Positions 1 through 64,000 are shown, counted from the first letter of the stretch. The stretch: DNA of 64,000 nt from a bacterium UBP13_UBA5359 (GCA_002410925.1 DHPR01000033.1:392397-456396), one strand, 5' to 3'. Notes: generated by a model not told the origin, from the letters alone. Made by a program: numbers and translations.

Positions 1-348
1 TTCCAATCTTCCTCCACTGTATATAGGCTGATTCAACTGTAGTCCCAGATCATAGGAAGTGGAATTTACAGGAAATTCATTGGGTAGAAAGTGGCTGGCG
101 CTAGCCCCGGCGCCAACGGTAAATTTCTGCTGTGCCCTGGCCTGTGCCAATCTGTCGGCAGCAATATCCACCTTCTGTATTTCCGTGTTCAGCATCACAT
201 TTTTCTTCAGTGCCAGAGCTATACTCTCCGGCAATGTCAACGAAATAGTTGGCGTTGCCGATGCTTCGTCGGCAAAAGCTGCTGTTGCCGCTGCAAAAAA
301 GAATACTCCGGCCAGAGCAATAGATGCCGTCGTTCTGATCCTTATCAT
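1..348 (-). CDS. TolC-family outer membrane efflux protein, N-terminal part (runs off window edge; absent from the ORF track)
   Basis: Manual translation from ATG 348: MIRIRTTASIALAGVFFFAAATAAFA (signal peptide) DEASATPTISLTLPESIALALKKN...QARAQ...LQLNQPIYSGGRLE. The LTLxExIxLALxxN and QPIYxGG motifs are TolC/OEP-like. GAGGAGG RBS upstream; lies downstream of a TetR gene. Confidence 0.8.
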   Translation of the reverse strand, partial: MIRIRTTASIALAGVFFFAAATAAFADEASATPTISLTLPESIALALKKNVMLNTEIQKVDIAADRLAQARAQQKFTVGAGASASHFLPNEFPVNSTSYDLGLQLNQPIYSGGRLE

Positions 349-440
349 TTAAAAGAGCCTCCTCATTTCTTCATGCTCCATATTAAAAAGATTCGATTTC
401 AAGATACTTTGTACGCGATTTGCATATGGAAGACCACCCA

Positions 441-1025
441 TTATTGCATGCTTGAATCAGAACCGCGATCGATGATCAAATTACAAACAAAAGATGTTAT
501 CTCACTGCTGTTCCAGGTCGTTCCCTGCTTGTCATGCAACGTAAGGATATGAGCCATTCCAAATATGGCGCAAGCAGCCATTTCCGGTTGTCCTATTCCC
601 AAATTACCTCTGATTAAAATACCTTGCAAAGACCGCTGCATTCGTGTCACAATGCCCGGCAGTAGTTCATGCAAACGTTCACCCATGCCGGCCAATTCGC
701 GAAATGCTAATTTTATTATCGGTCCTCTGTTATGAGAAAAATCAACGTAATGCTTTATAAATCGGCGTAAAAGCACAGGCGGTTCTTCTTGTGCAGAAGC
801 GATTACTTCCAAGCCCTTCACCAATTGTTCCATATCATGAACTACCAGTGATAGATATAGGTCCTCCTTGCTCGAAAAATAGTAATAAATCGATGCTTTG
901 GAAATACCGGCGGCAGAGGATATTTCTCTCATGGATACACCCTTATATCCACTTTCCGCAAAGAGCTCTGCAGCGCACTTAATGATCCTATCTCTGGTAT
1001 AATCCGTTGCGTTTTCTTTTGCCAT
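441..1025 (-). CDS. TetR/AcrR family transcriptional regulator
   Basis: N-terminal HTH IIKCAAELFAESGYKGVSMREISSAAGISKASIYYYFSSKEDL. Start moved to ATG 1025, which follows a GGGGAGAAGG RBS. Confidence 0.92.
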   Translation of the reverse strand: MAKENATDYTRDRIIKCAAELFAESGYKGVSMREISSAAGISKASIYYYFSSKEDLYLSLVVHDMEQLVKGLEVIASAQEEPPVLLRRFIKHYVDFSHNRGPIIKLAFRELAGMGERLHELLPGIVTRMQRSLQGILIRGNLGIGQPEMAACAIFGMAHILTLHDKQGTTWNSSEITSFVCNLIIDRGSDSSMQ

Positions 1026-1053
1026 TATCCTTCTCCCCAAAAGATCAGGCCAC

Positions 1054-1089
1054 CTGTCCGTCTGACTGACCGGTCAGTCAGACGGACAG
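1054..1089. promoter_or_regulatory. Perfect 36-bp palindrome, likely TetR autoregulatory operator
   Basis: CTGTCCGTCTGACTGACC|GGTCAGTCAGACGGACAG lies immediately downstream of the -10 box of the tetR promoter. Confidence 0.75.
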
Positions 1090-1118
1090 ATTATATCTTT
1101 ATAGCGAACTATTGTCAA
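1090..1118 (-). promoter_or_regulatory. Consensus sigma70/sigmaA promoter for tetR-tolC
   Basis: Minus strand TTGACA (1118-1113), 17 bp spacer, TATAAT (1095-1090). Confidence 0.8.
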
Positions 1119-1163
1119 GCGTTATTTCCGTACGGAGCTGAACCCTCGGTGTTCCGGCGCCTG

Positions 1164-2315
1164 CTAAGCAGTATTCCTGATCATCCCGCCAATTATTAAA
1201 AGTCTTCCTATCCGCTCTGCTGCTGCAGCTACGGCCTGCTCTGCATTTTCAAGCGCTGTCTCCAAATTCATACACTCCGTTACACAGCTAACAGCTATCA
1301 GAAGATCGCTCCAGGAAGAGAAATCATTTGCAACCGATCCTCCCACGGCCACTACCGGTAAGCTCAATTGCTCCGCCACAGATATCACACCCGATAAAAC
1401 TTTACCACAAGCGGATTGGGCATCAATTCTTCCCTCGCCTGTAAGAATAAGATCTGCCGCCCCGGCCTTAGCTTTAAAATCGAGGACATCCATCGTCAGC
1501 TCAATACCCGACCGTAATTTTGCATTAAGAAAGGCCATAAGTCCTGCTCCAAGGCCACCGGCTGCACCCGAACCCGGTATCTCTGCTATATCCAAGCCTA
1601 ACTGGCGCTTGATTACGGAAGCTAAATTTGCCAAGCATTCATCAAGATATGCGGCTATCTCGGGTGTAGCTCCCTTCTGATAACTGTAGATATGCGCTGC
1701 TCCCTGCAAGCCGCAAAGCGGATTTTTGACGTCACTGGCAACCAGAATCTCCGTCTCCGATAGGCGGCTATCCAAGTTACTGATATCCAATCTATCCAGA
1801 CGGCACAGCTCGCCACCACCCATTCCCAGAGCGCAACCATTGCTATCGAGAAATCGAATGCCTAATGCCTGGGCCATTCCCATACCGCCATCGTTGGTGG
1901 CGCTGCCGCCTATACCTATAATTAAACGACGGCAACCTTCATCCAAAGCAGATCTGATTAGCTGTCCAGTGCCATAAGAAGTGGCTCTCACCGGATCTAG
2001 TTCTTCCCCGGACAGCAATGGTAATCCGGAGGCAGCTGCCATCTCTATGACAGCCGTCCGGCCATCTTCCAATTTGCCGTAAGAGGCTTCAATGGGTCTT
2101 CCTAGAGGGTCATCAACTTTTACCCTTACATATGTGCCACCCATCGCTCTAACCATGACATCTACCGTGCCTTCGCCGCCATCAGCCAGAGGCAAAAGGG
2201 TAGTATCGGCATCGGGGCAGGCCTTTTTAATGCCCTCTTCCATACATATAGCCGCTTCTATAGCAGATAAGCTACCTTTGAATGAATCCGGTGCTATTAA
2301 TACTTTTAATCGCAT
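1164..2315 (-). CDS. glxK: Glycerate kinase
   Basis: IAPDSFKGSL, PLADGGEGT, EMAAASGL, GGSATNDGG, GAAGG and TGEGRID motifs. Confidence 0.95.
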   Translation of the reverse strand: MRLKVLIAPDSFKGSLSAIEAAICMEEGIKKACPDADTTLLPLADGGEGTVDVMVRAMGGTYVRVKVDDPLGRPIEASYGKLEDGRTAVIEMAAASGLPLLSGEELDPVRATSYGTGQLIRSALDEGCRRLIIGIGGSATNDGGMGMAQALGIRFLDSNGCALGMGGGELCRLDRLDISNLDSRLSETEILVASDVKNPLCGLQGAAHIYSYQKGATPEIAAYLDECLANLASVIKRQLGLDIAEIPGSGAAGGLGAGLMAFLNAKLRSGIELTMDVLDFKAKAGAADLILTGEGRIDAQSACGKVLSGVISVAEQLSLPVVAVGGSVANDFSSWSDLLIAVSCVTECMNLETALENAEQAVAAAAERIGRLLIIGGMIRNTA

Positions 2316-2680
2316 CTTCTTATTCTAACCCTCATTCCTGTGATCACATTTTTGAGTATTTTGAGATCGCCTTCAATCCTACCGATAATATTGACAGGAC
2401 TGGCCGGGCGTATTTCATTGCCTATGCTGGCAGGCGTAATTCCAAAAAAAATACAGAAGGCACGGCCCGGAGGCCAGTAAGCAATATCACCTGCACTCAC
2501 CGTTGATTTGCTATTCTCCTCATTCATATTTATAGGTACAGAGAAATAAATTTCTCCTCCCCAAGTGGTAGCCTTCGTTTCAATCGGAAGCACTTCCCAA
2601 AGCTTCCGAGCAGTTGCCGAGTCATTAAGAGTTGCCGTAACGCTTATATTGCCGCAATGTATATTGATTTGTCCCCCCAT
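2306..2680 (-). CDS. Cyclophilin-like fold protein (DUF369/TM1367-like)
   Basis: TWGGEIYF, GDIAYWPPGRAFCIFFG and PASPVNIIG motifs. Confidence 0.85.
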   Translation of the reverse strand: MGGQINIHCGNISVTATLNDSATARKLWEVLPIETKATTWGGEIYFSVPINMNEENSKSTVSAGDIAYWPPGRAFCIFFGITPASIGNEIRPASPVNIIGRIEGDLKILKNVITGMRVRIRRCD

Positions 2681-2732
2681 GACTGATCGCGCCCTTCATT
2701 GTATTCTTCTGTATTCTTTTCAGGAGTGATAA

Positions 2733-3140
2733 TCAGATTGCTCTACGCCCTGTGGTTGATACTTGCAACAGCTTACCTACCAGCCATAATCTAAAGTTTA
2801 TATCTGTTTCATACATCTCAACCAGCGACCGTATAGCAGAGAGCCGTGTTGAATCTATTGCCAGAGAGTATATCAACCCCCTGTTATTACATACTTCGCT
2901 ATCGAATATGCCTGCTGCGACCATCTCATGCATAGCGTCAGAGATCTCTGCTTCCTGCCTGCCGATCTCTTCAGCTAGCGCTACGATGGTAGAATGAGCA
3001 GTTACATCCCGCATATAGTACAGCAGTATGTCCAGAGCGGCAAAAGAGTGGATAGCCTCCTCAACAAGGCCAACCACTTCTATTCCTATTCTTGATAGAA
3101 ATCGTGCAATCAGTACGTCCTGAGGCAAAGGAAACAGCAC
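2733..3140 (-). CDS. Hypothetical protein, possible winged-helix fold
   Basis: 135-aa ORF with GAGG RBS; helix pattern LAEEIGRQEAEISDAMHEMVAAGIF followed by a beta hairpin. Confidence 0.55.
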   Translation of the reverse strand: MLFPLPQDVLIARFLSRIGIEVVGLVEEAIHSFAALDILLYYMRDVTAHSTIVALAEEIGRQEAEISDAMHEMVAAGIFDSEVCNNRGLIYSLAIDSTRLSAIRSLVEMYETDINFRLWLVGKLLQVSTTGRRAI

Positions 3141-3338
3141 CTCTCAAATGCATTAATCAACGATGATCTATTGCTTTGATATTATAACCTGCTTCTAAAT
3201 GGCCTTTATGATAAAGATACGATTACGCCGAAATGGATTTCCTTTACCGTTATGTTTATTCGACAGTATTATCCGTTAATCCTTTTGATGCTAAAACGAA
3301 GAAGCTGTTTGTAGCTTTCCCGGCCTCGAAAAAGCTCC

Positions 3339-3551
3339 TCAGAGTGCCTCCCTAAGGCGGATAACATTCTTGGCTTGCAAACCTTTATCGCCTTGCATAA
3401 GATCAAAATCGACGGTATCTCCCTTTGTGAGACTTTTAAAACCATTTCCTTGAATTGCCGAGAAGTGAACAAAAATGTCCTCGGCCCTATCTGCCTCAAT
3501 AAAACCGTAGCCTTTGGCAGCATCAAACCATTTGACCTTGCCGATACTCAT
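3339..3551 (-). CDS. cspA: Cold-shock protein (CspA family)
   Basis: GKVKWF, KGYGFI (RNP1), DIFVHFSAI (RNP2), KGLQAKNV. Confidence 0.95.
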
Positions 3552-3632
3552 GAACGACTTTCTCCTTTCACCGGTTTACATTATTTAAAGAAATTCTACC
3601 CATAAGAGCCATCGCTTAAACATCAGGGGAAT

Positions 3633-3661
3633 TTGCACCTCAAAATTTATGATGATATAAT
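3633..3661 (+). promoter_or_regulatory. sigma70-type promoter of zinc-ribbon gene (extended -10)
   Basis: TTGCAC (3633-3638), 17 bp spacer, TGA-TATAAT (-10 at 3656-3661). Confidence 0.6.
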
Positions 3662-3780
3662 TATTTAATCGTAAGCATAGAGATGGCTGGGTTAGGTTTG
3701 TCGTGCCATTTTTTGAACCAATCGCCCGCCTCAAGCCATGTCTGTATGCCGAAACCATGACTTGAGGAAGGAGGAAGATC

Positions 3781-4062
3781 ATGTATCAGGACAAAACTAT
3801 GACTTGCCGTGACTGCAGCAATGAGTTTGTGTTCACCGCTGGTGAGCAGGAATTCTATGCCTCCAAGGGCTTTGAGAACGAACCGTCTCGTTGCCCTGAG
3901 TGCCGCACAGCCCGCAAGCAGAGCCGCAACGCTTACGGTCAACCGCGACAGATGTTTACAGCAACATGCACAACCTGCGGCAACGAAGCTGAAGTGCCTT
4001 TCAAGCCTCATCCTGACAAACCGGTTTATTGCCGGGATTGCTATCAGGCAAAGAGCGAATGA
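3781..4062 (+). CDS. Zinc-ribbon protein (zf-trcl plus CxxC-x17-CxxC domain)
   Basis: DKTMTCRDC...FVFTAGEQEFY...PSRCPEC and CTTC...VPFKP...PVYCRDC; AAGGAGG RBS. Confidence 0.9.
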   Translation: MYQDKTMTCRDCSNEFVFTAGEQEFYASKGFENEPSRCPECRTARKQSRNAYGQPRQMFTATCTTCGNEAEVPFKPHPDKPVYCRDCYQAKSE

Positions 4063-4079
4063 ACTTCGGTATCTAACAC

Positions 4080-4111
4080 AAAAAAGCGGGGAAGAAGCGC
4101 CCCGCTTTTTT
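4080..4111. terminator. Bidirectional intrinsic terminator
   Basis: AAAAAAGCGGGG-loop-CCCCGCTTTTTT between the convergent zinc-ribbon and prfB genes. Confidence 0.85.
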
Positions 4112-4128
4112 GTGTTTTTCCATATCTC

Positions 4129-5221
4129 TTAAGCTTCACTTTGCTGTTTTAAATATGCCCATATAAATCTATCGAGATCTCCATCCATTATAGCCTGTAC
4201 ATTTCCCGCTTCTTCTCCGGTACGATGATCCTTTATCAAGCTGTATGGATGAAAGACATAAGACCTGATCTGGCTACCCCAGGCTATCTCTTTCTGCTGC
4301 CCGCGCACTTCTGCCAGTTCTCGTTCTTTCTCCTCCCTTTGGCGTTCATAGAGCCGGGCTTTTAGAATCCTTATCGCAGTCTCTCTATTCTGATGCTGCG
4401 ACCTCTCGGATTGACATTGAGCCACCGTTCCGGTAGGTAGATGCGTTATACGCACAGCGGAATCGGTCTTGTTAACATGCTGCCCGCCTGCACCTGCAGC
4501 CCTATAAGTATCAATCCGCAAATCATCGGAATTTATATTTACTTCCATCTCTTCTTCTACCTGCGGAATTACCTCCACCGATGCAAAAGAGGTATGCCTG
4601 CGCTTGGCTGCATCGAATGGTGAAATCCGTACAAGCCTGTGAACGCCTCTTTCACATTTCAAATGGCCAAAGGCATTGAAGCCATTTATCATAATAGTCG
4701 CACTTCTGATGCCGGCACCATCTCCGGGTGTAATATCCGTCAATTCCATGCCATAGCCGCGCTTCTCCGCCCAGCGAAGATACATTCGCAACAGCATTTC
4801 CGCCCAATCGCACGATTCAGTGCCACCGGCACCCGCATGAACGGTTAATATCGCATCCGACTGATCGTGCTTCCCGCTGAGAAATGAACTTAATTCACTT
4901 TCATCTATACATTGCTCCAGTTCTTTTAGACCGCCTTCCATCTCTGCTATGATTTCCGTGTCATCCTCCTCAGCCAATTCCAAAAGGATACCTATATCCT
5001 CCGCTTTGGCAATCAGATGATTCACCGGTTCAATTTCCGCTTTAAGGGCGGTGAGACGTTGCATGACCTTTTGTGCCTCATCAGGCTCATTCCAAAAATC
5101 GGGTTGCGCTATCTCCCCTTCCAGTTTTTCTATCTCCAGCTTGTGTGGGTCAAAGACGCCTCCTAAGATCTTCTATGCGATTCATCGCTTCGTAATGCGC
5201 GCTCCTTATCTCTGCCAGCAT
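4129..5221 (-). CDS. prfB: Peptide chain release factor 2 with programmed +1 frameshift
   Basis: SPF and GGQ motifs in the main frame. An upstream frame MLAEIRSAHYEAMNRIEDLRRRL from ATG 5221 ends at AGGAGG-CGT-CTT-TGA-C, and the +1 frame continues DPHKLEIEKLEGEIAQPDFW. Confidence 0.95.
5149..5164 (-). other. prfB frameshift signal (internal SD AGGAGG plus CTT TGA C)
   Basis: Minus strand reads AGGAGGCGTCTTTGAC, the canonical RF2 autoregulatory site. Confidence 0.93.
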
Positions 5222-5433
5222 GTTAACTTCCTCCCGGTTTATTTTTGTCAATTTTTTATCTTCACTGGCTAAGCCAAATAGTTATTGTTCTCTTCTGTGC
5301 CACATCTTGCCCAACCCTGATAATTTGAGAATCTCAACAGAGCTCCGGCCTTGCTTAATCGGGGCTAAGATGCAGACGGGGAGCCATTTATGCTCGTATG
5401 GAAGGCCCGGCTATGCTGTCCTCCATCTCGTAT

Positions 5434-7959
5434 CTAAGCGCCGCAGCAACGCTTGTATTTCTTGCCGCTGCCGCAAGGGCAGGGATCGTTTCTGCCAACC
5501 TTGCCGGCCTCATTATATACCGTAGACGGCTTTGACGGCTCATCGCTTGCACCGTAAGTTACCGGTCGATACATACTCCTCTGCTCCGTTACTACCTGAA
5601 CACGATAGACATAGCGTACCGTATCCTCCATTATGCCTATCTTCATACCGTCGAACATATCAAAGGCTTCTCTCTGATAGGCTATCAAGGGGTCAATCTG
5701 CCCGTAAGCGCGTAGATTGATGCCCTCGCGCAGCTCATCCATGTTATAGAGATGGTCTATCCATTTGCTGTCTATGGCGCGCAGAATAACCATCCGTTCT
5801 AATTCACGAAGCAACTCCAATCCCAGCTCTTCCTCACGCCTGTTATAAGCGGATAGAGCGATGGCAGTGACCTCTTCCGCAATCTCATCGCGTAGCTTTC
5901 CTTTGAGATTACCGACGCCTATGCTTCCCTCCAGAGGAAATATAGACCGCAGGCTCTCATAGAGAGCGGAGATATCCCACTCTTCCATAGGAATGGATTG
6001 TGGCGTATACAGATCAACCTCGCGCTCTATCAGCATTCCGATATAATCGATGATGTTAGCATGAAGATCTGCCCCCTGAAGCGCCTTGCGGCGCTCTTCA
6101 TAAATGATCCGGCGCTGCTCATTCATTACATCATCATATTGCAGTACGTGCTTTCGAATGCTGAAGTTATGTTCCTCCACCTTACGCTGTGCATTCTCCA
6201 TGGCCTTGCTGATCCAGGGATGCTCAATCGGCTGATCCTCTTCAAGACCTAGCCTTTCCATAATACCGGATATCCTCTCTCCACCAAACAATCTCATCAA
6301 TTCATCTTCAAGAGAGACAAAGAACTTCGAAGCACCCGGATCTCCCTGGCGCCCTGATCGGCCGCGCAACTGATTATCTATACGGCGGCTCTCATGACGC
6401 TCCGTGCCGATTACATACAGACCGCCTGCATCCCTTACTCTGTCAGCCGCCTCGGCATTAACCGGATTACCGCCTAACAAAATATCCACACCGCGCCCGG
6501 CCATATTAGTAGCAATAGTAACGGCACTGGGGCGACCTGCCTGAGCAATGATTTCCGCCTCCCGCTCATGATGCTTGGCGTTCAGCACCTGATGTTCCAC
6601 GCCACGGCGCTTCAGCATATCGCTCAAACGTTCTGATTTTTCGATAGAACGCGTGCCCACCAGCACCGGCTGTCCTCCGCCCTGAGCGGCGATGATCTCT
6701 TCTACTACAGCCCTGAACTTGGAATTCTCCGTTTTATAGATTACATCGGCATGATCATTCCTGATCATAGGCATGTTCGTAGGGACTATAACTACTTCAA
6801 GCCCATATATCTTTACAAATTCGTTCTCTTCCGTTTTAGCGGTTCCGGTCATTCCTGCCAGTTTATCATAAAGCCGAAAATAATTTTGGAAAGTTATAGT
6901 CGCGAGCGTCTGGCTCTCATGCTCTATTTTTACATTCTCTTTGGCCTCTATAGCTTGATGCAAACCATCACTATAGCGTCGCCCGAACATCAGCCGCCCG
7001 GTAAATTCATCAACTATTATTATTCGGCCATCTTTAATGACATAATCGACATCTCTCTTAAAGATATATCTTGCTTTTAGCGCCTGTTCCACATGATGAT
7101 TGATCTCTATGTTCTCAGAGTCGGACAGGTTATCAATGCTCAGCAGAGCCTCAACCTTAGCGATACCATCCTCGGTAAGAGTTACGGTTCTCTCCTTCTC
7201 ATGAATCTCGTAATCCTTTTGAGCATGCAATCTGGCTATAACCCTATCCACCTTGTAATAGAGCTCGGTAGGCTTATCACTAATACCGGAAATAATCAAT
7301 GGCGTCCTGGCCTCATCGATAAGGATCGAATCCACCTCATCAACTATGGCATAATTCAATTCCCGCTGCACCATTTCAGCGGGATCAGCCACCATGTTAT
7401 CCCTGAGATAATCAAATCCAAATTCATTATTGGTACCGTAAGTAATATCTGCATTATAAGCGGTACGCCGTTGTTCACCATCCATATCATGCTGAATAAC
7501 GCCCATAGACATACCCAGCATTTCAAAAACAGGACGCATCCATTCACAGTCACGCCGCGCCAGATAATCGTTTACGGTAACCACATGCACACCACGTCCG
7601 GTCAAAGCATTGAGAAATGCCGGTAATGTTGCCACCAGCGTTTTACCCTCGCCGGTCTTCATTTCAGCAATCTTACGATTGTGCAGTACTATGCCGCCCA
7701 GCAACTGAACATCGAAATGGCGCAGGCCGATAGTACGTACCGAGGCCTCACGTACTAATGCAAAGGCTTCAGGCAAAACAGAATCCAGGTCATCACCATT
7801 TGACAGACGCTTTTTCAATTCCGCCGTCCTGGCCTTCAGCCCATCATCAGTCAATGCCTTAATTTCAGGTTCCAGAGCGTTAATAATCCTTACTATCGCC
7901 TTTCCCTGTGCTAATTCCTTCTCACCGCTATCGAATATCCGCTTTAAAAGCGCCAGCAT
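5434..7959 (-). CDS. secA: Preprotein translocase ATPase SecA
   Basis: [34 protein letters not shown] and the C-terminal SEC-C motif [18 protein letters not shown]. Confidence 0.98.
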
Positions 7960-8056
7960 ACTTATACTCCCTCTTAATCTCTATAAAAACAAAGAAGCTG
8001 TCAGCAACAAGCTTTCAGCTTTCGACGCGATAATTATAACATAGAGAAAATTAAAA

Positions 8057-8102
8057 TTGAAGCGGAAGCCCCCGTTGTGCTTCCGGGGGCTTCCGCTTCA
8101 AA
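8057..8102 (-). terminator. Intrinsic terminator after ompM copy 1
   Basis: TTGAAGCGGAAGCCCCCG / CGGGGGCTTCCGCTTCAA inverted repeat, followed by a T-rich tract on the minus strand. Confidence 0.8.
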
Positions 8103-8118
8103 ATCGGATCTTGCAACA

Positions 8119-10179
8119 TTAGAATTTCACGCTTAAGGTAGCCTTTGTTACATTTGAAGAGCTGTTAAACTCCGGCACATTGTCCGTATAATCCAGTATA
8201 AAATACTGCAACGCCAGTATGCTGTCAGCACTGAATCGGTATGCAATACCGAATGATGTAGTGTTCTGCCGACCATCTACATCGAACGACGATATTGCAG
8301 GTTCGCCGTTAGTAAATATATCCGTTCCATCAGCTGTAACCTTACGCTGTTTAAACGCAGCCAGCACTGTGAAGGAATCGGAAAGATCAAGTGCCAGAGA
8401 GGCCATTATGGTCTGGAAAACTCCATTTTCCAGAGTGGTTGCCAGCGTTCCCGGCACAGGGCTGATAATCTCAGTAGTATTTGTGGCCGAATCGATCTGA
8501 GAGAGCCGTTCATACCCCAGCGCAGATCTGAAGGCTCCATCCTCTGCTCCGCGAAGCAGCAGAGGTGATATCGGGTTTAAAAGATCGGGCCTGGCGGCAT
8601 TAAAGCCAACGGTAGCTCCATAACCTCTGATATTGTTATTAAGATCGTATCGGGGCACTGTGAGCGGATAAAAGAGATTAGGCTGCTGGCCGAAATAGAG
8701 AATGCGCCTGGCAGGATCAAGCAATCCGCCCATTCCCGGATCATGTCCGTTAAATAAAGTTGCAGCAGCCGGATCGCCATAATAAGCAATGAAGGGATCT
8801 GTAACTCCACCGATCTTAAGATAATAGGCATCCACCGGCCCAACTATTGCTCCAACTTTATAAGCGTTGCCGCTGGTCGTATCCCCACTTATAATATTCT
8901 CATTACGGCTATCGGCAAACTCACCATAGATTCCTAAGCTACCGGCTACCAGATCTGCATTGATACCCCAGACACGATTTTTAAAGGCCGGTAAGGCGCC
9001 TGTGTCAACTATGATGGGAGCGTCGGCATCATCATCGTTAACAAAAACGTAATTGCCGGCCACTCCTAATGTATTGCTCAACTTAACGGCCGCCCGAGCG
9101 CCGAATAAGGTCTGGTCATATTGAGGTTCGTTGATATCCCGGTCACGCGTATCGCTGATCAGAAGCTGCGTATCAAAGATTCCCAGATTGGTGCTAAGTT
9201 TGGCGCCATTAAAATACCAATAATTGTAGAACGCCGGAATCTGTTCAAGTATGCTCTCACTGCCGTTAGCCAGAGTAAAAGGCGTGAATTCAGCATTGAA
9301 AATACCAAGATCCAGCCTGGCATCGCCACTGGTCAGAAAGATGCCCAGATTTGTATCAAAGTTATCGAGATTGGCATCTGTTAAATCCTCATTGACAGCA
9401 AAGACCCGGGCGCCTATGCCCAGACTTCCGGTTAAGCCTGCTCCTACCATGATATCAAAAGCAGCCCCTGAGCTGAAACCTTCTACCAGTGGACGGTCAT
9501 ACTCATTGACCAACAGATCTTCAAAACCTGGCGTTACATCTGTTACACTGACATTGCGGGCTGCCACACCACCAATCATATCGAACAATATGCCCCCTGC
9601 AGGCCGCTGCTCAAGCCGTGTAACTCTCTCCTCCAGCTTGCCGACTCTACTCTCTAGAGCAGCAAGACGTCTTTGCGCTTCATCAACACGGACACCGAGA
9701 GCAGTCAGGTCAGTGCGCAGGTTATCTACCAACCTCTGCAGCCTGGCGATATCCTCCTTGGTAGCCAGATTTGCCAGGCGATTTTCAAATTCAGTCTTGG
9801 TCAGATAGTTGTTCAAAGTATTCTGTAACTCTGCCTTGGTAGGATAATTATTGAGCGTCGTCTGTAATTCCGCCTTTGTCGGATAATTTTTCAGGGTATT
9901 CTGCAGCTCGGTCCTGGTAATAAAATTAGATGTATCGCCGTCGCTAGGTAGGTTCTTCAATAATCTGGACAGAACAACCGCCAGTTCATAGCGAGTCACC
10001 GCTCTGTCACCACGAAAGCTGTCGTCGGGGTAGCCGACGAATATACCTCGATTGTAAAGATCACGCACAGCTTCCACAGCCCAGTGATCGGCCGGCACAT
10101 CAGACGGCACCTCTGCTGACGCCGGTATGATGGTCGCCAATAATAACAGCGCCATCATCAATAGAAGATATTTTCTCAT
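8119..10179 (-). CDS. ompM: SLH-domain outer membrane porin/tether (OmpM/SlpA-like), copy 1
   Basis: Signal peptide; SLH domain DVPADHWA...GYPDDSFRGDRAVTRYELA; coiled coil; beta-strand-rich C-terminal region ending in Phe (TLSVKF). Confidence 0.85.
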   Translation of the reverse strand: MRKYLLLMMALLLLATIIPASAEVPSDVPADHWAVEAVRDLYNRGIFVGYPDDSFRGDRAVTRYELAVVLSRLLKNLPSDGDTSNFITRTELQNTLKNYPTKAELQTTLNNYPTKAELQNTLNNYLTKTEFENRLANLATKEDIARLQRLVDNLRTDLTALGVRVDEAQRRLAALESRVGKLEERVTRLEQRPAGGILFDMIGGVAARNVSVTDVTPGFEDLLVNEYDRPLVEGFSSGAAFDIMVGAGLTGSLGIGARVFAVNEDLTDANLDNFDTNLGIFLTSGDARLDLGIFNAEFTPFTLANGSESILEQIPAFYNYWYFNGAKLSTNLGIFDTQLLISDTRDRDINEPQYDQTLFGARAAVKLSNTLGVAGNYVFVNDDDADAPIIVDTGALPAFKNRVWGINADLVAGSLGIYGEFADSRNENIISGDTTSGNAYKVGAIVGPVDAYYLKIGGVTDPFIAYYGDPAAATLFNGHDPGMGGLLDPARRILYFGQQPNLFYPLTVPRYDLNNNIRGYGATVGFNAARPDLLNPISPLLLRGAEDGAFRSALGYERLSQIDSATNTTEIISPVPGTLATTLENGVFQTIMASLALDLSDSFTVLAAFKQRKVTADGTDIFTNGEPAISSFDVDGRQNTTSFGIAYRFSADSILALQYFILDYTDNVPEFNSSSNVTKATLSVKF
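9751..9930 (-). repeat. Tandem 13-aa (39-bp) degenerate repeats in the OmpM stalk
   Basis: NFITRTELQNTLK/NYPTKAELQTTLN/NYPTKAELQNTLN/NYLTKTEFENRLA/NLATKED. Confidence 0.85.
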
Positions 10180-10275
10180 TTTCCCCCTCCTTCATAAAAT
10201 TATCGGATGTTTCCATGTTTCCACCCGAATGATGGATATTTATACCCATTTAGGAGGGAAAATAATCAGAGGGCA

Positions 10276-11724
10276 TTACTTTCTGAGAAGATTAATCTCC
10301 AGCTCGAAAGCTTCCGTCCTTTGGCGCCAGACTGCTCTGAGCTCTATACAATGTAGATAGCGTCCTAAAGAGAATTCACTATCCCAGATATCGCCGACAG
10401 AAAGATCATAAATTGTTTTAAATCCAATATTCCATGCGCGGCCAATATCTCTATTTACAGCTCCCTCAAAACGATGCGGTGCGCTCAGACGATCAGAGAT
10501 AAAGGGCGTATTCCCCCAGATCTTATTCCAACCGTAACTCAGCGCAAAATCGGTATGCTTGTCTGGTTTCCCGGCATAATCAAGCGTAATGCCGATAGAA
10601 GAGTATGTATCATCAGTGCCATACCAATGCTTCCTCATATTAAGGCGATATTCGGCGCTCTCTCTATCTCCACCGATAAGATCACCGCTCCTGGCCTGAA
10701 ATTGCATGCCTGCCCGGTAGCTCCGGATATCTGTAGGCATTTCGTAAATACTTCCATATTCCATTCCCAGTCCGACCCTGTGTTTAAGCAAAGCAAACTC
10801 TTTGGTGTGAATAGAGAGATTGGGAGCATAGCTCACTCTGCAATCGGGATGATCAGGCACTGTCCGGTTATGCTCCATAGAAAATTCCAGGTTATATGCA
10901 GGCTCCTCTCTCTGTATGTTCAATCTCCCACCAATCTTGTTACCAATCCTCAAATCGGCCGATACAGATGTAAATTCATCCAGTGGTTGGCTATAGGCTG
11001 TGGAAAGATGCCAGCCGTAATAAGTGTCATAGCTGACGGAGGGCAGCGCCTTCGTGCATTTATCATGCAAATTCCAACGATATTGCGGTAGATAGAATAC
11101 CCTGTAGCGTCCTATCCAGACGCCGATATTGCGCAAAAGAATATCACCGTTAGAGTAGTAATCCATGCGCTTTGTCGTCAGACGATAATGGGGGTTCGGT
11201 AAAGAGCAGGTAGTAAAGGTTCCTTCCAATACGCTTATCAGCCGGCGTGATGCCTCTACTCTTTTACCGCTAAAATAGATATCCTCGACGCTTCCCCTGC
11301 CATCCTCTATAACTGCACGATCTGCCTTGATATCATATTTCACCCTTGAGCCGCGGATGATACGGTCACCACTGAAGAGGGCGACATTTCCCAGAGCCGT
11401 AACCATGCCTGAAAGAGGCTCAAGAAGAATGCTGTCAGCGGCCAGGCGGTTACCGGCATATGTTATCAAAGCATTGCCGCGTGCCTGCCCTGTGCCTCGG
11501 GCAGGATCATACTCTATCACATCAGCTTCAAGTTTAATAAGAGGGGTTTCATCTCCGGAAGTGCCTCCAATAGGCATAGCAGCCATATCAATATCAGCTA
11601 TACAGATGCCCCCAGGCACCATGCAAATCATACCGGCAACACAAAATACGGTAATGACCTTGAATATTCCCGTCAGCCTTATCAAGCTCCACCATCCCCC
11701 GTCTTCTCGCAACTTGTTTCTCAT
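10276..11724 (-). CDS. lptD: LPS-assembly protein LptD-like (OstA N-terminal domain plus beta-barrel)
   Basis: LEADVIEYD...GNALITY OstA-type region, GTFTTCSLPNPHY motif, C-terminal LHC and terminal beta strand; located in the Lpt cluster. Confidence 0.7.
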   Translation of the reverse strand: MRNKLREDGGWWSLIRLTGIFKVITVFCVAGMICMVPGGICIADIDMAAMPIGGTSGDETPLIKLEADVIEYDPARGTGQARGNALITYAGNRLAADSILLEPLSGMVTALGNVALFSGDRIIRGSRVKYDIKADRAVIEDGRGSVEDIYFSGKRVEASRRLISVLEGTFTTCSLPNPHYRLTTKRMDYYSNGDILLRNIGVWIGRYRVFYLPQYRWNLHDKCTKALPSVSYDTYYGWHLSTAYSQPLDEFTSVSADLRIGNKIGGRLNIQREEPAYNLEFSMEHNRTVPDHPDCRVSYAPNLSIHTKEFALLKHRVGLGMEYGSIYEMPTDIRSYRAGMQFQARSGDLIGGDRESAEYRLNMRKHWYGTDDTYSSIGITLDYAGKPDKHTDFALSYGWNKIWGNTPFISDRLSAPHRFEGAVNRDIGRAWNIGFKTIYDLSVGDIWDSEFSLGRYLHCIELRAVWRQRTEAFELEINLLRK

Positions 11725-11900
11725 TCCCGGTTATTCGCCAATGCCTTCTCCTTTTTCAGATCATGCTCCTGCCCGGGCTTTCAGCATAAAGCAGCAACGG
11801 GTATCCGGTATCGAAGAGCAAGAAGAGATTCCGCTTCTGCTTCCAACATTTAAAATTCGCCGTCGCCGAAGATTATTCCTTCGATCAGCAGGCCATAAAA

Positions 11901-11937
11901 ATAAACGGGACTCTGTACGATACGGAGTCCCGTTTAT
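11901..11937 (-). terminator. Intrinsic terminator after ompM copy 2
   Basis: ATAAACGGGACTC...GAGTCCCGTTTAT hairpin with a T tract on the minus strand. Confidence 0.8.
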
Positions 11938-11961
11938 GTTCGCCTTTATTTTATGAAGTTC

Positions 11962-13923
11962 TTAGAACTTCACGTTCAATGTAGCCCTGGTTACATTTGA
12001 CTGGCTGTCACGACCAAGGTCGATATTCTCACTGTAATCGATCATCATATGCTGCAATGCCAGGTAGTTATCGGCATTGAGCTTATAAGCCACGCCCAGG
12101 CTGGCTATGTCCTGAGACATCCTGCCGGCAAGCCCGGCATCGTCAAAAGTAACTTTACGGTTCTTAAAGGAACCGAGCAATGTAAATGAATCTGACAGAT
12201 CAAAGGCGGCATCCACCAGATATGTTCTGAAGATACCGTCGGATAGGCCAGTATCCTCCACCTGGCTTAAACGCTCATAACCCAAGGCCACACGCAGAGG
12301 TGTGCCATCATTACCGTTGAATACGGCTGAAACAGGATTAAGAAGATCTGCCCTGATATTGCCCAGGCCGACCAATGCGCCGTAACCGCGGATATTATTG
12401 TTCAAATCTTGCAGATCATTGACCGGATTAGGTGCTTGGCCCAAATTGAACCGATCCAGGAACGTACCCAAGCTGGGGCCATGAGCATTGAACATGGTAG
12501 CCGAAGAGGGATCCCCATAGTAGGAGAAGAATGGATTGGTCGCGCTGCCTATCTGCAAATAGTAGGCATCTGCGGGACCCACCGCGGCTCCCAGCTTATA
12601 GGCCATACCGTTAGCGGAACCGTAAATGCTGCTATCAACGCTGCTGTCGGCATACTCGGCCTTGAAATCAAAGGGGCCGGCATTGATACCGGCATCGACG
12701 CTCCAGACACGATTTTTTGCCTGGCCTAAAAACGTGATATCTGCAGCTCCTGTCCCCGACTCGTCATTCACCCTGACATAAGTAGCTCCCAAGTCCAGCA
12801 TCGACATGGGGCTGATGGTTGTCCTGGCTGCAAAGAGGGTCTGCGGATACTGTGCAATATCCGTAGTATTTTCAAGTATTTCATCTCTTGTCCGGCTGAA
12901 GAGGACAGTTGTTCTGAATGCACCCAGATCGGCAGCCAGCTTGGCGCCGCTGAAGTACCAGTCATTGCCAAAGGCCGGCAACTGCTCCAGTATACTCCGG
13001 CTGGAATTAGCCAGCGTAAATGGTGTAAAGAAAGCATTGAAAATGCCCAAATCAAGACGATTGGCGCCGGAAACAACAAAGAGCCCCAAATCGGTGTCGA
13101 AGCTGTCCAGATTGGACAATGCCGCTTTGCTTAGGTTATCGTTAGTTGTAAATATTCTGGCACCCAGCCCAAGGCTCTTGGAGAGATTGAAGCCGATACT
13201 GACATCAAATGCCGCTCCGGCGTTGAACCCTTCGTCCAAAGGACGATCATATTCATTAACCGAACCTGACCCGTATTCAGTTAATGATACGCTGCGCGCG
13301 GCAACGCCGCCCTTGATGCCGAAGGTCACGAGCTCTTCCGGCTGCGGGCGATTCTCCAGTCTGGTTACCCTCGTTTCAAGATTGCCAACTCTGCCTTCAA
13401 GCGCGGTGAGCTTTTTCTGCACATCATCGACACGAACGCCGAGAGCGGTCAGCTCGGTTCTCAGATTATCCACCAGCTTCTGCAGCTTTGCAATATCCTC
13501 CTTGGTAGCCAGATTAGCCAGACGGCGCTCAAATTCCGCCTTGGTCACATAGCTGTTGAGCGTAGTCTGCAACTCCGTTTTAGTAGGATAACCCTTAAGA
13601 GTATTCTGCAGCTCTGTCTTTGTGGGATAACTATTAAGTCTGGTCTGCAGTTCGGTCTTGGTTACATATTTGGAAAGATCGGCCGATTCCGGCAGGCTCT
13701 CCAGCAACCTGGACAGAACAACCGCCAGTTCATAGCGGGTTACCGCTCTGTCGCCGCGAAAAGTATCATCAGGATACCCAACGAAGATACCACGGCTGTA
13801 AAGATCACCAATAGCCTGAACAGCCCAGTGATCAGCCGGCACATCGGCCGGCACCTGTGCCGATGCAGGCACGATGGTAGCCAGCACTAATAGCGCCACC
13901 AACAATAAAATCTGTTTTTTCAT
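11962..13923 (-). CDS. ompM: SLH-domain outer membrane porin/tether (OmpM/SlpA-like), copy 2
   Basis: Same architecture as 8119-10179: signal peptide, SLH, repeats, coiled coil, barrel ending TLNVKF. Confidence 0.85.
   Translation of the reverse strand: MKKQILLLVALLVLATIVPASAQVPADVPADHWAVQAIGDLYSRGIFVGYPDDTFRGDRAVTRYELAVVLSRLLESLPESADLSKYVTKTELQTRLNSYPTKTELQNTLKGYPTKTELQTTLNSYVTKAEFERRLANLATKEDIAKLQKLVDNLRTELTALGVRVDDVQKKLTALEGRVGNLETRVTRLENRPQPEELVTFGIKGGVAARSVSLTEYGSGSVNEYDRPLDEGFNAGAAFDVSIGFNLSKSLGLGARIFTTNDNLSKAALSNLDSFDTDLGLFVVSGANRLDLGIFNAFFTPFTLANSSRSILEQLPAFGNDWYFSGAKLAADLGAFRTTVLFSRTRDEILENTTDIAQYPQTLFAARTTISPMSMLDLGATYVRVNDESGTGAADITFLGQAKNRVWSVDAGINAGPFDFKAEYADSSVDSSIYGSANGMAYKLGAAVGPADAYYLQIGSATNPFFSYYGDPSSATMFNAHGPSLGTFLDRFNLGQAPNPVNDLQDLNNNIRGYGALVGLGNIRADLLNPVSAVFNGNDGTPLRVALGYERLSQVEDTGLSDGIFRTYLVDAAFDLSDSFTLLGSFKNRKVTFDDAGLAGRMSQDIASLGVAYKLNADNYLALQHMMIDYSENIDLGRDSQSNVTRATLNVKF
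13495..13677 (-). repeat. Tandem 13-aa repeats in the OmpM copy 2 stalk
   Basis: KYVTKTELQTRLN/SYPTKTELQNTLK/GYPTKTELQTTLN/SYVTKAEFERRLA/NLATKED. Confidence 0.85.
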
Positions 13924-14072
13924 TTTGCCCTCCCTCTCTACCTCTGTTATGCTTTATGTTACGACTACGAGATAATGTTCTACAGCAGCAAGCGAAATTC
14001 CTCTTATTCACCTGCTCTGTAAGCGCTTTTTACAACTTTATATTATACCCTAATCAGCTAAAAAAGAAACCC

Positions 14073-14465
14073 CTATTTTGAAAGATATCGCTCAATCAGT
14101 ATCCGGGCTACATAATCGTCATAGTCAACGGGGGGCAAAAGAAAGGATACCGGTATCAAGCGTCGCCAGCCTCGCGGCGGATTAATTTCAAAATATTTCC
14201 GCCTGGCTTCGAGTGTACTCCCCGTTTCATCAACGCATATAGGAGAGCCATATCCCAGGCGTGACAGGATCCAAGCTACGGATGAGGCCGCCGTTCCGGT
14301 TCCAAGCAGCACAACCTCCGGCGAATATAACTCCTTTATCAAAGCCAGTTCATCCGACAGCTTGCGGCAGGATACCACTTTACTGATAAGAATATCGCCA
14401 TTTTCATCAGCAACCGCCAGGCCGCACTTTGACCGGCCGGGATCTATAGCCATAAGATGGTTCAT
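14073..14465 (-). CDS. YqgF/RuvX-like RNase H-fold nuclease
   Basis: AIDPGRSKCGLAV, VDETGSTLEAR and DDYVARIL motifs. Confidence 0.85.
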   Translation of the reverse strand: MNHLMAIDPGRSKCGLAVADENGDILISKVVSCRKLSDELALIKELYSPEVVLLGTGTAASSVAWILSRLGYGSPICVDETGSTLEARRKYFEINPPRGWRRLIPVSFLLPPVDYDDYVARILIERYLSK

Positions 14466-15709
14466 ATATCATGCTCAACGGCAAAGTCTATCATCAACGG
14501 TCCGCTTGTCCAAGTATCGAAGGCGGCCTTGACGGAAAAATCAACTTCCTTGCCATATCCCTTTATATTTCTTATAGTATCAAGGATACGAAAGGCGGAA
14601 ATACTTCCTACCGTACCCTCTTCCGGGTCGGGCAAGACACCTTTCAACAGGGCAGTCTCTCTGACACGGCGCAGCAGCTTGATAATCTCTTCACCAATTG
14701 CTTCCTGTGTTTTGCTCCCATCAATTCTGGCGTTGATAATCGCTTCACCTCGTCTGAAAATCAGCTTGTTCTCCATGATATGGAAGGAGAGAAGAACGGG
14801 CTCCCCCGGCGTCGTATTGGTAAATGATGAAACTGTAACAACACTATTGCGTTTTGCTTCTGCCAGCAACCTCACAGCATGTTCAAATTGCTCACGGCTC
14901 CAATACACACCGTTACCGACTGCAAGCCTCTTTTCTCTTAAGGCCGAGACAGCATCACGAGCACTTCTGGCACCCATACGCACTGCGGTTTTGTCGGCTT
15001 CATCAATCAGCGCGAGCAATTTAGCCCTGCATTTTGTAGGGTTATAATAATCCGGAACAGCTCCCAGCGTCAGTACCTGGTCAGCCCGAAAAACGACCTG
15101 GCCGCGCTCCTTGACAATGGCCATACGCCGGGCAAAGGCTCTTACATCTACCACATCGGTTTTTAAACGCTCTATCTCCTTCAACAGGGAACGCTTGCTG
15201 GCATTAAGTTTTGCTACCTCATTCTCTGCCGATGATAGTTTAACAGATGTTGATGCATAATCTCTTTTGAGCATGGAAATAGCCCTTTCCAGCTTTTGCA
15301 ACTCATCATTTTTATGCTCAAGCTCTTTCGTAGCCTTACTCAGCTGCTGCTTGAGAACCTTTTCCTTTGATGCATAATCAGTGGAAATCTTATATAATTT
15401 ACCACGCAAAAGAACCAGCTGCGTATTACGCTGGCTGATTTGCGCATTAAGATAGAGAAGTTTTTTTCCCAGCTTCTCTACCCCGAAGAGCGCCAGGCGC
15501 GCCTGCTCTGAAAGCAGTAAAATAGCTCCCAGAGTAAGCATAGTAATAAGCATACCGGTAACAATCGTAACCAGAGTAGCCGTATGACGTGGACGCAATC
15601 CCAGAAGGCTACGTCTTTTTCTGCCCACATTGCTACCCAGACGATCGCCTATCAAAGCTATAGCGCCGCTGACTACAACGAGGATGGCTATAAACAAAAA
15701 GCTGAACAC
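14462..15709 (-). CDS. DUF3084 domain membrane-anchored coiled-coil protein
   Basis: GAIALIGDRLGSNVGRKRRSLLGLRPRHTA N-terminus, two TM helices and a long coiled coil. Confidence 0.85.
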   Translation of the reverse strand: MFSFLFIAILVVVSGAIALIGDRLGSNVGRKRRSLLGLRPRHTATLVTIVTGMLITMLTLGAILLLSEQARLALFGVEKLGKKLLYLNAQISQRNTQLVLLRGKLYKISTDYASKEKVLKQQLSKATKELEHKNDELQKLERAISMLKRDYASTSVKLSSAENEVAKLNASKRSLLKEIERLKTDVVDVRAFARRMAIVKERGQVVFRADQVLTLGAVPDYYNPTKCRAKLLALIDEADKTAVRMGARSARDAVSALREKRLAVGNGVYWSREQFEHAVRLLAEAKRNSVVTVSSFTNTTPGEPVLLSFHIMENKLIFRRGEAIINARIDGSKTQEAIGEEIIKLLRRVRETALLKGVLPDPEEGTVGSISAFRILDTIRNIKGYGKEVDFSVKAAFDTWTSGPLMIDFAVEHDI

Positions 15710-15733
15710 CTTACCGACCTCCTATTATCATGC

Positions 15734-16825
15734 CTATGCCTGTCGAATTGCTCGCCCAATCAGAACTATTCCGGCAACGGCCACAATGCCGTTGGCCATC
15801 CAGGCCGCCATCCACGGGGGCATATTACCGCTTTGCCCGAGCCTTAAGCCTAGAGTCATCAAAACATAATAGATAAATATGATAACCAGGCTTAGTCCAA
15901 CTCCCATAGAGGAAGAACTTCTATGCGGCTTCAAACCTAAAGGCACCCCAATAAGCGCAAATATGAAACTGGCAAACGGCACAGCAAACTTCATATGCAG
16001 CTGCGTCATAAGAGGCGCAGTATTCTCTCCCTCCCTGGCAAGGATTGCAACCAGTTGCCTTATCTCACCGGCACTCATATCTTCAGGACGCTTTCGGCGC
16101 TGCAAGAGGTGTTCCGGCGTATTGGAGAGAAGCAAGCATTGCCGCTTGAATTCTATCTTATAGGTTCTACCTTCGGCATTCATTCTCTGAGAAAAACCGT
16201 TTACCAGATTCCACATGCGTCCGCTCCAGACAGCCTTTCTGGCATAAGTTAGAGCAATTGGCCTGCCGCCGGCATCCTTTTCCAGTATGGAAACGCCCTG
16301 CATCTCTTTGCGCGCCGCATCAAAGGTATCTGCAGAGATAATACGTGAAGACTTTTCACCGCGTTCCTGCAAAAGCACATTTCTCGCCTTGCTCTTCAAT
16401 TCTTTGCCTTCGGAGAAGCTGATGACGATGGCTTCAGAGAGAGAATTGGCCATGGGAACAACCGTTTCATTTAAAAATATCCCGGCCAGACTAACAATCG
16501 TTGCCATAGCAATGACCGGTCCGAGGCACCTTATCAGACTTATACCCCCGGCTTGCATAGCAATTATCTCACTATCAGCCGAAAGCCGCCCGAAAGAGAG
16601 CAATGTAGCTACCAGCATAGCCATAGGGAAGCTCATGGCTGCTATACCGGGCAACCCCAATACAAGTATTTTAGCCACACCGATAAGAGGGGCACCATTA
16701 TCAACCATCAGGCGGCTTAAATCGAGTATTCTGCCGGCAACCAGTGCTATGGTAAATACCGCTATCCCAAATAGGAATGGACCTCTTAATTCCGATAATA
16801 TATATCTGTCAATCAATCGTCTCAC
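15734..16825 (-). CDS. LptF/LptG family LPS export permease
   Basis: IDRYILSEL, GRLSADSEIIAMQAGGIS, KFAVPFA and PPWMAAW motifs. Confidence 0.92.
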   Translation of the reverse strand: MRRLIDRYILSELRGPFLFGIAVFTIALVAGRILDLSRLMVDNGAPLIGVAKILVLGLPGIAAMSFPMAMLVATLLSFGRLSADSEIIAMQAGGISLIRCLGPVIAMATIVSLAGIFLNETVVPMANSLSEAIVISFSEGKELKSKARNVLLQERGEKSSRIISADTFDAARKEMQGVSILEKDAGGRPIALTYARKAVWSGRMWNLVNGFSQRMNAEGRTYKIEFKRQCLLLSNTPEHLLQRRKRPEDMSAGEIRQLVAILAREGENTAPLMTQLHMKFAVPFASFIFALIGVPLGLKPHRSSSSMGVGLSLVIIFIYYVLMTLGLRLGQSGNMPPWMAAWMANGIVAVAGIVLIGRAIRQA

Positions 16826-17559
16826 AGAGAGAACCTCTCTCCTAGATAAAACTCCCTGGCTACCGGGCTGTCACTTATCTCTGTTGAAGTACCCGATAGC
16901 AGTATTCTGCCGTCATGCATCAAATAAGCCCTCTCCGTAATAGAGAGCGTTTCTCTGACGTTATGATCGGTTATCAGAACTCCCAAACCCCTATCTCTGA
17001 GATGCATTATCAGTTCCTGCAGCTCTCCAATAGCGATAGGATCTATACCGGTAAACGGTTCATCAAGCAGAATAAAGGATGGTGATGCCGCCAACGAACG
17101 TGCTATCTCCACCCGACGCCTTTCTCCCCCTGACAGAGCGCTGCCGTTTCTGCCGGCAAGATGAGCTATATTAAATTCCTGCATCAGCGATTCAGCCCGC
17201 TCAACCTGCTCCTTTCCATGCAATCCGGCAGCCTGGCAAACCATTAATATGTTATCTCTGACGCTGAGACGACGAAAGATGGATGCTTCCTGTGCCAGAT
17301 AGCCTATACCCATAAGGGCTCTTTTATGCATCGGCTTGTTGGTAATCTCCTCGCTATCAATGACAACCTTTCCCTCATCGGCACGCACAAGGCCTACCAT
17401 CATATAAAAGGTAGTGGTCTTGCCTGCTCCGTTAGGGCCAAGCAAACCTACTATCTCGCCGCGTTCTAAATTTAAACATACTCTATTCACGACAGTCCTG
17501 GCACCATACCTCTTAACCAATCCTGTGCCTGCAATGCTCTCAGCCATTCTTATCTGCAT
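16822..17559 (-). CDS. lptB: LPS export ABC transporter ATPase LptB
   Basis: GLLGPNGAGKTT, YLAQEASIFRRL, LSGGERRRVEIAR, LDEPF, ITDHNVRETL, YLGE. The true start may be ATG 17547. Confidence 0.95.
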   Translation of the reverse strand: MQIRMAESIAGTGLVKRYGARTVVNRVCLNLERGEIVGLLGPNGAGKTTTFYMMVGLVRADEGKVVIDSEEITNKPMHKRALMGIGYLAQEASIFRRLSVRDNILMVCQAAGLHGKEQVERAESLMQEFNIAHLAGRNGSALSGGERRRVEIARSLAASPSFILLDEPFTGIDPIAIGELQELIMHLRDRGLGVLITDHNVRETLSITERAYLMHDGRILLSGTSTEISDSPVAREFYLGERFSL

Positions 17560-18133
17560 CCTCTAAAGGCATTTCCAGCCGGGCATTTCCCTCAGCCCTT
17601 ATCAATCCGCTCGTAAAGAGCATCCTCTCTGCGCTGATGCTCTTATCAGCCTGCCAGGCCTTTACGGCACCACTAAGAGTAATCTCCTTCGAGGCAACTT
17701 TATAGATAGCCGTCTCGCAAACAGCCCTTATATCTTCACGCTGAAGACGCACATCACCGCTGGCAGCGAATACCTGCTTTTCCATCTCCATTTTTTTACT
17801 CGACAGGGTAATACCCTCGCCCGCAAGGAGAGGATTGCCGGTTACTGTTACACGCCTGCTTTTGCCTTTGCTGTAAAAAAGCGCCTCTCCTCCGGTTATC
17901 TTACAACTATTCTCTCTTATTTTAACTGAACCAGCCGCTTTAAAGAGTCCTGTATCTGTTTGATAATCTATTCTGTCCGCCTCTATAATCGCAGCCTCGG
18001 CAGGACAGAATCCCAAGAGCAAAGACAGATAAAGAAAGCCCAGAAAGATTCCAAGCACCATGCCTGGAGCATCGTACCGCCGCAAAGCATCGAATTTAAT
18101 AAAAGGGAAGAACCTTTTGCAATAATAAATCAT
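17540..18133 (-). CDS. LptA/OstA-like periplasmic LPS transport protein
   Basis: IEADRIDY...AAGSVKI and ASGDVRL/LSGAVKAWQ beta-jellyroll repeats; directly upstream of lptB. Confidence 0.7.
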   Translation of the reverse strand: MIYYCKRFFPFIKFDALRRYDAPGMVLGIFLGFLYLSLLLGFCPAEAAIIEADRIDYQTDTGLFKAAGSVKIRENSCKITGGEALFYSKGKSRRVTVTGNPLLAGEGITLSSKKMEMEKQVFAASGDVRLQREDIRAVCETAIYKVASKEITLSGAVKAWQADKSISAERMLFTSGLIRAEGNARLEMPLEDADKNG

Positions 18134-18471
18134 AAGAATTACCCTCCTCTCTTAATTCTAACCTCTTTCCTCTTTTTAGCTATAGAAGAGAACACCGGCG
18201 CCTATGCCATAAGGACAGGCGCCGGCGACAGTAGCATTATTATAATAGATTTCGACGCAATAGGCCAATATCCTACTAAAGAAAAATGTGCATGCCAGAC
18301 TAAGTATACAACGCCGGATACCCGCTTCTGCAATAGTTAGATCATTACCCGACATGCACATGCCTTGTGAAATGCATCTTTATACGATAGAATTAATAAG
18401 GTCTCGATGGCCTTGAGCTGCTAATAGTAACTATTGATATTGCTACATAATAGATGAAAGGTATCGATAAT

Positions 18472-19221
18472 ATGCTTCAGCAAAGTATTTCAGTAATCCT
18501 CCCAGCATTTAACGAAGAAGCAAATATTGAACAAGCAGTCAAGCTATCCCTGGAGATAATGCCAGACTATTTCAGTGAGGTAGAGATCATACCGGTAAAC
18601 GACGGCAGTGCGGATGCCACAGGCGCTCTTATCGAGCGCCTGGCTGATAATGATCCGCGAGTAAGACCGGTTCATCACTCTGTTAACAGGGGTTACGGCG
18701 CTGCTTTACGTTCCGGGTTCGAGGCCGTCGGCGGCGAGCTGATATTCTTTACCGATGCGGATAACCAATTCGACCTCCATGAGATAACCTTGCTGATAGA
18801 GAGATTGAAAGAAGCGGATATGATTATCGGATATAGAATTCGGCGTAACGATCATTTTATGCGCATTGTCAATGCTTTTCTGTATAACATGCTGATACGG
18901 GTATTATTCGGACTGAAGGTAAGAGATATTGATTGCGCCTTCAAGCTTTTCCGGCGCGATCTGCTAAAAGAGATAAAGCTCGAATCTGATGGTGCGCTCA
19001 TTAGCGCAGAACTGCTTATCAAAGCCAAAATGTCCGGTTGCAGTATAACCGAGGTCGGAGTTCATCACTTTCCACGCCTGACAGGAGAGCAGACCGGTGC
19101 TAATCTTAAAGTTATCTTAAAGGCCTTCGTAGAAATATTTAAATTCTACAGCAAGCTTAAACATTCTACCACTGCCCACTGCTCTTGCAAATGTGCTTCC
19201 GGCAAGAAAGGCTGCTGCTAA
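18472..19221 (+). CDS. GT2 glycosyltransferase (polyprenol-phosphate glycosyltransferase, ArnC/DPM1-like)
   Basis: SVILPAFNEE, VNDGSAD, NRGYGAA, TDADNQF and DIDCAFKLF motifs. Confidence 0.9.
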   Translation: MLQQSISVILPAFNEEANIEQAVKLSLEIMPDYFSEVEIIPVNDGSADATGALIERLADNDPRVRPVHHSVNRGYGAALRSGFEAVGGELIFFTDADNQFDLHEITLLIERLKEADMIIGYRIRRNDHFMRIVNAFLYNMLIRVLFGLKVRDIDCAFKLFRRDLLKEIKLESDGALISAELLIKAKMSGCSITEVGVHHFPRLTGEQTGANLKVILKAFVEIFKFYSKLKHSTTAHCSCKCASGKKGCC

Positions 19222-19223
19222 TT

Positions 19224-20825
19224 ATGAATAATGAAAAAAAACGTACAATTTGGACTCCGGGCATGATGCTGCTGTCATCCTTCTCGATAGTTACAATCAT
19301 TCTTCTCCTTAATCTGGGTGCTACCACACTATTCGATATGGATGAGCCTACCTATGCTCAGATAGCTCGAGAAATAGTTAAAACGGGAGACTGGATAACC
19401 TTGCGTTTCAATGGTTTGCCATGGTTTGATAAACCACCTCTCTTCTTCTGGCTGATTGGAGCATCCTTTAAACTCTTTGGCTTTAACGAATTTGCCGTTC
19501 GTCTGCCGTCCGCCCTTGCGGCTTTGGGAACGCTGATAATTACATATCTTTTAGGTTGTGCCTACTTTGGCAATCAGCGGCAGGGAATTAAAACCATGCT
19601 TATAACGGCCGGATGCTTGCAGTTCTATGTCATTGCCCGCCTGGCAGTGGTCGATATGCTTCTGACATTTTTTATTACCCTTGCAATCTACTCTTTTGTG
19701 CTATGGCGCCAGGGCAAGAAAAATGCTATTTTACTAAGTTATGTGGCTATGGCGCTGGCTACAATGACCAAAGGACCGGTAGGCGCTATAATACCGGCAG
19801 CGGTAATCATTATCTATCTTGCGCAGCAACACCGACTTCGAGATATATTGAAGATGAAACCTCTATCCGGATTGCTTATCTACTTTCTTCTGGCCGCACC
19901 ATGGTATCTGGCTGAATACAATCTATACGGCAAGGTATTCATCGATGAATTTTTCGGTCATCGCACATTCACAAGATACCTACAACCTCTGGAACAGCAA
20001 AGCGGCCCCATATATTTCTATATTGTTTTCTTATTGATCGGCCTCTTTCCGTGGTCTCTCTTCCTTCCGAGCGCCATTACCGCATCTATCAAGAATAGAA
20101 GAGACCCCCTGCCTCTTATCTGGGCAGGTTTTATTTTTCTTTTTTTTACCGGAGCAGCTACCAAGCTTCCAAATTACATGCTTCCCCTTTATCCGGCTCT
20201 GGCTCTGACCATAGCCGGCATATGGCCTGAGAGCAATCCGCTCGATATTCGGGGACAACGGCGGGCCTATGGTGGAGCAATAGCATTAATAGCGGCTTCC
20301 GCCTTGCTGACATGGGGTATCTTTTGGCTGGCGCATAACAAGCTGGACCAGGCGGTAGCAACAGAGCAGATCAAACGAATACTCCCCGTACTAATGATAT
20401 TACCGGCAGGCTTTTCAATCTCCTGCCTTGCTGCGGCCTTAAGGCGAGAGGGCGCTATTATCTATAAAGGTATTACCTTAACGGCTTTATCCTTTATAAC
20501 GCTCTTAGGGTTATTGATATTTCCAGCGCTTAATGCCACCAAACCGCTGCCTGAACTGGCTGCTGAGGCTGCAACCTTGTTGGGGAACGATGAACCTATA
20601 TACAGTTATGAGATGTTCAATGCCAGTATAACTTACTATTCCGAACGTAGAATGCTCCGTGTGAAGTCATTACAAGAGGTTTCAAAAGCATTACAGCACC
20701 GAGAGAATATGTTGATGCTTGTCAAGCAGATAAACTATGATGCTTTTCCGACGCATATCAAAGACAGCTTCGAAACAGCAGCATCGGCAGGAAATATTCT
20801 GCTGCTCAAAGAGATACCGAAGTAA
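19224..20825 (+). CDS. ArnT-like GT-C glycosyltransferase (PMT_2 family)
   Basis: DMDEPTYAQIAREI, WFDKPPLFFW, RLPSAL, TKGP and KLPNYMLP motifs; multiple TM segments. Confidence 0.88.
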   Translation: MNNEKKRTIWTPGMMLLSSFSIVTIILLLNLGATTLFDMDEPTYAQIAREIVKTGDWITLRFNGLPWFDKPPLFFWLIGASFKLFGFNEFAVRLPSALAALGTLIITYLLGCAYFGNQRQGIKTMLITAGCLQFYVIARLAVVDMLLTFFITLAIYSFVLWRQGKKNAILLSYVAMALATMTKGPVGAIIPAAVIIIYLAQQHRLRDILKMKPLSGLLIYFLLAAPWYLAEYNLYGKVFIDEFFGHRTFTRYLQPLEQQSGPIYFYIVFLLIGLFPWSLFLPSAITASIKNRRDPLPLIWAGFIFLFFTGAATKLPNYMLPLYPALALTIAGIWPESNPLDIRGQRRAYGGAIALIAASALLTWGIFWLAHNKLDQAVATEQIKRILPVLMILPAGFSISCLAAALRREGAIIYKGITLTALSFITLLGLLIFPALNATKPLPELAAEAATLLGNDEPIYSYEMFNASITYYSERRMLRVKSLQEVSKALQHRENMLMLVKQINYDAFPTHIKDSFETAASAGNILLLKEIPK

Positions 20826-20863
20826 CGTCCGATACCATAAAGAAAGAAAAGAGCGTAAGGCTG

Positions 20864-21991
20864 CTACGCTTTACACTCTTTCATGGCAGCTGTTGTTTCC
20901 TTTAGCTGCTTGATTATCGGTATATGCTGAGGGCATCTCGGTTCGCATTGTCCGCACTCTACGCAGGCAGATGCCCGTCCATCCTCATTTTTCTCCGGCT
21001 TATGGAGCTCTTCGTATCTTTCCACAGCCAGTTTTCGCAACCCGTAGGCTCTGTTCATGTTCATTGCCATAAAGTTTGCCGGAATATCAACACCATTAGG
21101 GCAGGGCATACAGTAATTGCAGCCGGTACAATATAGATCGGCCAGCCGTTTCAGATCTGCAGCCAATTTCATCACACTTTCGTATTCCTCGTTCGTCAAC
21201 GGTTGCTCGCAGGAAGCTGAGACAATATTCTCTTCCAGCATTTGCATACTACCCATCCCGGATAGAGCAAGGCTGACATGAGGATTAGAGAGAACAAAAC
21301 GTATGGCTAACTCTGGAGTACTAGATACGCCCGGCACGGCTCTCATAAGCTTTTCAGAAGGATGCATAAGCCTGCCTCCGGCTACAGGCCCCATAACGAC
21401 TACACCCACTCCTTTGGAATGAGCATAAGCAACAGCATCCTCGTTACTGCGATCCAGTAAATTATACTGAAGTGTTATTACCTCGAACTCTCCTGTATCG
21501 ATAAGCCTTATAAGATTCTGCGGTGTATCATGGAAAGAGATACAGCAATGCTTGAAAAGCCCTTCATCATATGCTCTGCGCGCCTCCTGACCGAAGCCAC
21601 CGGGAACATCATACTTCTCCGTATATGTCTGCCAGTCCATACCGTGCACCACACAATAGAAATCAATACAATCGGTCCCCAATCTATGTAGCGACTGATC
21701 GAGTGTGCGACGCCATATTTCAGGCGAAGAATGATCCCAAACAGGGTTTTTAGTGGAAATATATACCTTGTCACGAAGATCCCTCAGAGCCTCCCCCAAA
21801 ACAGCCTCACACTCTCCATTGCCGTAGCCGACTGCGGTATCGAAATAATTCATACCCATCCTGACTGCCCGCCTCAGCATAGGAATAGCCTCGGCCCTAT
21901 TTATATCCTCTCCGGACATAGGAAGGCGCATAGTCCCGAACCCCAGCCTGGATACTTTTGCGCCTGTTTTGCCTAACTCAGTGTATTGCAT
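20864..21991 (-). CDS. Aldo/keto reductase with C-terminal 4Fe-4S dicluster
   Basis: LGFGTMRLP, YFDTAVGY, CTGCNYCMPCP and CVECGQCEPRCPQ. Confidence 0.92.
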   Translation of the reverse strand: MQYTELGKTGAKVSRLGFGTMRLPMSGEDINRAEAIPMLRRAVRMGMNYFDTAVGYGNGECEAVLGEALRDLRDKVYISTKNPVWDHSSPEIWRRTLDQSLHRLGTDCIDFYCVVHGMDWQTYTEKYDVPGGFGQEARRAYDEGLFKHCCISFHDTPQNLIRLIDTGEFEVITLQYNLLDRSNEDAVAYAHSKGVGVVVMGPVAGGRLMHPSEKLMRAVPGVSSTPELAIRFVLSNPHVSLALSGMGSMQMLEENIVSASCEQPLTNEEYESVMKLAADLKRLADLYCTGCNYCMPCPNGVDIPANFMAMNMNRAYGLRKLAVERYEELHKPEKNEDGRASACVECGQCEPRCPQHIPIIKQLKETTAAMKECKA

Positions 21992-22048
21992 TGCTTAGCT
22001 CCTTATTGGAATATTCAAAACACCATCCCTGCCGTTATTTGTGATTGA

Positions 22049-23407
22049 TTACTCTCCTCCCAAAAGATTAAGGATTTCCTCGGTTTTCTTCTTTAACAAC
22101 TCTTTGTCTCCGCGTGTTTCCACATTGAGCCTTACTACCGGCTCTGTGTTGGACATACGCAGATTAAAACGCCAGCGATCGAATTCCAAACCGATACCGT
22201 CCGTCCTGTCTATATGCAGGCTCCTAGGTCCATATTCTGCCAGAACCCTCTCTATAGCCTTAGCCGGATTATCGAGCCGTCGATTAATCTCACCGCTGAC
22301 CGGGTAAAGCTTCTCACGCTCGTATACAAGTTCAGATAATTTTTTACCGCTGTTGCTCATCGTCTCGAGGACTATCAGCCAGGGTATCATACCGCTATCG
22401 CAATAAGCAAAATCTTTGAAGTAGTGGTGAGCTGACATTTCGCCGCCGTAAACGGCATCCTCCGCCCTCATGCGCTCTTTCATAAAGGCATGCCCCGTCT
22501 TGTTCTCTATTGGAGATCCTCCAGCTTCCCTGACTATCTCTACGGTATTCCAGGTTAATCTGGGGTCATGAACGATCCCGGCGCCGGAATGTCGTTTCAA
22601 TATCTGGGAAGCCAGCAGACCTACGATGTAATATCCCTCTATGAATTCTCCATTCTCATCGAAAAAGAAGCAACGATCATAATCTCCATCCCAGGCAATA
22701 CCTATATCCGCCTTCTCTCGTCGGACCACTTCAGCCGTTGCTTTACGGTTTTCCGTCAGCAACGGATTAGGTACGCCGTTGGGAAATGTTCCATCAGGCG
22801 TAAAAAGAAGTTTGATGAAATCGCAAGGCAGATACTTCTCCAGAGCATCCATAACCATGCCGGCACCACCGTTGCCGGCATTGCAGACAACCTTGAACGG
22901 CTTGATCTTTGCAGCATCAATAAAGCTAAGAAGGCATTCTATATATGCAGGCATAATATTCACTTTCTCCACATCTCCTGCTACCCGGCCGGTTACCTCC
23001 TTGCCGGCAATCACCAGCGCCTCTATCTCTCTTAACCCTGAATCACCGCTTATCGGTCTGGATTGCTCCCGCACCAGCTTCATACCATTATAGTCTGCCG
23101 GATTATGACTGGCGGTAACCATTATTCCCCCATCCAATTCCAGATGAGCGGTGGCAAAGTATATCTGCTCTGTTCCACAAAGCCCTATATCGACTACATC
23201 AACTCCGGCTTTGACAAGTCCCCTGGTCAGAGCACCGGCCAGCGTCGGGCTGGAAAGACGAATGTCGTATCCAACAGCAATCCTTTTTGGCTGGAACAGA
23301 GCGGCATATGCCTGTCCTATACGATAAGCCATCTCCTCATCAAGTTCATCGGGCACCCTGCCACGGATATCATATGCCTTAAACGCCGCAATTTTCATAG
23401 TGCTCAT
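22049..23407 (-). CDS. manB: Phosphomannomutase/phosphoglucomutase
   Basis: FKAYDIRG, TASHNP, DGDYDR, GEMSAH and RMSNTEP motifs. Confidence 0.95.
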   Translation of the reverse strand: MSTMKIAAFKAYDIRGRVPDELDEEMAYRIGQAYAALFQPKRIAVGYDIRLSSPTLAGALTRGLVKAGVDVVDIGLCGTEQIYFATAHLELDGGIMVTASHNPADYNGMKLVREQSRPISGDSGLREIEALVIAGKEVTGRVAGDVEKVNIMPAYIECLLSFIDAAKIKPFKVVCNAGNGGAGMVMDALEKYLPCDFIKLLFTPDGTFPNGVPNPLLTENRKATAEVVRREKADIGIAWDGDYDRCFFFDENGEFIEGYYIVGLLASQILKRHSGAGIVHDPRLTWNTVEIVREAGGSPIENKTGHAFMKERMRAEDAVYGGEMSAHHYFKDFAYCDSGMIPWLIVLETMSNSGKKLSELVYEREKLYPVSGEINRRLDNPAKAIERVLAEYGPRSLHIDRTDGIGLEFDRWRFNLRMSNTEPVVRLNVETRGDKELLKKKTEEILNLLGGE

Positions 23408-23492
23408 TATTTCCTCCTGCTATTAAGCTTTTCTATCTACTTCAAGTATATTACCCAATACCCGCCATTAAGACAACCTGCCATGCATCAAA

Positions 23493-26400
23493 TTATCCTC
23501 TGCAGGCAAAGATATCATGTGCCTGAGCCATGAACGCTGCTAATCTGGCATCTCGTCCGGCATCGACAAACCCATCATAGTCCAGGCTGAGAAAGGGTAT
23601 GCCGTTATGGAAACGACGCAGCTTATGTCCGAGTGATGCAGCAATATTACCCGGCATACAGTTGAACGGTATCACGCTGATAACACCAGCCAGGCCACGC
23701 AGGGCAAAGTCTTCCGCCTTTCCCATGCTGCAGATGGCTTCGCCCCCTATAGACCTGTGGAGATAATTAGAACCATTGGCAATGACCTTCTGCGGAGAGA
23801 TATCGTCAAAGCCTTTCATAAACGGAAGAGTAGCGTTAAAAAGTCTATGCTCATCTCTGGCCGCAAGCTGTGCCAGCACTCTCTTGGATATGCCGTTCTT
23901 CAAATCTTCCCAGCTCCACGTATCCCTGAATGCGTCCAGGTGGAGTATGCCGCCGATAAGATTGGAATAACCGAAAAATTCGGTCAGCGGTGCCAGCCAG
24001 GCTTCCCCTCCGGCTTCCTCTACCTTGCGCATCACATTCTGATTAGCGCGGGCATGTATGCGAACATAGAACTCACCGACGACTCCTATCAACGGTCTCT
24101 CACAATAATCGCAAACAGAGGCGAACTCATCTCTAGCTGAATGCAACAGATCGATCAGCAACGTCAGATGCACACCGTTCAGAATTCGCATATGCCCCCT
24201 CTGCCCGGAAATACGACGACGCTGCCGGGGCAAGAGGTCGCAGAGGGCTTGAATATTACGCTCGAATATTCTGTCCGCCATACCTGCCACACGTTCATAA
24301 GGACGGGCATGATGTAACATCTTCTCCATCATATCATGTGCTACCAGAGCATCCCAGGCCAATAACGGCATCTCTATGCCATAGCCTGCATCATAATTGC
24401 TGTTGCCCAAAGTTACTATATTAACCTCTTCAATGCCCAGCCTGGCCAGAATATCCTTTTGCAGCATATAGTACATACCGTAGCGGCATGGCCCCTCTGA
24501 AGCTCCCTGGAAGAATGCTTCCTTATGCGGATTGAAATCCGGCTGCATAACCCTTTCGATTATATCCTGAGTTGTATAAAGCATCGGCACGCAAACATCC
24601 TCAGATATATGGCGCCGTGCCAGGTTCAAACCGGAATCCTCGGAAAGCGGCAGAACATCGGCATTGATATCGAATGCTCTCATTACGCCGGCCAGTACCC
24701 TGGCCCCCTCGGAGGCATAAGGCAACCATAAACGCTTTTCCTTTATCCATGCCAGCGGCGTATCTGTGGCAGAGATATTACGCTCTTTATTACCGGCGGC
24801 GGCAGCGGATGTATCAGCAAATGCCTCCAGCCTAGTTATAACTCCGGCATCGGCTGTATGCTCATCGAGCTGCATAGCATAACAGGGCATATCAAGCTCT
24901 TCTCTGAAAAATATATTGGCAAATGAATCCGGCCCACAACCAAAATAGGTCAGAATAACAGCTCTCAGCCGCTTGTCACGTTTAAGAAGCTTGGCTGCAG
25001 CCAGCTTTTTCTGAATTTGGCGAGAAAATATATTAGGCCAGACATCATTAGAGCGCTCCTTTGAGAGCGGCAAAAAATCCATAGGAATAGCCAGGATACC
25101 TAAATCCCTTATCTTCTTGCCTATATCCATGTTAACCATTCTATCGTACAATGTGTATGGCCTGCCTATAACTACAAAGGCCTCTTCCTCGTCACCCAGT
25201 TTCTGATAGATTTCAGAACCTCGCGTTTCCACCCAATCATGCAAACGCTTCAAAGCGGTAATTCCGGCCTTCACCGCTCTATCGATTGCACTCTTGCCGA
25301 ATCCCAGTTCGCGCCCCAATTCACCGAGAACCCGCATTACATGGCGCTCTCCTCTTTTAAAGAAGAAGCATGGTGACAAGAGGCGTACTCCGAAGTTCTC
25401 ATCAAGCCGTAAAGCAGCAGCTGTCAGATCAGGGCCAGCCTGCACATAGGGACAGGTATAGCTTTGCCGTATATTTTCATCATTAATTTCCGCATTGATA
25501 ACGCGCGGCATAAAAAGGTAATCTACGCCTTTCTTAATAACGTCGGCTACATGCCCATGAGCAACCTTTACAGGGTAACAAGGCTCACTCATAACACGCC
25601 TAATTCCGTCCCGCACAATAGCTTTATTGGTAGGCGCGGAAGGAACCACCACAAAACCCAGTTCGGCAAAAAAACCGGCGAACAAGGGAAAATACTCTTC
25701 GAACATCAGACCGCGTGGAATACCTACTCTGGCTGCACCGGGTAATGCTTTTGTCCGACAGAGATTCATCAGCATCTCTTCTCGCTCAGCAAAGAGATCT
25801 GGCAAGCATCTATCAGATACCTTCTTATGAACAGCGCTATATTTCTCACACCTGTCGTTATAAAAGTATTTCGGTCCACCCTCTATTTGAAAAGTATTCA
25901 CATCACAGTTATTGGGGCAGCTTTTGCATTCAAAGGACGACATATTATAAATGGCATCGGCCAGCTGAGAGAACCCTTTGAACGATGTCTTCTCCGGGCA
26001 ATTATCATAAGCTATTCCGGCCATCCCGACAGCGCCTGTCAGATGCGGATAAGGCGGCACCACAATCTTCTTGCCCAAAAGAGTTTCAAAAGCAGCCACC
26101 ATGCCTGCATTAAAAGCCACGGCTCCCTGAAAAGCTATACACTCTCCCATAACCCGATTGCCTATATTCTTATGAAGATAATTCTTGACGGAGGCCAGGC
26201 ATATGCCTGCGCAAAGATCCGGCTGGGGAACGTTGTTCTGCTGAAAAAAGAGGATAGCGGATTCAGTGAATACAGTACAGTTCCAATCAAGCTCGGGTGG
26301 ATTGCTTCCTTTCAATGCCAGATCGCCGAATTCCTCTATTGGAATATCCAAACACGCCGCCTGCTTCTCCAAAAAGGCACCGCAGCCTGCGGCACAGGCT

Positions 26401-27716
26401 TTATTCATTTCAAAATCTACGATAACTCCCTTATTGAGCCTTATATATTTAGAATCCTGACCACCTATTTCCAAGATAGTATCTATTTCCGGCACAAAGA
26501 TCGCAGTGCCATTGGCTTGCGCTGTGATCTCGTTGCGAATAGTATCGGCACCTATATAATCGCCTGTCAGATACCGTCCAGAGCCTGTTGTTCCGGCGAC
26601 AATACGGTTAATATGATACTCGCTGGATTGCTCTTCAATATGAGCCAACACATCTTGCACAGCGGATAAGGGATCACCGTCGGTCTTTCTATAATAGGAG
26701 GCCAGAACGCGGTATTCATCTCCCTCTCTGGTTATCAAAGCAGCCTTGGTGCTTACCGAGCCTATATCTACTCCTAAGGCGGCAGTTTCTATCTCCTTAC
26801 GATATCCGCCGGCCTTTTTGCTGCCCATAACCTGTGATAATCTAAGCTTCAGCGGTTTAACATAAGCATAGCTGAACGGCCTGGATGCCAACTCATTCAG
26901 GCTATTGAAAAGATCCGTTTTTACGATACTCTTTGCGGCTTTCAATGCTGCACCGATAGCCCCGAGATGGCGGTAAATTTCAGGAACAAACAGATCATTC
27001 TCCTCTAAACCTATTTCCTGTGCCAGATACTTGATTACTGCTCTATTGGCAGCCACGCCACCGATAAGAGCTATGCGTTGCTCAAAATCCTTGCCGCGGG
27101 CTATGCCGGAGCTATAATTTCGGCAAATAGCCTGGTGTATGCCTGCAGCTATCCTCTCACGGGGAGTTCCCTTTTGATAAAGATGAACAATATCCGATTC
27201 AGTGAAAACAGCGCACCTTCCGGAAAGAGTAGCCGGATTATCAGTCTGATAGGCCGTATCAGCAAATTCAGTCAGTGAAGAAAAATTCAACCGCCGATGC
27301 ATATGATCAAGAAAAGAGCCGGAACCTGCAGCACATTTGCTTCCCATGGAACTATCTTCAAGCACCAGCCTGCCTGTTCTATCGTTCCTGGCAAGATGAA
27401 TAAAACGCTGAGTCTCTCTTCCCATCTCCACAAGAGTTCTTATATCCGAGTAATATCGGCTGCAGGCGGCGGCCAAAGCGCTGGTTTCATCCACCTCATC
27501 GCCTCCCAATCCGCTTATCCTGCCGTTACCGGTAATGCCGAACTGCATCTCCTCATTTAGCAATCCTGCGCTGTTCATTTCGGATAATAGCTCGTTCAAG
27601 CGATACAGCGCCCGTCCCTGTACTTCAACCAGCCGGAGGTCAAGTATTGAGCCCTTCTCATCCAGAATGGCGGTTTTTAAGGTTTCTGCTCCAATATCTA
27701 TTCCTAACTTACGCAT
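23493..27716 (-). CDS. Fused acyl-CoA dehydratase activase-type protein (two ASKHA ATPase domains, DUF2229, HgdD-like); PlsA/PlsR or Ger-like
   Basis: GIDIG...CAAGSGSFL...CAVF; GVDIGSVSTK...EIGGQDSK...CAAGCGAFLE...CTVF; CYPVKVAHGH, GRPY, FGCGPD; GPCRYG, GVVGEFY, PFNCMPG. Confidence 0.85.
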   Translation of the reverse strand: MRKLGIDIGAETLKTAILDEKGSILDLRLVEVQGRALYRLNELLSEMNSAGLLNEEMQFGITGNGRISGLGGDEVDETSALAAACSRYYSDIRTLVEMGRETQRFIHLARNDRTGRLVLEDSSMGSKCAAGSGSFLDHMHRRLNFSSLTEFADTAYQTDNPATLSGRCAVFTESDIVHLYQKGTPRERIAAGIHQAICRNYSSGIARGKDFEQRIALIGGVAANRAVIKYLAQEIGLEENDLFVPEIYRHLGAIGAALKAAKSIVKTDLFNSLNELASRPFSYAYVKPLKLRLSQVMGSKKAGGYRKEIETAALGVDIGSVSTKAALITREGDEYRVLASYYRKTDGDPLSAVQDVLAHIEEQSSEYHINRIVAGTTGSGRYLTGDYIGADTIRNEITAQANGTAIFVPEIDTILEIGGQDSKYIRLNKGVIVDFEMNKACAAGCGAFLEKQAACLDIPIEEFGDLALKGSNPPELDWNCTVFTESAILFFQQNNVPQPDLCAGICLASVKNYLHKNIGNRVMGECIAFQGAVAFNAGMVAAFETLLGKKIVVPPYPHLTGAVGMAGIAYDNCPEKTSFKGFSQLADAIYNMSSFECKSCPNNCDVNTFQIEGGPKYFYNDRCEKYSAVHKKVSDRCLPDLFAEREEMLMNLCRTKALPGAARVGIPRGLMFEEYFPLFAGFFAELGFVVVPSAPTNKAIVRDGIRRVMSEPCYPVKVAHGHVADVIKKGVDYLFMPRVINAEINDENIRQSYTCPYVQAGPDLTAAALRLDENFGVRLLSPCFFFKRGERHVMRVLGELGRELGFGKSAIDRAVKAGITALKRLHDWVETRGSEIYQKLGDEEEAFVVIGRPYTLYDRMVNMDIGKKIRDLGILAIPMDFLPLSKERSNDVWPNIFSRQIQKKLAAAKLLKRDKRLRAVILTYFGCGPDSFANIFFREELDMPCYAMQLDEHTADAGVITRLEAFADTSAAAAGNKERNISATDTPLAWIKEKRLWLPYASEGARVLAGVMRAFDINADVLPLSEDSGLNLARRHISEDVCVPMLYTTQDIIERVMQPDFNPHKEAFFQGASEGPCRYGMYYMLQKDILARLGIEEVNIVTLGNSNYDAGYGIEMPLLAWDALVAHDMMEKMLHHARPYERVAGMADRIFERNIQALCDLLPRQRRRISGQRGHMRILNGVHLTLLIDLLHSARDEFASVCDYCERPLIGVVGEFYVRIHARANQNVMRKVEEAGGEAWLAPLTEFFGYSNLIGGILHLDAFRDTWSWEDLKNGISKRVLAQLAARDEHRLFNATLPFMKGFDDISPQKVIANGSNYLHRSIGGEAICSMGKAEDFALRGLAGVISVIPFNCMPGNIAASLGHKLRRFHNGIPFLSLDYDGFVDAGRDARLAAFMAQAHDIFACRG

Positions 27717-27905
27717 CTAAAGCTATCCTCCAAACAAATAATCCCTTGCTAAATATTATATTACACAACAACCGGTAATTACAAAATTCTACAAGCTTAG
27801 CCGGTGCAAAAATCAAGCCTAAAGAGCAAGCAAGTTTATTGCTGGAGAATTGAAGTGCGGTTGCTAATTGTCAAATTTATCTAATTCCTGCTAAAATCAA
27901 CTATT

Positions 27906-29021
27906 ATGAGTAAAATAATTATAACCGCGCCCGGCACGCCGCTACGCCGGAGCATAGATCATATTTTAGGCAGCCTGTGCCCACAGCCGGCAGGGAAAAG
28001 AATATGGGTCAAACCCAATATGCTGGGTCCCTTTGAGCCTGCCCAGGGTGTAACCACCAGCCCGGAAGTCTTGGAAGCAGTGGTGGATGCCTTGCTGAAT
28101 CGTCGAGCAAGTGTCGTAGTAGGAGATAATCCGGGAGTACCTGGCAATCAGGAAGGGATTGCTGCCATAACGGGTATCCTGAATGCATCAAAAGGTTGCT
28201 GGCGCAATATCGGTGCCGATGCAAGCAAGATACGCCTCGCCGGGCGCTGGTCAGATGTAACCATCAATATTTCCTCCATCTGGCTCCAGGCGGACATGAT
28301 CATTAATCTGCCCTGTTTAAAAACTCATGCTTTGACTCTTATGACAGGAGCCATAAAGAATATGTTCGGCGGCGTACCGGGAAGAACAAAATCCTATCTT
28401 CACACTCTTGCTCCCTCTGCAAAGAGCTTTGCCGAGCTGCTGGTGGAGATATACAGCATCAGGCCGCCTGAAATTACAATTATGGATGCATTAAATGTCA
28501 TGGAGGGAAACGGTCCCTCAGGCGGAAGATTGCGGCCCCTAGGCGTAATCATCGGGGGGGATAACAGCGTTTCGGTCGATGCCGTAGGCAGCATGATCAT
28601 GGGCTGCAGGCCTGAAAAAATTCCTCTTTTAAGAGAGGCTTATCGGCGTGAATTGGGAGAGATAGATCCGGGCAAACTAGACGTTGAAGGTGAAATACCT
28701 CTGCTGCCGCGCTTTAAAATGCCTTCTACCACAATGGCATCCATAGCCAGCCGGTTCAATCCGCTGGCAGCTATATATGCAGTTGTGCCGCAGATAATCA
28801 AGGATAAATGCATACGTTGCGGCCTATGCGCCCGCACCTGCCGTTCCAGAGCAATTATTGAGAAAGAGGCATTGTATTTTATTGATTACAACCGCTGTAT
28901 ATCATGTTACTGCTGTGCCGAGGTCTGCCCGCGTCAGGCTATTCGCCTTCCATCTGCAAGGGATGACCTTTTTCAGCGCATATTTCACCTGTTTGCAAAA
29001 CGTTTTCGTGATGAAAGTTAA
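27906..29021 (+). CDS. DUF362 domain protein with two 4Fe-4S ferredoxin motifs
   Basis: VKPNML, TTSPEV, LKTH, GAIKNMFG, MEGNGP; CIRCGLCARTC and CISCYCCAEVCP. Confidence 0.9.
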   Translation: MSKIIITAPGTPLRRSIDHILGSLCPQPAGKRIWVKPNMLGPFEPAQGVTTSPEVLEAVVDALLNRRASVVVGDNPGVPGNQEGIAAITGILNASKGCWRNIGADASKIRLAGRWSDVTINISSIWLQADMIINLPCLKTHALTLMTGAIKNMFGGVPGRTKSYLHTLAPSAKSFAELLVEIYSIRPPEITIMDALNVMEGNGPSGGRLRPLGVIIGGDNSVSVDAVGSMIMGCRPEKIPLLREAYRRELGEIDPGKLDVEGEIPLLPRFKMPSTTMASIASRFNPLAAIYAVVPQIIKDKCIRCGLCARTCRSRAIIEKEALYFIDYNRCISCYCCAEVCPRQAIRLPSARDDLFQRIFHLFAKRFRDES

Positions 29022-29031
29022 CCACAACAAA

Positions 29032-29064
29032 GAGCCGGTTCTCATTTGAAATGAGAACCGGCTC
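29032..29064. terminator. Strong hairpin between convergent genes, likely terminator
   Basis: GAGCCGGTTCTCATTT-G-AAATGAGAACCGGCTC. Confidence 0.7.
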
Positions 29065-29103
29065 CTGTTCGAGTCAATAAAATCTTAATGACTCATAATG
29101 ACA

Positions 29104-29406
29104 CTACCAAGAGCTGCGGCGGGACGTATCCGGCTTATAGCACTCGCGGCAATATACCGGGCGATCGTTACGCGGCTGAAAAGGCACCTTGGTGTCTTTT
29201 CCGCAAGCAGAGCAAACAGCATCAAACATCTCTCGCTGTCCTCCAAAACCTCTGTCACGTGATGCGGCTTTACGAGCTGCACGGCAATCGGGACATCTCT
29301 TGGGGTCATTGCTGAACCCCTTCTCTGCATGAAATTCTTGCTCACTTGCTGTAAACACAAAGGTTGCATTGCACTCCACACAGGTCAGTTCACGATCTTG
29401 AAACAC
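29104..29406 (-). CDS. Zinc-ribbon protein (zf-trcl plus CxxC-x17-CxxC), paralog of 3781-4062
   Basis: GTG start after a GGGAGG RBS: (M)FQDRELTCVEC...FVFTASEQEF...PKRCPDC...CSAC...VPFQP...PVYCREC. Confidence 0.9.
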   Translation of the reverse strand: MFQDRELTCVECNATFVFTASEQEFHAEKGFSNDPKRCPDCRAARKAASRDRGFGGQREMFDAVCSACGKDTKVPFQPRNDRPVYCRECYKPDTSRRSSW

Positions 29407-29521
29407 GCTATGTTCCTCCCTATTCTTTTTCGTCATACTAAAACGGGCTCAGATTCCGTTAGTATGACGACCTCCTTGGGTGAACATAACGTGACCGAGA
29501 CTCATTTTGCAGACCTAATTC

Positions 29522-29550
29522 ATTATACAGACGTCAATAAAGATTGTCAA
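29522..29550 (-). promoter_or_regulatory. Consensus sigma70 promoter of the second zinc-ribbon gene
   Basis: TTGACA (29550-29545), 17 bp spacer, TATAAT (29527-29522). Confidence 0.8.
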
Positions 29551-29709
29551 ACTCAACTCAGCAGGCTAAACAACACCGTTAATATTGCCTTAACGTTACT
29601 GACCGGTCCTTTTTTTCTCCATTGCAAATCATCTTCTAACTTTTAAATCCAAGCACATTTACCGGTATGTGCCCCATTGAAGCAAAGGGAAGCTACGTTG
29701 AAAAAATAT

Positions 29710-31179
29710 TTATGACAAAGAGCTCCATTTGTAACGGACTGTATACTCGAGAATGGCCTCCTTGCCGGCAGAGATCTGCAGAGGAAATTCCACTGTTCTG
29801 GCATCCTTCTTCTCATACTTTGCCGTAGCTCTGACGATTTCCCAATCAGTATAACGATCTAAATGTTCGACTGCTTTAACGGTTACACTCTCTCTTTTGT
29901 GATTACGAATCTTTATTTTATAACTCTCCTCAATAACTCTGTCGGCTATTCTGCGTACGTCGGTCTGCACTCGCTCTCCTACAACGTCGAAGGCATTGCC
30001 TACATAGAGAGTGAGAGTTTCGTCTTTGGGCGTATGCCCAAGAGTATCCTCACCGATGAATTGTAAGCTGCCCTCGTCATCGCCCTTGTTGATTCTGATC
30101 TTGCCGGCAGGAAGAGGCATTCCAAGATTATTCTTCTCGCTGTTGGCCAGCTCGATAAATATATTTATCTTGGTGTTGCCCGCAGCGGCAGGTATATAGC
30201 CCTTGTATCCGGGCGGAGCATATCTCTTTTTGGCGCCGTCATAGTAATAGAGCTTTTTAATCGGTACTCTGGAAGCGCTGAGAAGCTCGATCTGCTTAAT
30301 CTCATTATTGAGCAAGGTGGCAGGTCGCTGCAAAGTGTAAAGATGATACTCAAAGAAGCTCTGTTCTTTAAATTGTTCTCCTGCTGCATCGGTCAGCATA
30401 GCCTCCCGGGCATAGTTGGTCTTCATCGTGGGAGATGCCGGCGTTACCAGATTCAGATCACCGGCCATGAGCTTGAGCTTGGCATTATTATAGGTTCCGC
30501 CACTTCTGTTGTTGAGCGTCACCCAGCCTGTCAGATCAAGCATCTTTTCATCTGGCGATAACGTGGCCACATAATCTGATTTCCAATCTATACCGCCGGT
30601 CAAATATCGCACCTCTACAAGATGCTTTCCCGCTACGGCATTATCAATCTCCCAAACCATTGTCGGCCTGGTTATAAGCCCTTCCGGTAGAGAGGGATAT
30701 CTTATCTCCCTTACCTTATCAAGACGAATATTCACTATCCGGCCATCATTTCGCATAAGGATTATGCTGCCGCTCCCGGCAAGACGGCTCGCTCCGCCAC
30801 TAAGCAGCTTGCCGTCATATAAGGTGGAATCTTCAGTTACAACGACTATCTCTTTATCCAGATAACGCTGCAGCAAAGAATGGTCGCTAACCAGGTCATA
30901 CTGATAACTCTGTTCCAGTATCCGACACTTTCCGGGGCTTGTCAGGCTGTAGAATTGTAACGAGGTGGGATCTATCATCCCGGCTACACCCTCATAACGT
31001 ATTTCAGAGGTTCCTCCCTTTAGATCCATATATCGTCGTTCTGTTACCAACCCCAAATTCCTGTTATAAACAGTAAGCTCAATACCCTCCCCTGATTGTT
31101 TTAACGATCCCGCCTGAGCTGTAACAACCTGTATCGCCAATACAGCCGCAACCAATCCAACAATAAAAGTCTTTCTCAT
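29710..31179 (-). CDS. DUF4139 domain exported protein
   Basis: Signal peptide from ATG 31179 (AGGAGG RBS); LTVYNRNLGLV, YLTGGIDWKSDY, FEYHLYTL, LGMPLPAG and GNAFDV motifs. Confidence 0.85.
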   Translation of the reverse strand: MRKTFIVGLVAAVLAIQVVTAQAGSLKQSGEGIELTVYNRNLGLVTERRYMDLKGGTSEIRYEGVAGMIDPTSLQFYSLTSPGKCRILEQSYQYDLVSDHSLLQRYLDKEIVVVTEDSTLYDGKLLSGGASRLAGSGSIILMRNDGRIVNIRLDKVREIRYPSLPEGLITRPTMVWEIDNAVAGKHLVEVRYLTGGIDWKSDYVATLSPDEKMLDLTGWVTLNNRSGGTYNNAKLKLMAGDLNLVTPASPTMKTNYAREAMLTDAAGEQFKEQSFFEYHLYTLQRPATLLNNEIKQIELLSASRVPIKKLYYYDGAKKRYAPPGYKGYIPAAAGNTKINIFIELANSEKNNLGMPLPAGKIRINKGDDEGSLQFIGEDTLGHTPKDETLTLYVGNAFDVVGERVQTDVRRIADRVIEESYKIKIRNHKRESVTVKAVEHLDRYTDWEIVRATAKYEKKDARTVEFPLQISAGKEAILEYTVRYKWSSLS

Positions 31180-31262
31180 TTCAACCTCCTGTATCTTGAG
31201 CAGAAAGTTACAGGCAGGTATCTGCCCTCCATCCATGTAACTATCTGCCGGCACTACAGTAG

Positions 31263-31291
31263 TTAGACGATGTCAAAAGTTCGCCGGTTCC
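31263..31291 (-). promoter_or_regulatory. Putative ECF-sigma promoter upstream of the DUF4139 gene
   Basis: GGAACC-N16-CGTCTAA on the minus strand. Confidence 0.45.
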
Positions 31292-31300
31292 ATTATATTC

Positions 31301-33685
31301 CTACTTCTTTTCTCCCGATAAACCCTTCTGAGGTTGTATGGGCAAAATAGCTTTAGCCTTATCGGTTATAACCGACACATCCTCATCGCTCTTAAGTATG
31401 CGCGGCGTAAGAAAGACCATCAACTCACTTTTCCGGTCAGCCCACTGACTGGATTTAAAGAGATTGCCGATTAACGGCAGTTCGGACAATATCGGTACGG
31501 CATTGTTAATGCGCTCACGGTTGTTCTTGATTATTCCACCGATAACTATCGTCTGGCCATCTCTGACCGTTACCTTCGTCTGAGCTTCCCGACTGGCGAT
31601 TATAGGCGCATTCAGCCTGCTATCGCGCCCCACAATCTCATTTATAGTCTGGTGCACCTCCATGGCGATAACATCACTGGCTCCATTGACATGCGGCGTA
31701 ACCGTCAGCGCTATAGCCACATTCTTAAATTCTACGGTACGCCTTATATAGCCGCCCTCAGTCTCTGTTTCGCTGGAGACAAACGGCTCATCCTGGCCGA
31801 TACTAATTCTGGCCTCAACGTTGTCGGCCGTAGTAATGGTAGGTGTAGAGAGCACTTTAACGTCGGTCCTGGTCTTCAGAGCATGCAGAAGTGCCTGAAT
31901 ATTATCACTGACGATACTATATTTGAAACCGGTAGATTCCTTTGCTAAACTGAAATCAGCGCCGCCTTCCTGAGTTCGGCCGGAAGGGCTGACGGGATTG
32001 GTCCAGGACCATTCAAGGCCGAATTTGGTATTGTCATCAAGCGTTACATCGACAATAGCAACCTCTACAAAGACCTGCGTTGTTCTCATATCGAGCTTTT
32101 CAATCAGATTCTCGATAACAGAGAAAGAATTCGGTGGGCCTGTAACTAAAAGGGAGTTCGTCTTGGTTTCGGCCACCACAGTAATATTCTTCAGCTGAGC
32201 CAGAGGACCATCTGATGTCTGAGCGCTGTTAAAGAGCGTGAAGAGATAGTTTCTTGAGCTGCTTGGAGCGCTTGCCCTGCCCTGAAAAAGATTATTCAGA
32301 GTAGTTGCCAGCTCTGATGCCGTGGCATATTTCAGCGCAAAATGCCGGGTTATTTCGCTGAGAACCTTAGGAGCATCAAGCTCTTTTATCATCGTTTCAA
32401 AAGCCTTCATATTCTGCTCTGTAGCCGTCACCACAACCGAGTTGGTCCGAACATCAGCCACTATCGTATTGCGCTTCAATCCGGCATAACCGGACGCGGG
32501 CGCATTGCCTCCCATCACCGCTCCGCCAAAGGTATTCTGATTACGGCGCTGTGGCAAATTACCGCTGCCGGCGCTCTGTGTTGCCTGCTCAAAGAGAAGA
32601 CTCAATTGATTCGCCACAGTGCCGGCATCGGCATATTGCAGCGGAAAGACCCTGGCCTTGACCTCAGGCTCGGTATCCACATCCAGCTTTTTCACCATCT
32701 CCATAACCAACTTCACCCGCTCCTTGGAGGCCGATACAATCAGGCTGTTGGTGCGCTCATCGGCAGCAATACGAAGCTCCCCTTTGAGGCTGATAAGGCC
32801 GTCATTCCCTTGTAATTGCACCTGCACTTGGCCTGCCTGCTGTTGCTGGCGGCTGGGACTCATCTGTGTAATATTGGCAGGAGTATCCTGCTTGCTCTGA
32901 AATATTTTTGCCACTGTGTCGGCCAGGCTGGAAGCGCTGGCATACCGACATGTGTATATCTCGACATCGAGAATATCGGAGTTATCCTTATCCAGTTCCT
33001 TGATTATGGCGGCGATACGGCGCACATTGCCGGCTGTATCGGTAACGATTACGGTATTGGTAGAGGAAATAGCCGTAAGGCTGGCCTGATTATCGGATAC
33101 CAGCGGCTTCAATTCATCTTTTAGTTTTACAGCATTAACAAAATCCAGCGGTATGACCTGCGTTACCATGCTGTCTCCGGCAGCCATCTGCTGCGGGTCC
33201 TTGCCTGCTCTTACATCCGTATTATCGGCAACCGCCTTTTGTAAAGGAACAACACGTATCACTTTGCTGCCCGGGCCGCCTACCATAGTATAACCGCGAA
33301 CTTTGAGAACAGCATTAACAACTTCATAAGCTTCGGCCAAGGTTATATCTTTCATGCTGACAATGGTAATATTGCCTGAGATATCCGGATCAGCAACAAT
33401 AGGCGTTCTGCTGACAGTACTCAAATACTTCAATACGCTGCCGATATCCGCTTTATCAAAGCTCATGGATATGCGTGAAGCGAACCGATCGGATTGCCTG
33501 TTTTCTGAAGAGATATCCTTTCCAATCCCGCCCGCCGGCCGAACTCTGTCGCCTCTTTGAGCAGCAGGCGGCACCAATGTCGATATAGGTGTATCTGCAT
33601 CCTCCGCCGCTATCGCTATCCATGGATAAGCAGCAAAAAAACCAAACGAGCAAAGTATTAAAAGCAATCCCATTCTTGAACGCAT
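31301..33685 (-). CDS. gspD: Type II secretion secretin GspD
   Basis: Signal peptide from ATG 33685; N0 domain and repeated N domains (ADERTNSLIV, LQYADA, ADVRTNSVVV); secretin domain QVFVEVAIVDV...GQTIVIGGII...VPILSELPLIGNLF...ELMVFLTPRI. Confidence 0.92.
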   Translation of the reverse strand: MRSRMGLLLILCSFGFFAAYPWIAIAAEDADTPISTLVPPAAQRGDRVRPAGGIGKDISSENRQSDRFASRISMSFDKADIGSVLKYLSTVSRTPIVADPDISGNITIVSMKDITLAEAYEVVNAVLKVRGYTMVGGPGSKVIRVVPLQKAVADNTDVRAGKDPQQMAAGDSMVTQVIPLDFVNAVKLKDELKPLVSDNQASLTAISSTNTVIVTDTAGNVRRIAAIIKELDKDNSDILDVEIYTCRYASASSLADTVAKIFQSKQDTPANITQMSPSRQQQQAGQVQVQLQGNDGLISLKGELRIAADERTNSLIVSASKERVKLVMEMVKKLDVDTEPEVKARVFPLQYADAGTVANQLSLLFEQATQSAGSGNLPQRRNQNTFGGAVMGGNAPASGYAGLKRNTIVADVRTNSVVVTATEQNMKAFETMIKELDAPKVLSEITRHFALKYATASELATTLNNLFQGRASAPSSSRNYLFTLFNSAQTSDGPLAQLKNITVVAETKTNSLLVTGPPNSFSVIENLIEKLDMRTTQVFVEVAIVDVTLDDNTKFGLEWSWTNPVSPSGRTQEGGADFSLAKESTGFKYSIVSDNIQALLHALKTRTDVKVLSTPTITTADNVEARISIGQDEPFVSSETETEGGYIRRTVEFKNVAIALTVTPHVNGASDVIAMEVHQTINEIVGRDSRLNAPIIASREAQTKVTVRDGQTIVIGGIIKNNRERINNAVPILSELPLIGNLFKSSQWADRKSELMVFLTPRILKSDEDVSVITDKAKAILPIQPQKGLSGEKK

Positions 33686-33761
33686 ATTCTTTTCTTCCTT
33701 CCTTTTTGGCCTCTTGATTGAATAAATTATATGCTTGCCTTTCTTTTTGCGCTTCCTCTTG

Positions 33762-34637
33762 CTATCTGGAGCCGGAAGAAGCATTTTCAGTGCTCCCTGC
33801 ACCGCCCCTTCTCCTGTCTATAAATCGGCGCCGCATATTTTCATAGCGTCTGCTATTAACAGGATCACCTTCCGATGGCCTGTATAGGCCGTCGGACTGA
33901 CCGGCGCCAGAGGATTGATCCCGGGTAGAAGATCGGTCTGCTGCACTTGCAGACACTGCCCGTCCGGCACCGGAGACAGCATCGGACTTGTTATCACCCA
34001 GCCCCAGCCTCACTTGAGCGCCATCTTTCTCCAATAATACATATCGTTCACCGATCTCCGCCAGCCGTAAGCCGAAAGCCTCTTCTCCCTGTGCCACAAA
34101 GCTTGTTTCCGAGGTTGATAAGTTTTCCAGCAGAGCACGCTTCTCACCTCTGCTTTCCACCACACCGGTAAAAGCGACCTTCTTACCGGCATCACTGGCG
34201 GGAGCATCTTCTGTCCCTGTCCTCTGTGCAGAGGAGGTTCCGGATGATGCCGGATCAGGCAAAATAAGTGCGGCCAGATCCAAAGCGGCGGTATCAGCTC
34301 TTTCGGATGCCTTCCCCGACTTTGAGCTATCGGCTGCATTTGTCGCCGTACCTGCAGACATAAATAAATTTCTTCGGGGTATTATTGCATAGTCGGCAAA
34401 GTTCTCACCAGGCTTTGCCAAGCTTTTTCCTGTAGCTTTATTGCCGGCAAGAGGTCTCGCAGCTGAAGTGCTATCCGTATATCTGCCTGTATCGCTGACA
34501 GAGTTTACGGGTATGCGGCTTAGGAAACTCTTTATCCATATAATGGCCGCCAGAAAGGCCAGCAAGAGGGAGGCTATGGCTATTCCTGCAACAAAAGGAC
34601 TTATTTCTACTGATTTCAACCGTTCAATAATATTCAT
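33762..34637 (-). CDS. GspC-like / T2SS-associated bitopic protein
   Basis: N-terminal TM, RRNLF motif, FTGVV...ALLEN...GEEAFGLRLAEI HR-like domain; located before gspD. Confidence 0.55.
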   Translation of the reverse strand: MNIIERLKSVEISPFVAGIAIASLLLAFLAAIIWIKSFLSRIPVNSVSDTGRYTDSTSAARPLAGNKATGKSLAKPGENFADYAIIPRRNLFMSAGTATNAADSSKSGKASERADTAALDLAALILPDPASSGTSSAQRTGTEDAPASDAGKKVAFTGVVESRGEKRALLENLSTSETSFVAQGEEAFGLRLAEIGERYVLLEKDGAQVRLGLGDNKSDAVSGAGRAVSASAADRSSTRDQSSGAGQSDGLYRPSEGDPVNSRRYENMRRRFIDRRRGGAGSTENASSGSR

Positions 34638-35224
34638 CTCTCTCCATCCCCCTTATCTGCAAAAATATTCTTGCTCTGCTTCAGCGAAAAGGATGCCACG
34701 GTTATCTCCACTCTCAGCAGTTCAGAGATGCCCTTATCGTAATCATTGGAGAGGCGAATATCCATCCTTTCTATGGCAAGAAGATGCTTGCCTCGTTCCA
34801 TTTTAAATAGAATCCTGGTCAGATCATCAAGACTACATTCCAGGCTGACCTTCATGGGAAGACGAGATATACCCTCTTTCACGGTTGCCTGTCCCGGCCG
34901 AAGAGTGGTTACGACGCAACCCTGTGATTCAATAATGGCCGTTACTCTTTTAATTACAGCCGAGACATCATCTTCACGGACGAAGGCATCGGCCCTGGCA
35001 ATGCCCAGGCTGGAGGATAGATCAGCATACTCATCGGCATTAAGCCTTAAAGCTTGAAGACGCCGTACCATATCTGACGACTCTTTCCTTGAGAAACCCA
35101 ATTCTTTGGTTACACGCAACAAAGAGACTCTTTGGCCTATAGCGCCAACAAACATGGCTGCAACTAGCAGACCCATAAAAACAGCAGCTGCGAAAGATGG
35201 ACGTCGTTTAAAAATATCAATCAT
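34634..35224 (-). CDS. GspM/PilO-like inner membrane platform protein
   Basis: TM helix, coiled coil and ferredoxin-like C-terminal domain; position in the operon. Confidence 0.65.
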   Translation of the reverse strand: MIDIFKRRPSFAAAVFMGLLVAAMFVGAIGQRVSLLRVTKELGFSRKESSDMVRRLQALRLNADEYADLSSSLGIARADAFVREDDVSAVIKRVTAIIESQGCVVTTLRPGQATVKEGISRLPMKVSLECSLDDLTRILFKMERGKHLLAIERMDIRLSNDYDKGISELLRVEITVASFSLKQSKNIFADKGDGER

Positions 35225-36723
35225 TGTACCGTAATCCCTGTTTTTTGGCCATTACCCATTTGTTTGTCAACGGACAATCCGCCTTTCTTCTTTATCCAGG
35301 AACAGGTTATTCTGAAATCATAACCTGCCTGCGTATCAGCTCGTTCCTTGTTGGAGTAATCGAGCACCACGTTATCGAAAAGAGCTGTTTCCCAGAGCCT
35401 TCCTACTGCGGTGGCTATGGCCGAGTTGCTATCTCCTTTTCCTGCAATGCTCAAGGACTTCTCTTTCTCATATGACAACTCTACCAGCCATATGTCGGGC
35501 GGCATCTTCAGGCTGAGCAGGCGCAGCAATTCAAGCGAGCTTTTCTGCCAGCTCCTTATATCATTAATCTGCTGCCTTAGTTTATCAGAAGGGATGCCTT
35601 CAGCCCCTCCCTCTTGTCGTATGGCACGCTTAATCTCTTGTAAATGCATCTTTGTTTTCTGTAATTCAGCTGATTTGGCAGACAGAGAGCTATACCCGCT
35701 CATGAGAAAAAATGCCAGCAATAGCACGGCAACCCCTAACCCCAACAAAATAATATTAGTTCGACGGCGTATGATCCGCTCTTCAATCCTGTGCTCCGGC
35801 AACAGGTTAATAGCTTCTTTGCCGTCAAGGCCCATCAGCGCCAACCCGGTAGCAACAGCAAAAGCAGCTGGATTGGCGGTATCCTCCTTGATGCTCATGG
35901 CGGGGATATTCATGCCATGCCATGGGTCGCCCGGTACAACCTCCATCATTGATATTTCTGACAGTTTACGGCATATTTCACAGATAGAAGCCTCTTCGCC
36001 AACCGCCACAGCTTTAACAGGGATAAGAGCGCTTCCGGATGCCGCCAACGAAAAGATGGAACGCTTCATCTTGGCGGCCGTCTTTTTCAACAACACCTCC
36101 TCGGCATCATCTCGTTCATTATCCCGCCTTACGTTGCTTACATGCACAATGCTTCCCTGCCAGGCAATGCCTATGCTGATCCATTCACGCCGAATATCCA
36201 ATATCATGACCGACTCTGCAGCATTGCCTACGCTCCTGGCAGCGGCGGCCATAGCAAACGTAACCATATCGGGCGCCAAATGTGCTGCTTCGGCCATTGC
36301 TACCGCTTCATCGGCGGCTTCATGTCTGATGCCGGCGATTAGAACCGATTGCTCCCCCTCCGCTATCGGATAGTTACAGATGCCATACCCCCAGGCCATA
36401 TCGGCCAGAGGCAACGGCATCTGTAATTCGGCTTCATAGCGTACCATACCGGCAAGCTCAGCTTTGGCCGCTTTTGGCAACTTCACCAGCTTAAGGACAC
36501 AGTCCTCTGTAGGCAAACCACAGATAATACGCCCTGATGTAATGCCGGCTTCAAAGATAAAGCACCTCAATGCAGTGGAAATATCACCTTCGCCGGGATC
36601 AAGGAAAGTAGCATGTGCAACCTCATATCCGCCGGCGCAGGACCGCAGTTCCACAATTCGGATGCGTTCGCCCTCCATATCTATCCCCAAACTAGTTCTG
36701 CTTATCAACATCTGCGCTATCAC
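35221..36723 (-). CDS. GspL / PilM-PilN fusion-like protein
   Basis: LGIDMEG actin-like N-terminal domain, AVATGLAL, INLLP motif, TM helix and PilN-like domain. Confidence 0.75.
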   Translation of the reverse strand: MIAQMLISRTSLGIDMEGERIRIVELRSCAGGYEVAHATFLDPGEGDISTALRCFIFEAGITSGRIICGLPTEDCVLKLVKLPKAAKAELAGMVRYEAELQMPLPLADMAWGYGICNYPIAEGEQSVLIAGIRHEAADEAVAMAEAAHLAPDMVTFAMAAAARSVGNAAESVMILDIRREWISIGIAWQGSIVHVSNVRRDNERDDAEEVLLKKTAAKMKRSIFSLAASGSALIPVKAVAVGEEASICEICRKLSEISMMEVVPGDPWHGMNIPAMSIKEDTANPAAFAVATGLALMGLDGKEAINLLPEHRIEERIIRRRTNIILLGLGVAVLLLAFFLMSGYSSLSAKSAELQKTKMHLQEIKRAIRQEGGAEGIPSDKLRQQINDIRSWQKSSLELLRLLSLKMPPDIWLVELSYEKEKSLSIAGKGDSNSAIATAVGRLWETALFDNVVLDYSNKERADTQAGYDFRITCSWIKKKGGLSVDKQMGNGQKTGITVQ

Positions 36724-37877
36724 TCCTGCCAGTAAAGTATTCTTGGTGTTCCGGCATTCATATCAACCACACAGGTTATGATGAACGGCCTACCCTCGCG
36801 TATAAATCCGGAAGCCGTAAGTCTGTAAACAGATGATCTGGCCGTAAGCAATGGTGCGATCTCACGAAAAACGGCCATGGGAAGATCACTTATATTCAGA
36901 AGAGCGCCTACATCAGCAAAGGGCCCGTTCTCGGTACGATAGGCAGTAATCCTCTCAGCCATAGCTTCATCCAGACCGGGTATTGCAGCCAGTACTGCAG
37001 CAGAGGCTGTGTTTATACTGATCAACCCCTCTATCTCTTCTGCATTGGAGATGGTCAAACGATCATATATACCCTTTATATCTTCTCTGGAAAGCTCTGC
37101 CACACCCACTATATCAGCAACCTCTCTAAGATTTCCGGCACTAATAAACTGCATAAGAGCATTAATCTTGCTGTCATCCAATATATCACTGAGCAATGTC
37201 GTGAGCGTATTTCTCTCAGCAGCCAATATATTCACCCTTTTTTGTCCAGCAGCATTCATATTGCGATCACGCGAATATACGGTGAAGATCTCGATAGGCA
37301 CTAACCCTGCTGTATTATTAGCAGAGGAGGAGAGCCTTTCCGATATCCCTTTTATTAAATGCAATTCGCTTACGGTCAATAACGAGGCGTTGCGAGCACG
37401 ATAAGGCCTTTCCAATGCGGAGTAATATTCTGTTTCAGCTCCCGATGCTCGCTGAATATCATCAGCATCGCGCCAATCAATAATAGAATCCGCTGCCTCG
37501 CTATCGCCAAAGATATTCTCCAGCATTTCGGCAGATGCAGTATTAACGTTCACTCTGCCGGACTCATCCTTTATTACTATGGTAAAACCGGCTTCTCCCA
37601 TATCCAGCTCAAGCTCTTCAGAGGTAAGGACCAATCCTTTCTCCCCTTCGGCCAAAAGAGATAACCTTAAATCATCAGTCTCTTTCAATCTTAACAGAAC
37701 CGCCTCCGTAGCAGCCCGAGCCGCCCAGCGGCACTTGATACGCTCAGTGTAATTTCTGGCAATTCGTACCTCCGTACGTGCCGTAAGGCCCAAACCAGCA
37801 GCCAGAATAGTCAATGCTGCCAGCACCCAAAGTGTTACAACCAGAGCCGATCCCCGACGCTGATGCACCCGAATCAT
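36720..37877 (-). CDS. gspK: Minor pseudopilin GspK
   Basis: RRGSALVVTLW, DESGRVNVN, IIDWRDAD, GAETEYY; HhH-like insertions (INTASAAVLAAIPGL). Confidence 0.88.
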   Translation of the reverse strand: MIRVHQRRGSALVVTLWVLAALTILAAGLGLTARTEVRIARNYTERIKCRWAARAATEAVLLRLKETDDLRLSLLAEGEKGLVLTSEELELDMGEAGFTIVIKDESGRVNVNTASAEMLENIFGDSEAADSIIDWRDADDIQRASGAETEYYSALERPYRARNASLLTVSELHLIKGISERLSSSANNTAGLVPIEIFTVYSRDRNMNAAGQKRVNILAAERNTLTTLLSDILDDSKINALMQFISAGNLREVADIVGVAELSREDIKGIYDRLTISNAEEIEGLISINTASAAVLAAIPGLDEAMAERITAYRTENGPFADVGALLNISDLPMAVFREIAPLLTARSSVYRLTASGFIREGRPFIITCVVDMNAGTPRILYWQE

Positions 37878-38584
37878 GGTAAAAGCACCTCTGATCTTTC
37901 GCCGGATACAATCACAGCCGGATTGAAGGTAGAGGCCGTCACAACGGGCACAGCGCCATCTTTGGATCTGAGCGCTAATTCTATACGCACGGCTGCCGGC
38001 AATCTGCTTTGATCAGCCCACTCATCAAGCCATTCATCGGCATCACGATCGTAGTAACGGCAGTTGAAGCCTACTACCTTATTGGAAAGTAATACTGTCT
38101 CCGCTCCCTCTTCAGCCTGATCTTTCCCGAGAAGGCTCAATCCCGGCTTAAAATCCTCTATCATAAACAGCCCCAGAGGATGGCCGCCGTCATCCCGCTC
38201 CATATAGTAAGTCACACGACAAAGACCGCCCCCCGGCTGTGCTTCCATCATTGCTTGGCGGCTCATAGTTGTAAAGGTCAGTTTGTCAAACTGCAGATCA
38301 TTCCAGCCGTCAGAGCTATCCTCGCCTACCAGCCCATCATCTCCATCCGTATCCGGCGGACAGGCACTATGCAACCCAGCCCCGATCCTATCCAGCAGTA
38401 TACGCCCGGTTTGAGATATATCCGCTCTCTCTTCCAGCCCGGATGCACTGGTTCCGGCGGCACGAAATGCCCCGTATACAGCTCCCATAATCAGTATCAA
38501 CATAACGGCGGCCACCATGGTCTCTATCAGAGTAAAGCCCGAAGTCTGAAAAAGAGCCCTCTTATGCCTTATTACACCTCTCAT
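37874..38584 (-). CDS. gspJ: Minor pseudopilin GspJ-like
   Basis: GFTLIETMVA prepilin motif; WLDEW...LPAAVRIEL C-terminus. Confidence 0.8.
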   Translation of the reverse strand: MRGVIRHKRALFQTSGFTLIETMVAAVMLILIMGAVYGAFRAAGTSASGLEERADISQTGRILLDRIGAGLHSACPPDTDGDDGLVGEDSSDGWNDLQFDKLTFTTMSRQAMMEAQPGGGLCRVTYYMERDDGGHPLGLFMIEDFKPGLSLLGKDQAEEGAETVLLSNKVVGFNCRYYDRDADEWLDEWADQSRLPAAVRIELALRSKDGAVPVVTASTFNPAVIVSGERSEVLLP

Positions 38585-38967
38585 TGGCTGGCAGCCTCCG
38601 CCGTTCGGCTGCTGCCGGCAAAGCAGATAACCATCTCATACGCCTGATGCCGCCCGCGCCCACGCTTCTCTACCGATATTTCCGCTCGCCGCAAGCCTGT
38701 TGCATTGGTACTAAGATCTGCATTCCAGAAATAATCCGGTGCATTATCGCCAAAATCGCCGGATACCGGCCCATCACCGATGTCCGAACGCCGCTCAAGA
38801 TCAGAGGCTACCTGATGTGCCAATATAGCTGCCCGGGAATAATCCTCCGCCAGCCTTGCCGAAACAAGTCCCGACGAGAAGACCTTTAACACAGCCGCTA
38901 TACCTATAGCCAGCAATGCTACCGCCACAATCATTTCCAGCATAGAAAAGCCTTTTTTACTCTTCAT
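38581..38967 (-). CDS. gspI: Minor pseudopilin GspI-like
   Basis: KKGFSMLEMIVAVALLAI prepilin motif. Confidence 0.75.
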   Translation of the reverse strand: MKSKKGFSMLEMIVAVALLAIGIAAVLKVFSSGLVSARLAEDYSRAAILAHQVASDLERRSDIGDGPVSGDFGDNAPDYFWNADLSTNATGLRRAEISVEKRGRGRHQAYEMVICFAGSSRTAEAASQ

Positions 38968-39505
38968 CTTCAGCCTGTAAAACCTCGCAGCGCCCTGTTA
39001 CGGCATCCACGGCAACAGTTCTGGTTCTGCCGTAATCATCGCCAATTCTAATAAGAGCATTCTCTGTCTGGCCCAGCTCCGTAAATCTTATCCAGTTCTC
39101 GTCCCCACCCGGCTTTCTCACAACCAACACAGTAATGTTGTTCGGCAGCCGACGGAAGCGCCCTGCAGGAGCGGTAACCGGCCTGATAGCATCCTCTCCC
39201 CTGTCATCAGCAGTAATTTCCTCCACATGGACACCCTTCCCATCGTTAGCGAAAATTACTCGTGTATCTGTGCGCTCAGTTACAGCATGACTCCTAGCAT
39301 ACTTCAGAGCAGCCATTATCGTTCGGCAGCCTGTACGCAGTCTGGCATCACGCAGGGCCGGTCCTAAGGAAAGAATCATCATGCCGCTGATTATAGCCAT
39401 CATTGCCAGAACTACCAGCAACTCGACCATGGTAAAGCCCGTCTCTTTATTTATCCCAATTGGTGATATCGGCATCGGCGCCGCTGCCACCCTCTCTGCC
39501 ATCAT
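38957..39505 (-). CDS. gspH: Minor pseudopilin GspH/FimT-like (start uncertain)
   Basis: GFTMVELLVVL prepilin motif; ARSHAV; VDAVTGR. Confidence 0.75.
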   Translation of the reverse strand: MMAERVAAAPMPISPIGINKETGFTMVELLVVLAMMAIISGMMILSLGPALRDARLRTGCRTIMAALKYARSHAVTERTDTRVIFANDGKGVHVEEITADDRGEDAIRPVTAPAGRFRRLPNNITVLVVRKPGGDENWIRFTELGQTENALIRIGDDYGRTRTVAVDAVTGRCEVLQAEDEE

Positions 39506-39890
39506 GTCCCATCGAACTTAAATCGTAGGAATCAGCATTATTATTGCCGGGGCATTCATAGATATACTCTCTGCCCCATGGATCAGCCGGTATGCTCTTT
39601 TTGACATATGGTCCGTTCCAACCGCTTGCATCGCTCTGCGGTTTGATACGTAAAGCTTCCAGCCCCTCGTCCGTGGAGGGGTATCTGCCTGTATGCAGAT
39701 AAAACTGATCCAAAGCATTCCCTATACTCTCTATATCGCTTACTGCTTTGGCATACCTGGCCTCCTCCACACGCTTGACCACCACTATAGTGACTACACC
39801 GGCCAGCAGAACAAGAATAACCATAACCACCAGCAGCTCCAGCAATGTAAAGCCTCTTCTGTTTTTATCTCTCCTTCGGATATTTTTCAC
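39447..39890 (-). CDS. gspG: Major pseudopilin GspG
   Basis: GFTLLELLVV, GRYPSTDEGLEAL, WNGPY, DPWGREY, DGREGG, DADITNW. Confidence 0.95.
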   Translation of the reverse strand: MKNIRRRDKNRRGFTLLELLVVMVILVLLAGVVTIVVVKRVEEARYAKAVSDIESIGNALDQFYLHTGRYPSTDEGLEALRIKPQSDASGWNGPYVKKSIPADPWGREYIYECPGNNNADSYDLSSMGHDGREGGSGADADITNWDK

Positions 39891-39893
39891 TCT

Positions 39894-41117
39894 TTATCCC
39901 CCCATCAGGTTAATCTGAAATATTGGCAGAAGCATAGCCAGGATGACAAACCCTATCACACTTCCAACCGCCACTATAATTACCGGCTCCAAAAGCGAAA
40001 CGGCGCTCTTAAGAGTAGCTTCCACTTCTACGTCATAGGTATCGGCTACCGTCAGCAGCACGTTTTGAAGATCTCCCGTTTCCTCTCCCACTGCTGCCAT
40101 ACTAGTAAGAAGGGATGGAAAGACACCTGTAGCATCAAGCTGCCCGGAAAAACTCTCTCCCTCCCGCATACCCGCACGAGCACTGTCAGCTGCTCTGGCC
40201 AGAACCTCGTTGTCTACCACGTCACGAGCGATGGAAATGGAATCAAAGAGCGATACTCCGCCTTGCAATAGAGTGGCCGTAGTCCTGGCAAATCTTGATA
40301 CGGCAGCTTTCAATCCCAGCTTGCCCAAAATAGGTAGTTTCATTTTAAAAGCATCCAATCGAAAACGTCCATTGGAGGTGCCGGCATAAGCTCTGACCGC
40401 CGATACTATCAGCGCTATTACAATTGCCAAAATCCACCACCATTGAAATATTATACCGGAAATGCTCAACAGTGCCGCAGTCGGTGCCGGCAATGCCTGT
40501 TCAAACTCTTCAAATACGGCGGCAAATCTGGGCACGACCAGAGTTATCAAAAGAGTCACGGATAGGGTGCCGATGCTGATAAGCAGCATCGGATATGCCA
40601 GAGCACTACGAATCTGCATTCTGCGAGCCTGTTCCTTTTCCAGATATTCGGCCAGCCATTGCAATGTTGAGTGCAATTGACCGCTTGCTTCACCTGCTTT
40701 TACCATGCTCACATAAAGAGGTGGAAATATGCCGGGATACTGATCCATTGCTTCCCATAATGCTTTGCCGCTATTGATATCCTGTTGCATACGCTCTAAT
40801 GCCGTTTTCAATCGTAAATTTTCAGTATGTTCCGTAAGAGCTGTAAAGGTACGCATCAGCGGCAATCCTCCGCGTACCAGGTTGGCTAATTGACGGCTGA
40901 AGACGGTAAGATCCCTGCTCCCGACTTTGCCGCCGCTGGTTGTTCCACAATGCAGAAGAGAGGCTATACTTCCTCTTCTCGAAACCGGAGAGATATGTCG
41001 AGGATGAACACCATCCGCTTTAAGCCTGATTAACGCAGTGCGCTCATCCGCTGCTACCAGCTTGCCGCTGATCTGTCGCCCGTTGCTGCCTATTCCCTTG
41101 TAAGAGTATTCACGCAT
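39894..41117 (-). CDS. gspF: T2SS inner membrane platform GspF/PilC
   Basis: FSRQLANL, AGEASGQL, ALAYP, VGEETGDL and LLEPVII motifs. Confidence 0.92.
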   Translation of the reverse strand: MREYSYKGIGSNGRQISGKLVAADERTALIRLKADGVHPRHISPVSRRGSIASLLHCGTTSGGKVGSRDLTVFSRQLANLVRGGLPLMRTFTALTEHTENLRLKTALERMQQDINSGKALWEAMDQYPGIFPPLYVSMVKAGEASGQLHSTLQWLAEYLEKEQARRMQIRSALAYPMLLISIGTLSVTLLITLVVPRFAAVFEEFEQALPAPTAALLSISGIIFQWWWILAIVIALIVSAVRAYAGTSNGRFRLDAFKMKLPILGKLGLKAAVSRFARTTATLLQGGVSLFDSISIARDVVDNEVLARAADSARAGMREGESFSGQLDATGVFPSLLTSMAAVGEETGDLQNVLLTVADTYDVEVEATLKSAVSLLEPVIIVAVGSVIGFVILAMLLPIFQINLMGG

Positions 41118-41221
41118 GGTCGCATACCATCCAAATATAACCACGCTTTCTTTAAATATCCTGATCAGTTGTTGATTATCAACCGGCTTTTGGATTACTA
41201 TGTGAGCGTCCTAACTCGGCC

Positions 41222-42838
41222 TCATTCCATTTCGCCCTTCTGCGTAACGCGAACTACTTCCTCAAGAGTGGTCACACCCTGGCGCACCTTTATTAATCCA
41301 TCCTGATAGAGGGTCCGCATGCCCCCTGTGCAGGCTGCTTCCCTTATAGCACCTGCGGGAGCACGCTTCAGAACCATAGAGCGAAGGGTTTCCTCCAGAA
41401 TAAGAAGCTCAAAGATACCGGTCCGCCCTCTGTAACCGGTTTTCTTACACTCATCGCACCCACGGCCGTGATAGAGTGGAAAGGCTCCTATGCCATTTTC
41501 AGCATCAAAGGAGCCGCACTCTTCCCTGCAGGCAGGACAGATAGTGCGTACCAGCCGTTGCGCCAGAACGGCTTCGACGCTTGATGAAACTAGATAGGGT
41601 TCCACCTCCATCTCCAGCAGGCGTGTGATCGCTCCGGCAGCATCATTGGTGTGCAGAGTACTGAAAACAAGATGGCCGGTAAGGGCAGAATGGATAGCTA
41701 TTTCAGCTGTTTCAGCATCTCTAATTTCACCAACCATAATAATATCCGGATCATGTCTCAGGATATGCCGTAAACCGTTGGCAAATGTCAGTCCTATACG
41801 AGGGTGAACCTGTATCTGGTTTATACCTTCAAACTGATATTCCACCGGATCTTCTATGGTGATGATCTTCCTGGCAACTGAATATGTTTTTTGCAAAGCG
41901 GCATATAGCGTAGTAGTTTTTCCGCTGCCGGTAGGTCCGGTAACCAGTACCATACCATGCGGCAAGGTGCTGAGCTTTGCCATGCTATGCAATGTATCCT
42001 CCAGCATACCATTGGTTTCCAACGAATAGCTGCCCGCTCCCCTGTCAAGCAATCTTAGAACCACACTCTCACCATAAAGCGTGGGCATGGTGGATACTCT
42101 TATATCTATTTCACGACCGGCTATTCTTGATTTTATTCGCCCATCCTGCGGCAGCCTGCGCTCGGCGATATCGAGATTAGACATTATTTTAAGCCTGGAA
42201 ATAATGGCGGCCTGCAATCGCTTGGGAGGCGATGATATCTCGTGCAGGATACCGTCAATACGATAGCGCACCCGCATACCGCGCTCGAACGGCTCCACAT
42301 GAACATCACTGGCACGCTCCTGCACGGCTTGCCGCAGAATAAGATTGACTAATTTAATGACGGTGGTCTCTCTGGCCATACGCTCCAGATCGCCGATTTC
42401 GTCATCGCTCTCTTCCAATATCTGGACATCCTCATCAGCAGTATCGGCAATCATACGCCGAACGTAATGCTCCTCTACCAGGCGCCGGATATCTTGCGGG
42501 TCGGCAAAGACGAGTTCAGCAGAAAGGCCGGTAGCAACTCTGATATCTTCCGTCGCCGCCGTATTAAAAGGATCGGCAACCGCGATATGCACCGTAGTTC
42601 CATCAAAAGAGAGCGGCAACACCTGATGACGGTAAGCAAGTTCCGCAGGAATAAGAGCAATTACTTTGGGATCAAGATCGCCTTCATGTATATCTACAAA
42701 TGGTAGGCCGGCCAGCTGAGCCATAAACCTGTGGGTATCATTTTCAGAGCAGAAGCCGAACTGCACCAGCAACTCAGACAACGGCTTTCCGGTTTCTCTG
42801 CTTATCGATGTCAATTGGTGCAGCTTTTCGGGATTCAA
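41222..42838 (-). CDS. gspE: T2SS ATPase GspE/PilB
   Basis: ASDVHVEP, LDIAERRLPQDG, GPTGSGKTT, RHDPDIIMVGEIRD, TGHLVFSTLHTN and tetracysteine motif. Confidence 0.95.
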   Translation of the reverse strand: MNPEKLHQLTSISRETGKPLSELLVQFGFCSENDTHRFMAQLAGLPFVDIHEGDLDPKVIALIPAELAYRHQVLPLSFDGTTVHIAVADPFNTAATEDIRVATGLSAELVFADPQDIRRLVEEHYVRRMIADTADEDVQILEESDDEIGDLERMARETTVIKLVNLILRQAVQERASDVHVEPFERGMRVRYRIDGILHEISSPPKRLQAAIISRLKIMSNLDIAERRLPQDGRIKSRIAGREIDIRVSTMPTLYGESVVLRLLDRGAGSYSLETNGMLEDTLHSMAKLSTLPHGMVLVTGPTGSGKTTTLYAALQKTYSVARKIITIEDPVEYQFEGINQIQVHPRIGLTFANGLRHILRHDPDIIMVGEIRDAETAEIAIHSALTGHLVFSTLHTNDAAGAITRLLEMEVEPYLVSSSVEAVLAQRLVRTICPACREECGSFDAENGIGAFPLYHGRGCDECKKTGYRGRTGIFELLILEETLRSMVLKRAPAGAIREAACTGGMRTLYQDGLIKVRQGVTTLEEVVRVTQKGEME

Positions 42839-42978
42839 GACAAGCTCCTCTCTTCTCCATACATTTAATTATAGATATCATCTAAAAAAGGGCATGCTGC
42901 CATATGCGCTGCTATTAATAGCATACCTCCGGAATTATCACTTTATGTTCCGAAGCAATCGCATTTATACATACCAGT

Positions 42979-43006
42979 ATACGAAACAGAGGCTCACAAG
43001 GTTTCA
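42979..43006 (-). promoter_or_regulatory. Putative ECF-sigma promoter upstream of the gsp operon
   Basis: TGAAACC-N16-CGTAT on the minus strand, just downstream of a terminator. Confidence 0.4.
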
Positions 43007-43011
43007 CTATT

Positions 43012-43038
43012 AAAAAACCGGCAGCCTTGCTGCCGGTT
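43012..43038 (-). terminator. Intrinsic terminator after the flavin oxidoreductase
   Basis: AACCGGCAGC-loop-GCTGCCGGTT followed by TTTT on the minus strand. Confidence 0.8.
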
Positions 43039-43090
43039 AAAAAGGAGTTCTTTATGGCGTACCACGATATGCATTTCATTTATCGAGCAG

Positions 43091-45022
43091 CTATATTTTA
43101 AGCGCTTCCAGCGCTCCCTCTTCAATGGCTTCCGTTACTTTTCTCGGTCTGACGGCATCGCCGATTTTGACAGCGTAGCGAACTGCTTTCTGCAGAGCAT
43201 CGACAATATCGTCATTGGGAGCCGACCCCAGGCAAATAACTACGGTATCAGCAGGCAGCTCCGCCAGGCCGACGGGGCTTTCAATGCTGACCTTATTCTC
43301 CCCTATGCTCATAATTTTAGTGTTACTCATCAGTTTTACGCCCATTTTTTGCAGCCGCCCCAGAAGCAATTCCCGATCCGCACGAGGAGCATCCTGGGCT
43401 ATCTCACCCAGCATCTCTACAATAGTTACCTCATGTCCGCGCACAGCCAGATATTCAGCTGTTTGTGCTCCGGCACATCCTCCGCCGGCTACGACCACCT
43501 TGCCTTTAGCCTGGCTATGACCCTCCAAAAGATCACGTCCAACCACCACGTTAGCATACTGAATACCTGGAATATCCAAGCGAACCGAATGAGCTCCTAC
43601 AGCCACAATAGCAGAATCAAAGCCCTCTTGTTGCACCATATCCGCCGTGGCCTTTGTGTTAAGCCGAACCTCTATGCCCAGCCTTTTCATCTCCCTGACC
43701 AAATAACTGCGCAGCAGCTCCCAACCGGGGCGGTAAGGCGGAATTGCAGCAGCTATAAGCTGTCCTCCTAAATCTTTCAACTCTTCACAAAGAACCACCT
43801 GATGTCCCCTCTCTGATAATACCTTGGCGGCCGACATGCCGGCAGGGCCTCCTCCGGCAACAAGAACCTTTTGCTTGATAACCGGCAGTGGCACAGCAAA
43901 GATCTCTTCCCTGCCGGCCTGTGGATTGACAGTACACCAGACATCCTGCTGAGCAAAGAGGCGAGTGATGCATCCCTGGTTACAGGCAATGCACCTGTTT
44001 ATCTCCTCCGTCCGATCGTCTTTAGCCTTGTTAGGCCACTCCGGGTCGGCCAGGAAGGGTCTGCCCAGGGCAATAAAATCAGCTTTGCCTGCGATGAGAA
44101 TCTCTTCGGCCAGTTCAGGATGTCTTATCTTGCCCACAGTGATTACGGGAATATTAACGCTCTCCTTGATGTGCTGCGCCAGCGGAACAAGAGGGCCATC
44201 TTCAATAGCCATAGGCGAAATCATATAGCCTAGTTCGTAGGAAGCATAATTGCCGGCAGAGATATGCAAAGCATCGGCACCCCACTCTTCCAGCCTTTGA
44301 GCGATTGTTATACAATCCTCTAATTTCAAGCCGCCGGGCACCATCTCATCTCCCGAGAGGCGCACAATAACAGGATAATCATCTCCGACAGCCTGACGGA
44401 CAGCCATGTAAACTTCCTTTAGAAAACGCATCCGCTTGCCCGATGTACCGCCGTAATCATCTTCGCGCTGGTTACTGAACGGAGAGAGAAACTGGGTAAT
44501 CAAATAGCCATGTGCCCCATGTATTTCAACAAAATCGCAGCCAGCTTTTTTGGCCCGCCCGGCACCCTGAGCGTATGCGTCAACAATACGATGAATCTCA
44601 TCTATTTTCAATGCCCTAGGTGCCTCATTGATAGTAGGATCCGGTATAGCCGATGGAGCTACCGGCTGCATACCGGATATAGCAGATGCCGTCTGGCGTC
44701 CGGCATGATAAAGCTGCGGTCCTATCACAGCCCCGTATCGATGAGCCGCTTCTACCAGATCCCTGAAGCCCGGCAAGCATTCATCGCGGTGAATACCCAG
44801 TTCGTTGGCAAAGCCTTTACCTTCATCACTAACGAATGAAGCCTCCAGAATCATGGCCCCCACTCCACCTCTAGCTATCTTCCTTATATGCGCCGTATAC
44901 CTGGGTGTGATAAATCCCTGCGCATCCGCATAGTTGCGAACCATAGGAGCCATAAAAATCCTGTTTTTGATCTCCATTTGTTTAATTCTTCCGGTTGAGA
45001 AAAGGTTGACAAAACTTTCCAT
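43091..45022 (-). CDS. NADH:flavin oxidoreductase (Old Yellow Enzyme TIM barrel, 4Fe-4S and FAD domains; 2,4-dienoyl-CoA reductase/BaiH-like)
   Basis: KNRIFMAPM, EIHGAHGYL, CIACNQGC, CTVNP and GGGPAG motifs. Confidence 0.9.
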   Translation of the reverse strand: MESFVNLFSTGRIKQMEIKNRIFMAPMVRNYADAQGFITPRYTAHIRKIARGGVGAMILEASFVSDEGKGFANELGIHRDECLPGFRDLVEAAHRYGAVIGPQLYHAGRQTASAISGMQPVAPSAIPDPTINEAPRALKIDEIHRIVDAYAQGAGRAKKAGCDFVEIHGAHGYLITQFLSPFSNQREDDYGGTSGKRMRFLKEVYMAVRQAVGDDYPVIVRLSGDEMVPGGLKLEDCITIAQRLEEWGADALHISAGNYASYELGYMISPMAIEDGPLVPLAQHIKESVNIPVITVGKIRHPELAEEILIAGKADFIALGRPFLADPEWPNKAKDDRTEEINRCIACNQGCITRLFAQQDVWCTVNPQAGREEIFAVPLPVIKQKVLVAGGGPAGMSAAKVLSERGHQVVLCEELKDLGGQLIAAAIPPYRPGWELLRSYLVREMKRLGIEVRLNTKATADMVQQEGFDSAIVAVGAHSVRLDIPGIQYANVVVGRDLLEGHSQAKGKVVVAGGGCAGAQTAEYLAVRGHEVTIVEMLGEIAQDAPRADRELLLGRLQKMGVKLMSNTKIMSIGENKVSIESPVGLAELPADTVVICLGSAPNDDIVDALQKAVRYAVKIGDAVRPRKVTEAIEEGALEALKI

Positions 45023-45184
45023 ATGCCTCACCTCGAAAATTTATATACTCTTTTTTATACCCTCGAGGCGCCTTATCAAACCGCACATAACAACTCGGGC
45101 GCAGGTCTTCAACCTGCGCCCCTAACTCTCTTGCTACTCTTTTATATCCCAATGGAAAAGACAGAGGATAAGTTCGATCGTGCT

Positions 45185-46324
45185 TTAGTGAATCAATGCC
45201 AGCAGAATGCCAGCTGCTACAGCAGAACCGATAACACCGGATACGTTGGGGCCCATAGCATGCATAAGCAGATAATTATCCGAACGCGCCTCCAATCCAA
45301 CCTTATTGGATACCCTCGCGGCCATGGGTACAGCCGAAACTCCAGCAGATCCTATCAGCGGATTAATCTTATCCCTGGAGAAGATATTCATGAGTTTGGC
45401 CAGCAGAACACCCGAAGCAGATCCCACTGAAAAAGCGAACAATCCCAGCAATAATATTCCCAAAGTTTCAACCCGTAGAAATTGCTCCGCTGAGAGCTTT
45501 GATCCCACGGAAAGCCCCAAAAGGATGGTTACAATATTGATGAATTCATTCTGTAACGTTTTGGACAAACGCTCCGCCACCCCGGACTCACGCACCAAAT
45601 TACCAAAAGCAAGCGCACCGATTAACGGTGTAGCGGTAGGCAGCAACAAAATACATAACCCAAGGATAATGAGCGGGAAAAGCACCTTCTCCGTCTTGGA
45701 TACCGGCCGGAGCTGGCGCATCTCTATGCGGCGTTCCTCCTCCGTCGTCAACCAGCGCATGATAGGCGGCTGTATTATAGGAACAAGCGCCATATAGGAG
45801 TACGCCGCCACAGCAATGGCGCCCAGCAGATGCGGCGCCAGGCGTGCGGTCAGAAATATGGCCGTCGGCCCGTCAGCACCGCCAATGATGCCGATAGAAG
45901 CAGCCTCTCTCAGGCCGAACTCAAAGCCGAAATGCTGAGCCAGCAGCAACGCCCCTATAAGCGTTGTAAAAATACCGAATTGCGCTGCTCCCCCAAGAAG
46001 AGCAGTCTTGGGATTGGCAATAAGCGGACCAAAATCCGTCATAGCTCCAATGCCCATAAATATGAAGAGCGGAAAGAGCCCTGATTCGATGCCTGACTTG
46101 TAGACAATGCCCAAAAAACCTTCGGCACCGGCTATATCTGCCACAGGTATATTGGATAGAAGACCGCCGAAACCGATAGGAATTAATAACAGCGGCTCAA
46201 AGCCCTTTTTAACAGCCAGCCATATCAGAAGCAGGCTTACAGCAATCATCAGAATCTGCCCGGCGCTCATATTGACCACACCGGTGGATAACCACAAAGA
46301 ATTGACCATTTCCAGTAAATTCAC
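45185..46324 (-). CDS. oadB: Na+-translocating decarboxylase beta subunit
   Basis: [31 protein letters not shown] and HAMGPNV motifs. Confidence 0.95.
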
Positions 46325-46347
46325 GTCAGCACTCCTGTATATATAAT

Positions 46348-48150
46348 CTAATTTATCGAAACGAGCACTTGACCGGTACTAACCTGATCTCCCACAGAGA
46401 CCGCAATGGAAGCCACCTGACCGGTAACCGAAGCTTTTATCTCCGTCTCCATCTTCATTGCCTCCATCAGCAACAGCGTCATACCGCTCTCTACCCTATC
46501 ACCGATATTAACCTTTATACCGATTATAGCACCCGGCAACGGTGCTTTGACATCGGCTGTCTCCTGAGTCGCATCAGTGCTATCTGACATATTGCCGGCT
46601 ATATCAGCGCCTGCTCTGACATTGATATCATAGCTCTTGCCATTTACCAAAGCCTTACGCCCGTTAAGCACTACGGCATAATCTCTTCCGTTGACAGTTA
46701 CCGTATAGCCGTCAGCATCTTTCTCAACATTGGAAGCAGCCGCAGCATCTCTCTTTCTGACACCAATACGGCCTTCACCTTTCAGAAAAGATATGCCCTT
46801 CTCTTTGCAGGTAGCAACAATAAAGATATTCTCATCTGTCTCCGGCAGCTCGTGCTCTTTCAGCATGGACAAAGCCGCTTTTACGCCCTTTTGAGAATCA
46901 GCATCATTTATTTCCAGAGGATCAGCGGTCGTCGGCTCCAGTCCCAGCTGTTCTGCGGCTATCGCCACAACTTCGGGGTCAGGAGATACCGGTGTGCGTC
47001 CGAAGTACCCAAGAACCATCCTGCCGTAACCATCAGCTATCTTCTTCCATTGGCCGAACATGACGTTATTAAATGCCTGCTGAAAATAGAATTGCGATAC
47101 CGGTGTCACAGAGGTTCCAAAACCGCCTCGCATGACCACTTCACTCATGGCCTTTATGACCTCAGGATATTTATCCAGGATATTGCTATCACGCATCATC
47201 TGCGTATTAGCCGTCAGCGCCCCTCCGGGCATAGGCGAAAAGATTATCAATGGATCAACGGCTAACGCCTCGGGAGGCATAAAATAATCCTTCATGCACT
47301 CCTTGAATATCTCTTCTGCTTCCATCACCCTCTCTATATCCACATCCAGGTGATAATCCGTTCCACGCAGAGCATGCCACATGGTAATGATATCAGGTTG
47401 CGAAGTGCCGCCGGAAACCGGGGCCATAGCCAGGTTAATAATATCTGCACCGGCTTCCAGCGCCGCCTTATATGCCAATACACTGGTACCTGCCGTTTCG
47501 TGCGTATGGAAGGATATCTCTATGCCGCGTGACAGCAAGGCTCTGCTCTGCTTTATAGTTTGATAAACCGTTTCAGGGGTTGAGGTTCCTGAAGCATCCT
47601 TGAAGCAGACGGTGTGGAAGGGAATATCCGCATCGAGAATATCTCTGAGCACCTTCACATAGAACTCCGCATCATGCGCTCCTTCACATCCAGGCGGCAG
47701 CGCCATCATGGTCACGGTTACCTCATGCTTCAACCCTGCTTCTGCTATGGACTTGCCGCTGTGTATCAGATTACGAACATCATTCAGAGCGTCGAAATTA
47801 CGAATGGTGGTAACACCGTGCTTTTTGAAAAGCTGAGCATGCAATTGTATGATATCACTGCTCTGGGAATCCAACCCGACCACATTGATACCTCTGGCCA
47901 GCGTTTGCAGGTTCGCATCAGGGCCGGCAGCCTGCCTGAAGGCATCCATAGCGGCAAAAGCATCCTCGTTACAATAAAAATAGAGTGATTGAAAGAGAGC
48001 ACCGCCACCCGCTTCAAAATGCTTGATGCCCGCATCTCTGGCAGCCTCTACTGCCGGTAAAAAATCCCGGGTCTGGACTCTGGCTCCAAATACTGACTGA
48101 AAGCCATCCCGGAAAGAGGTATCCATAATTTTTACTATTTTTTTACCCAT
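46348..48150 (-). CDS. oadA: Oxaloacetate decarboxylase alpha / pyruvate carboxylase B subunit with biotinyl domain
   Basis: RDGFQS, FKDASG, HTHET, MPGG and VTPVSQ motifs; biotin site EAMKM. Confidence 0.9.
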
Positions 48151-48162
48151 TATCTCCCACCT

Positions 48163-48387
48163 CTACAACGCATGTATTGCTGCAATAACAGCTGCTATTT
48201 CTTCATCATTATTATTATTATTACCGCCGCCGCTTCCAGGCGCCGCCGGCGGCGGCGCCTGTGGCCGGCGTTTTTCCGTCATCTGAATAATCCTGCCGGT
48301 ACTATCTATCACCAGAACCATAACAATAAGAAAAGCAAAGACTACCGCCATACCAATTACAGTAATTATCAATCCCGTTACAACCAT
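48163..48387 (-). CDS. oadG: OadG gamma subunit
   Basis: GMAVVFAFL TM helix, Pro/Ala linker, EEIAAVIAAI. Confidence 0.9.
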   Translation of the reverse strand: MVVTGLIITVIGMAVVFAFLIVMVLVIDSTGRIIQMTEKRRPQAPPPAAPGSGGGNNNNNDEEIAAVIAAIHAL

Positions 48388-49121
48388 ATTAAATCTCCCG
48401 CCATGATAATTTTTTCGCCGTCGTCGCCCGCAGCCAGCAACAAAGAGCCATCATCATTTATGCTCTGTGCAATACCATATTCAATATGCCGGGCTGAACT
48501 TACAGCTATGCGGCATCCGATATACGGACTTCGGCCGATATACTCATCCTTTATTGAAGCAAAACCTGCATCAATAAAGGAATCATAACCAATAAAAAAC
48601 TCGTCTGTAAAACGAGCAATGAAAGAGTTCCGATCAATATTTTTGCCCGTCAGCAGGTTAAGCGCCGTTGCCGGTTGTTCAATAGCGGCAAGATCATTCT
48701 GCGTCATATTAAGATTTACGCCAATACCGAGCGCCATGCCGGTAAACTCTCTGCCTGACCAGGAAGCTTCACTAAGAATGCCGGCAAGCTTATGTCCGTT
48801 AACCTGAACATCATTTGGCCACTTAATATGAGGAACGATGCCGTAACCATCCAGAATACGGCAAAGAACAATAGAAGCATATTGAGTTATATTGGAGATA
48901 TAAAATGGTGTGCCGGGATTTCGTTGAGGTTTGAGAAGAATGGTAAAATACGCATTGCCGCTGCTTTCAGATATCCACCTGCGGCCAAGCCTTCCTCGTC
49001 CGGCAGTTTGCCTGGCGGCTATGATAACCTGCCTGTCACTCAGACCGGCAATATTCTTCAAAGCAAAATTATTGGTAGAATCCAGCTCCGCAAAGCTTAA
49101 CATATTATGTTCATAATCCAT
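48378..49121 (-). CDS. birA: Biotin-protein ligase (no HTH domain)
   Basis: DSTN, QTAGRGRLGRRW, IKWPND, KLAGIL and GIGVN motifs. Confidence 0.93.
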   Translation of the reverse strand: MDYEHNMLSFAELDSTNNFALKNIAGLSDRQVIIAARQTAGRGRLGRRWISESSGNAYFTILLKPQRNPGTPFYISNITQYASIVLCRILDGYGIVPHIKWPNDVQVNGHKLAGILSEASWSGREFTGMALGIGVNLNMTQNDLAAIEQPATALNLLTGKNIDRNSFIARFTDEFFIGYDSFIDAGFASIKDEYIGRSPYIGCRIAVSSARHIEYGIAQSINDDGSLLLAAGDDGEKIIMAGDLIWL

Positions 49122-49367
49122 TTTATCACCGCCACTAGGCGGTACTTCTCACCTACGATTATATCGACAGCTGTATTTTAACACAGATGCACCCATTTTA
49201 ATAAACAACAGGCTATTTAACGCCCATAGCATTATACCATAAACTTTAAAAAATAAAAGAAGGAATCCCTTTCCGTTATTCTGGCTAACATTTGCTAACA
49301 TTTGATAAAAATGCTAACCTTCTCTTATAATTATTAAGCAGATTTATTTGTGAAGGGTAGCATTTTT

Positions 49368-50099
49368 ATGTCAAATGAATTATTAGCAGGTAAAGCAGCC
49401 ATCGTAACCGGTGCAGGAAGAGGCATAGGCAGAGCTGTAGCTCTAACCATGGCACGTGCAGGAGCAATGGTAATTTCGGCATCCAGAACGGCTGAAGAAC
49501 TGGATGCACTAACACAGGAGATAGAGAGCCTGGGAGGAAAATCTATGCCGCTAATCACCGATCTTTCCAGCGAAAGCGATATCCATCGGCTGGTAGAGGC
49601 TACCGTTGCCGCTTTCGGACGCCTGGATATAGTAATAAATAATGCCGGAATAGGAATCTACGGGCCTCTTACCGATATGACTATAGAAGAGTGGGATATG
49701 GTCATGAATATCAATGCACGCGGGCCTTTTCTGCTTTGCCGCGAGAGCATCCCCTACCTGCGCTTGCAGGAACGCTCCTATATCGTCAATATAGCATCGG
49801 TAGTAGGGACCAAAGGATATGCCGGGCAATCCTTATACAGTGCTTCCAAGCATGCACTCATGGGAATGAGTAAGGCTCTTGCCAAAGAAGTGCAGCACGA
49901 CGGTATCCGTGTTCACGCTATCTGCCCGGGCGGCGTAGATACAGCCATGGCCGGACAATCCCGCCCTGACCTGGATCGCTCTGTACTTATGCAGCCGGAA
50001 GAGATCGCCGATGCCGTTCTCTTTCTGGTAACACGCCGGGGGAAAGCTGTTATCGATGAGATACATCTGCACAGAGAAGCCTCATTGCCCTGGGCATGA
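49368..50099 (+). CDS. SDR family oxidoreductase
   Basis: TGAGRGIG, NNAG and YSASK motifs. Confidence 0.93.
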   Translation: MSNELLAGKAAIVTGAGRGIGRAVALTMARAGAMVISASRTAEELDALTQEIESLGGKSMPLITDLSSESDIHRLVEATVAAFGRLDIVINNAGIGIYGPLTDMTIEEWDMVMNINARGPFLLCRESIPYLRLQERSYIVNIASVVGTKGYAGQSLYSASKHALMGMSKALAKEVQHDGIRVHAICPGGVDTAMAGQSRPDLDRSVLMQPEEIADAVLFLVTRRGKAVIDEIHLHREASLPWA

Positions 50100-50244
50100 T
50101 ATTCTCACGGCTCGCCTCCGGTTTCTCGCAGCTCGTTGCAGGCATGAAATCCTCCATACTCTGCATAAGGAGTGCTCGAACACTCATTTCCGAACAAGAA
50201 CAATTATTTACATAAATAAACCGCACGTTCTGCGGAGCAGCGCC

Positions 50245-51303
50245 CTACGGTAAGATTATCGGCATTCCCTTCTCAGCCGATTCATAGATATAGCGACATA
50301 GCTCGATAGATTTACGACCTTCCAAGCCGTTCACCAGCGGTTCGCGATCCTGAGTTATAGCGTCACACATATCCTTTATCTGGGCTTTATGCCAGGTTAT
50401 GGGAAAGGCCATGGGATCACTGGCACCGGTGCCGGTAACCTCTTCCACATCGCCGGGTTCATCATTCTCCGTAGCATTCATAATATTCCAAGAGGATAGG
50501 CTGCCCCGTTCCAAAGTGATAGTTCCTCTGGTACCGTACAGTTCCAGGCGCTCTGGTAAACCCGGATAAAGGCAAGTGGAGGCCTCGATAATGCCCATAG
50601 CACCATTCCTGAATTTAAGATTGATCGCAGCCAGGTTCTCAACTTCAATATTTCGATGCACAGGCGTTATGGCGGTATGGGCATAGACCTCCGCCACCGG
50701 GCCCAAAAACCAGAGCAGCAAGTCGATGTAATGCAAAGCCTGATTCATGAGAGCTCCGCCGCCCTCCGTGGATAGCTTGCCGCGCCATTCATCCTTATCA
50801 AAATATGCCTGAGGGCGATACCACTTAACATGAGCCCCACCATAAAGCAGCTGCCCAAGCCCATCGGCATGGCAATACTCCCTGGCACGACATACCGCCT
50901 TCTTGAATCTGTTTTGAAAGATCACCGCCAGCTTTACTTTATTGGTTTGACAAGCCTCGATAAGCGCATCGCACTTCTCCAGGCTGATATCCATAGGCTT
51001 CTCTACTATAACATGTTTACCCTGCCGTGCAGCCTCTATCCCCATATCAGCATGGCAAAAAGGCACCGTAGTGATATCTACTATATCGATGTCATCCCGT
51101 CTTAACACTTCATTGTAATCGCAGGTCCAGGGAACATCATATCTATCTGCAAACTGTCTGGCCCGTTCCTCTGTCCTTGAATATACCAACTTCAGCTCGG
51201 TTTCATCCAGTTGCATAATGGAGTCAGCATGTGCGGCAGATACCATACCTGCCCCTATCAGAGCCATACCGTATTTCCTCTTACACACTATACCTACCTC
51301 CAT
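50245..51303 (-). CDS. Gfo/Idh/MocA family oxidoreductase
   Basis: IGAG, HVIVEKP and GGGALMNQALHYID motifs. Confidence 0.92.
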   Translation of the reverse strand: MEVGIVCKRKYGMALIGAGMVSAAHADSIMQLDETELKLVYSRTEERARQFADRYDVPWTCDYNEVLRRDDIDIVDITTVPFCHADMGIEAARQGKHVIVEKPMDISLEKCDALIEACQTNKVKLAVIFQNRFKKAVCRAREYCHADGLGQLLYGGAHVKWYRPQAYFDKDEWRGKLSTEGGGALMNQALHYIDLLLWFLGPVAEVYAHTAITPVHRNIEVENLAAINLKFRNGAMGIIEASTCLYPGLPERLELYGTRGTITLERGSLSSWNIMNATENDEPGDVEEVTGTGASDPMAFPITWHKAQIKDMCDAITQDREPLVNGLEGRKSIELCRYIYESAEKGMPIILP

Positions 51304-51543
51304 ACTTTTTATTTATCGTAACATAGCTGCAAGGCTTTTCATACTCTCTTTTCTTCTGCTGCTAAGGGGTTGCCTTGCTTCTGCTTAAGCCTATCATATA
51401 ATAAAATATCTCTCTTTGGCTAGTATACGAAGTATTCAGGATTGGTGGCAATTCAATATACATGCATAAAGCATAAACAAAACGTTTTATTTATCCGGAA
51501 GTATGGTAAATATTTCTAGATATATCTAATCAGGAGCGATATC

Positions 51544-52224
51544 ATGCCAATAAAGAGCATTTCTTTTGCTATATGCTTTTGCTTAATCTCGCTTTCAACT
51601 GCAGCCGCCAAAGCTGAAAGGCATTCCGTTGCTGCTGTATCTGCTATACATGCCGGAGCAAAGAAGGCGCCGCTTTATATAACGGATGCACATAGGTTAG
51701 GTGAGCTGCAATCAGATTATGCTTCTATTAGCGTAGAAGCAGTCAGAATTTATCAATATGGAAAATCAAAGCCTCTTTATAAAGGCATAACGCTTATCCT
51801 TACAGGTTCAATGGTAACGTTAAATGTTGATGAAGCAAAAGCCTTATCCTCAACCATACCGGATCTGATAAAAGTAGGTAATGAGTGGGCAGATGTGCAA
51901 AAGGAATCCGCAGAGGCAGATATATTCGTGGGAGACCCCTATATATTTAATATAGGATTTTATCAGGAGGGTACTAAAAGGGTTATTTATATGTCCAGCC
52001 TCGAAGCCACCGTAATGCTTAAATCACTAGATGATATTTTAAGCTTTAAAGATTTAGTTGATCAAGGATTAATATGGCTGTCACACGATAAAAGTGCCGA
52101 CCCATCGCAAAATAATAAAAAAGATTTGGTAATATCGGTTATCAAGAAACGCTATCATAATAAAAACGGGTTCCGGCAAAACCCCGGAACCCGCATAAAT
52201 ACTGGAGCCGACGAGCAGGATTGA
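51544..52224 (+). CDS. Hypothetical exported protein
   Basis: AGGAG RBS and signal peptide (MPIKSISFAICFCLISLSTAAAKA). The 3' end runs antisense over a terminator and the tRNA remnant. Confidence 0.6.
   Translation: MPIKSISFAICFCLISLSTAAAKAERHSVAAVSAIHAGAKKAPLYITDAHRLGELQSDYASISVEAVRIYQYGKSKPLYKGITLILTGSMVTLNVDEAKALSSTIPDLIKVGNEWADVQKESAEADIFVGDPYIFNIGFYQEGTKRVIYMSSLEATVMLKSLDDILSFKDLVDQGLIWLSHDKSADPSQNNKKDLVISVIKKRYHNKNGFRQNPGTRINTGADEQD
52162..52193 (-). terminator. Terminator downstream of the displaced tRNA-Thr 3' end
   Basis: CGGGTTCCGG-loop-CCGGAACCCG followed by TTTTT on the minus strand. Confidence 0.75.
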
Positions 52225-52248
52225 ACTGCTGACCTACGCATTACGAGT
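52203..52248 (-). repeat. Prophage att site: 3' half of tRNA-Thr(CGT), not an intact tRNA
   Basis: Minus strand ACTCGTAATGCGTAGGTCAGCAGTTCAATCCTGCTCGTCGGCTCCA contains the anticodon loop (CGT), T-arm and CCA end. No 5' acceptor strand, D-arm or 5' anticodon stem is present upstream. Confidence 0.85.
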
Positions 52249-52407
52249 AGTCCACCGCTATCTCGCCAAAAGACCGCTACCATGCTGAATAGCGCTATTC
52301 ATACCCTTCTCAAGGTTACCAGCAGTTACCATCATGGACCTTAAAAGGACATTTTATACCTATAATTGTTGTCCTATTTGTTGTCCTTCGGACAGGAGTA
52401 ATATAAC

Positions 52408-52641
52408 CTACTCTTCCGGCATGCCATTCTCAATCCCATGTTTGATTTCTTCAATACAAAACTTGATTTTTTCCTCATGCGTTTCTTGTGGAAAAAGAGC
52501 CCCGATAATACCACCAAGAGTATTACTGAGAAAATCAATAGTGGAGCCAAGATTTTCCTCGTTTACTTTATGAGAACGGAGAGCACGCTGAACCTGCTGG
52601 GCCACATCGTGCCTGGCCGTTATCTCTTTATAGGCATCCAT
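52408..52641 (-). CDS. Small hypothetical protein, probably co-transcribed with the AbiTii-domain gene
   Basis: 77 aa, AAAAGGAG RBS, 15 bp after the upstream stop codon. Confidence 0.6.
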   Translation of the reverse strand: MDAYKEITARHDVAQQVQRALRSHKVNEENLGSTIDFLSNTLGGIIGALFPQETHEEKIKFCIEEIKHGIENGMPEE

Positions 52642-52656
52642 TAGAATCTCCTTTTG

Positions 52657-53580
52657 TTATTGCATTCCGAAAAAGCTGAATAAGTAATTACTGAGCATAG
52701 TAGATGCAACTGATGTACCAACAGCTAAGGCTCCAGCCTCCGCGTGGGAAACCATCTTTTCAAGCCATGACTTAGTGTTCTCTCCATAGGCAGGTTTATC
52801 GTTAGGATCCTTATCTGCCTGTATAGCAGCTTTAAGGTCATCAAAATCTTTATTCGATACCCCCAGCGAATCTAAAGCACTTTTAAGACTTGATAAATCA
52901 CCGGCAGTTACATTAAACTCGCCATCTTGTGAGACATTATCGTTACCTAAAGCAACATTTTGCACATTACCTGTAATATAAGTGGTAAAAATTTGCGACA
53001 CTTTCTCTTGAGGTACTGGCGATGTGTTTTGTGGCGCTTCTCCAGCATCGGGAGCTTCTTTTTCAATGGCTAACGAGAAATCAAGTATTCTTGTCTTGAT
53101 TGTGTCAATAACTGAAACCATCGCTCCATACGGAATCATCTTCCATGCACTCAAACAGGCCATATTTTCATATATGTCATTAGCAAAACGAGTTACCATA
53201 TCTTGCGGCCATGGGTCTTTAAAATTCTCACCCGTGTTTTTTGCATCGTTAACAAGTGCGGCATAAGCGCTTATTGGCCCTATGAGATAAGATGTTGTGG
53301 TCATATAGCTTACCTCTTTAGGTATGCAAGATGGCGGAATAGGAGCATTGTCCATGCTACTACCAAATGGCCCAGCGAAAAAGCCATACGACTGTGTATT
53401 TAGAACTCTGTATATTGGGAGATCTCCTTTATCATTATACCCATTTAGCTCATAGTCTATCCAGTCGCTAAATTCCTTATTGTTTAATCTTGCTGCTAGT
53501 ATCTTACATTTACGAAGCAAATTACAGATATCTATGTTGTTATCTACTGCTGCATCTTGGATATCCCTTAAAAGCGGCAC
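52657..53580 (-). CDS. AbiTii-domain protein (putative abortive-infection effector)
   Basis: N-terminus LLRDIQDAAVD...LLRKCKILAARL...WIDYELNGY...LPIYR and IKTRILDFSLAIE resemble the AbiTii domain. The C-terminus carries a hydrophobic helix. Confidence 0.75.
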   Translation of the reverse strand: MPLLRDIQDAAVDNNIDICNLLRKCKILAARLNNKEFSDWIDYELNGYNDKGDLPIYRVLNTQSYGFFAGPFGSSMDNAPIPPSCIPKEVSYMTTTSYLIGPISAYAALVNDAKNTGENFKDPWPQDMVTRFANDIYENMACLSAWKMIPYGAMVSVIDTIKTRILDFSLAIEKEAPDAGEAPQNTSPVPQEKVSQIFTTYITGNVQNVALGNDNVSQDGEFNVTAGDLSSLKSALDSLGVSNKDFDDLKAAIQADKDPNDKPAYGENTKSWLEKMVSHAEAGALAVGTSVASTMLSNYLFSFFGMQ

Positions 53581-53856
53581 GACATTATCCCCCTTTATAT
53601 AGTTTTAGTAACCTTTAATTTAATTATGACAGACAGCAAATACATGAGTCAAGCAAGCGCTATTATGATTATTCCACATGAAATAATAGAGTCCCGAGTA
53701 TTATAGTTGGCACTATGTTTTATAGCTGTCTTGATGTTAATAGTGGAACACTGGGAAAGACAGATAAGGCTATGAGAACAAGCGTTTGTTTGATGATCTA
53801 TAAAAAGCAATCTATACTGAAATATAGGAACTATTAATCAGGGGGAGGAACATATT

Positions 53857-54378
53857 ATGGAATTAACAGTAGTGGAAAGGATCATTATAGCTAATCAGTT
53901 AAGAATACTAGAGAAGCTTTATCCTGGCGATTACAAAGAACGATTAACATTTATCGAAAGAGGGTACACCTATAACTACAGAGAATTAAGCAGCGGCTTA
54001 AACTCCGAGACACCGCTAGATGTTTGCAACGAAGTCATAGACATACTTGATATGTACCGTTCAATCACTATATCTTATAAAAATCTTCCTGAGACTGATA
54101 TTTCTCCCAATGATATACTTTTTTCTGGGTTCGATATGACCAGCGAAGAGTATCATTATGGATATGCAACATTTTATCTAAATGAATTAGGGCGCTATGA
54201 GGAGCTACTACAAGGAAATCCGAGAAGAGATTTAAATAGCCATGGTCCCACACTCCGACGCTATCGACGTATGCTTGAATGGTGGAAGCCTTTTCTAGAA
54301 GAAGAACAACTTGAATCCATAAATTACACCTTAAATGAAGAGCAAATAAAAGAGCTTCTATCTCTCTGGAAAGCATAG
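53857..54378 (+). CDS. YfbU family protein
   Basis: ERIIIANQLRILEKLYP, ERGY, EVIDILDMY, FSGFD and NSHGPTLRRYRRML match the YfbU pattern; GGGGGAGG RBS. Confidence 0.85.
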   Translation: MELTVVERIIIANQLRILEKLYPGDYKERLTFIERGYTYNYRELSSGLNSETPLDVCNEVIDILDMYRSITISYKNLPETDISPNDILFSGFDMTSEEYHYGYATFYLNELGRYEELLQGNPRRDLNSHGPTLRRYRRMLEWWKPFLEEEQLESINYTLNEEQIKELLSLWKA

Positions 54379-54402
54379 CGAAATATTTATCAAGTGAATT
54401 GC

Positions 54403-54453
54403 AAAAAACAGCCGGGGCACTGCTGTAATGGCTATAATGGCAGTGCCCCGGCT
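54403..54453 (-). terminator. Terminator of the phage late/lysis transcript
   Basis: AGCCGGGGCACTGC...GCAGTGCCCCGGCT followed by GTTTTTT on the minus strand. Confidence 0.75.
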
Positions 54454-54630
54454 CCTTCGGGGGAAGGCATGATCGGGCGGGAATCGCCCTATGAGATATG
54501 CAGATCGGAAAGGTCAGCGTCTCCGTCCGGCACCATCTCGCGGTACCGGCGGTTACGCTCCTCGGGGGTCTCCTCATATGCTGAGGTATCGGTCGTTAAA
54601 GTGGCGTTTGCCGGCAGATCCGGACGGCCG

Positions 54631-54921
54631 TTATCCAGCCGTATCCGCAGCGGGAGTTTTGCGAAACCCGCCGATGAGGTTCTTGAGGTTGACTACCATG
54701 TCGATTGCCTTATCGAGGAAAGCGACAATCATGTCCTGGTCCAGATCAAGACCGGGCACTGCCTTCTCGGCGGCCACTATGGATTCCTTCATCAGGTCCA
54801 GGACGGCTTTCTTCTTCTCGGCACCGTGACCGGGCTGCTCTACCGCCTCGATCAGTTCGATCAGGGGCTTTAAGAGACCGGTCAGGAACAACAGGGTCTG
54901 CAGAAACTTAAGTATCTTCAT
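54631..54921 (-). CDS. Putative holin (LL-H-like)
   Basis: N-terminal hydrophobic segment, VEQPGHGAEKKKAV motif, downstream of the endolysin; GGAGGTG RBS before ATG 54921. Confidence 0.55.
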   Translation of the reverse strand: MKILKFLQTLLFLTGLLKPLIELIEAVEQPGHGAEKKKAVLDLMKESIVAAEKAVPGLDLDQDMIVAFLDKAIDMVVNLKNLIGGFRKTPAADTAG

Positions 54922-54984
54922 CGATATCACCTCCATTCTTTTTGGGCTTACCCTCTCCCCTAAGGTTATCCGGCATCGGCCGGT

Positions 54985-55665
54985 CTATTTGGTAACGATA
55001 GTGACCTTACGCGGACTGGCCGTATAAACCACCTGGCCGCCCAGCGCTTCGGCATGGGCCCGGATGGGGCCATAGGCGACGCCGTTTATGATGACGGCCA
55101 TGCCTATCTTCTTAGTGCCCACGTAGATAGGGAACTCGTTGGGTGCCGACGTAGTGGCCACCGGCTTCAGTTCTTTCTTGATGGCGGCCAGGAAGCCTTC
55201 CCATCCGTTCTTCCTTGCCCGGAGGATCTGCGGGCAGTTCTTGCCGCTCCAGTGGTTGTGCTGGACAACGCACTCCGGGAACGGGAGCAGGGTAGGAACA
55301 TCCCGAATGAGTTGTGCAATGGCAGCCGATCCCTTGGCCTCGATCTTTTTCCGATCACCGTCAAGATGCATGCACATCTCTACGCCGAGGCTCTGACGGT
55401 TGCCTGGTCCGGCGCCATCTGCGGCATGGTAGCCGCACTCGTTGAACGGCAGGCTCTGATATACATCGAGTTCATCGACGGTCAGATGCCAGGATACCAA
55501 GTTCTTTTCAGCGTCCTTGTTGACGGCCAGGTACGCGGCATGAGCGGAGGCATCCGCTCCCACCTTTGTGTTGCCGGTATCGTGGACGGTTATATACCGC
55601 GGCGTCATGATCCGGCCGGGCCTGTTCTTTCTCCCCTGTGGGATGTAAAGCTCGATGAATTTCAT
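54985..55665 (-). CDS. Endolysin, N-acetylmuramoyl-L-alanine amidase (Amidase_2, XlyA-like) with a small C-terminal domain
   Basis: YITVHDTGN, SWHLTVD, HAADG, GVEMC and QHNHWSGKNCP motifs. Confidence 0.9.
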   Translation of the reverse strand: MKFIELYIPQGRKNRPGRIMTPRYITVHDTGNTKVGADASAHAAYLAVNKDAEKNLVSWHLTVDELDVYQSLPFNECGYHAADGAGPGNRQSLGVEMCMHLDGDRKKIEAKGSAAIAQLIRDVPTLLPFPECVVQHNHWSGKNCPQILRARKNGWEGFLAAIKKELKPVATTSAPNEFPIYVGTKKIGMAVIINGVAYGPIRAHAEALGGQVVYTASPRKVTIVTK

Positions 55666-55666
55666 A

Positions 55667-55891
55667 CTACTTCCCCCCCTTCAATACTAAATAAACAAAC
55701 ACAGCCAGGCCGATCTGGATAAGTGTATTTAGTGCGGACAACAGGAATGACACCATCATCTTGTCCAGGCGCTCAAAGATCTTACCGATGTTTACCTCGT
55801 TACGCCTTACATCTTTGACTACATCCACAACATCCTTATTCAGTAGCTGCAAAGCCGTGCAGCCCTTCTCCGTATTGCAATCCACCGCCAT
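55667..55891 (-). CDS. XhlA-like membrane protein / holin
   Basis: Short coiled coil followed by a C-terminal TM helix, directly upstream of the amidase. Confidence 0.55.
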   Translation of the reverse strand: MAVDCNTEKGCTALQLLNKDVVDVVKDVRRNEVNIGKIFERLDKMMVSFLLSALNTLIQIGLAVFVYLVLKGGK

Positions 55892-55911
55892 AGAATTCCC
55901 CTCCCCCTGCG

Positions 55912-56202
55912 TTATCTCTTCAGATCAAACCCGGCCGATAGCTTACCGGCCTTTTTGAGCCTCTCCACTGCCATTTCCTGGACCATCTGCCGGGCCTCGG
56001 CTGTTATCAGATCCTCTGCAGCCTGGTCTTCCATTACCTGGGCTCCGTTGGCATCCCACCAGGCAGTAATGGATCCCCATGTGGGTTTGGGTCTGGCGTC
56101 CTCCCATAACAAGGCGTCAAAGGATTTTTTACTGTTGTCTGTTACCGATCCGCCATATTTAGCGGCCGGCACCAAACCGTCTATGGCCAGAGCAACATCC
56201 AT
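55912..56202 (-). CDS. Putative tail fibre assembly protein (XkdW-like)
   Basis: DVALAIDGLVP...W.DARPKPTW pattern; follows the tail fibre gene. Confidence 0.5.
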   Translation of the reverse strand: MDVALAIDGLVPAAKYGGSVTDNSKKSFDALLWEDARPKPTWGSITAWWDANGAQVMEDQAAEDLITAEARQMVQEMAVERLKKAGKLSAGFDLKR

Positions 56203-56204
56203 AT

Positions 56205-57227
56205 TTATCCCACCTTCCATATTCTCACAACGGTATAACGTTCGTTGCCACCAAAGTTGCTTGCTCGGCCAAAGCCGTCCGTCGCTTTGGTGTTATTGCA
56301 CCGGTGACGCACTTCGTAAATTGTTTCATCTGCTATGGTTATCTCCCCGTCTATGATCGATTCGGTAGCGGTCGAGACACTATTGGATGTCTGTGCGCTG
56401 GTGCTACTCAGAGCGGTAGCCGCAGCGCTGACATCGTAAAAGATGGCGCGATGTTCGCTGGCCACCATAGCCGGCGCAGTAATCAGGAAGCGATATGTGC
56501 CGGCCGGTAGAGTAATCTGGTTATTACTCAAAGAGGCGATATTGCCCGGGTTGGCAATAATAGTATTCAGGTCCCGGGTCCTCCAATCGCCAGCGGTAAA
56601 GGTACCGCCGTGCGTACCAGCGCTCTTTTCATCCGCTATCAGGATGTAGTCATTCTGAATCCCATCCAGCTTGCTCTTGTCGGCTGCGCTCATCATCCCG
56701 GGATCCTCGATGGTGGCCAGTGGATGCTGGTTAGCTCCTCCGGCTCCTGCCAGGTGAGTTCCCCAAGTGACCAGGTCGACATATACTCCGGGATCGATGT
56801 TCACAGTCACGGCCAGGCCGCCGCTGACGGTGAATATAGCCTGCATGATCAGCGTCAAGGCGTTGGTACCTTCTGCCGGCATATACCCGGCGTTGTCGCC
56901 GGCGTTGCCGTAGGCGATGAGGATATCGGGTCCCGCCTCCGGATCTGCGGCGAAGACGCCCAGCTCCTTCAATTGATACCCGGCCACCAGGCCGGCGTTG
57001 GTGAAGTCTCCACGGACGGTGACCACCTCATCATCGGCCGTCACCGTTACAACATTCTGCTCGGCCTGCTGGCCGGCCAGGGCCGTCATCTCCTCCGGAG
57101 CAACACCCTCCGGCAGATCCCCGCTGCCAATGGCCAGCTTGGTAACGGCCAGCGCCTCGGCTCCGGCTATCAGATCTGCAAAGAGCATCCTGCCGGCATC
57201 GGTAACTTTGAGATTGAATTGACTCAT
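56205..57227 (-). CDS. Tail fibre protein
   Basis: gpH-like N-terminus (VTDAGR...AIGSG...ELGVFA), GMMSAADKSKLDGI repeat-type motif and a distinct C-terminal domain (DEKSAGTHGG...WRTRDLNT...LPAGTY). Confidence 0.8.
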   Translation of the reverse strand: MSQFNLKVTDAGRMLFADLIAGAEALAVTKLAIGSGDLPEGVAPEEMTALAGQQAEQNVVTVTADDEVVTVRGDFTNAGLVAGYQLKELGVFAADPEAGPDILIAYGNAGDNAGYMPAEGTNALTLIMQAIFTVSGGLAVTVNIDPGVYVDLVTWGTHLAGAGGANQHPLATIEDPGMMSAADKSKLDGIQNDYILIADEKSAGTHGGTFTAGDWRTRDLNTIIANPGNIASLSNNQITLPAGTYRFLITAPAMVASEHRAIFYDVSAAATALSSTSAQTSNSVSTATESIIDGEITIADETIYEVRHRCNNTKATDGFGRASNFGGNERYTVVRIWKVG

Positions 57228-57790
57228 GGTATAGCCTCCGTAACCGTCATGATCCAACCCTGCATACTGCCTGCGCCGATATTACAGGGGGCATCTCCAT
57301 TGTTCCGCATGATCAGCTCCGCCCAGCTTCTCACGTTTTTCACTATGCGCAATCTGGCCAGGAAATCAGGCCAATCGGCGATAACGTCTATAAACTCCAC
57401 TCTGAACCAGAAAGGTTCCCCTGCATACTGGAACCACTCCTGGAGGGTGTAGTTACCCTCTCCAAAGAAGTCATCACACAACTTCCGGACGGCGTAGCGG
57501 GTGCCGTGCATCCTATGTTCGGCCATGGATCCGCGCACCTGGGCACACTTGTCTGCCAGGGATCCGGACCGGGGCGGATAGTCGACGTGATGCTCCCAGG
57601 CCAGAAGGTCCACCACCCTCTCCGCCAGGTTGTCGATATTGTAGATATTCGGCAGCCGGTCCCGGATGGCAGCCATGACGGCTTTGAGTTCCGGATCGGA
57701 GGCCTGCATGATGCGAACGGCGTCGTCATCCCAAATGACGGATCCCGGCAGCAGGGTGGCCAGATCGACGTTATGTATGGTCTCAGTCAT
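57224..57790 (-). CDS. Phage tail protein I (P2 gpI-like)
   Basis: LLPGSV, VDLLAWEHHVD, HRMHGT, EWFQYAGEPFWF and KNVRSW motifs. Confidence 0.85.
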   Translation of the reverse strand: MTETIHNVDLATLLPGSVIWDDDAVRIMQASDPELKAVMAAIRDRLPNIYNIDNLAERVVDLLAWEHHVDYPPRSGSLADKCAQVRGSMAEHRMHGTRYAVRKLCDDFFGEGNYTLQEWFQYAGEPFWFRVEFIDVIADWPDFLARLRIVKNVRSWAELIMRNNGDAPCNIGAGSMQGWIMTVTEAIP

Positions 57791-58910
57791 CCTCCAAGCC
57801 TCCGTAGGTAACAGTTGTCGCGCCCTCCTGGGCCACCTGGGTGGCGTCCAATGCAGTGTAGACCGGAGCGGTGATAACAACCCGCTTGGCGCCGGCGTTG
57901 AGAATCAGCCGCAGCAGTTCATCCGGATTGATGTCTCTGCCGATCCGCGCACGCTGCCAGGCAGTATAGGCGGCTACGGCAGCATCCACGGCTGTGCGGA
58001 TTGCGTCCACCTGGGCAGCCTGGCTGCGGCCGATATAATAGGTCAAGGTGATATCGTAATTGCCGGCAACCGGCGCTTTGACGCTGACCAGGTCGGTGAG
58101 CGGCCGCCGCGTTTCGTCGTCCAGGTAGTCCTGGACGGTATCCAGAATATCGGCCGCCGGTGCCGGGATGACTCCTCCGGCCAGCAGTATATAGACATCC
58201 ACGCAGCCGGGATCCGGAGAGAGAACGGAGACATCGCTGATCTGGCCGCTGGCGCTGAGAGCGTGATAGATGTAGGCGTCCCGCGGTCCGGCGGTGGAAT
58301 ACTGGGTGATGCTGAGCCTGACCCTCTCGCGATAGCGCTCATCATCCTCCGGTTCGGCTCCTCCGCTGGTGGCGTTGGTATTGCCGACATCGGCGACGCC
58401 GGCTATGGGATCCACCATGGTGGCGATCTCACCGGTGATATAGCCGTTACCGGCCTCGCCGGTGGCCTCACAGACGGCGACAACGCTGACGGTTGTGCTT
58501 CCGGCCGGAATGACGGCAGCCTCAGTGGTGGCGAAAGCCAGGTCTCCGTCCTTGGTGGCCCTGATCCCGGCGGGGATGACTATATCCACGGCCGGGGCAG
58601 GATCAGCGGTGAACTGCAGAATGCAGGTAGCTGCCGCTGCCGTCAGCCGGGGAACGCCTCTCGATTCTCCGATCACGTCCAGGTAGAGCGACCGAGCGTA
58701 TTGCAAAAAGGTCTGAGCAGCCGCATCATCGAGCAGCGCCCTCTCTTGGGCAATCTGCTGGGCGATGGTCAGCAGCTCCAAACGGACGGGATCTCCGGGA
58801 TAGAGCGTCCTGCCGGCGGCTGCCTCATAGCGGCTGATAACGGCGTTGGCTATGGCCTCCGGACTGGTATTGACCCAGGATATTTCGGGGATGATATAGT
58901 TATCAGACAT
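57783..58910 (-). CDS. Baseplate J/gp47 protein
   Basis: GRTLYPGDP, GGAEPEDDERYRER, TAGPRDAY, RPLTD and IGRDINP motifs. Confidence 0.92.
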   Translation of the reverse strand: MSDNYIIPEISWVNTSPEAIANAVISRYEAAAGRTLYPGDPVRLELLTIAQQIAQERALLDDAAAQTFLQYARSLYLDVIGESRGVPRLTAAAATCILQFTADPAPAVDIVIPAGIRATKDGDLAFATTEAAVIPAGSTTVSVVAVCEATGEAGNGYITGEIATMVDPIAGVADVGNTNATSGGAEPEDDERYRERVRLSITQYSTAGPRDAYIYHALSASGQISDVSVLSPDPGCVDVYILLAGGVIPAPAADILDTVQDYLDDETRRPLTDLVSVKAPVAGNYDITLTYYIGRSQAAQVDAIRTAVDAAVAAYTAWQRARIGRDINPDELLRLILNAGAKRVVITAPVYTALDATQVAQEGATTVTYGGLEDD

Positions 58911-59229
58911 CTTTCACCCTCACTATCAGGCTGACGGTATAGTTGCCGTCTATAAGTTGCTGGATGTTGCCGGCGTTGAGATCCACGCCGCGGATCTCGG
59001 CCCGTGGCTCACTACGAGCAACGGCCTCCATGATTTGCTGTGAGATCATCTGCATGGCTCTGTCTACGGGGGCGTCGATAAAATCCGCATCGATGCCCAG
59101 CCCTCGATCCAGCGGGACACTGAGCCGTTCGGTAGCGGCCAGGATGCGCACGTTCTGGTATACCTCTTCCTCTATAGTCCCTGGATATCTGTTGATGGAA
59201 CCTGTTATGCCGTTGACGTTGACGATCAT
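58903..59229 (-). CDS. Baseplate gpW/gp25-like protein
   Basis: QNVRIL...SVPLDRGLG...EPRA motif. Confidence 0.85.
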   Translation of the reverse strand: MIVNVNGITGSINRYPGTIEEEVYQNVRILAATERLSVPLDRGLGIDADFIDAPVDRAMQMISQQIMEAVARSEPRAEIRGVDLNAGNIQQLIDGNYTVSLIVRVKDV

Positions 59230-59232
59230 ATA

Positions 59233-59748
59233 CTACCTCTTCTTTTGAGTGTTCTTTTTGGTTATGACAACATCCCCGATCCGCGTTACGGTGACCTCAG
59301 TGCTGGTGTTCTGCACTGCTGATTGTTGCCGGGCAATGGAGCTTGCACTCCGGATACGGATGAACGACAACTGCACCTCGGCCCGGGCGGTTGATCCGGA
59401 TCGAGTAAAAACCGTGCTCTCCACGCTCCATGATTCTATGGCCCAGTATGAGCCGCTGCCGCCATGAGGCTTGCCGCCGATGATCAGCGGGTGACTGGTT
59501 CCTGCCTCGGCCAGGCCGGCTACCCTCTCCAACTCGGCCTCCGCATCAACGCCGTGCTGGGTTGCAAAGACCACTGTAAAGCAGGCTGTCCGCGGGGCCG
59601 GGCCGTTCCACTCCTGCACCGGCTCGGCCCCGGCCACCTCATGGGCGTTCCAGCGGCCGCCGCCGGCGGCGCTGATGGATGGTATGGGTGTTTTGCGGCC
59701 GGGGGAAATCTCGAATATCAGGGGGCCGAAGCTGCCTGTCTGTGCCAT
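59233..59748 (-). CDS. Phage tail protein (P2 gpU-like)
   Basis: GSFGPLIF, RWNAHEV, GP and LIIGGK motifs; position between gpV and gpW. Confidence 0.75.
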   Translation of the reverse strand: MAQTGSFGPLIFEISPGRKTPIPSISAAGGGRWNAHEVAGAEPVQEWNGPAPRTACFTVVFATQHGVDAEAELERVAGLAEAGTSHPLIIGGKPHGGSGSYWAIESWSVESTVFTRSGSTARAEVQLSFIRIRSASSIARQQSAVQNTSTEVTVTRIGDVVITKKNTQKKR

Positions 59749-59760
59749 TGATCTACCTCT

Positions 59761-60186
59761 CTATATCCGGACGTTGCCGGCGGCATCCTCCACAATGGTG
59801 TTGCTCTTGAGATGTGCGGCCGTCAGATTGCCGGTGACGGTGACGGCGCCGTCCAGGACGATGGAAGCCGCCTGTATGGTCATAACGCCGTTATGATACT
59901 TAAGTTTGCTGCCGTCCGGGGCCCGGAAGTAGAACATGCCGGCTCCGCTCTCCGGAGGCGTATCCTCATCGTTCCAAGTCTCGCATAGCGCCAGGCCGTC
60001 CTCCTCGCCCTCCTCCCGGAGAATGCACCACACCTGGCGCCCCTTCTCCGGCAGCTTGTAGGAGCCGGCCCAAGCGAAGAACGGCAGCCAATCGGATATG
60101 TAATCCGCGTCCTGGTCATCAAAAAGAACACGTATCCGGTGCGTAGCCGGATCCACGGCGTGAACCGTGCCTATCCTGAGATACAT
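59761..60186 (-). CDS. Baseplate spike protein gpV-like
   Basis: RIGTVHAVD OB-fold, SDWLP, LP..G.QV and beta-helix-type repeats VLDGAVTVTGNL. Confidence 0.8.
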   Translation of the reverse strand: MYLRIGTVHAVDPATHRIRVLFDDQDADYISDWLPFFAWAGSYKLPEKGRQVWCILREEGEEDGLALCETWNDEDTPPESGAGMFYFRAPDGSKLKYHNGVMTIQAASIVLDGAVTVTGNLTAAHLKSNTIVEDAAGNVRI

Positions 60187-61184
60187 TATGTCACCTGCCT
60201 GAGCTTCAATGCGGTGGTATAAGCCGGTCCGGCATGGGCCGTCTCCTCCACGGCGTATTTGCCGTCATACCTTCCCCAGCCGGCCACTTTGACATTCAAT
60301 CCGGAGAGCAGTCGTTCATCACCCACCATGGTGATATCGGCCGTCATCAGACCTCGGTTGGCAGCCATGAGCCTGGCCGGGGCGATGCGCCTGGCTTCGG
60401 CCAGGCTCTCGCAGCGTTCGGTGATGCGCAGCGTCTGCCCGTCGGCCGGGGCGCCGGGGCGGTTATAGGTATATTCCAGCACCTTCTTCCGCTTTTCGTC
60501 CCGATAGCGGATGACGGCCGCCCGGTAGGTGTCCACGCTGTCCCGCTTGAATGAGTGAGACAGCACGGCATCCGTGCCCTTGCGAATGGTGAGCACGCCG
60601 GCGGCGGCATCGAACTTCTTCTGGGGAAAGACGGTGATCTGCCCGTCGCCTACCTTCACCCGCAGCCCTTCACGGGCGCAGAGCTTGAGCAGGAACTCCA
60701 TATCGCTCTGATTGCTCTGGCTCAGCTTCTGGTAGACCGAGTTGATGCCGGCCTGCCAGTTGAGCCTCAGCCTGGCGCCGGCGGCGATCTTCTCCGCCAC
60801 CTGGCGCAGGGAAACCTTGGACCAGGCCTTTGATCTCTTCTCCCGCCGGACGTTGCTGTTGACATCGGCGCTGACCGCCTTTATGGTCATGGTATCCGGC
60901 GGCCCCTGGTGTTCATGGCCGTCCACGGAGAAGAGCCCGCAGGGCAGGCGCCGTGGACCGTCGCCGTCGCTGAGCAGGATATCGGCCCGGATCCTGTCGC
61001 CGCGCTCCGGCATCCAGGCGTTCATCCATCGGCCGTCGGCATCCTCTACGGTGATTTGCAGATCGTCGGCCTGCTCCAGCCCCTCGGTATAGGACCAGGA
61101 GAGAAGAAACGGCTGCAGATCGGCACTGATATCTGTGCTCTGATAGACCACCCTCAGATTGGCCCGCCTGGTGAAATCAGTCAT
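60186..61184 (-). CDS. Phage late control protein D / baseplate hub
   Basis: DISADL, ADDLQITVED, CGLFSVD, GPPD, QSNQSDMEFL and GRYDGKY motifs. Confidence 0.88.
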   Translation of the reverse strand: MTDFTRRANLRVVYQSTDISADLQPFLLSWSYTEGLEQADDLQITVEDADGRWMNAWMPERGDRIRADILLSDGDGPRRLPCGLFSVDGHEHQGPPDTMTIKAVSADVNSNVRREKRSKAWSKVSLRQVAEKIAAGARLRLNWQAGINSVYQKLSQSNQSDMEFLLKLCAREGLRVKVGDGQITVFPQKKFDAAAGVLTIRKGTDAVLSHSFKRDSVDTYRAAVIRYRDEKRKKVLEYTYNRPGAPADGQTLRITERCESLAEARRIAPARLMAANRGLMTADITMVGDERLLSGLNVKVAGWGRYDGKYAVEETAHAGPAYTTALKLRQVT

Positions 61185-61410
61185 CCGTTTCACCTGCCTG
61201 TTTCCAGGGCGGCAGGGCGGCCGCCGCTGGTACATCGACATCCGGACAGACCAACTCAACGCCGGCACTGAAGACGGCGGTCTCGATATGCTCCGGATTA
61301 TGCCGGATGAGCTTGTCCATGTAGGCGCACGATCCGTAAACCTTGTAGCTGATCGTATCCCAGGTGTCTCCCTGGACGGTTACGTATATGTCACGGTAAT
61401 CACCGGCCAT
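61177..61410 (-). CDS. Phage tail protein X
   Basis: YVTVQGDTWDTISYKVYG...N...FSAGVEL.CP...LPPWK. Confidence 0.9.
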   Translation of the reverse strand: MAGDYRDIYVTVQGDTWDTISYKVYGSCAYMDKLIRHNPEHIETAVFSAGVELVCPDVDVPAAAALPPWKQAGETDD

Positions 61411-61555
61411 GACGCGGCTCCTTCTCCATCGGGTTATGGCACATCGGGCACTTGCGCTCGAAGCGTTTCACACATGCATGGCAGAACCGGATATCGCATA
61501 TAGGACAGATATATCCTGATGTTGTAGTAGTTTTCTTACAACTGATACAATTCAC
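61400..61555 (-). CDS. 51-aa C4C4 RING-like zinc-finger protein (absent from the ORF track)
   Basis: GTG start after a GGAGG RBS: MNCISCKKTTTTSGYICPICDIRFCHACVKRFERKCPMCHNPMEKEPRHGR, with four CxxC pairs. It fills the gap exactly and overlaps the tail X start. Confidence 0.75.
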   Translation of the reverse strand: MNCISCKKTTTTSGYICPICDIRFCHACVKRFERKCPMCHNPMEKEPRHGR

Positions 61556-61558
61556 AAG

Positions 61559-62863
61559 CTATCCTCCGTACGGCCCTGTCGGCGGTGTAAAGCTATCTGT
61601 CCACAGGGCCTCACCGTTCAGACAGATGAACTCATCTATATGCGGAAGGCACCGGCCACATCCCGGATATCCTCCTATATAGAAGGGATACGCGTTGGTA
61701 AGCGGGGTTGTAAAATTACCGGACCATATATACTTCGTCCCATTCCTGAAATATGCCATCTCCGATCCATGCTTGACTAACGCTATATGGGTCCATACGT
61801 TATAAGTCGGACCCCAGTACCTCTGCTGGGACAATCCTGTGAATTCCGCCCTCCAGCCGGTATCGGCATCTCCGGAGAAGTAAAGCCTAAAGTATCCCGT
61901 TGAACCCGGCGTTCCTTTACTGAAAACATGACTATCAATCGCCGGCTCTATCAGTTTGATCCAGAAGGCAAATGTAAAATCCCTCGTGCCGAAATTGAAA
62001 TAATCTGCATCCGAGCATTCGATATAGCCGCCTTGGTAGCCTCCGAATGTACCTGATGCCGTGCCGAACACCTTATCGGACGTTATGATCTTCGCCTGAC
62101 CGCTTGCTCCGTCATGTGGTGTCCATATACGGCTGCGTTCATCCGTAAAGGCAGTGCTCTGATCCTCTCCATCAAAATGGAGTAAGGATACCCAATTCAA
62201 TGTAAACGGTGAACCGATAACGTCGAACGCTACTCCGACAATCATATCCCGGGCAATATTGGCGATTGTGTAATGATCATCCGTTACCGGTATAGGTTCG
62301 CCGGCAACATACAGCCCTTGAACCTCATATCCCTCACCCGGAGCAAATTGCAGAAGCAGACTTCCGCCTGCTTCCACCTGTATGGCACCGGACGGAGTAA
62401 CGGTTCCCTGTCCCAGGGATACGGCGATCGTGACGGTGCGATAGAGGACCTCTCCTTCGTATAACTTCAATGACGCTGTATCCGTATAGGTATCATTATC
62501 GTAATAAGTATCCGTCCCGATGAATCCGCCCCAGAGACTATACCTGGCAGTGCCGTTCTCCTTGATGTCAGTGCTCTCATCCACCATGTTGTATTCCGGA
62601 TGCAGCGGGTATTCCATATGAGTACCAGTGTAGGCTATAGTCCATTCAGGGGTATAGACGTGAGCATATACCTTGGTCTCCGTCCATGTATGCATCTCAT
62701 ACTCTGTGCCCTCATCATAGATAACAGGCTCGGTAGCATCAGAGCTTTGCAGCACATACGGGCCGTTTGCATAGGGATAGAGGTTGGCTCCATAAAACCA
62801 GAGATCCGGTATTATTGCCGGCACACTGCCCTGTTTCTTGGGTATATAGATAATCCGTCCCAC
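61559..62863 (-). CDS. LamG/concanavalin-A-like domain protein with an Ig-like repeat (putative virion adhesin)
   Basis: GTG start 62863; GTVTPSG...FAPGEGYEV...YTIANI repeat; SLLHFDG, FGTRDFTFAFWI, WTHIALVK, HIDEF, ALWTDSFTPPTGPY. Confidence 0.75.
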   Translation of the reverse strand: MGRIIYIPKKQGSVPAIIPDLWFYGANLYPYANGPYVLQSSDATEPVIYDEGTEYEMHTWTETKVYAHVYTPEWTIAYTGTHMEYPLHPEYNMVDESTDIKENGTARYSLWGGFIGTDTYYDNDTYTDTASLKLYEGEVLYRTVTIAVSLGQGTVTPSGAIQVEAGGSLLLQFAPGEGYEVQGLYVAGEPIPVTDDHYTIANIARDMIVGVAFDVIGSPFTLNWVSLLHFDGEDQSTAFTDERSRIWTPHDGASGQAKIITSDKVFGTASGTFGGYQGGYIECSDADYFNFGTRDFTFAFWIKLIEPAIDSHVFSKGTPGSTGYFRLYFSGDADTGWRAEFTGLSQQRYWGPTYNVWTHIALVKHGSEMAYFRNGTKYIWSGNFTTPLTNAYPFYIGGYPGCGRCLPHIDEFICLNGEALWTDSFTPPTGPYGG

Positions 62864-62864
62864 G

Positions 62865-63740
62865 TTACACCTGCCTGTAATGGGCTGTAAGCTCCAGATC
62901 GGCGCAATCCACCACATCGCTGATGACAACCGTCACCCGGTCGCCGTCGGCAAAGCCGGTGTCCAGGGCGGCGGATGCTATCACCTGCCCTACCTCCAGC
63001 GCACTATCAGGGACATCCACGCCGCCGATCTGCAATTTGACTGAGCAACTGCCGGCAGAGCAGGCCGCCGCGATCCTGGTCAGATGACCGGCTCCGTTGG
63101 CCCTGGTGGTCAGAGGCACAGTCTGCCCATCTGCAGCAGGCTCCTCGATGACCAGCTCCCATTCCAATTTTTGCTCGATCACCACTATGCCCTGCTGTCC
63201 ATTGACGGATAGGACATAATTGGAGTTTATGGACCGCTGCCAGATGGCGCCGTTGCAGATGATCCAGTCACCAACCTGGAATTCAATGTCGCCGCTGCCC
63301 AGGTTCCTGGTCCCGGCAACATTCACCAGGTATATGTCGCCCGTATCACCTATGCCGTCGGCAAGCTCCGGAGCATTTGTCGAGACATCCCAAGTGCCCT
63401 TGAACTCCATGATTGTGCTGGGCAGCCTACTGGCAGGAACCTTCTGTCCTATATCCAAATCGCATGTGCCGCCAGCGGCGCCCTTCTCGCTGGCCGGTAT
63501 TGCTCCCGTCTGGGCCGCCGTCACCTGGTGAGGATTATCCGTCCGGACATCATGAGCACCGTCTGTCAATTTGTCCAGCTCCGCCTTGTTGTCATGGCCG
63601 TGACGGGCGGCAGTGTTTTCCGCTATATCGGCATGGGTAAACTCGGTTTCATGCGCCGTCACCGCGCCATCCACATATATTTTGGTTGCCCCTGGGATGC
63701 GGTTCTCCTTGCCTGCCCCTATGATCTTATCTCCCATCAT
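62865..63740 (-). CDS. Fibre-like virion protein
   Basis: HGHDNKAELDKL, DNPHQVTAAQTGA, KGAAGG...LD...KVP..RLP, FKGTWD..TN.P.L and VLSVNGQQG motifs typical of phage fibres. Confidence 0.65.
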   Translation of the reverse strand: MMGDKIIGAGKENRIPGATKIYVDGAVTAHETEFTHADIAENTAARHGHDNKAELDKLTDGAHDVRTDNPHQVTAAQTGAIPASEKGAAGGTCDLDIGQKVPASRLPSTIMEFKGTWDVSTNAPELADGIGDTGDIYLVNVAGTRNLGSGDIEFQVGDWIICNGAIWQRSINSNYVLSVNGQQGIVVIEQKLEWELVIEEPAADGQTVPLTTRANGAGHLTRIAAACSAGSCSVKLQIGGVDVPDSALEVGQVIASAALDTGFADGDRVTVVISDVVDCADLELTAHYRQV

Positions 63741-63741
63741 C

Positions 63742-63999
63742 TCACCTCGCCAGTTCTGTATAGCCTTTTTCGGCATACACCAGCATACGATCGTTGGCCC
63801 CGCCGTTGGCAGCCACACCGGCCGCATCGGTCAGCGCCAGGTAGATACGCGGCAACGCTGTCTCCGTCTTGATCCAGGGATCCAGGTTGATCACGGCCGT
63901 GCCGCCGTCTGTTATATAGCCCTCGGCGTTGGCCGGGCTGCAATCATCCTTGTCCTCTCCGTAATCGGCCCGGAAATACACCCGGCCGTTGGGGCTGGA
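63742..63999 (-). CDS. Phage hypothetical protein, C-terminal part (5' end beyond the window)
   Basis: The frame is open to the window edge (SSPNGRVYFRADYG...ELAR*), and its stop abuts the next start codon. Confidence 0.55.
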   Translation of the reverse strand, partial: SSPNGRVYFRADYGEDKDDCSPANAEGYITDGGTAVINLDPWIKTETALPRIYLALTDAAGVAANGGANDRMLVYAEKGYTELAR

Positions 64000-64000
64000 C

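Follow-up and report, generated by a model that had tools for sequence, protein, structure and literature searches.

A portable 51-codon gene for a putative zinc-finger protein next to a LamG gene in a prophage tail operon

Gene anatomy and homologues

The sequence analysed here (the window) is a stretch of 64,000 nucleotides from the bacterium UBP13_UBA5359 (GCA_002410925.1 DHPR01000033.1:392397-456396), and belongs to contig C13 of a 2.25-Mb genome in 40 contigs. The locus of interest lies in a prophage tail operon on the minus strand. The gene for a LamG (Laminin_G_3) accessory tail protein (61559..62929, minus strand; Pfam Laminin_G_3, E 6.5e-12) and the gene for the LysM-like tail protein X (61177..61410, minus strand; Pfam Phage_tail_X, E 2.7e-10) are separated by 148 nt, and this gap is exactly filled by a 51-codon ORF with a GTG start and a TGA stop (61400..61555, minus strand), called the zinc-finger gene below. 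On the minus strand, the ORF starts with GTG AAT TGT and ends with CGG TGA (61555..61400). Cysteines are found at residues 3, 6, 17, 20, 25, 28, 36, and 39, which gives four CxxC pairs with the spacing C-x2-C-x10-C-x2-C-x4-C-x2-C-x7-C-x2-C. The product is basic (pI 9.1, K+R 10 vs D+E 4), with a mass of approximately 6.0 kDa. All this agreed with an earlier description of the ORF made from the sequence alone (the sequence-only reading), and the sole correction concerned the start codon, GTG (61555..61553): the residue given there as M1 is a GTG-initiated methionine.

A GGAGG Shine-Dalgarno sequence of the zinc-finger gene (61563..61567, minus strand) is located 7 nt 5' of the GTG and is formed from the final two glycine codons of the LamG ORF, the TAG stop of which is at 61561..61559. 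The GAAGGAG Shine-Dalgarno sequence of tail X (61418..61424, minus strand) lies within zinc-finger codons 44–46, 7 nt before the ATG of X (61410..61408), and the zinc-finger TGA (61402..61400) gives an 11-nt overlap with the start of X. Both arrangements, a ribosome-binding site of its own inside the LamG gene end and a 3' end containing the site of tail X, had been proposed in the sequence-only reading and were confirmed at these positions. The zinc-finger ORF is also in frame with the LamG ORF, with the TAG and a CTT triplet alone between the two.

In the collections searched, the zinc-finger protein is a near-orphan. The best E value was 0.9 in a tblastn search against 50,697 phage records. 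A word-indexed search of 5.8 billion proteins returned P0001 only (46 aa, 73% identity), and the same search with P0001 as the query returned no further homologue. An exhaustive phmmer search of 1.84 billion representatives recovered P0001 (E 2.8e-13) and three long repetitive proteins, the latter being discarded after inspection as compositional matches. P0001 is 70–73% identical to the window protein and retains seven of the eight cysteines, Cys28 being replaced by tyrosine; the conserved core covers Ile19–Pro42, including ICDIRFCHA.VKRFERKCPMCHNP, and the N-terminal loop differs. The sole match in IMG/VR was a contig of the same prophage with 100% identical DNA, and the sole match in a metagenome scan was a fermentation-metagenome contig with 99.96% DNA identity. 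Since both contigs represent the same phage, they are not independent homologues. Nothing was found in the one-genome-per-species contig scans, which used peptide patterns and a degenerate DNA pattern, and the family, order, class, and phylum genome sets (only three genomes each) held no match beyond the window's own genome. The ESM Atlas gave unnamed small clusters only, and Rfam one chance-level match. Four sequence variants are known; they come from metagenomes of fermentation, landfill, or sludge, or from a Logan contig that is unplaced.

The 51-codon ORF is almost certainly a real, separately initiated gene. At least four CxxC pairs were present in 9 of the 17,147 six-frame ORFs of 30–120 aa in the whole 2.25-Mb genome, the zinc-finger ORF among them; when the translations of the other eight were inspected, six were evident ferredoxin-type or zinc-ribbon proteins and two looked spurious. 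The zinc-finger ORF has no paralogue in the genome. P0001 and the window protein are separated by a one-residue gap in the N-terminal loop with the reading frame preserved, which is a signature of coding constraint. The ORF was judged to be a real gene on the basis of this gap, the ribosome-binding site, the start codon, the exact filling of the space between LamG and X, and the rarity of such CxxC content. The earlier description of a translated-looking late gene was thereby borne out, as far as sequence can tell, as that of a real-looking gene in a P2/Mu-type contractile-tail operon.

Accessory insertion and portable core

The gene order of the operon was read beyond the window end and annotated with Pfam and PHROGs. 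On the minus strand, it begins with a GpZ-like gene, two small ORFs, and the genes for the sheath (491 aa), tube (173 aa), tail chaperone (121 aa), and tape measure (568 aa). These are followed by a 122-aa ORF, a 320-aa minor-tail-like gene, LamG (456 aa), and the zinc finger (51 aa), then by X, D, V, U, W, J, I, and an H-like fibre gene, and finally by a 102-aa ORF, a 74-aa holin-like ORF, and an amidase gene. The 122-aa ORF, the first gene after the tape measure, had no family match; its 3' part is in the window (63742..64000, minus strand), and it extends to the window-equivalent position 64110. The 320-aa minor-tail or fibre-like protein (62865..63827, minus strand) matches phrog_13892, and its gene is backbone-like in GC.

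Of the 19 tail and lysis proteins, 12 have matches in the Paenibacillus phages Lily and phiERICV, in identical order. In both, the tape measure abuts X, the first backbone gene past the insertion in the prophage, and counterparts of the 122-aa, 320-aa, LamG, and zinc-finger genes are absent. The four genes are therefore an insertion relative to these relatives. The C-terminus of the prophage tape measure aligns to the end of the Lily and phiERICV tape measures, so the tape measure is intact. By this comparison, the prophage is a Lily-like myophage and the zinc finger is not a backbone tail gene, in accord with the suspicion in the sequence-only reading that a RING-like gene is no normal member of a P2-like tail module. 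Next to the LamG and zinc-finger pair, neither a promoter-like (sigma-70-like) nor a terminator-like site was found on the same strand as the gene, which indicates that the pair is read within the late operon.

The longest LamG ORF has 456 aa, and the database version of the protein (P0005) has 434 aa with 100% identity over 95% of the ORF; the LamG start is thus probably about 22 codons later. LamG and the zinc-finger gene together form a low-GC island of about 1.45 kb (61400..62850, approximately), in which GC is 0.475–0.535 in 200-nt windows, against 0.55–0.68 in the flanks, and the zinc finger is its last gene. GC and GC3 are 0.503 and 0.535 for LamG and 0.487 and 0.549 for the zinc-finger gene, compared with 0.57–0.63 and 0.65–0.84 for other tail genes; the GC of the whole genome is 0.49. 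The two genes are a low-GC module inside the four-gene accessory insertion. In the structure model of LamG, residues 1–223 have pLDDT <50. An alignment of nine LamG proteins (alignment A2) gave a consensus ending in GYIDxxRIxKGxARYTxSFTPPT. In cultured phages, none of the four LamG loci checked had a zinc-finger neighbour, and a general companionship of the two genes in such phages was rejected on this count.

Window positions 58000..64000 were compared with contigs of four other public runs. The matches define a portable core (61423..61592, minus strand), which runs from the 11 codons at the end of LamG, encoding FTPPTGPYGG and the stop, through the CTT spacer and the first 44 codons of the zinc-finger gene. 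A 37,673-nt contig from a sludge metagenome (X8) matches 61423..61592 only (170 nt, nine differences, no gaps), and a 241-nt contig from a landfill metagenome (X6) matches 61423..61591 with two differences. The flanks of both contigs are unlike the window on both sides of the core. The zinc-finger gene and its initiation region therefore form a portable unit. One difference in the sludge contig (61534 T>G) gives Lys8Gln, one in the landfill contig (61473 C>T) gives Cys28Tyr, and P0001 has both residues. The depth of the landfill contig is only 2.9 and Cys28Tyr there could be an error; since P0001 also has Tyr28, we take the change to be real. Cys28, the sixth ligand, is then tyrosine in two of the four known variants (P0001 and the landfill contig), so an eight-cysteine two-zinc site is not strictly required.

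The 30-letter flanks of the core in the two contigs were read by hand. Upstream of the core, the LamG frame is open (...YSNIARYSED in the sludge contig and ...FSNIARYTEN in the landfill contig) before the shared FTPPTGPYGG and stop, and these ends correspond to the canonical end of the LamG domain, ...ARYTxSFTPPT. A LamG-type gene end is thus found upstream in all three contexts, and the LamG bodies differ. Downstream, the zinc-finger gene of the sludge contig ends E-T-V-E-stop, as does P0001, and is followed by AAGGGAGG, a site for another gene. The C-terminal tail of the zinc finger is KEPRHGR in the window and TVE elsewhere. Homology of the core in the two contigs ends 13 nt before the tail X start, so that the overlap with X, the ribosome-binding site seemingly supplied to it, and the KEPRHGR tail are products of the insertion joint. 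The functional coupling to tail X that had been read from the window was accordingly not borne out, and the link shows that what looks like gene coupling in a single genome may be the scar of an insertion.

Predicted fold

AlphaFold2 was given a two-sequence alignment. The five models had pLDDT values of 84.6, 82.1, 61.8, 51.6, and 49.3, and the best one, with pTM 0.61, has strands at residues 15–17 and 22–24 and a helix at 26–31 (beta-beta-alpha). Among the PDB matches listed by Foldseek, most were RING, U-box, and ZZ domains (best E 1e-2 with probability 1.00; most probabilities 0.9–1.0), a TFIIE chain and a ribosomal chain were also included, and none had E ≤ 0.001. VIA-align compared the model with 48,161 chains, of which 348 had Z ≥ 2, eight had Z ≥ 5, and none had Z ≥ 8; according to the aligner's own note, Z values <8 are common for unrelated small models. 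The top chain was 9fhl_a (Z 6.9, rmsd 1.1 Å, 47 residues, 28% identity), followed by the Prp19 U-box (Z 5.6), the ZZ domains of Nbr1, HERC2, and p62 (5.1–5.4), and the RING domains of SIAH1, TRAF6, and Ring1b (4.7–5.0). Eukaryotic-virus RING proteins led the 50 BFVD matches listed, among which there was no phage-named protein (several were unnamed).

Based on these models, the protein probably binds two zinc ions, and a RING/ZZ-like cross-brace is the likelier arrangement by some margin over an even chance, two sequential ribbons being the alternative. The protein shares eight ligands in four pairs with RING, U-box, and ZZ domains (TRAF6, Ring1b, SIAH1, Prp19, and p62/HERC2/Nbr1), and the hairpin and helix of the model superpose on theirs with Z 4.7–5.6 and rmsd 2.3–3.2 Å over 44–50 residues. 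It differs from them in being all-cysteine and a stand-alone protein of 51 residues, in having a variable sixth ligand, in the lack of a detected E2 in the host, and in the lack of a significant sequence or profile match. C4C4 RING variants with x4 spacing exist, namely CNOT4 and p44. The canonical RING consensus is C-x2-C-x(9-39)-C-x(1-3)-H-x(2-3)-C-x2-C-x(4-48)-C-x2-C as quoted in PMC11354881. Compared with this consensus, three of the four variable spacings are within range and there are two mismatches, a fourth ligand that is cysteine and not histidine, and a spacing of 4 instead of 2–3 between ligands 4 and 5.

The only Pfam family with E <0.001 was DZR (PF12773; E 5.5e-4, 20.5 bits against a cut-off of 27.3), and the match covers residues 22–46 only; with P0001, DZR gave E 0.28. 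DZR resembles the phage protein in its four CxxC-type knuckles, and differs in that the fold predicted for the phage protein is probably interleaved and not made of two sequential ribbons. Other Pfam matches were zf-RING_2 (E 1.6, 9.5 bits against 27.3), zf-C3HC4_2 (E 1.6), zf-C3HC4_3 with P0001 (E 0.51), and zf-HIT (PF04438; E 0.67, 10.2 bits against 24.7), the likeness to the last being presumably the motif Y.CP.C...[FY]C..C. The Pfam prokaryotic RING families, which we take to be Prok-RING_1, _2, and _4, were absent from the 17 and 10 families listed at E ≤ 10 for the window protein and P0001, respectively. No PHROGs family was found at E ≤ 0.01, NCBIfam listed transcription factor E alone (E 0.48, 9.9 bits against a cut-off of 149.5), and a PDB sequence search gave a best E of 0.19 and no match to the 9FHL protein at E ≤ 10. 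As no Pfam, PHROGs, or NCBIfam threshold was reached, the resemblance is one of fold and not of family membership. The RING-like zinc finger of the sequence-only reading stands in so far as the predicted fold is RING/U-box/ZZ-like, with scores that are not significant, and falls as to membership of the RING family (zf-RING_2, E 1.6). The simple Com-like ribbon, which that reading had set against a RING-like fold, is not what the model shows; it resembles RING, U-box, and ZZ domains instead, at those same non-significant scores.

The chain 9fhl_a is probably the archaeal ribosomal protein aS34. The entry 9FHL is the 30S subunit of Saccharolobus. According to PMC11698992, aS34 has about 80 residues, two zinc motifs, and seven cysteines, is termed RING-like, binds rRNA h33 with uS3 and uS14, and occurs in Thermoprotei only. 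If aS34 is indeed 9fhl_a, the closest structural neighbour of the phage protein is likewise a small stand-alone two-zinc RING-like protein; it differs in being rRNA-binding and restricted to some archaea, and has no sequence match to the phage protein.

Possible roles

The best explanation, which we hold tentatively and at somewhat less than an even chance, is that zinc stabilises the zinc-finger protein and that it works as a binding partner of the LamG accessory tail protein; the binding of LamG and any role in assembly are what we infer from the gene anatomy and context. The product would be a basic mini-protein of 6 kDa, holding two zinc ions by four CxxC knuckles in an interleaved (cross-brace) beta-beta-alpha fold. 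Because the zinc-finger ribosome-binding site is built of LamG codons, both products should be made together, and they would be made from the late operon. The zinc finger could act as a folding or assembly factor of LamG, or as a small adaptor docking LamG on the tail. The conserved peptide at the LamG C-terminus, FTPPTGPYGG, may be what it recognises, and this would explain a constant zinc finger beside varying LamG bodies. A ZZ-like reader of this peptide that docks adhesins onto the tail would be a bold reading too, milder than the E3 mimic or decoy discussed below. Of the roles suggested in the sequence-only reading, the context favours that of a Zn-binding factor for tail assembly or structure, with LamG and not X as the partner.

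A LamG partner is favoured by the low GC and GC3 shared by the two genes and by the LamG-type end upstream in 3/3 contexts. It is disfavoured by the expectation that a chaperone contacting the LamG body should co-vary with it, as the zinc finger is 95–99% identical where the LamG bodies differ, and by the LamG genes of cultured phages that lack such a neighbour (4/4 loci, plus Lily and phiERICV); the shared FTPPT motif could also be a recombination hot spot. Against the cross-brace part of the proposal, the best Pfam match, DZR, is of the sequential type, and AlphaFold2 worked from two sequences with three models at 49–62. Prediction of a complex of LamG and the zinc finger scored 0.00 in two runs without controls, and counts neither way.

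As a rule of gene order, the genes for tail-fibre assembly factors or chaperones follow immediately after that of the fibre or adhesin. To our knowledge, none of the known tail-fibre chaperones is a zinc finger, and they usually co-vary with the fibre tip. The zinc-finger gene resembles fibre-chaperone genes in being small, directly 3' of a receptor-binding-type gene, translationally linked to it, and moving with it, and differs in being conserved while the LamG body varies. On the predicted fold, the gene would be one for a small phage zinc-finger protein, the new features being the RING/ZZ-like prediction and the LamG-linked portability. A true two-zinc cross-brace partner of LamG would be a new kind of small partner for swapping or mounting the receptor-binding accessories of phages, and would have a RING-like fold serve outside ubiquitin chemistry in bacteria. 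RING-like folds seem little described in phages of bacteria.

Among the alternatives, an autonomous 'moron'-type mini-protein at a recombination-prone junction is unlikely, with roughly one chance in four or five. Such a protein would target the host or a competing element, possibly in anti-defence, exclusion, or host modulation, and the LamG adjacency would be incidental. The small, basic, near-orphan product, with one diverged homologue in 1.84 billion representatives and none beyond the same phage in the phage, viral, and genome collections, is consistent with this, as are the position of the gene exactly at the insertion joint and the 170-nt core that is 95–99% identical in unlike flanks, an identity that implies recent horizontal exchange. 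Against autonomy, no promoter or terminator of its own was found, and the gene is embedded in a late structural operon, draws its ribosome-binding site from LamG codons, and has a LamG-type end upstream in each of the three contexts. Clearly less probable is a nucleic-acid-binding regulator that tunes the downstream tail genes or the cassette, like the translational activator Com of Mu or the late activator Ogr of P2. Phages of the Mu and P2 types have small zinc-finger regulators (the Ogr/Delta late activators and Com). These resemble the protein studied here in their very small size, their Cys4-type zinc binding, and the location of their genes within or next to the tail or late regions of phages of related type; they differ in having one zinc site, where the phage protein has four knuckles, in their own regulation, and in not being tied to LamG. 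Com is the subject of PMC6483171. The basic charge of the product (pI 9.1, K+R 10 vs D+E 4), the TFIIE zinc domain among the PDB matches, and a top structural neighbour, 9fhl_a, that is probably the rRNA-binding protein aS34 would suit a regulator, but a recognised Ogr/Delta or Com family is absent from the Pfam list at E ≤ 10, a regulator encoded mid-way in its own target late operon would be unusual, and the C-terminal tail differs between variants (KEPRHGR vs TVE).

That the ORF is a decaying or untranslated leftover without function is very unlikely. The change of Cys28 to tyrosine in some variants, the fact that homologues are extremely rare, and a C-terminal tail derived from the insertion joint point that way. 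Against it stand an intact frame, ribosome-binding site, and start, the regular pairing of the eight cysteines, the conserved core of P0001 and its gap of one residue, and an open frame preserved in four variants. Still less credence is given to occasional read-through of the TAG, by which the zinc finger would be added to the C-terminus of LamG. The in-frame placement, gap-free in the sludge and landfill contigs, speaks for an extension but arises by chance in one of three cases; the zinc finger has its own GGAGG-7 nt-GTG, and no fusion of LamG and zinc finger was found in 1.84 billion representatives. Nine of the 19 prophage genes tabulated have TAG as their stop, and neither the prophage nor the set of 40 tRNAs in the genome yielded a suppressor tRNA; a recoding of TAG was rejected on these two counts. 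An equally slight chance is assigned to the proposal of the sequence-only reading that the protein is a phage RING E3 mimic or decoy against ubiquitin-like conjugation defence of the Bil type aimed at tail proteins. In its full form, a true RING-fold phage protein would engage the Ubl pathway, diverting Bil-type E2~Ubl from tail proteins, and would be portable with LamG adhesin cassettes. The RING-like predicted fold and the position in a tail operon agree with this, as does the target of Bil, which attaches Ubl to the central tail fibre of a phage (bioRxiv 10.1101/2023.09.04.556158). Against it, there is no RING profile match, the ligand 4–5 spacing is 4 against the canonical 2–3 and ligand 4 is cysteine and not histidine, a zinc ligand is lost in two of the four variants, and Bil needs no E3 according to PMC11354881. 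The E3-mimic or decoy role and the tie to ubiquitin-like defence thus found no support. Searches for E2 (UQ_con, Prok-E2_B) in the host genome gave none, a weak negative since the same searches were also silent in 14/14 control genomes. The host genome has one ThiF match over the cut-off and a second weak one below it, and one borderline Prok-JAB match at the cut-off, in a 234-aa frame.

Reading frame and C-terminus of LamG

The gene for LamG, a Laminin_G_3 accessory tail protein, and the 51-codon zinc-finger ORF share one reading frame, and only TAG and CTT lie between them (window 61553..61561, reverse strand). No sign of recoding was seen, and no suppressor tRNA was found among the prophage and genome tRNAs searched.

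At LamG residues 424–436 (window 61622..61660, reverse strand), the canonical C-terminal GYIDxxRI motif was replaced by C-G-R-C-L-P-H-I-D-E-F-I-C, with the spacing C-x2-C-x2-H-x5-C. In the flanks of the contigs from metagenome runs X6 (landfill) and X8 (sludge), the canonical motif, free of Cys, was present. The LamG segment directly neighbors the zinc-finger gene and may itself be a separate metal site.

Possible left joint of the module and the neighboring tail gene

A 621-nt contig from run X5, a fermentation metagenome of a separate study, matched LamG from window position 62390 to 62823 and continued with 187 nt unlike the window. The break at 62823 is close to where LamG starts and to the low-GC island's left boundary; it may be the point at which a variant phage has the left joint of its LamG-zinc-finger module. 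The 320-aa minor-tail-like protein is encoded at window 62865..63827 (reverse strand); its middle part shared 38–55% identity with "minor tail proteins" encoded by phages of the actinobacterial genus Gordonia and is a cross-phylum mosaic tail domain.

Host lineage and prophage ends

The genome search yielded only three genomes at each of the family, order, class, and phylum levels, a count reflecting either very thin sampling of the host lineage or limited grouping of the search set.

Directly beyond the lysis cassette, the prophage end carried two genes that probably serve as prophage cargo or in defence. One, on the reverse strand at window 52657..53580, encodes an AbiTii-domain protein (PF18864, E 1.6e-43); the other, on the forward strand at window 53857..54378, encodes a YfbU-domain protein (PF03887, E 2.7e-37). 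Dehydrogenase genes of host type come next. Approximately 26 kb past the window end on the same contig, beyond the head genes of the prophage, tRNA-Thr(cgt) and tRNA-Phe(gaa) were located (positions 6603..6678 and 7900..7975 of L003, the contig stretch beyond the window), and these may mark the prophage attachment site.
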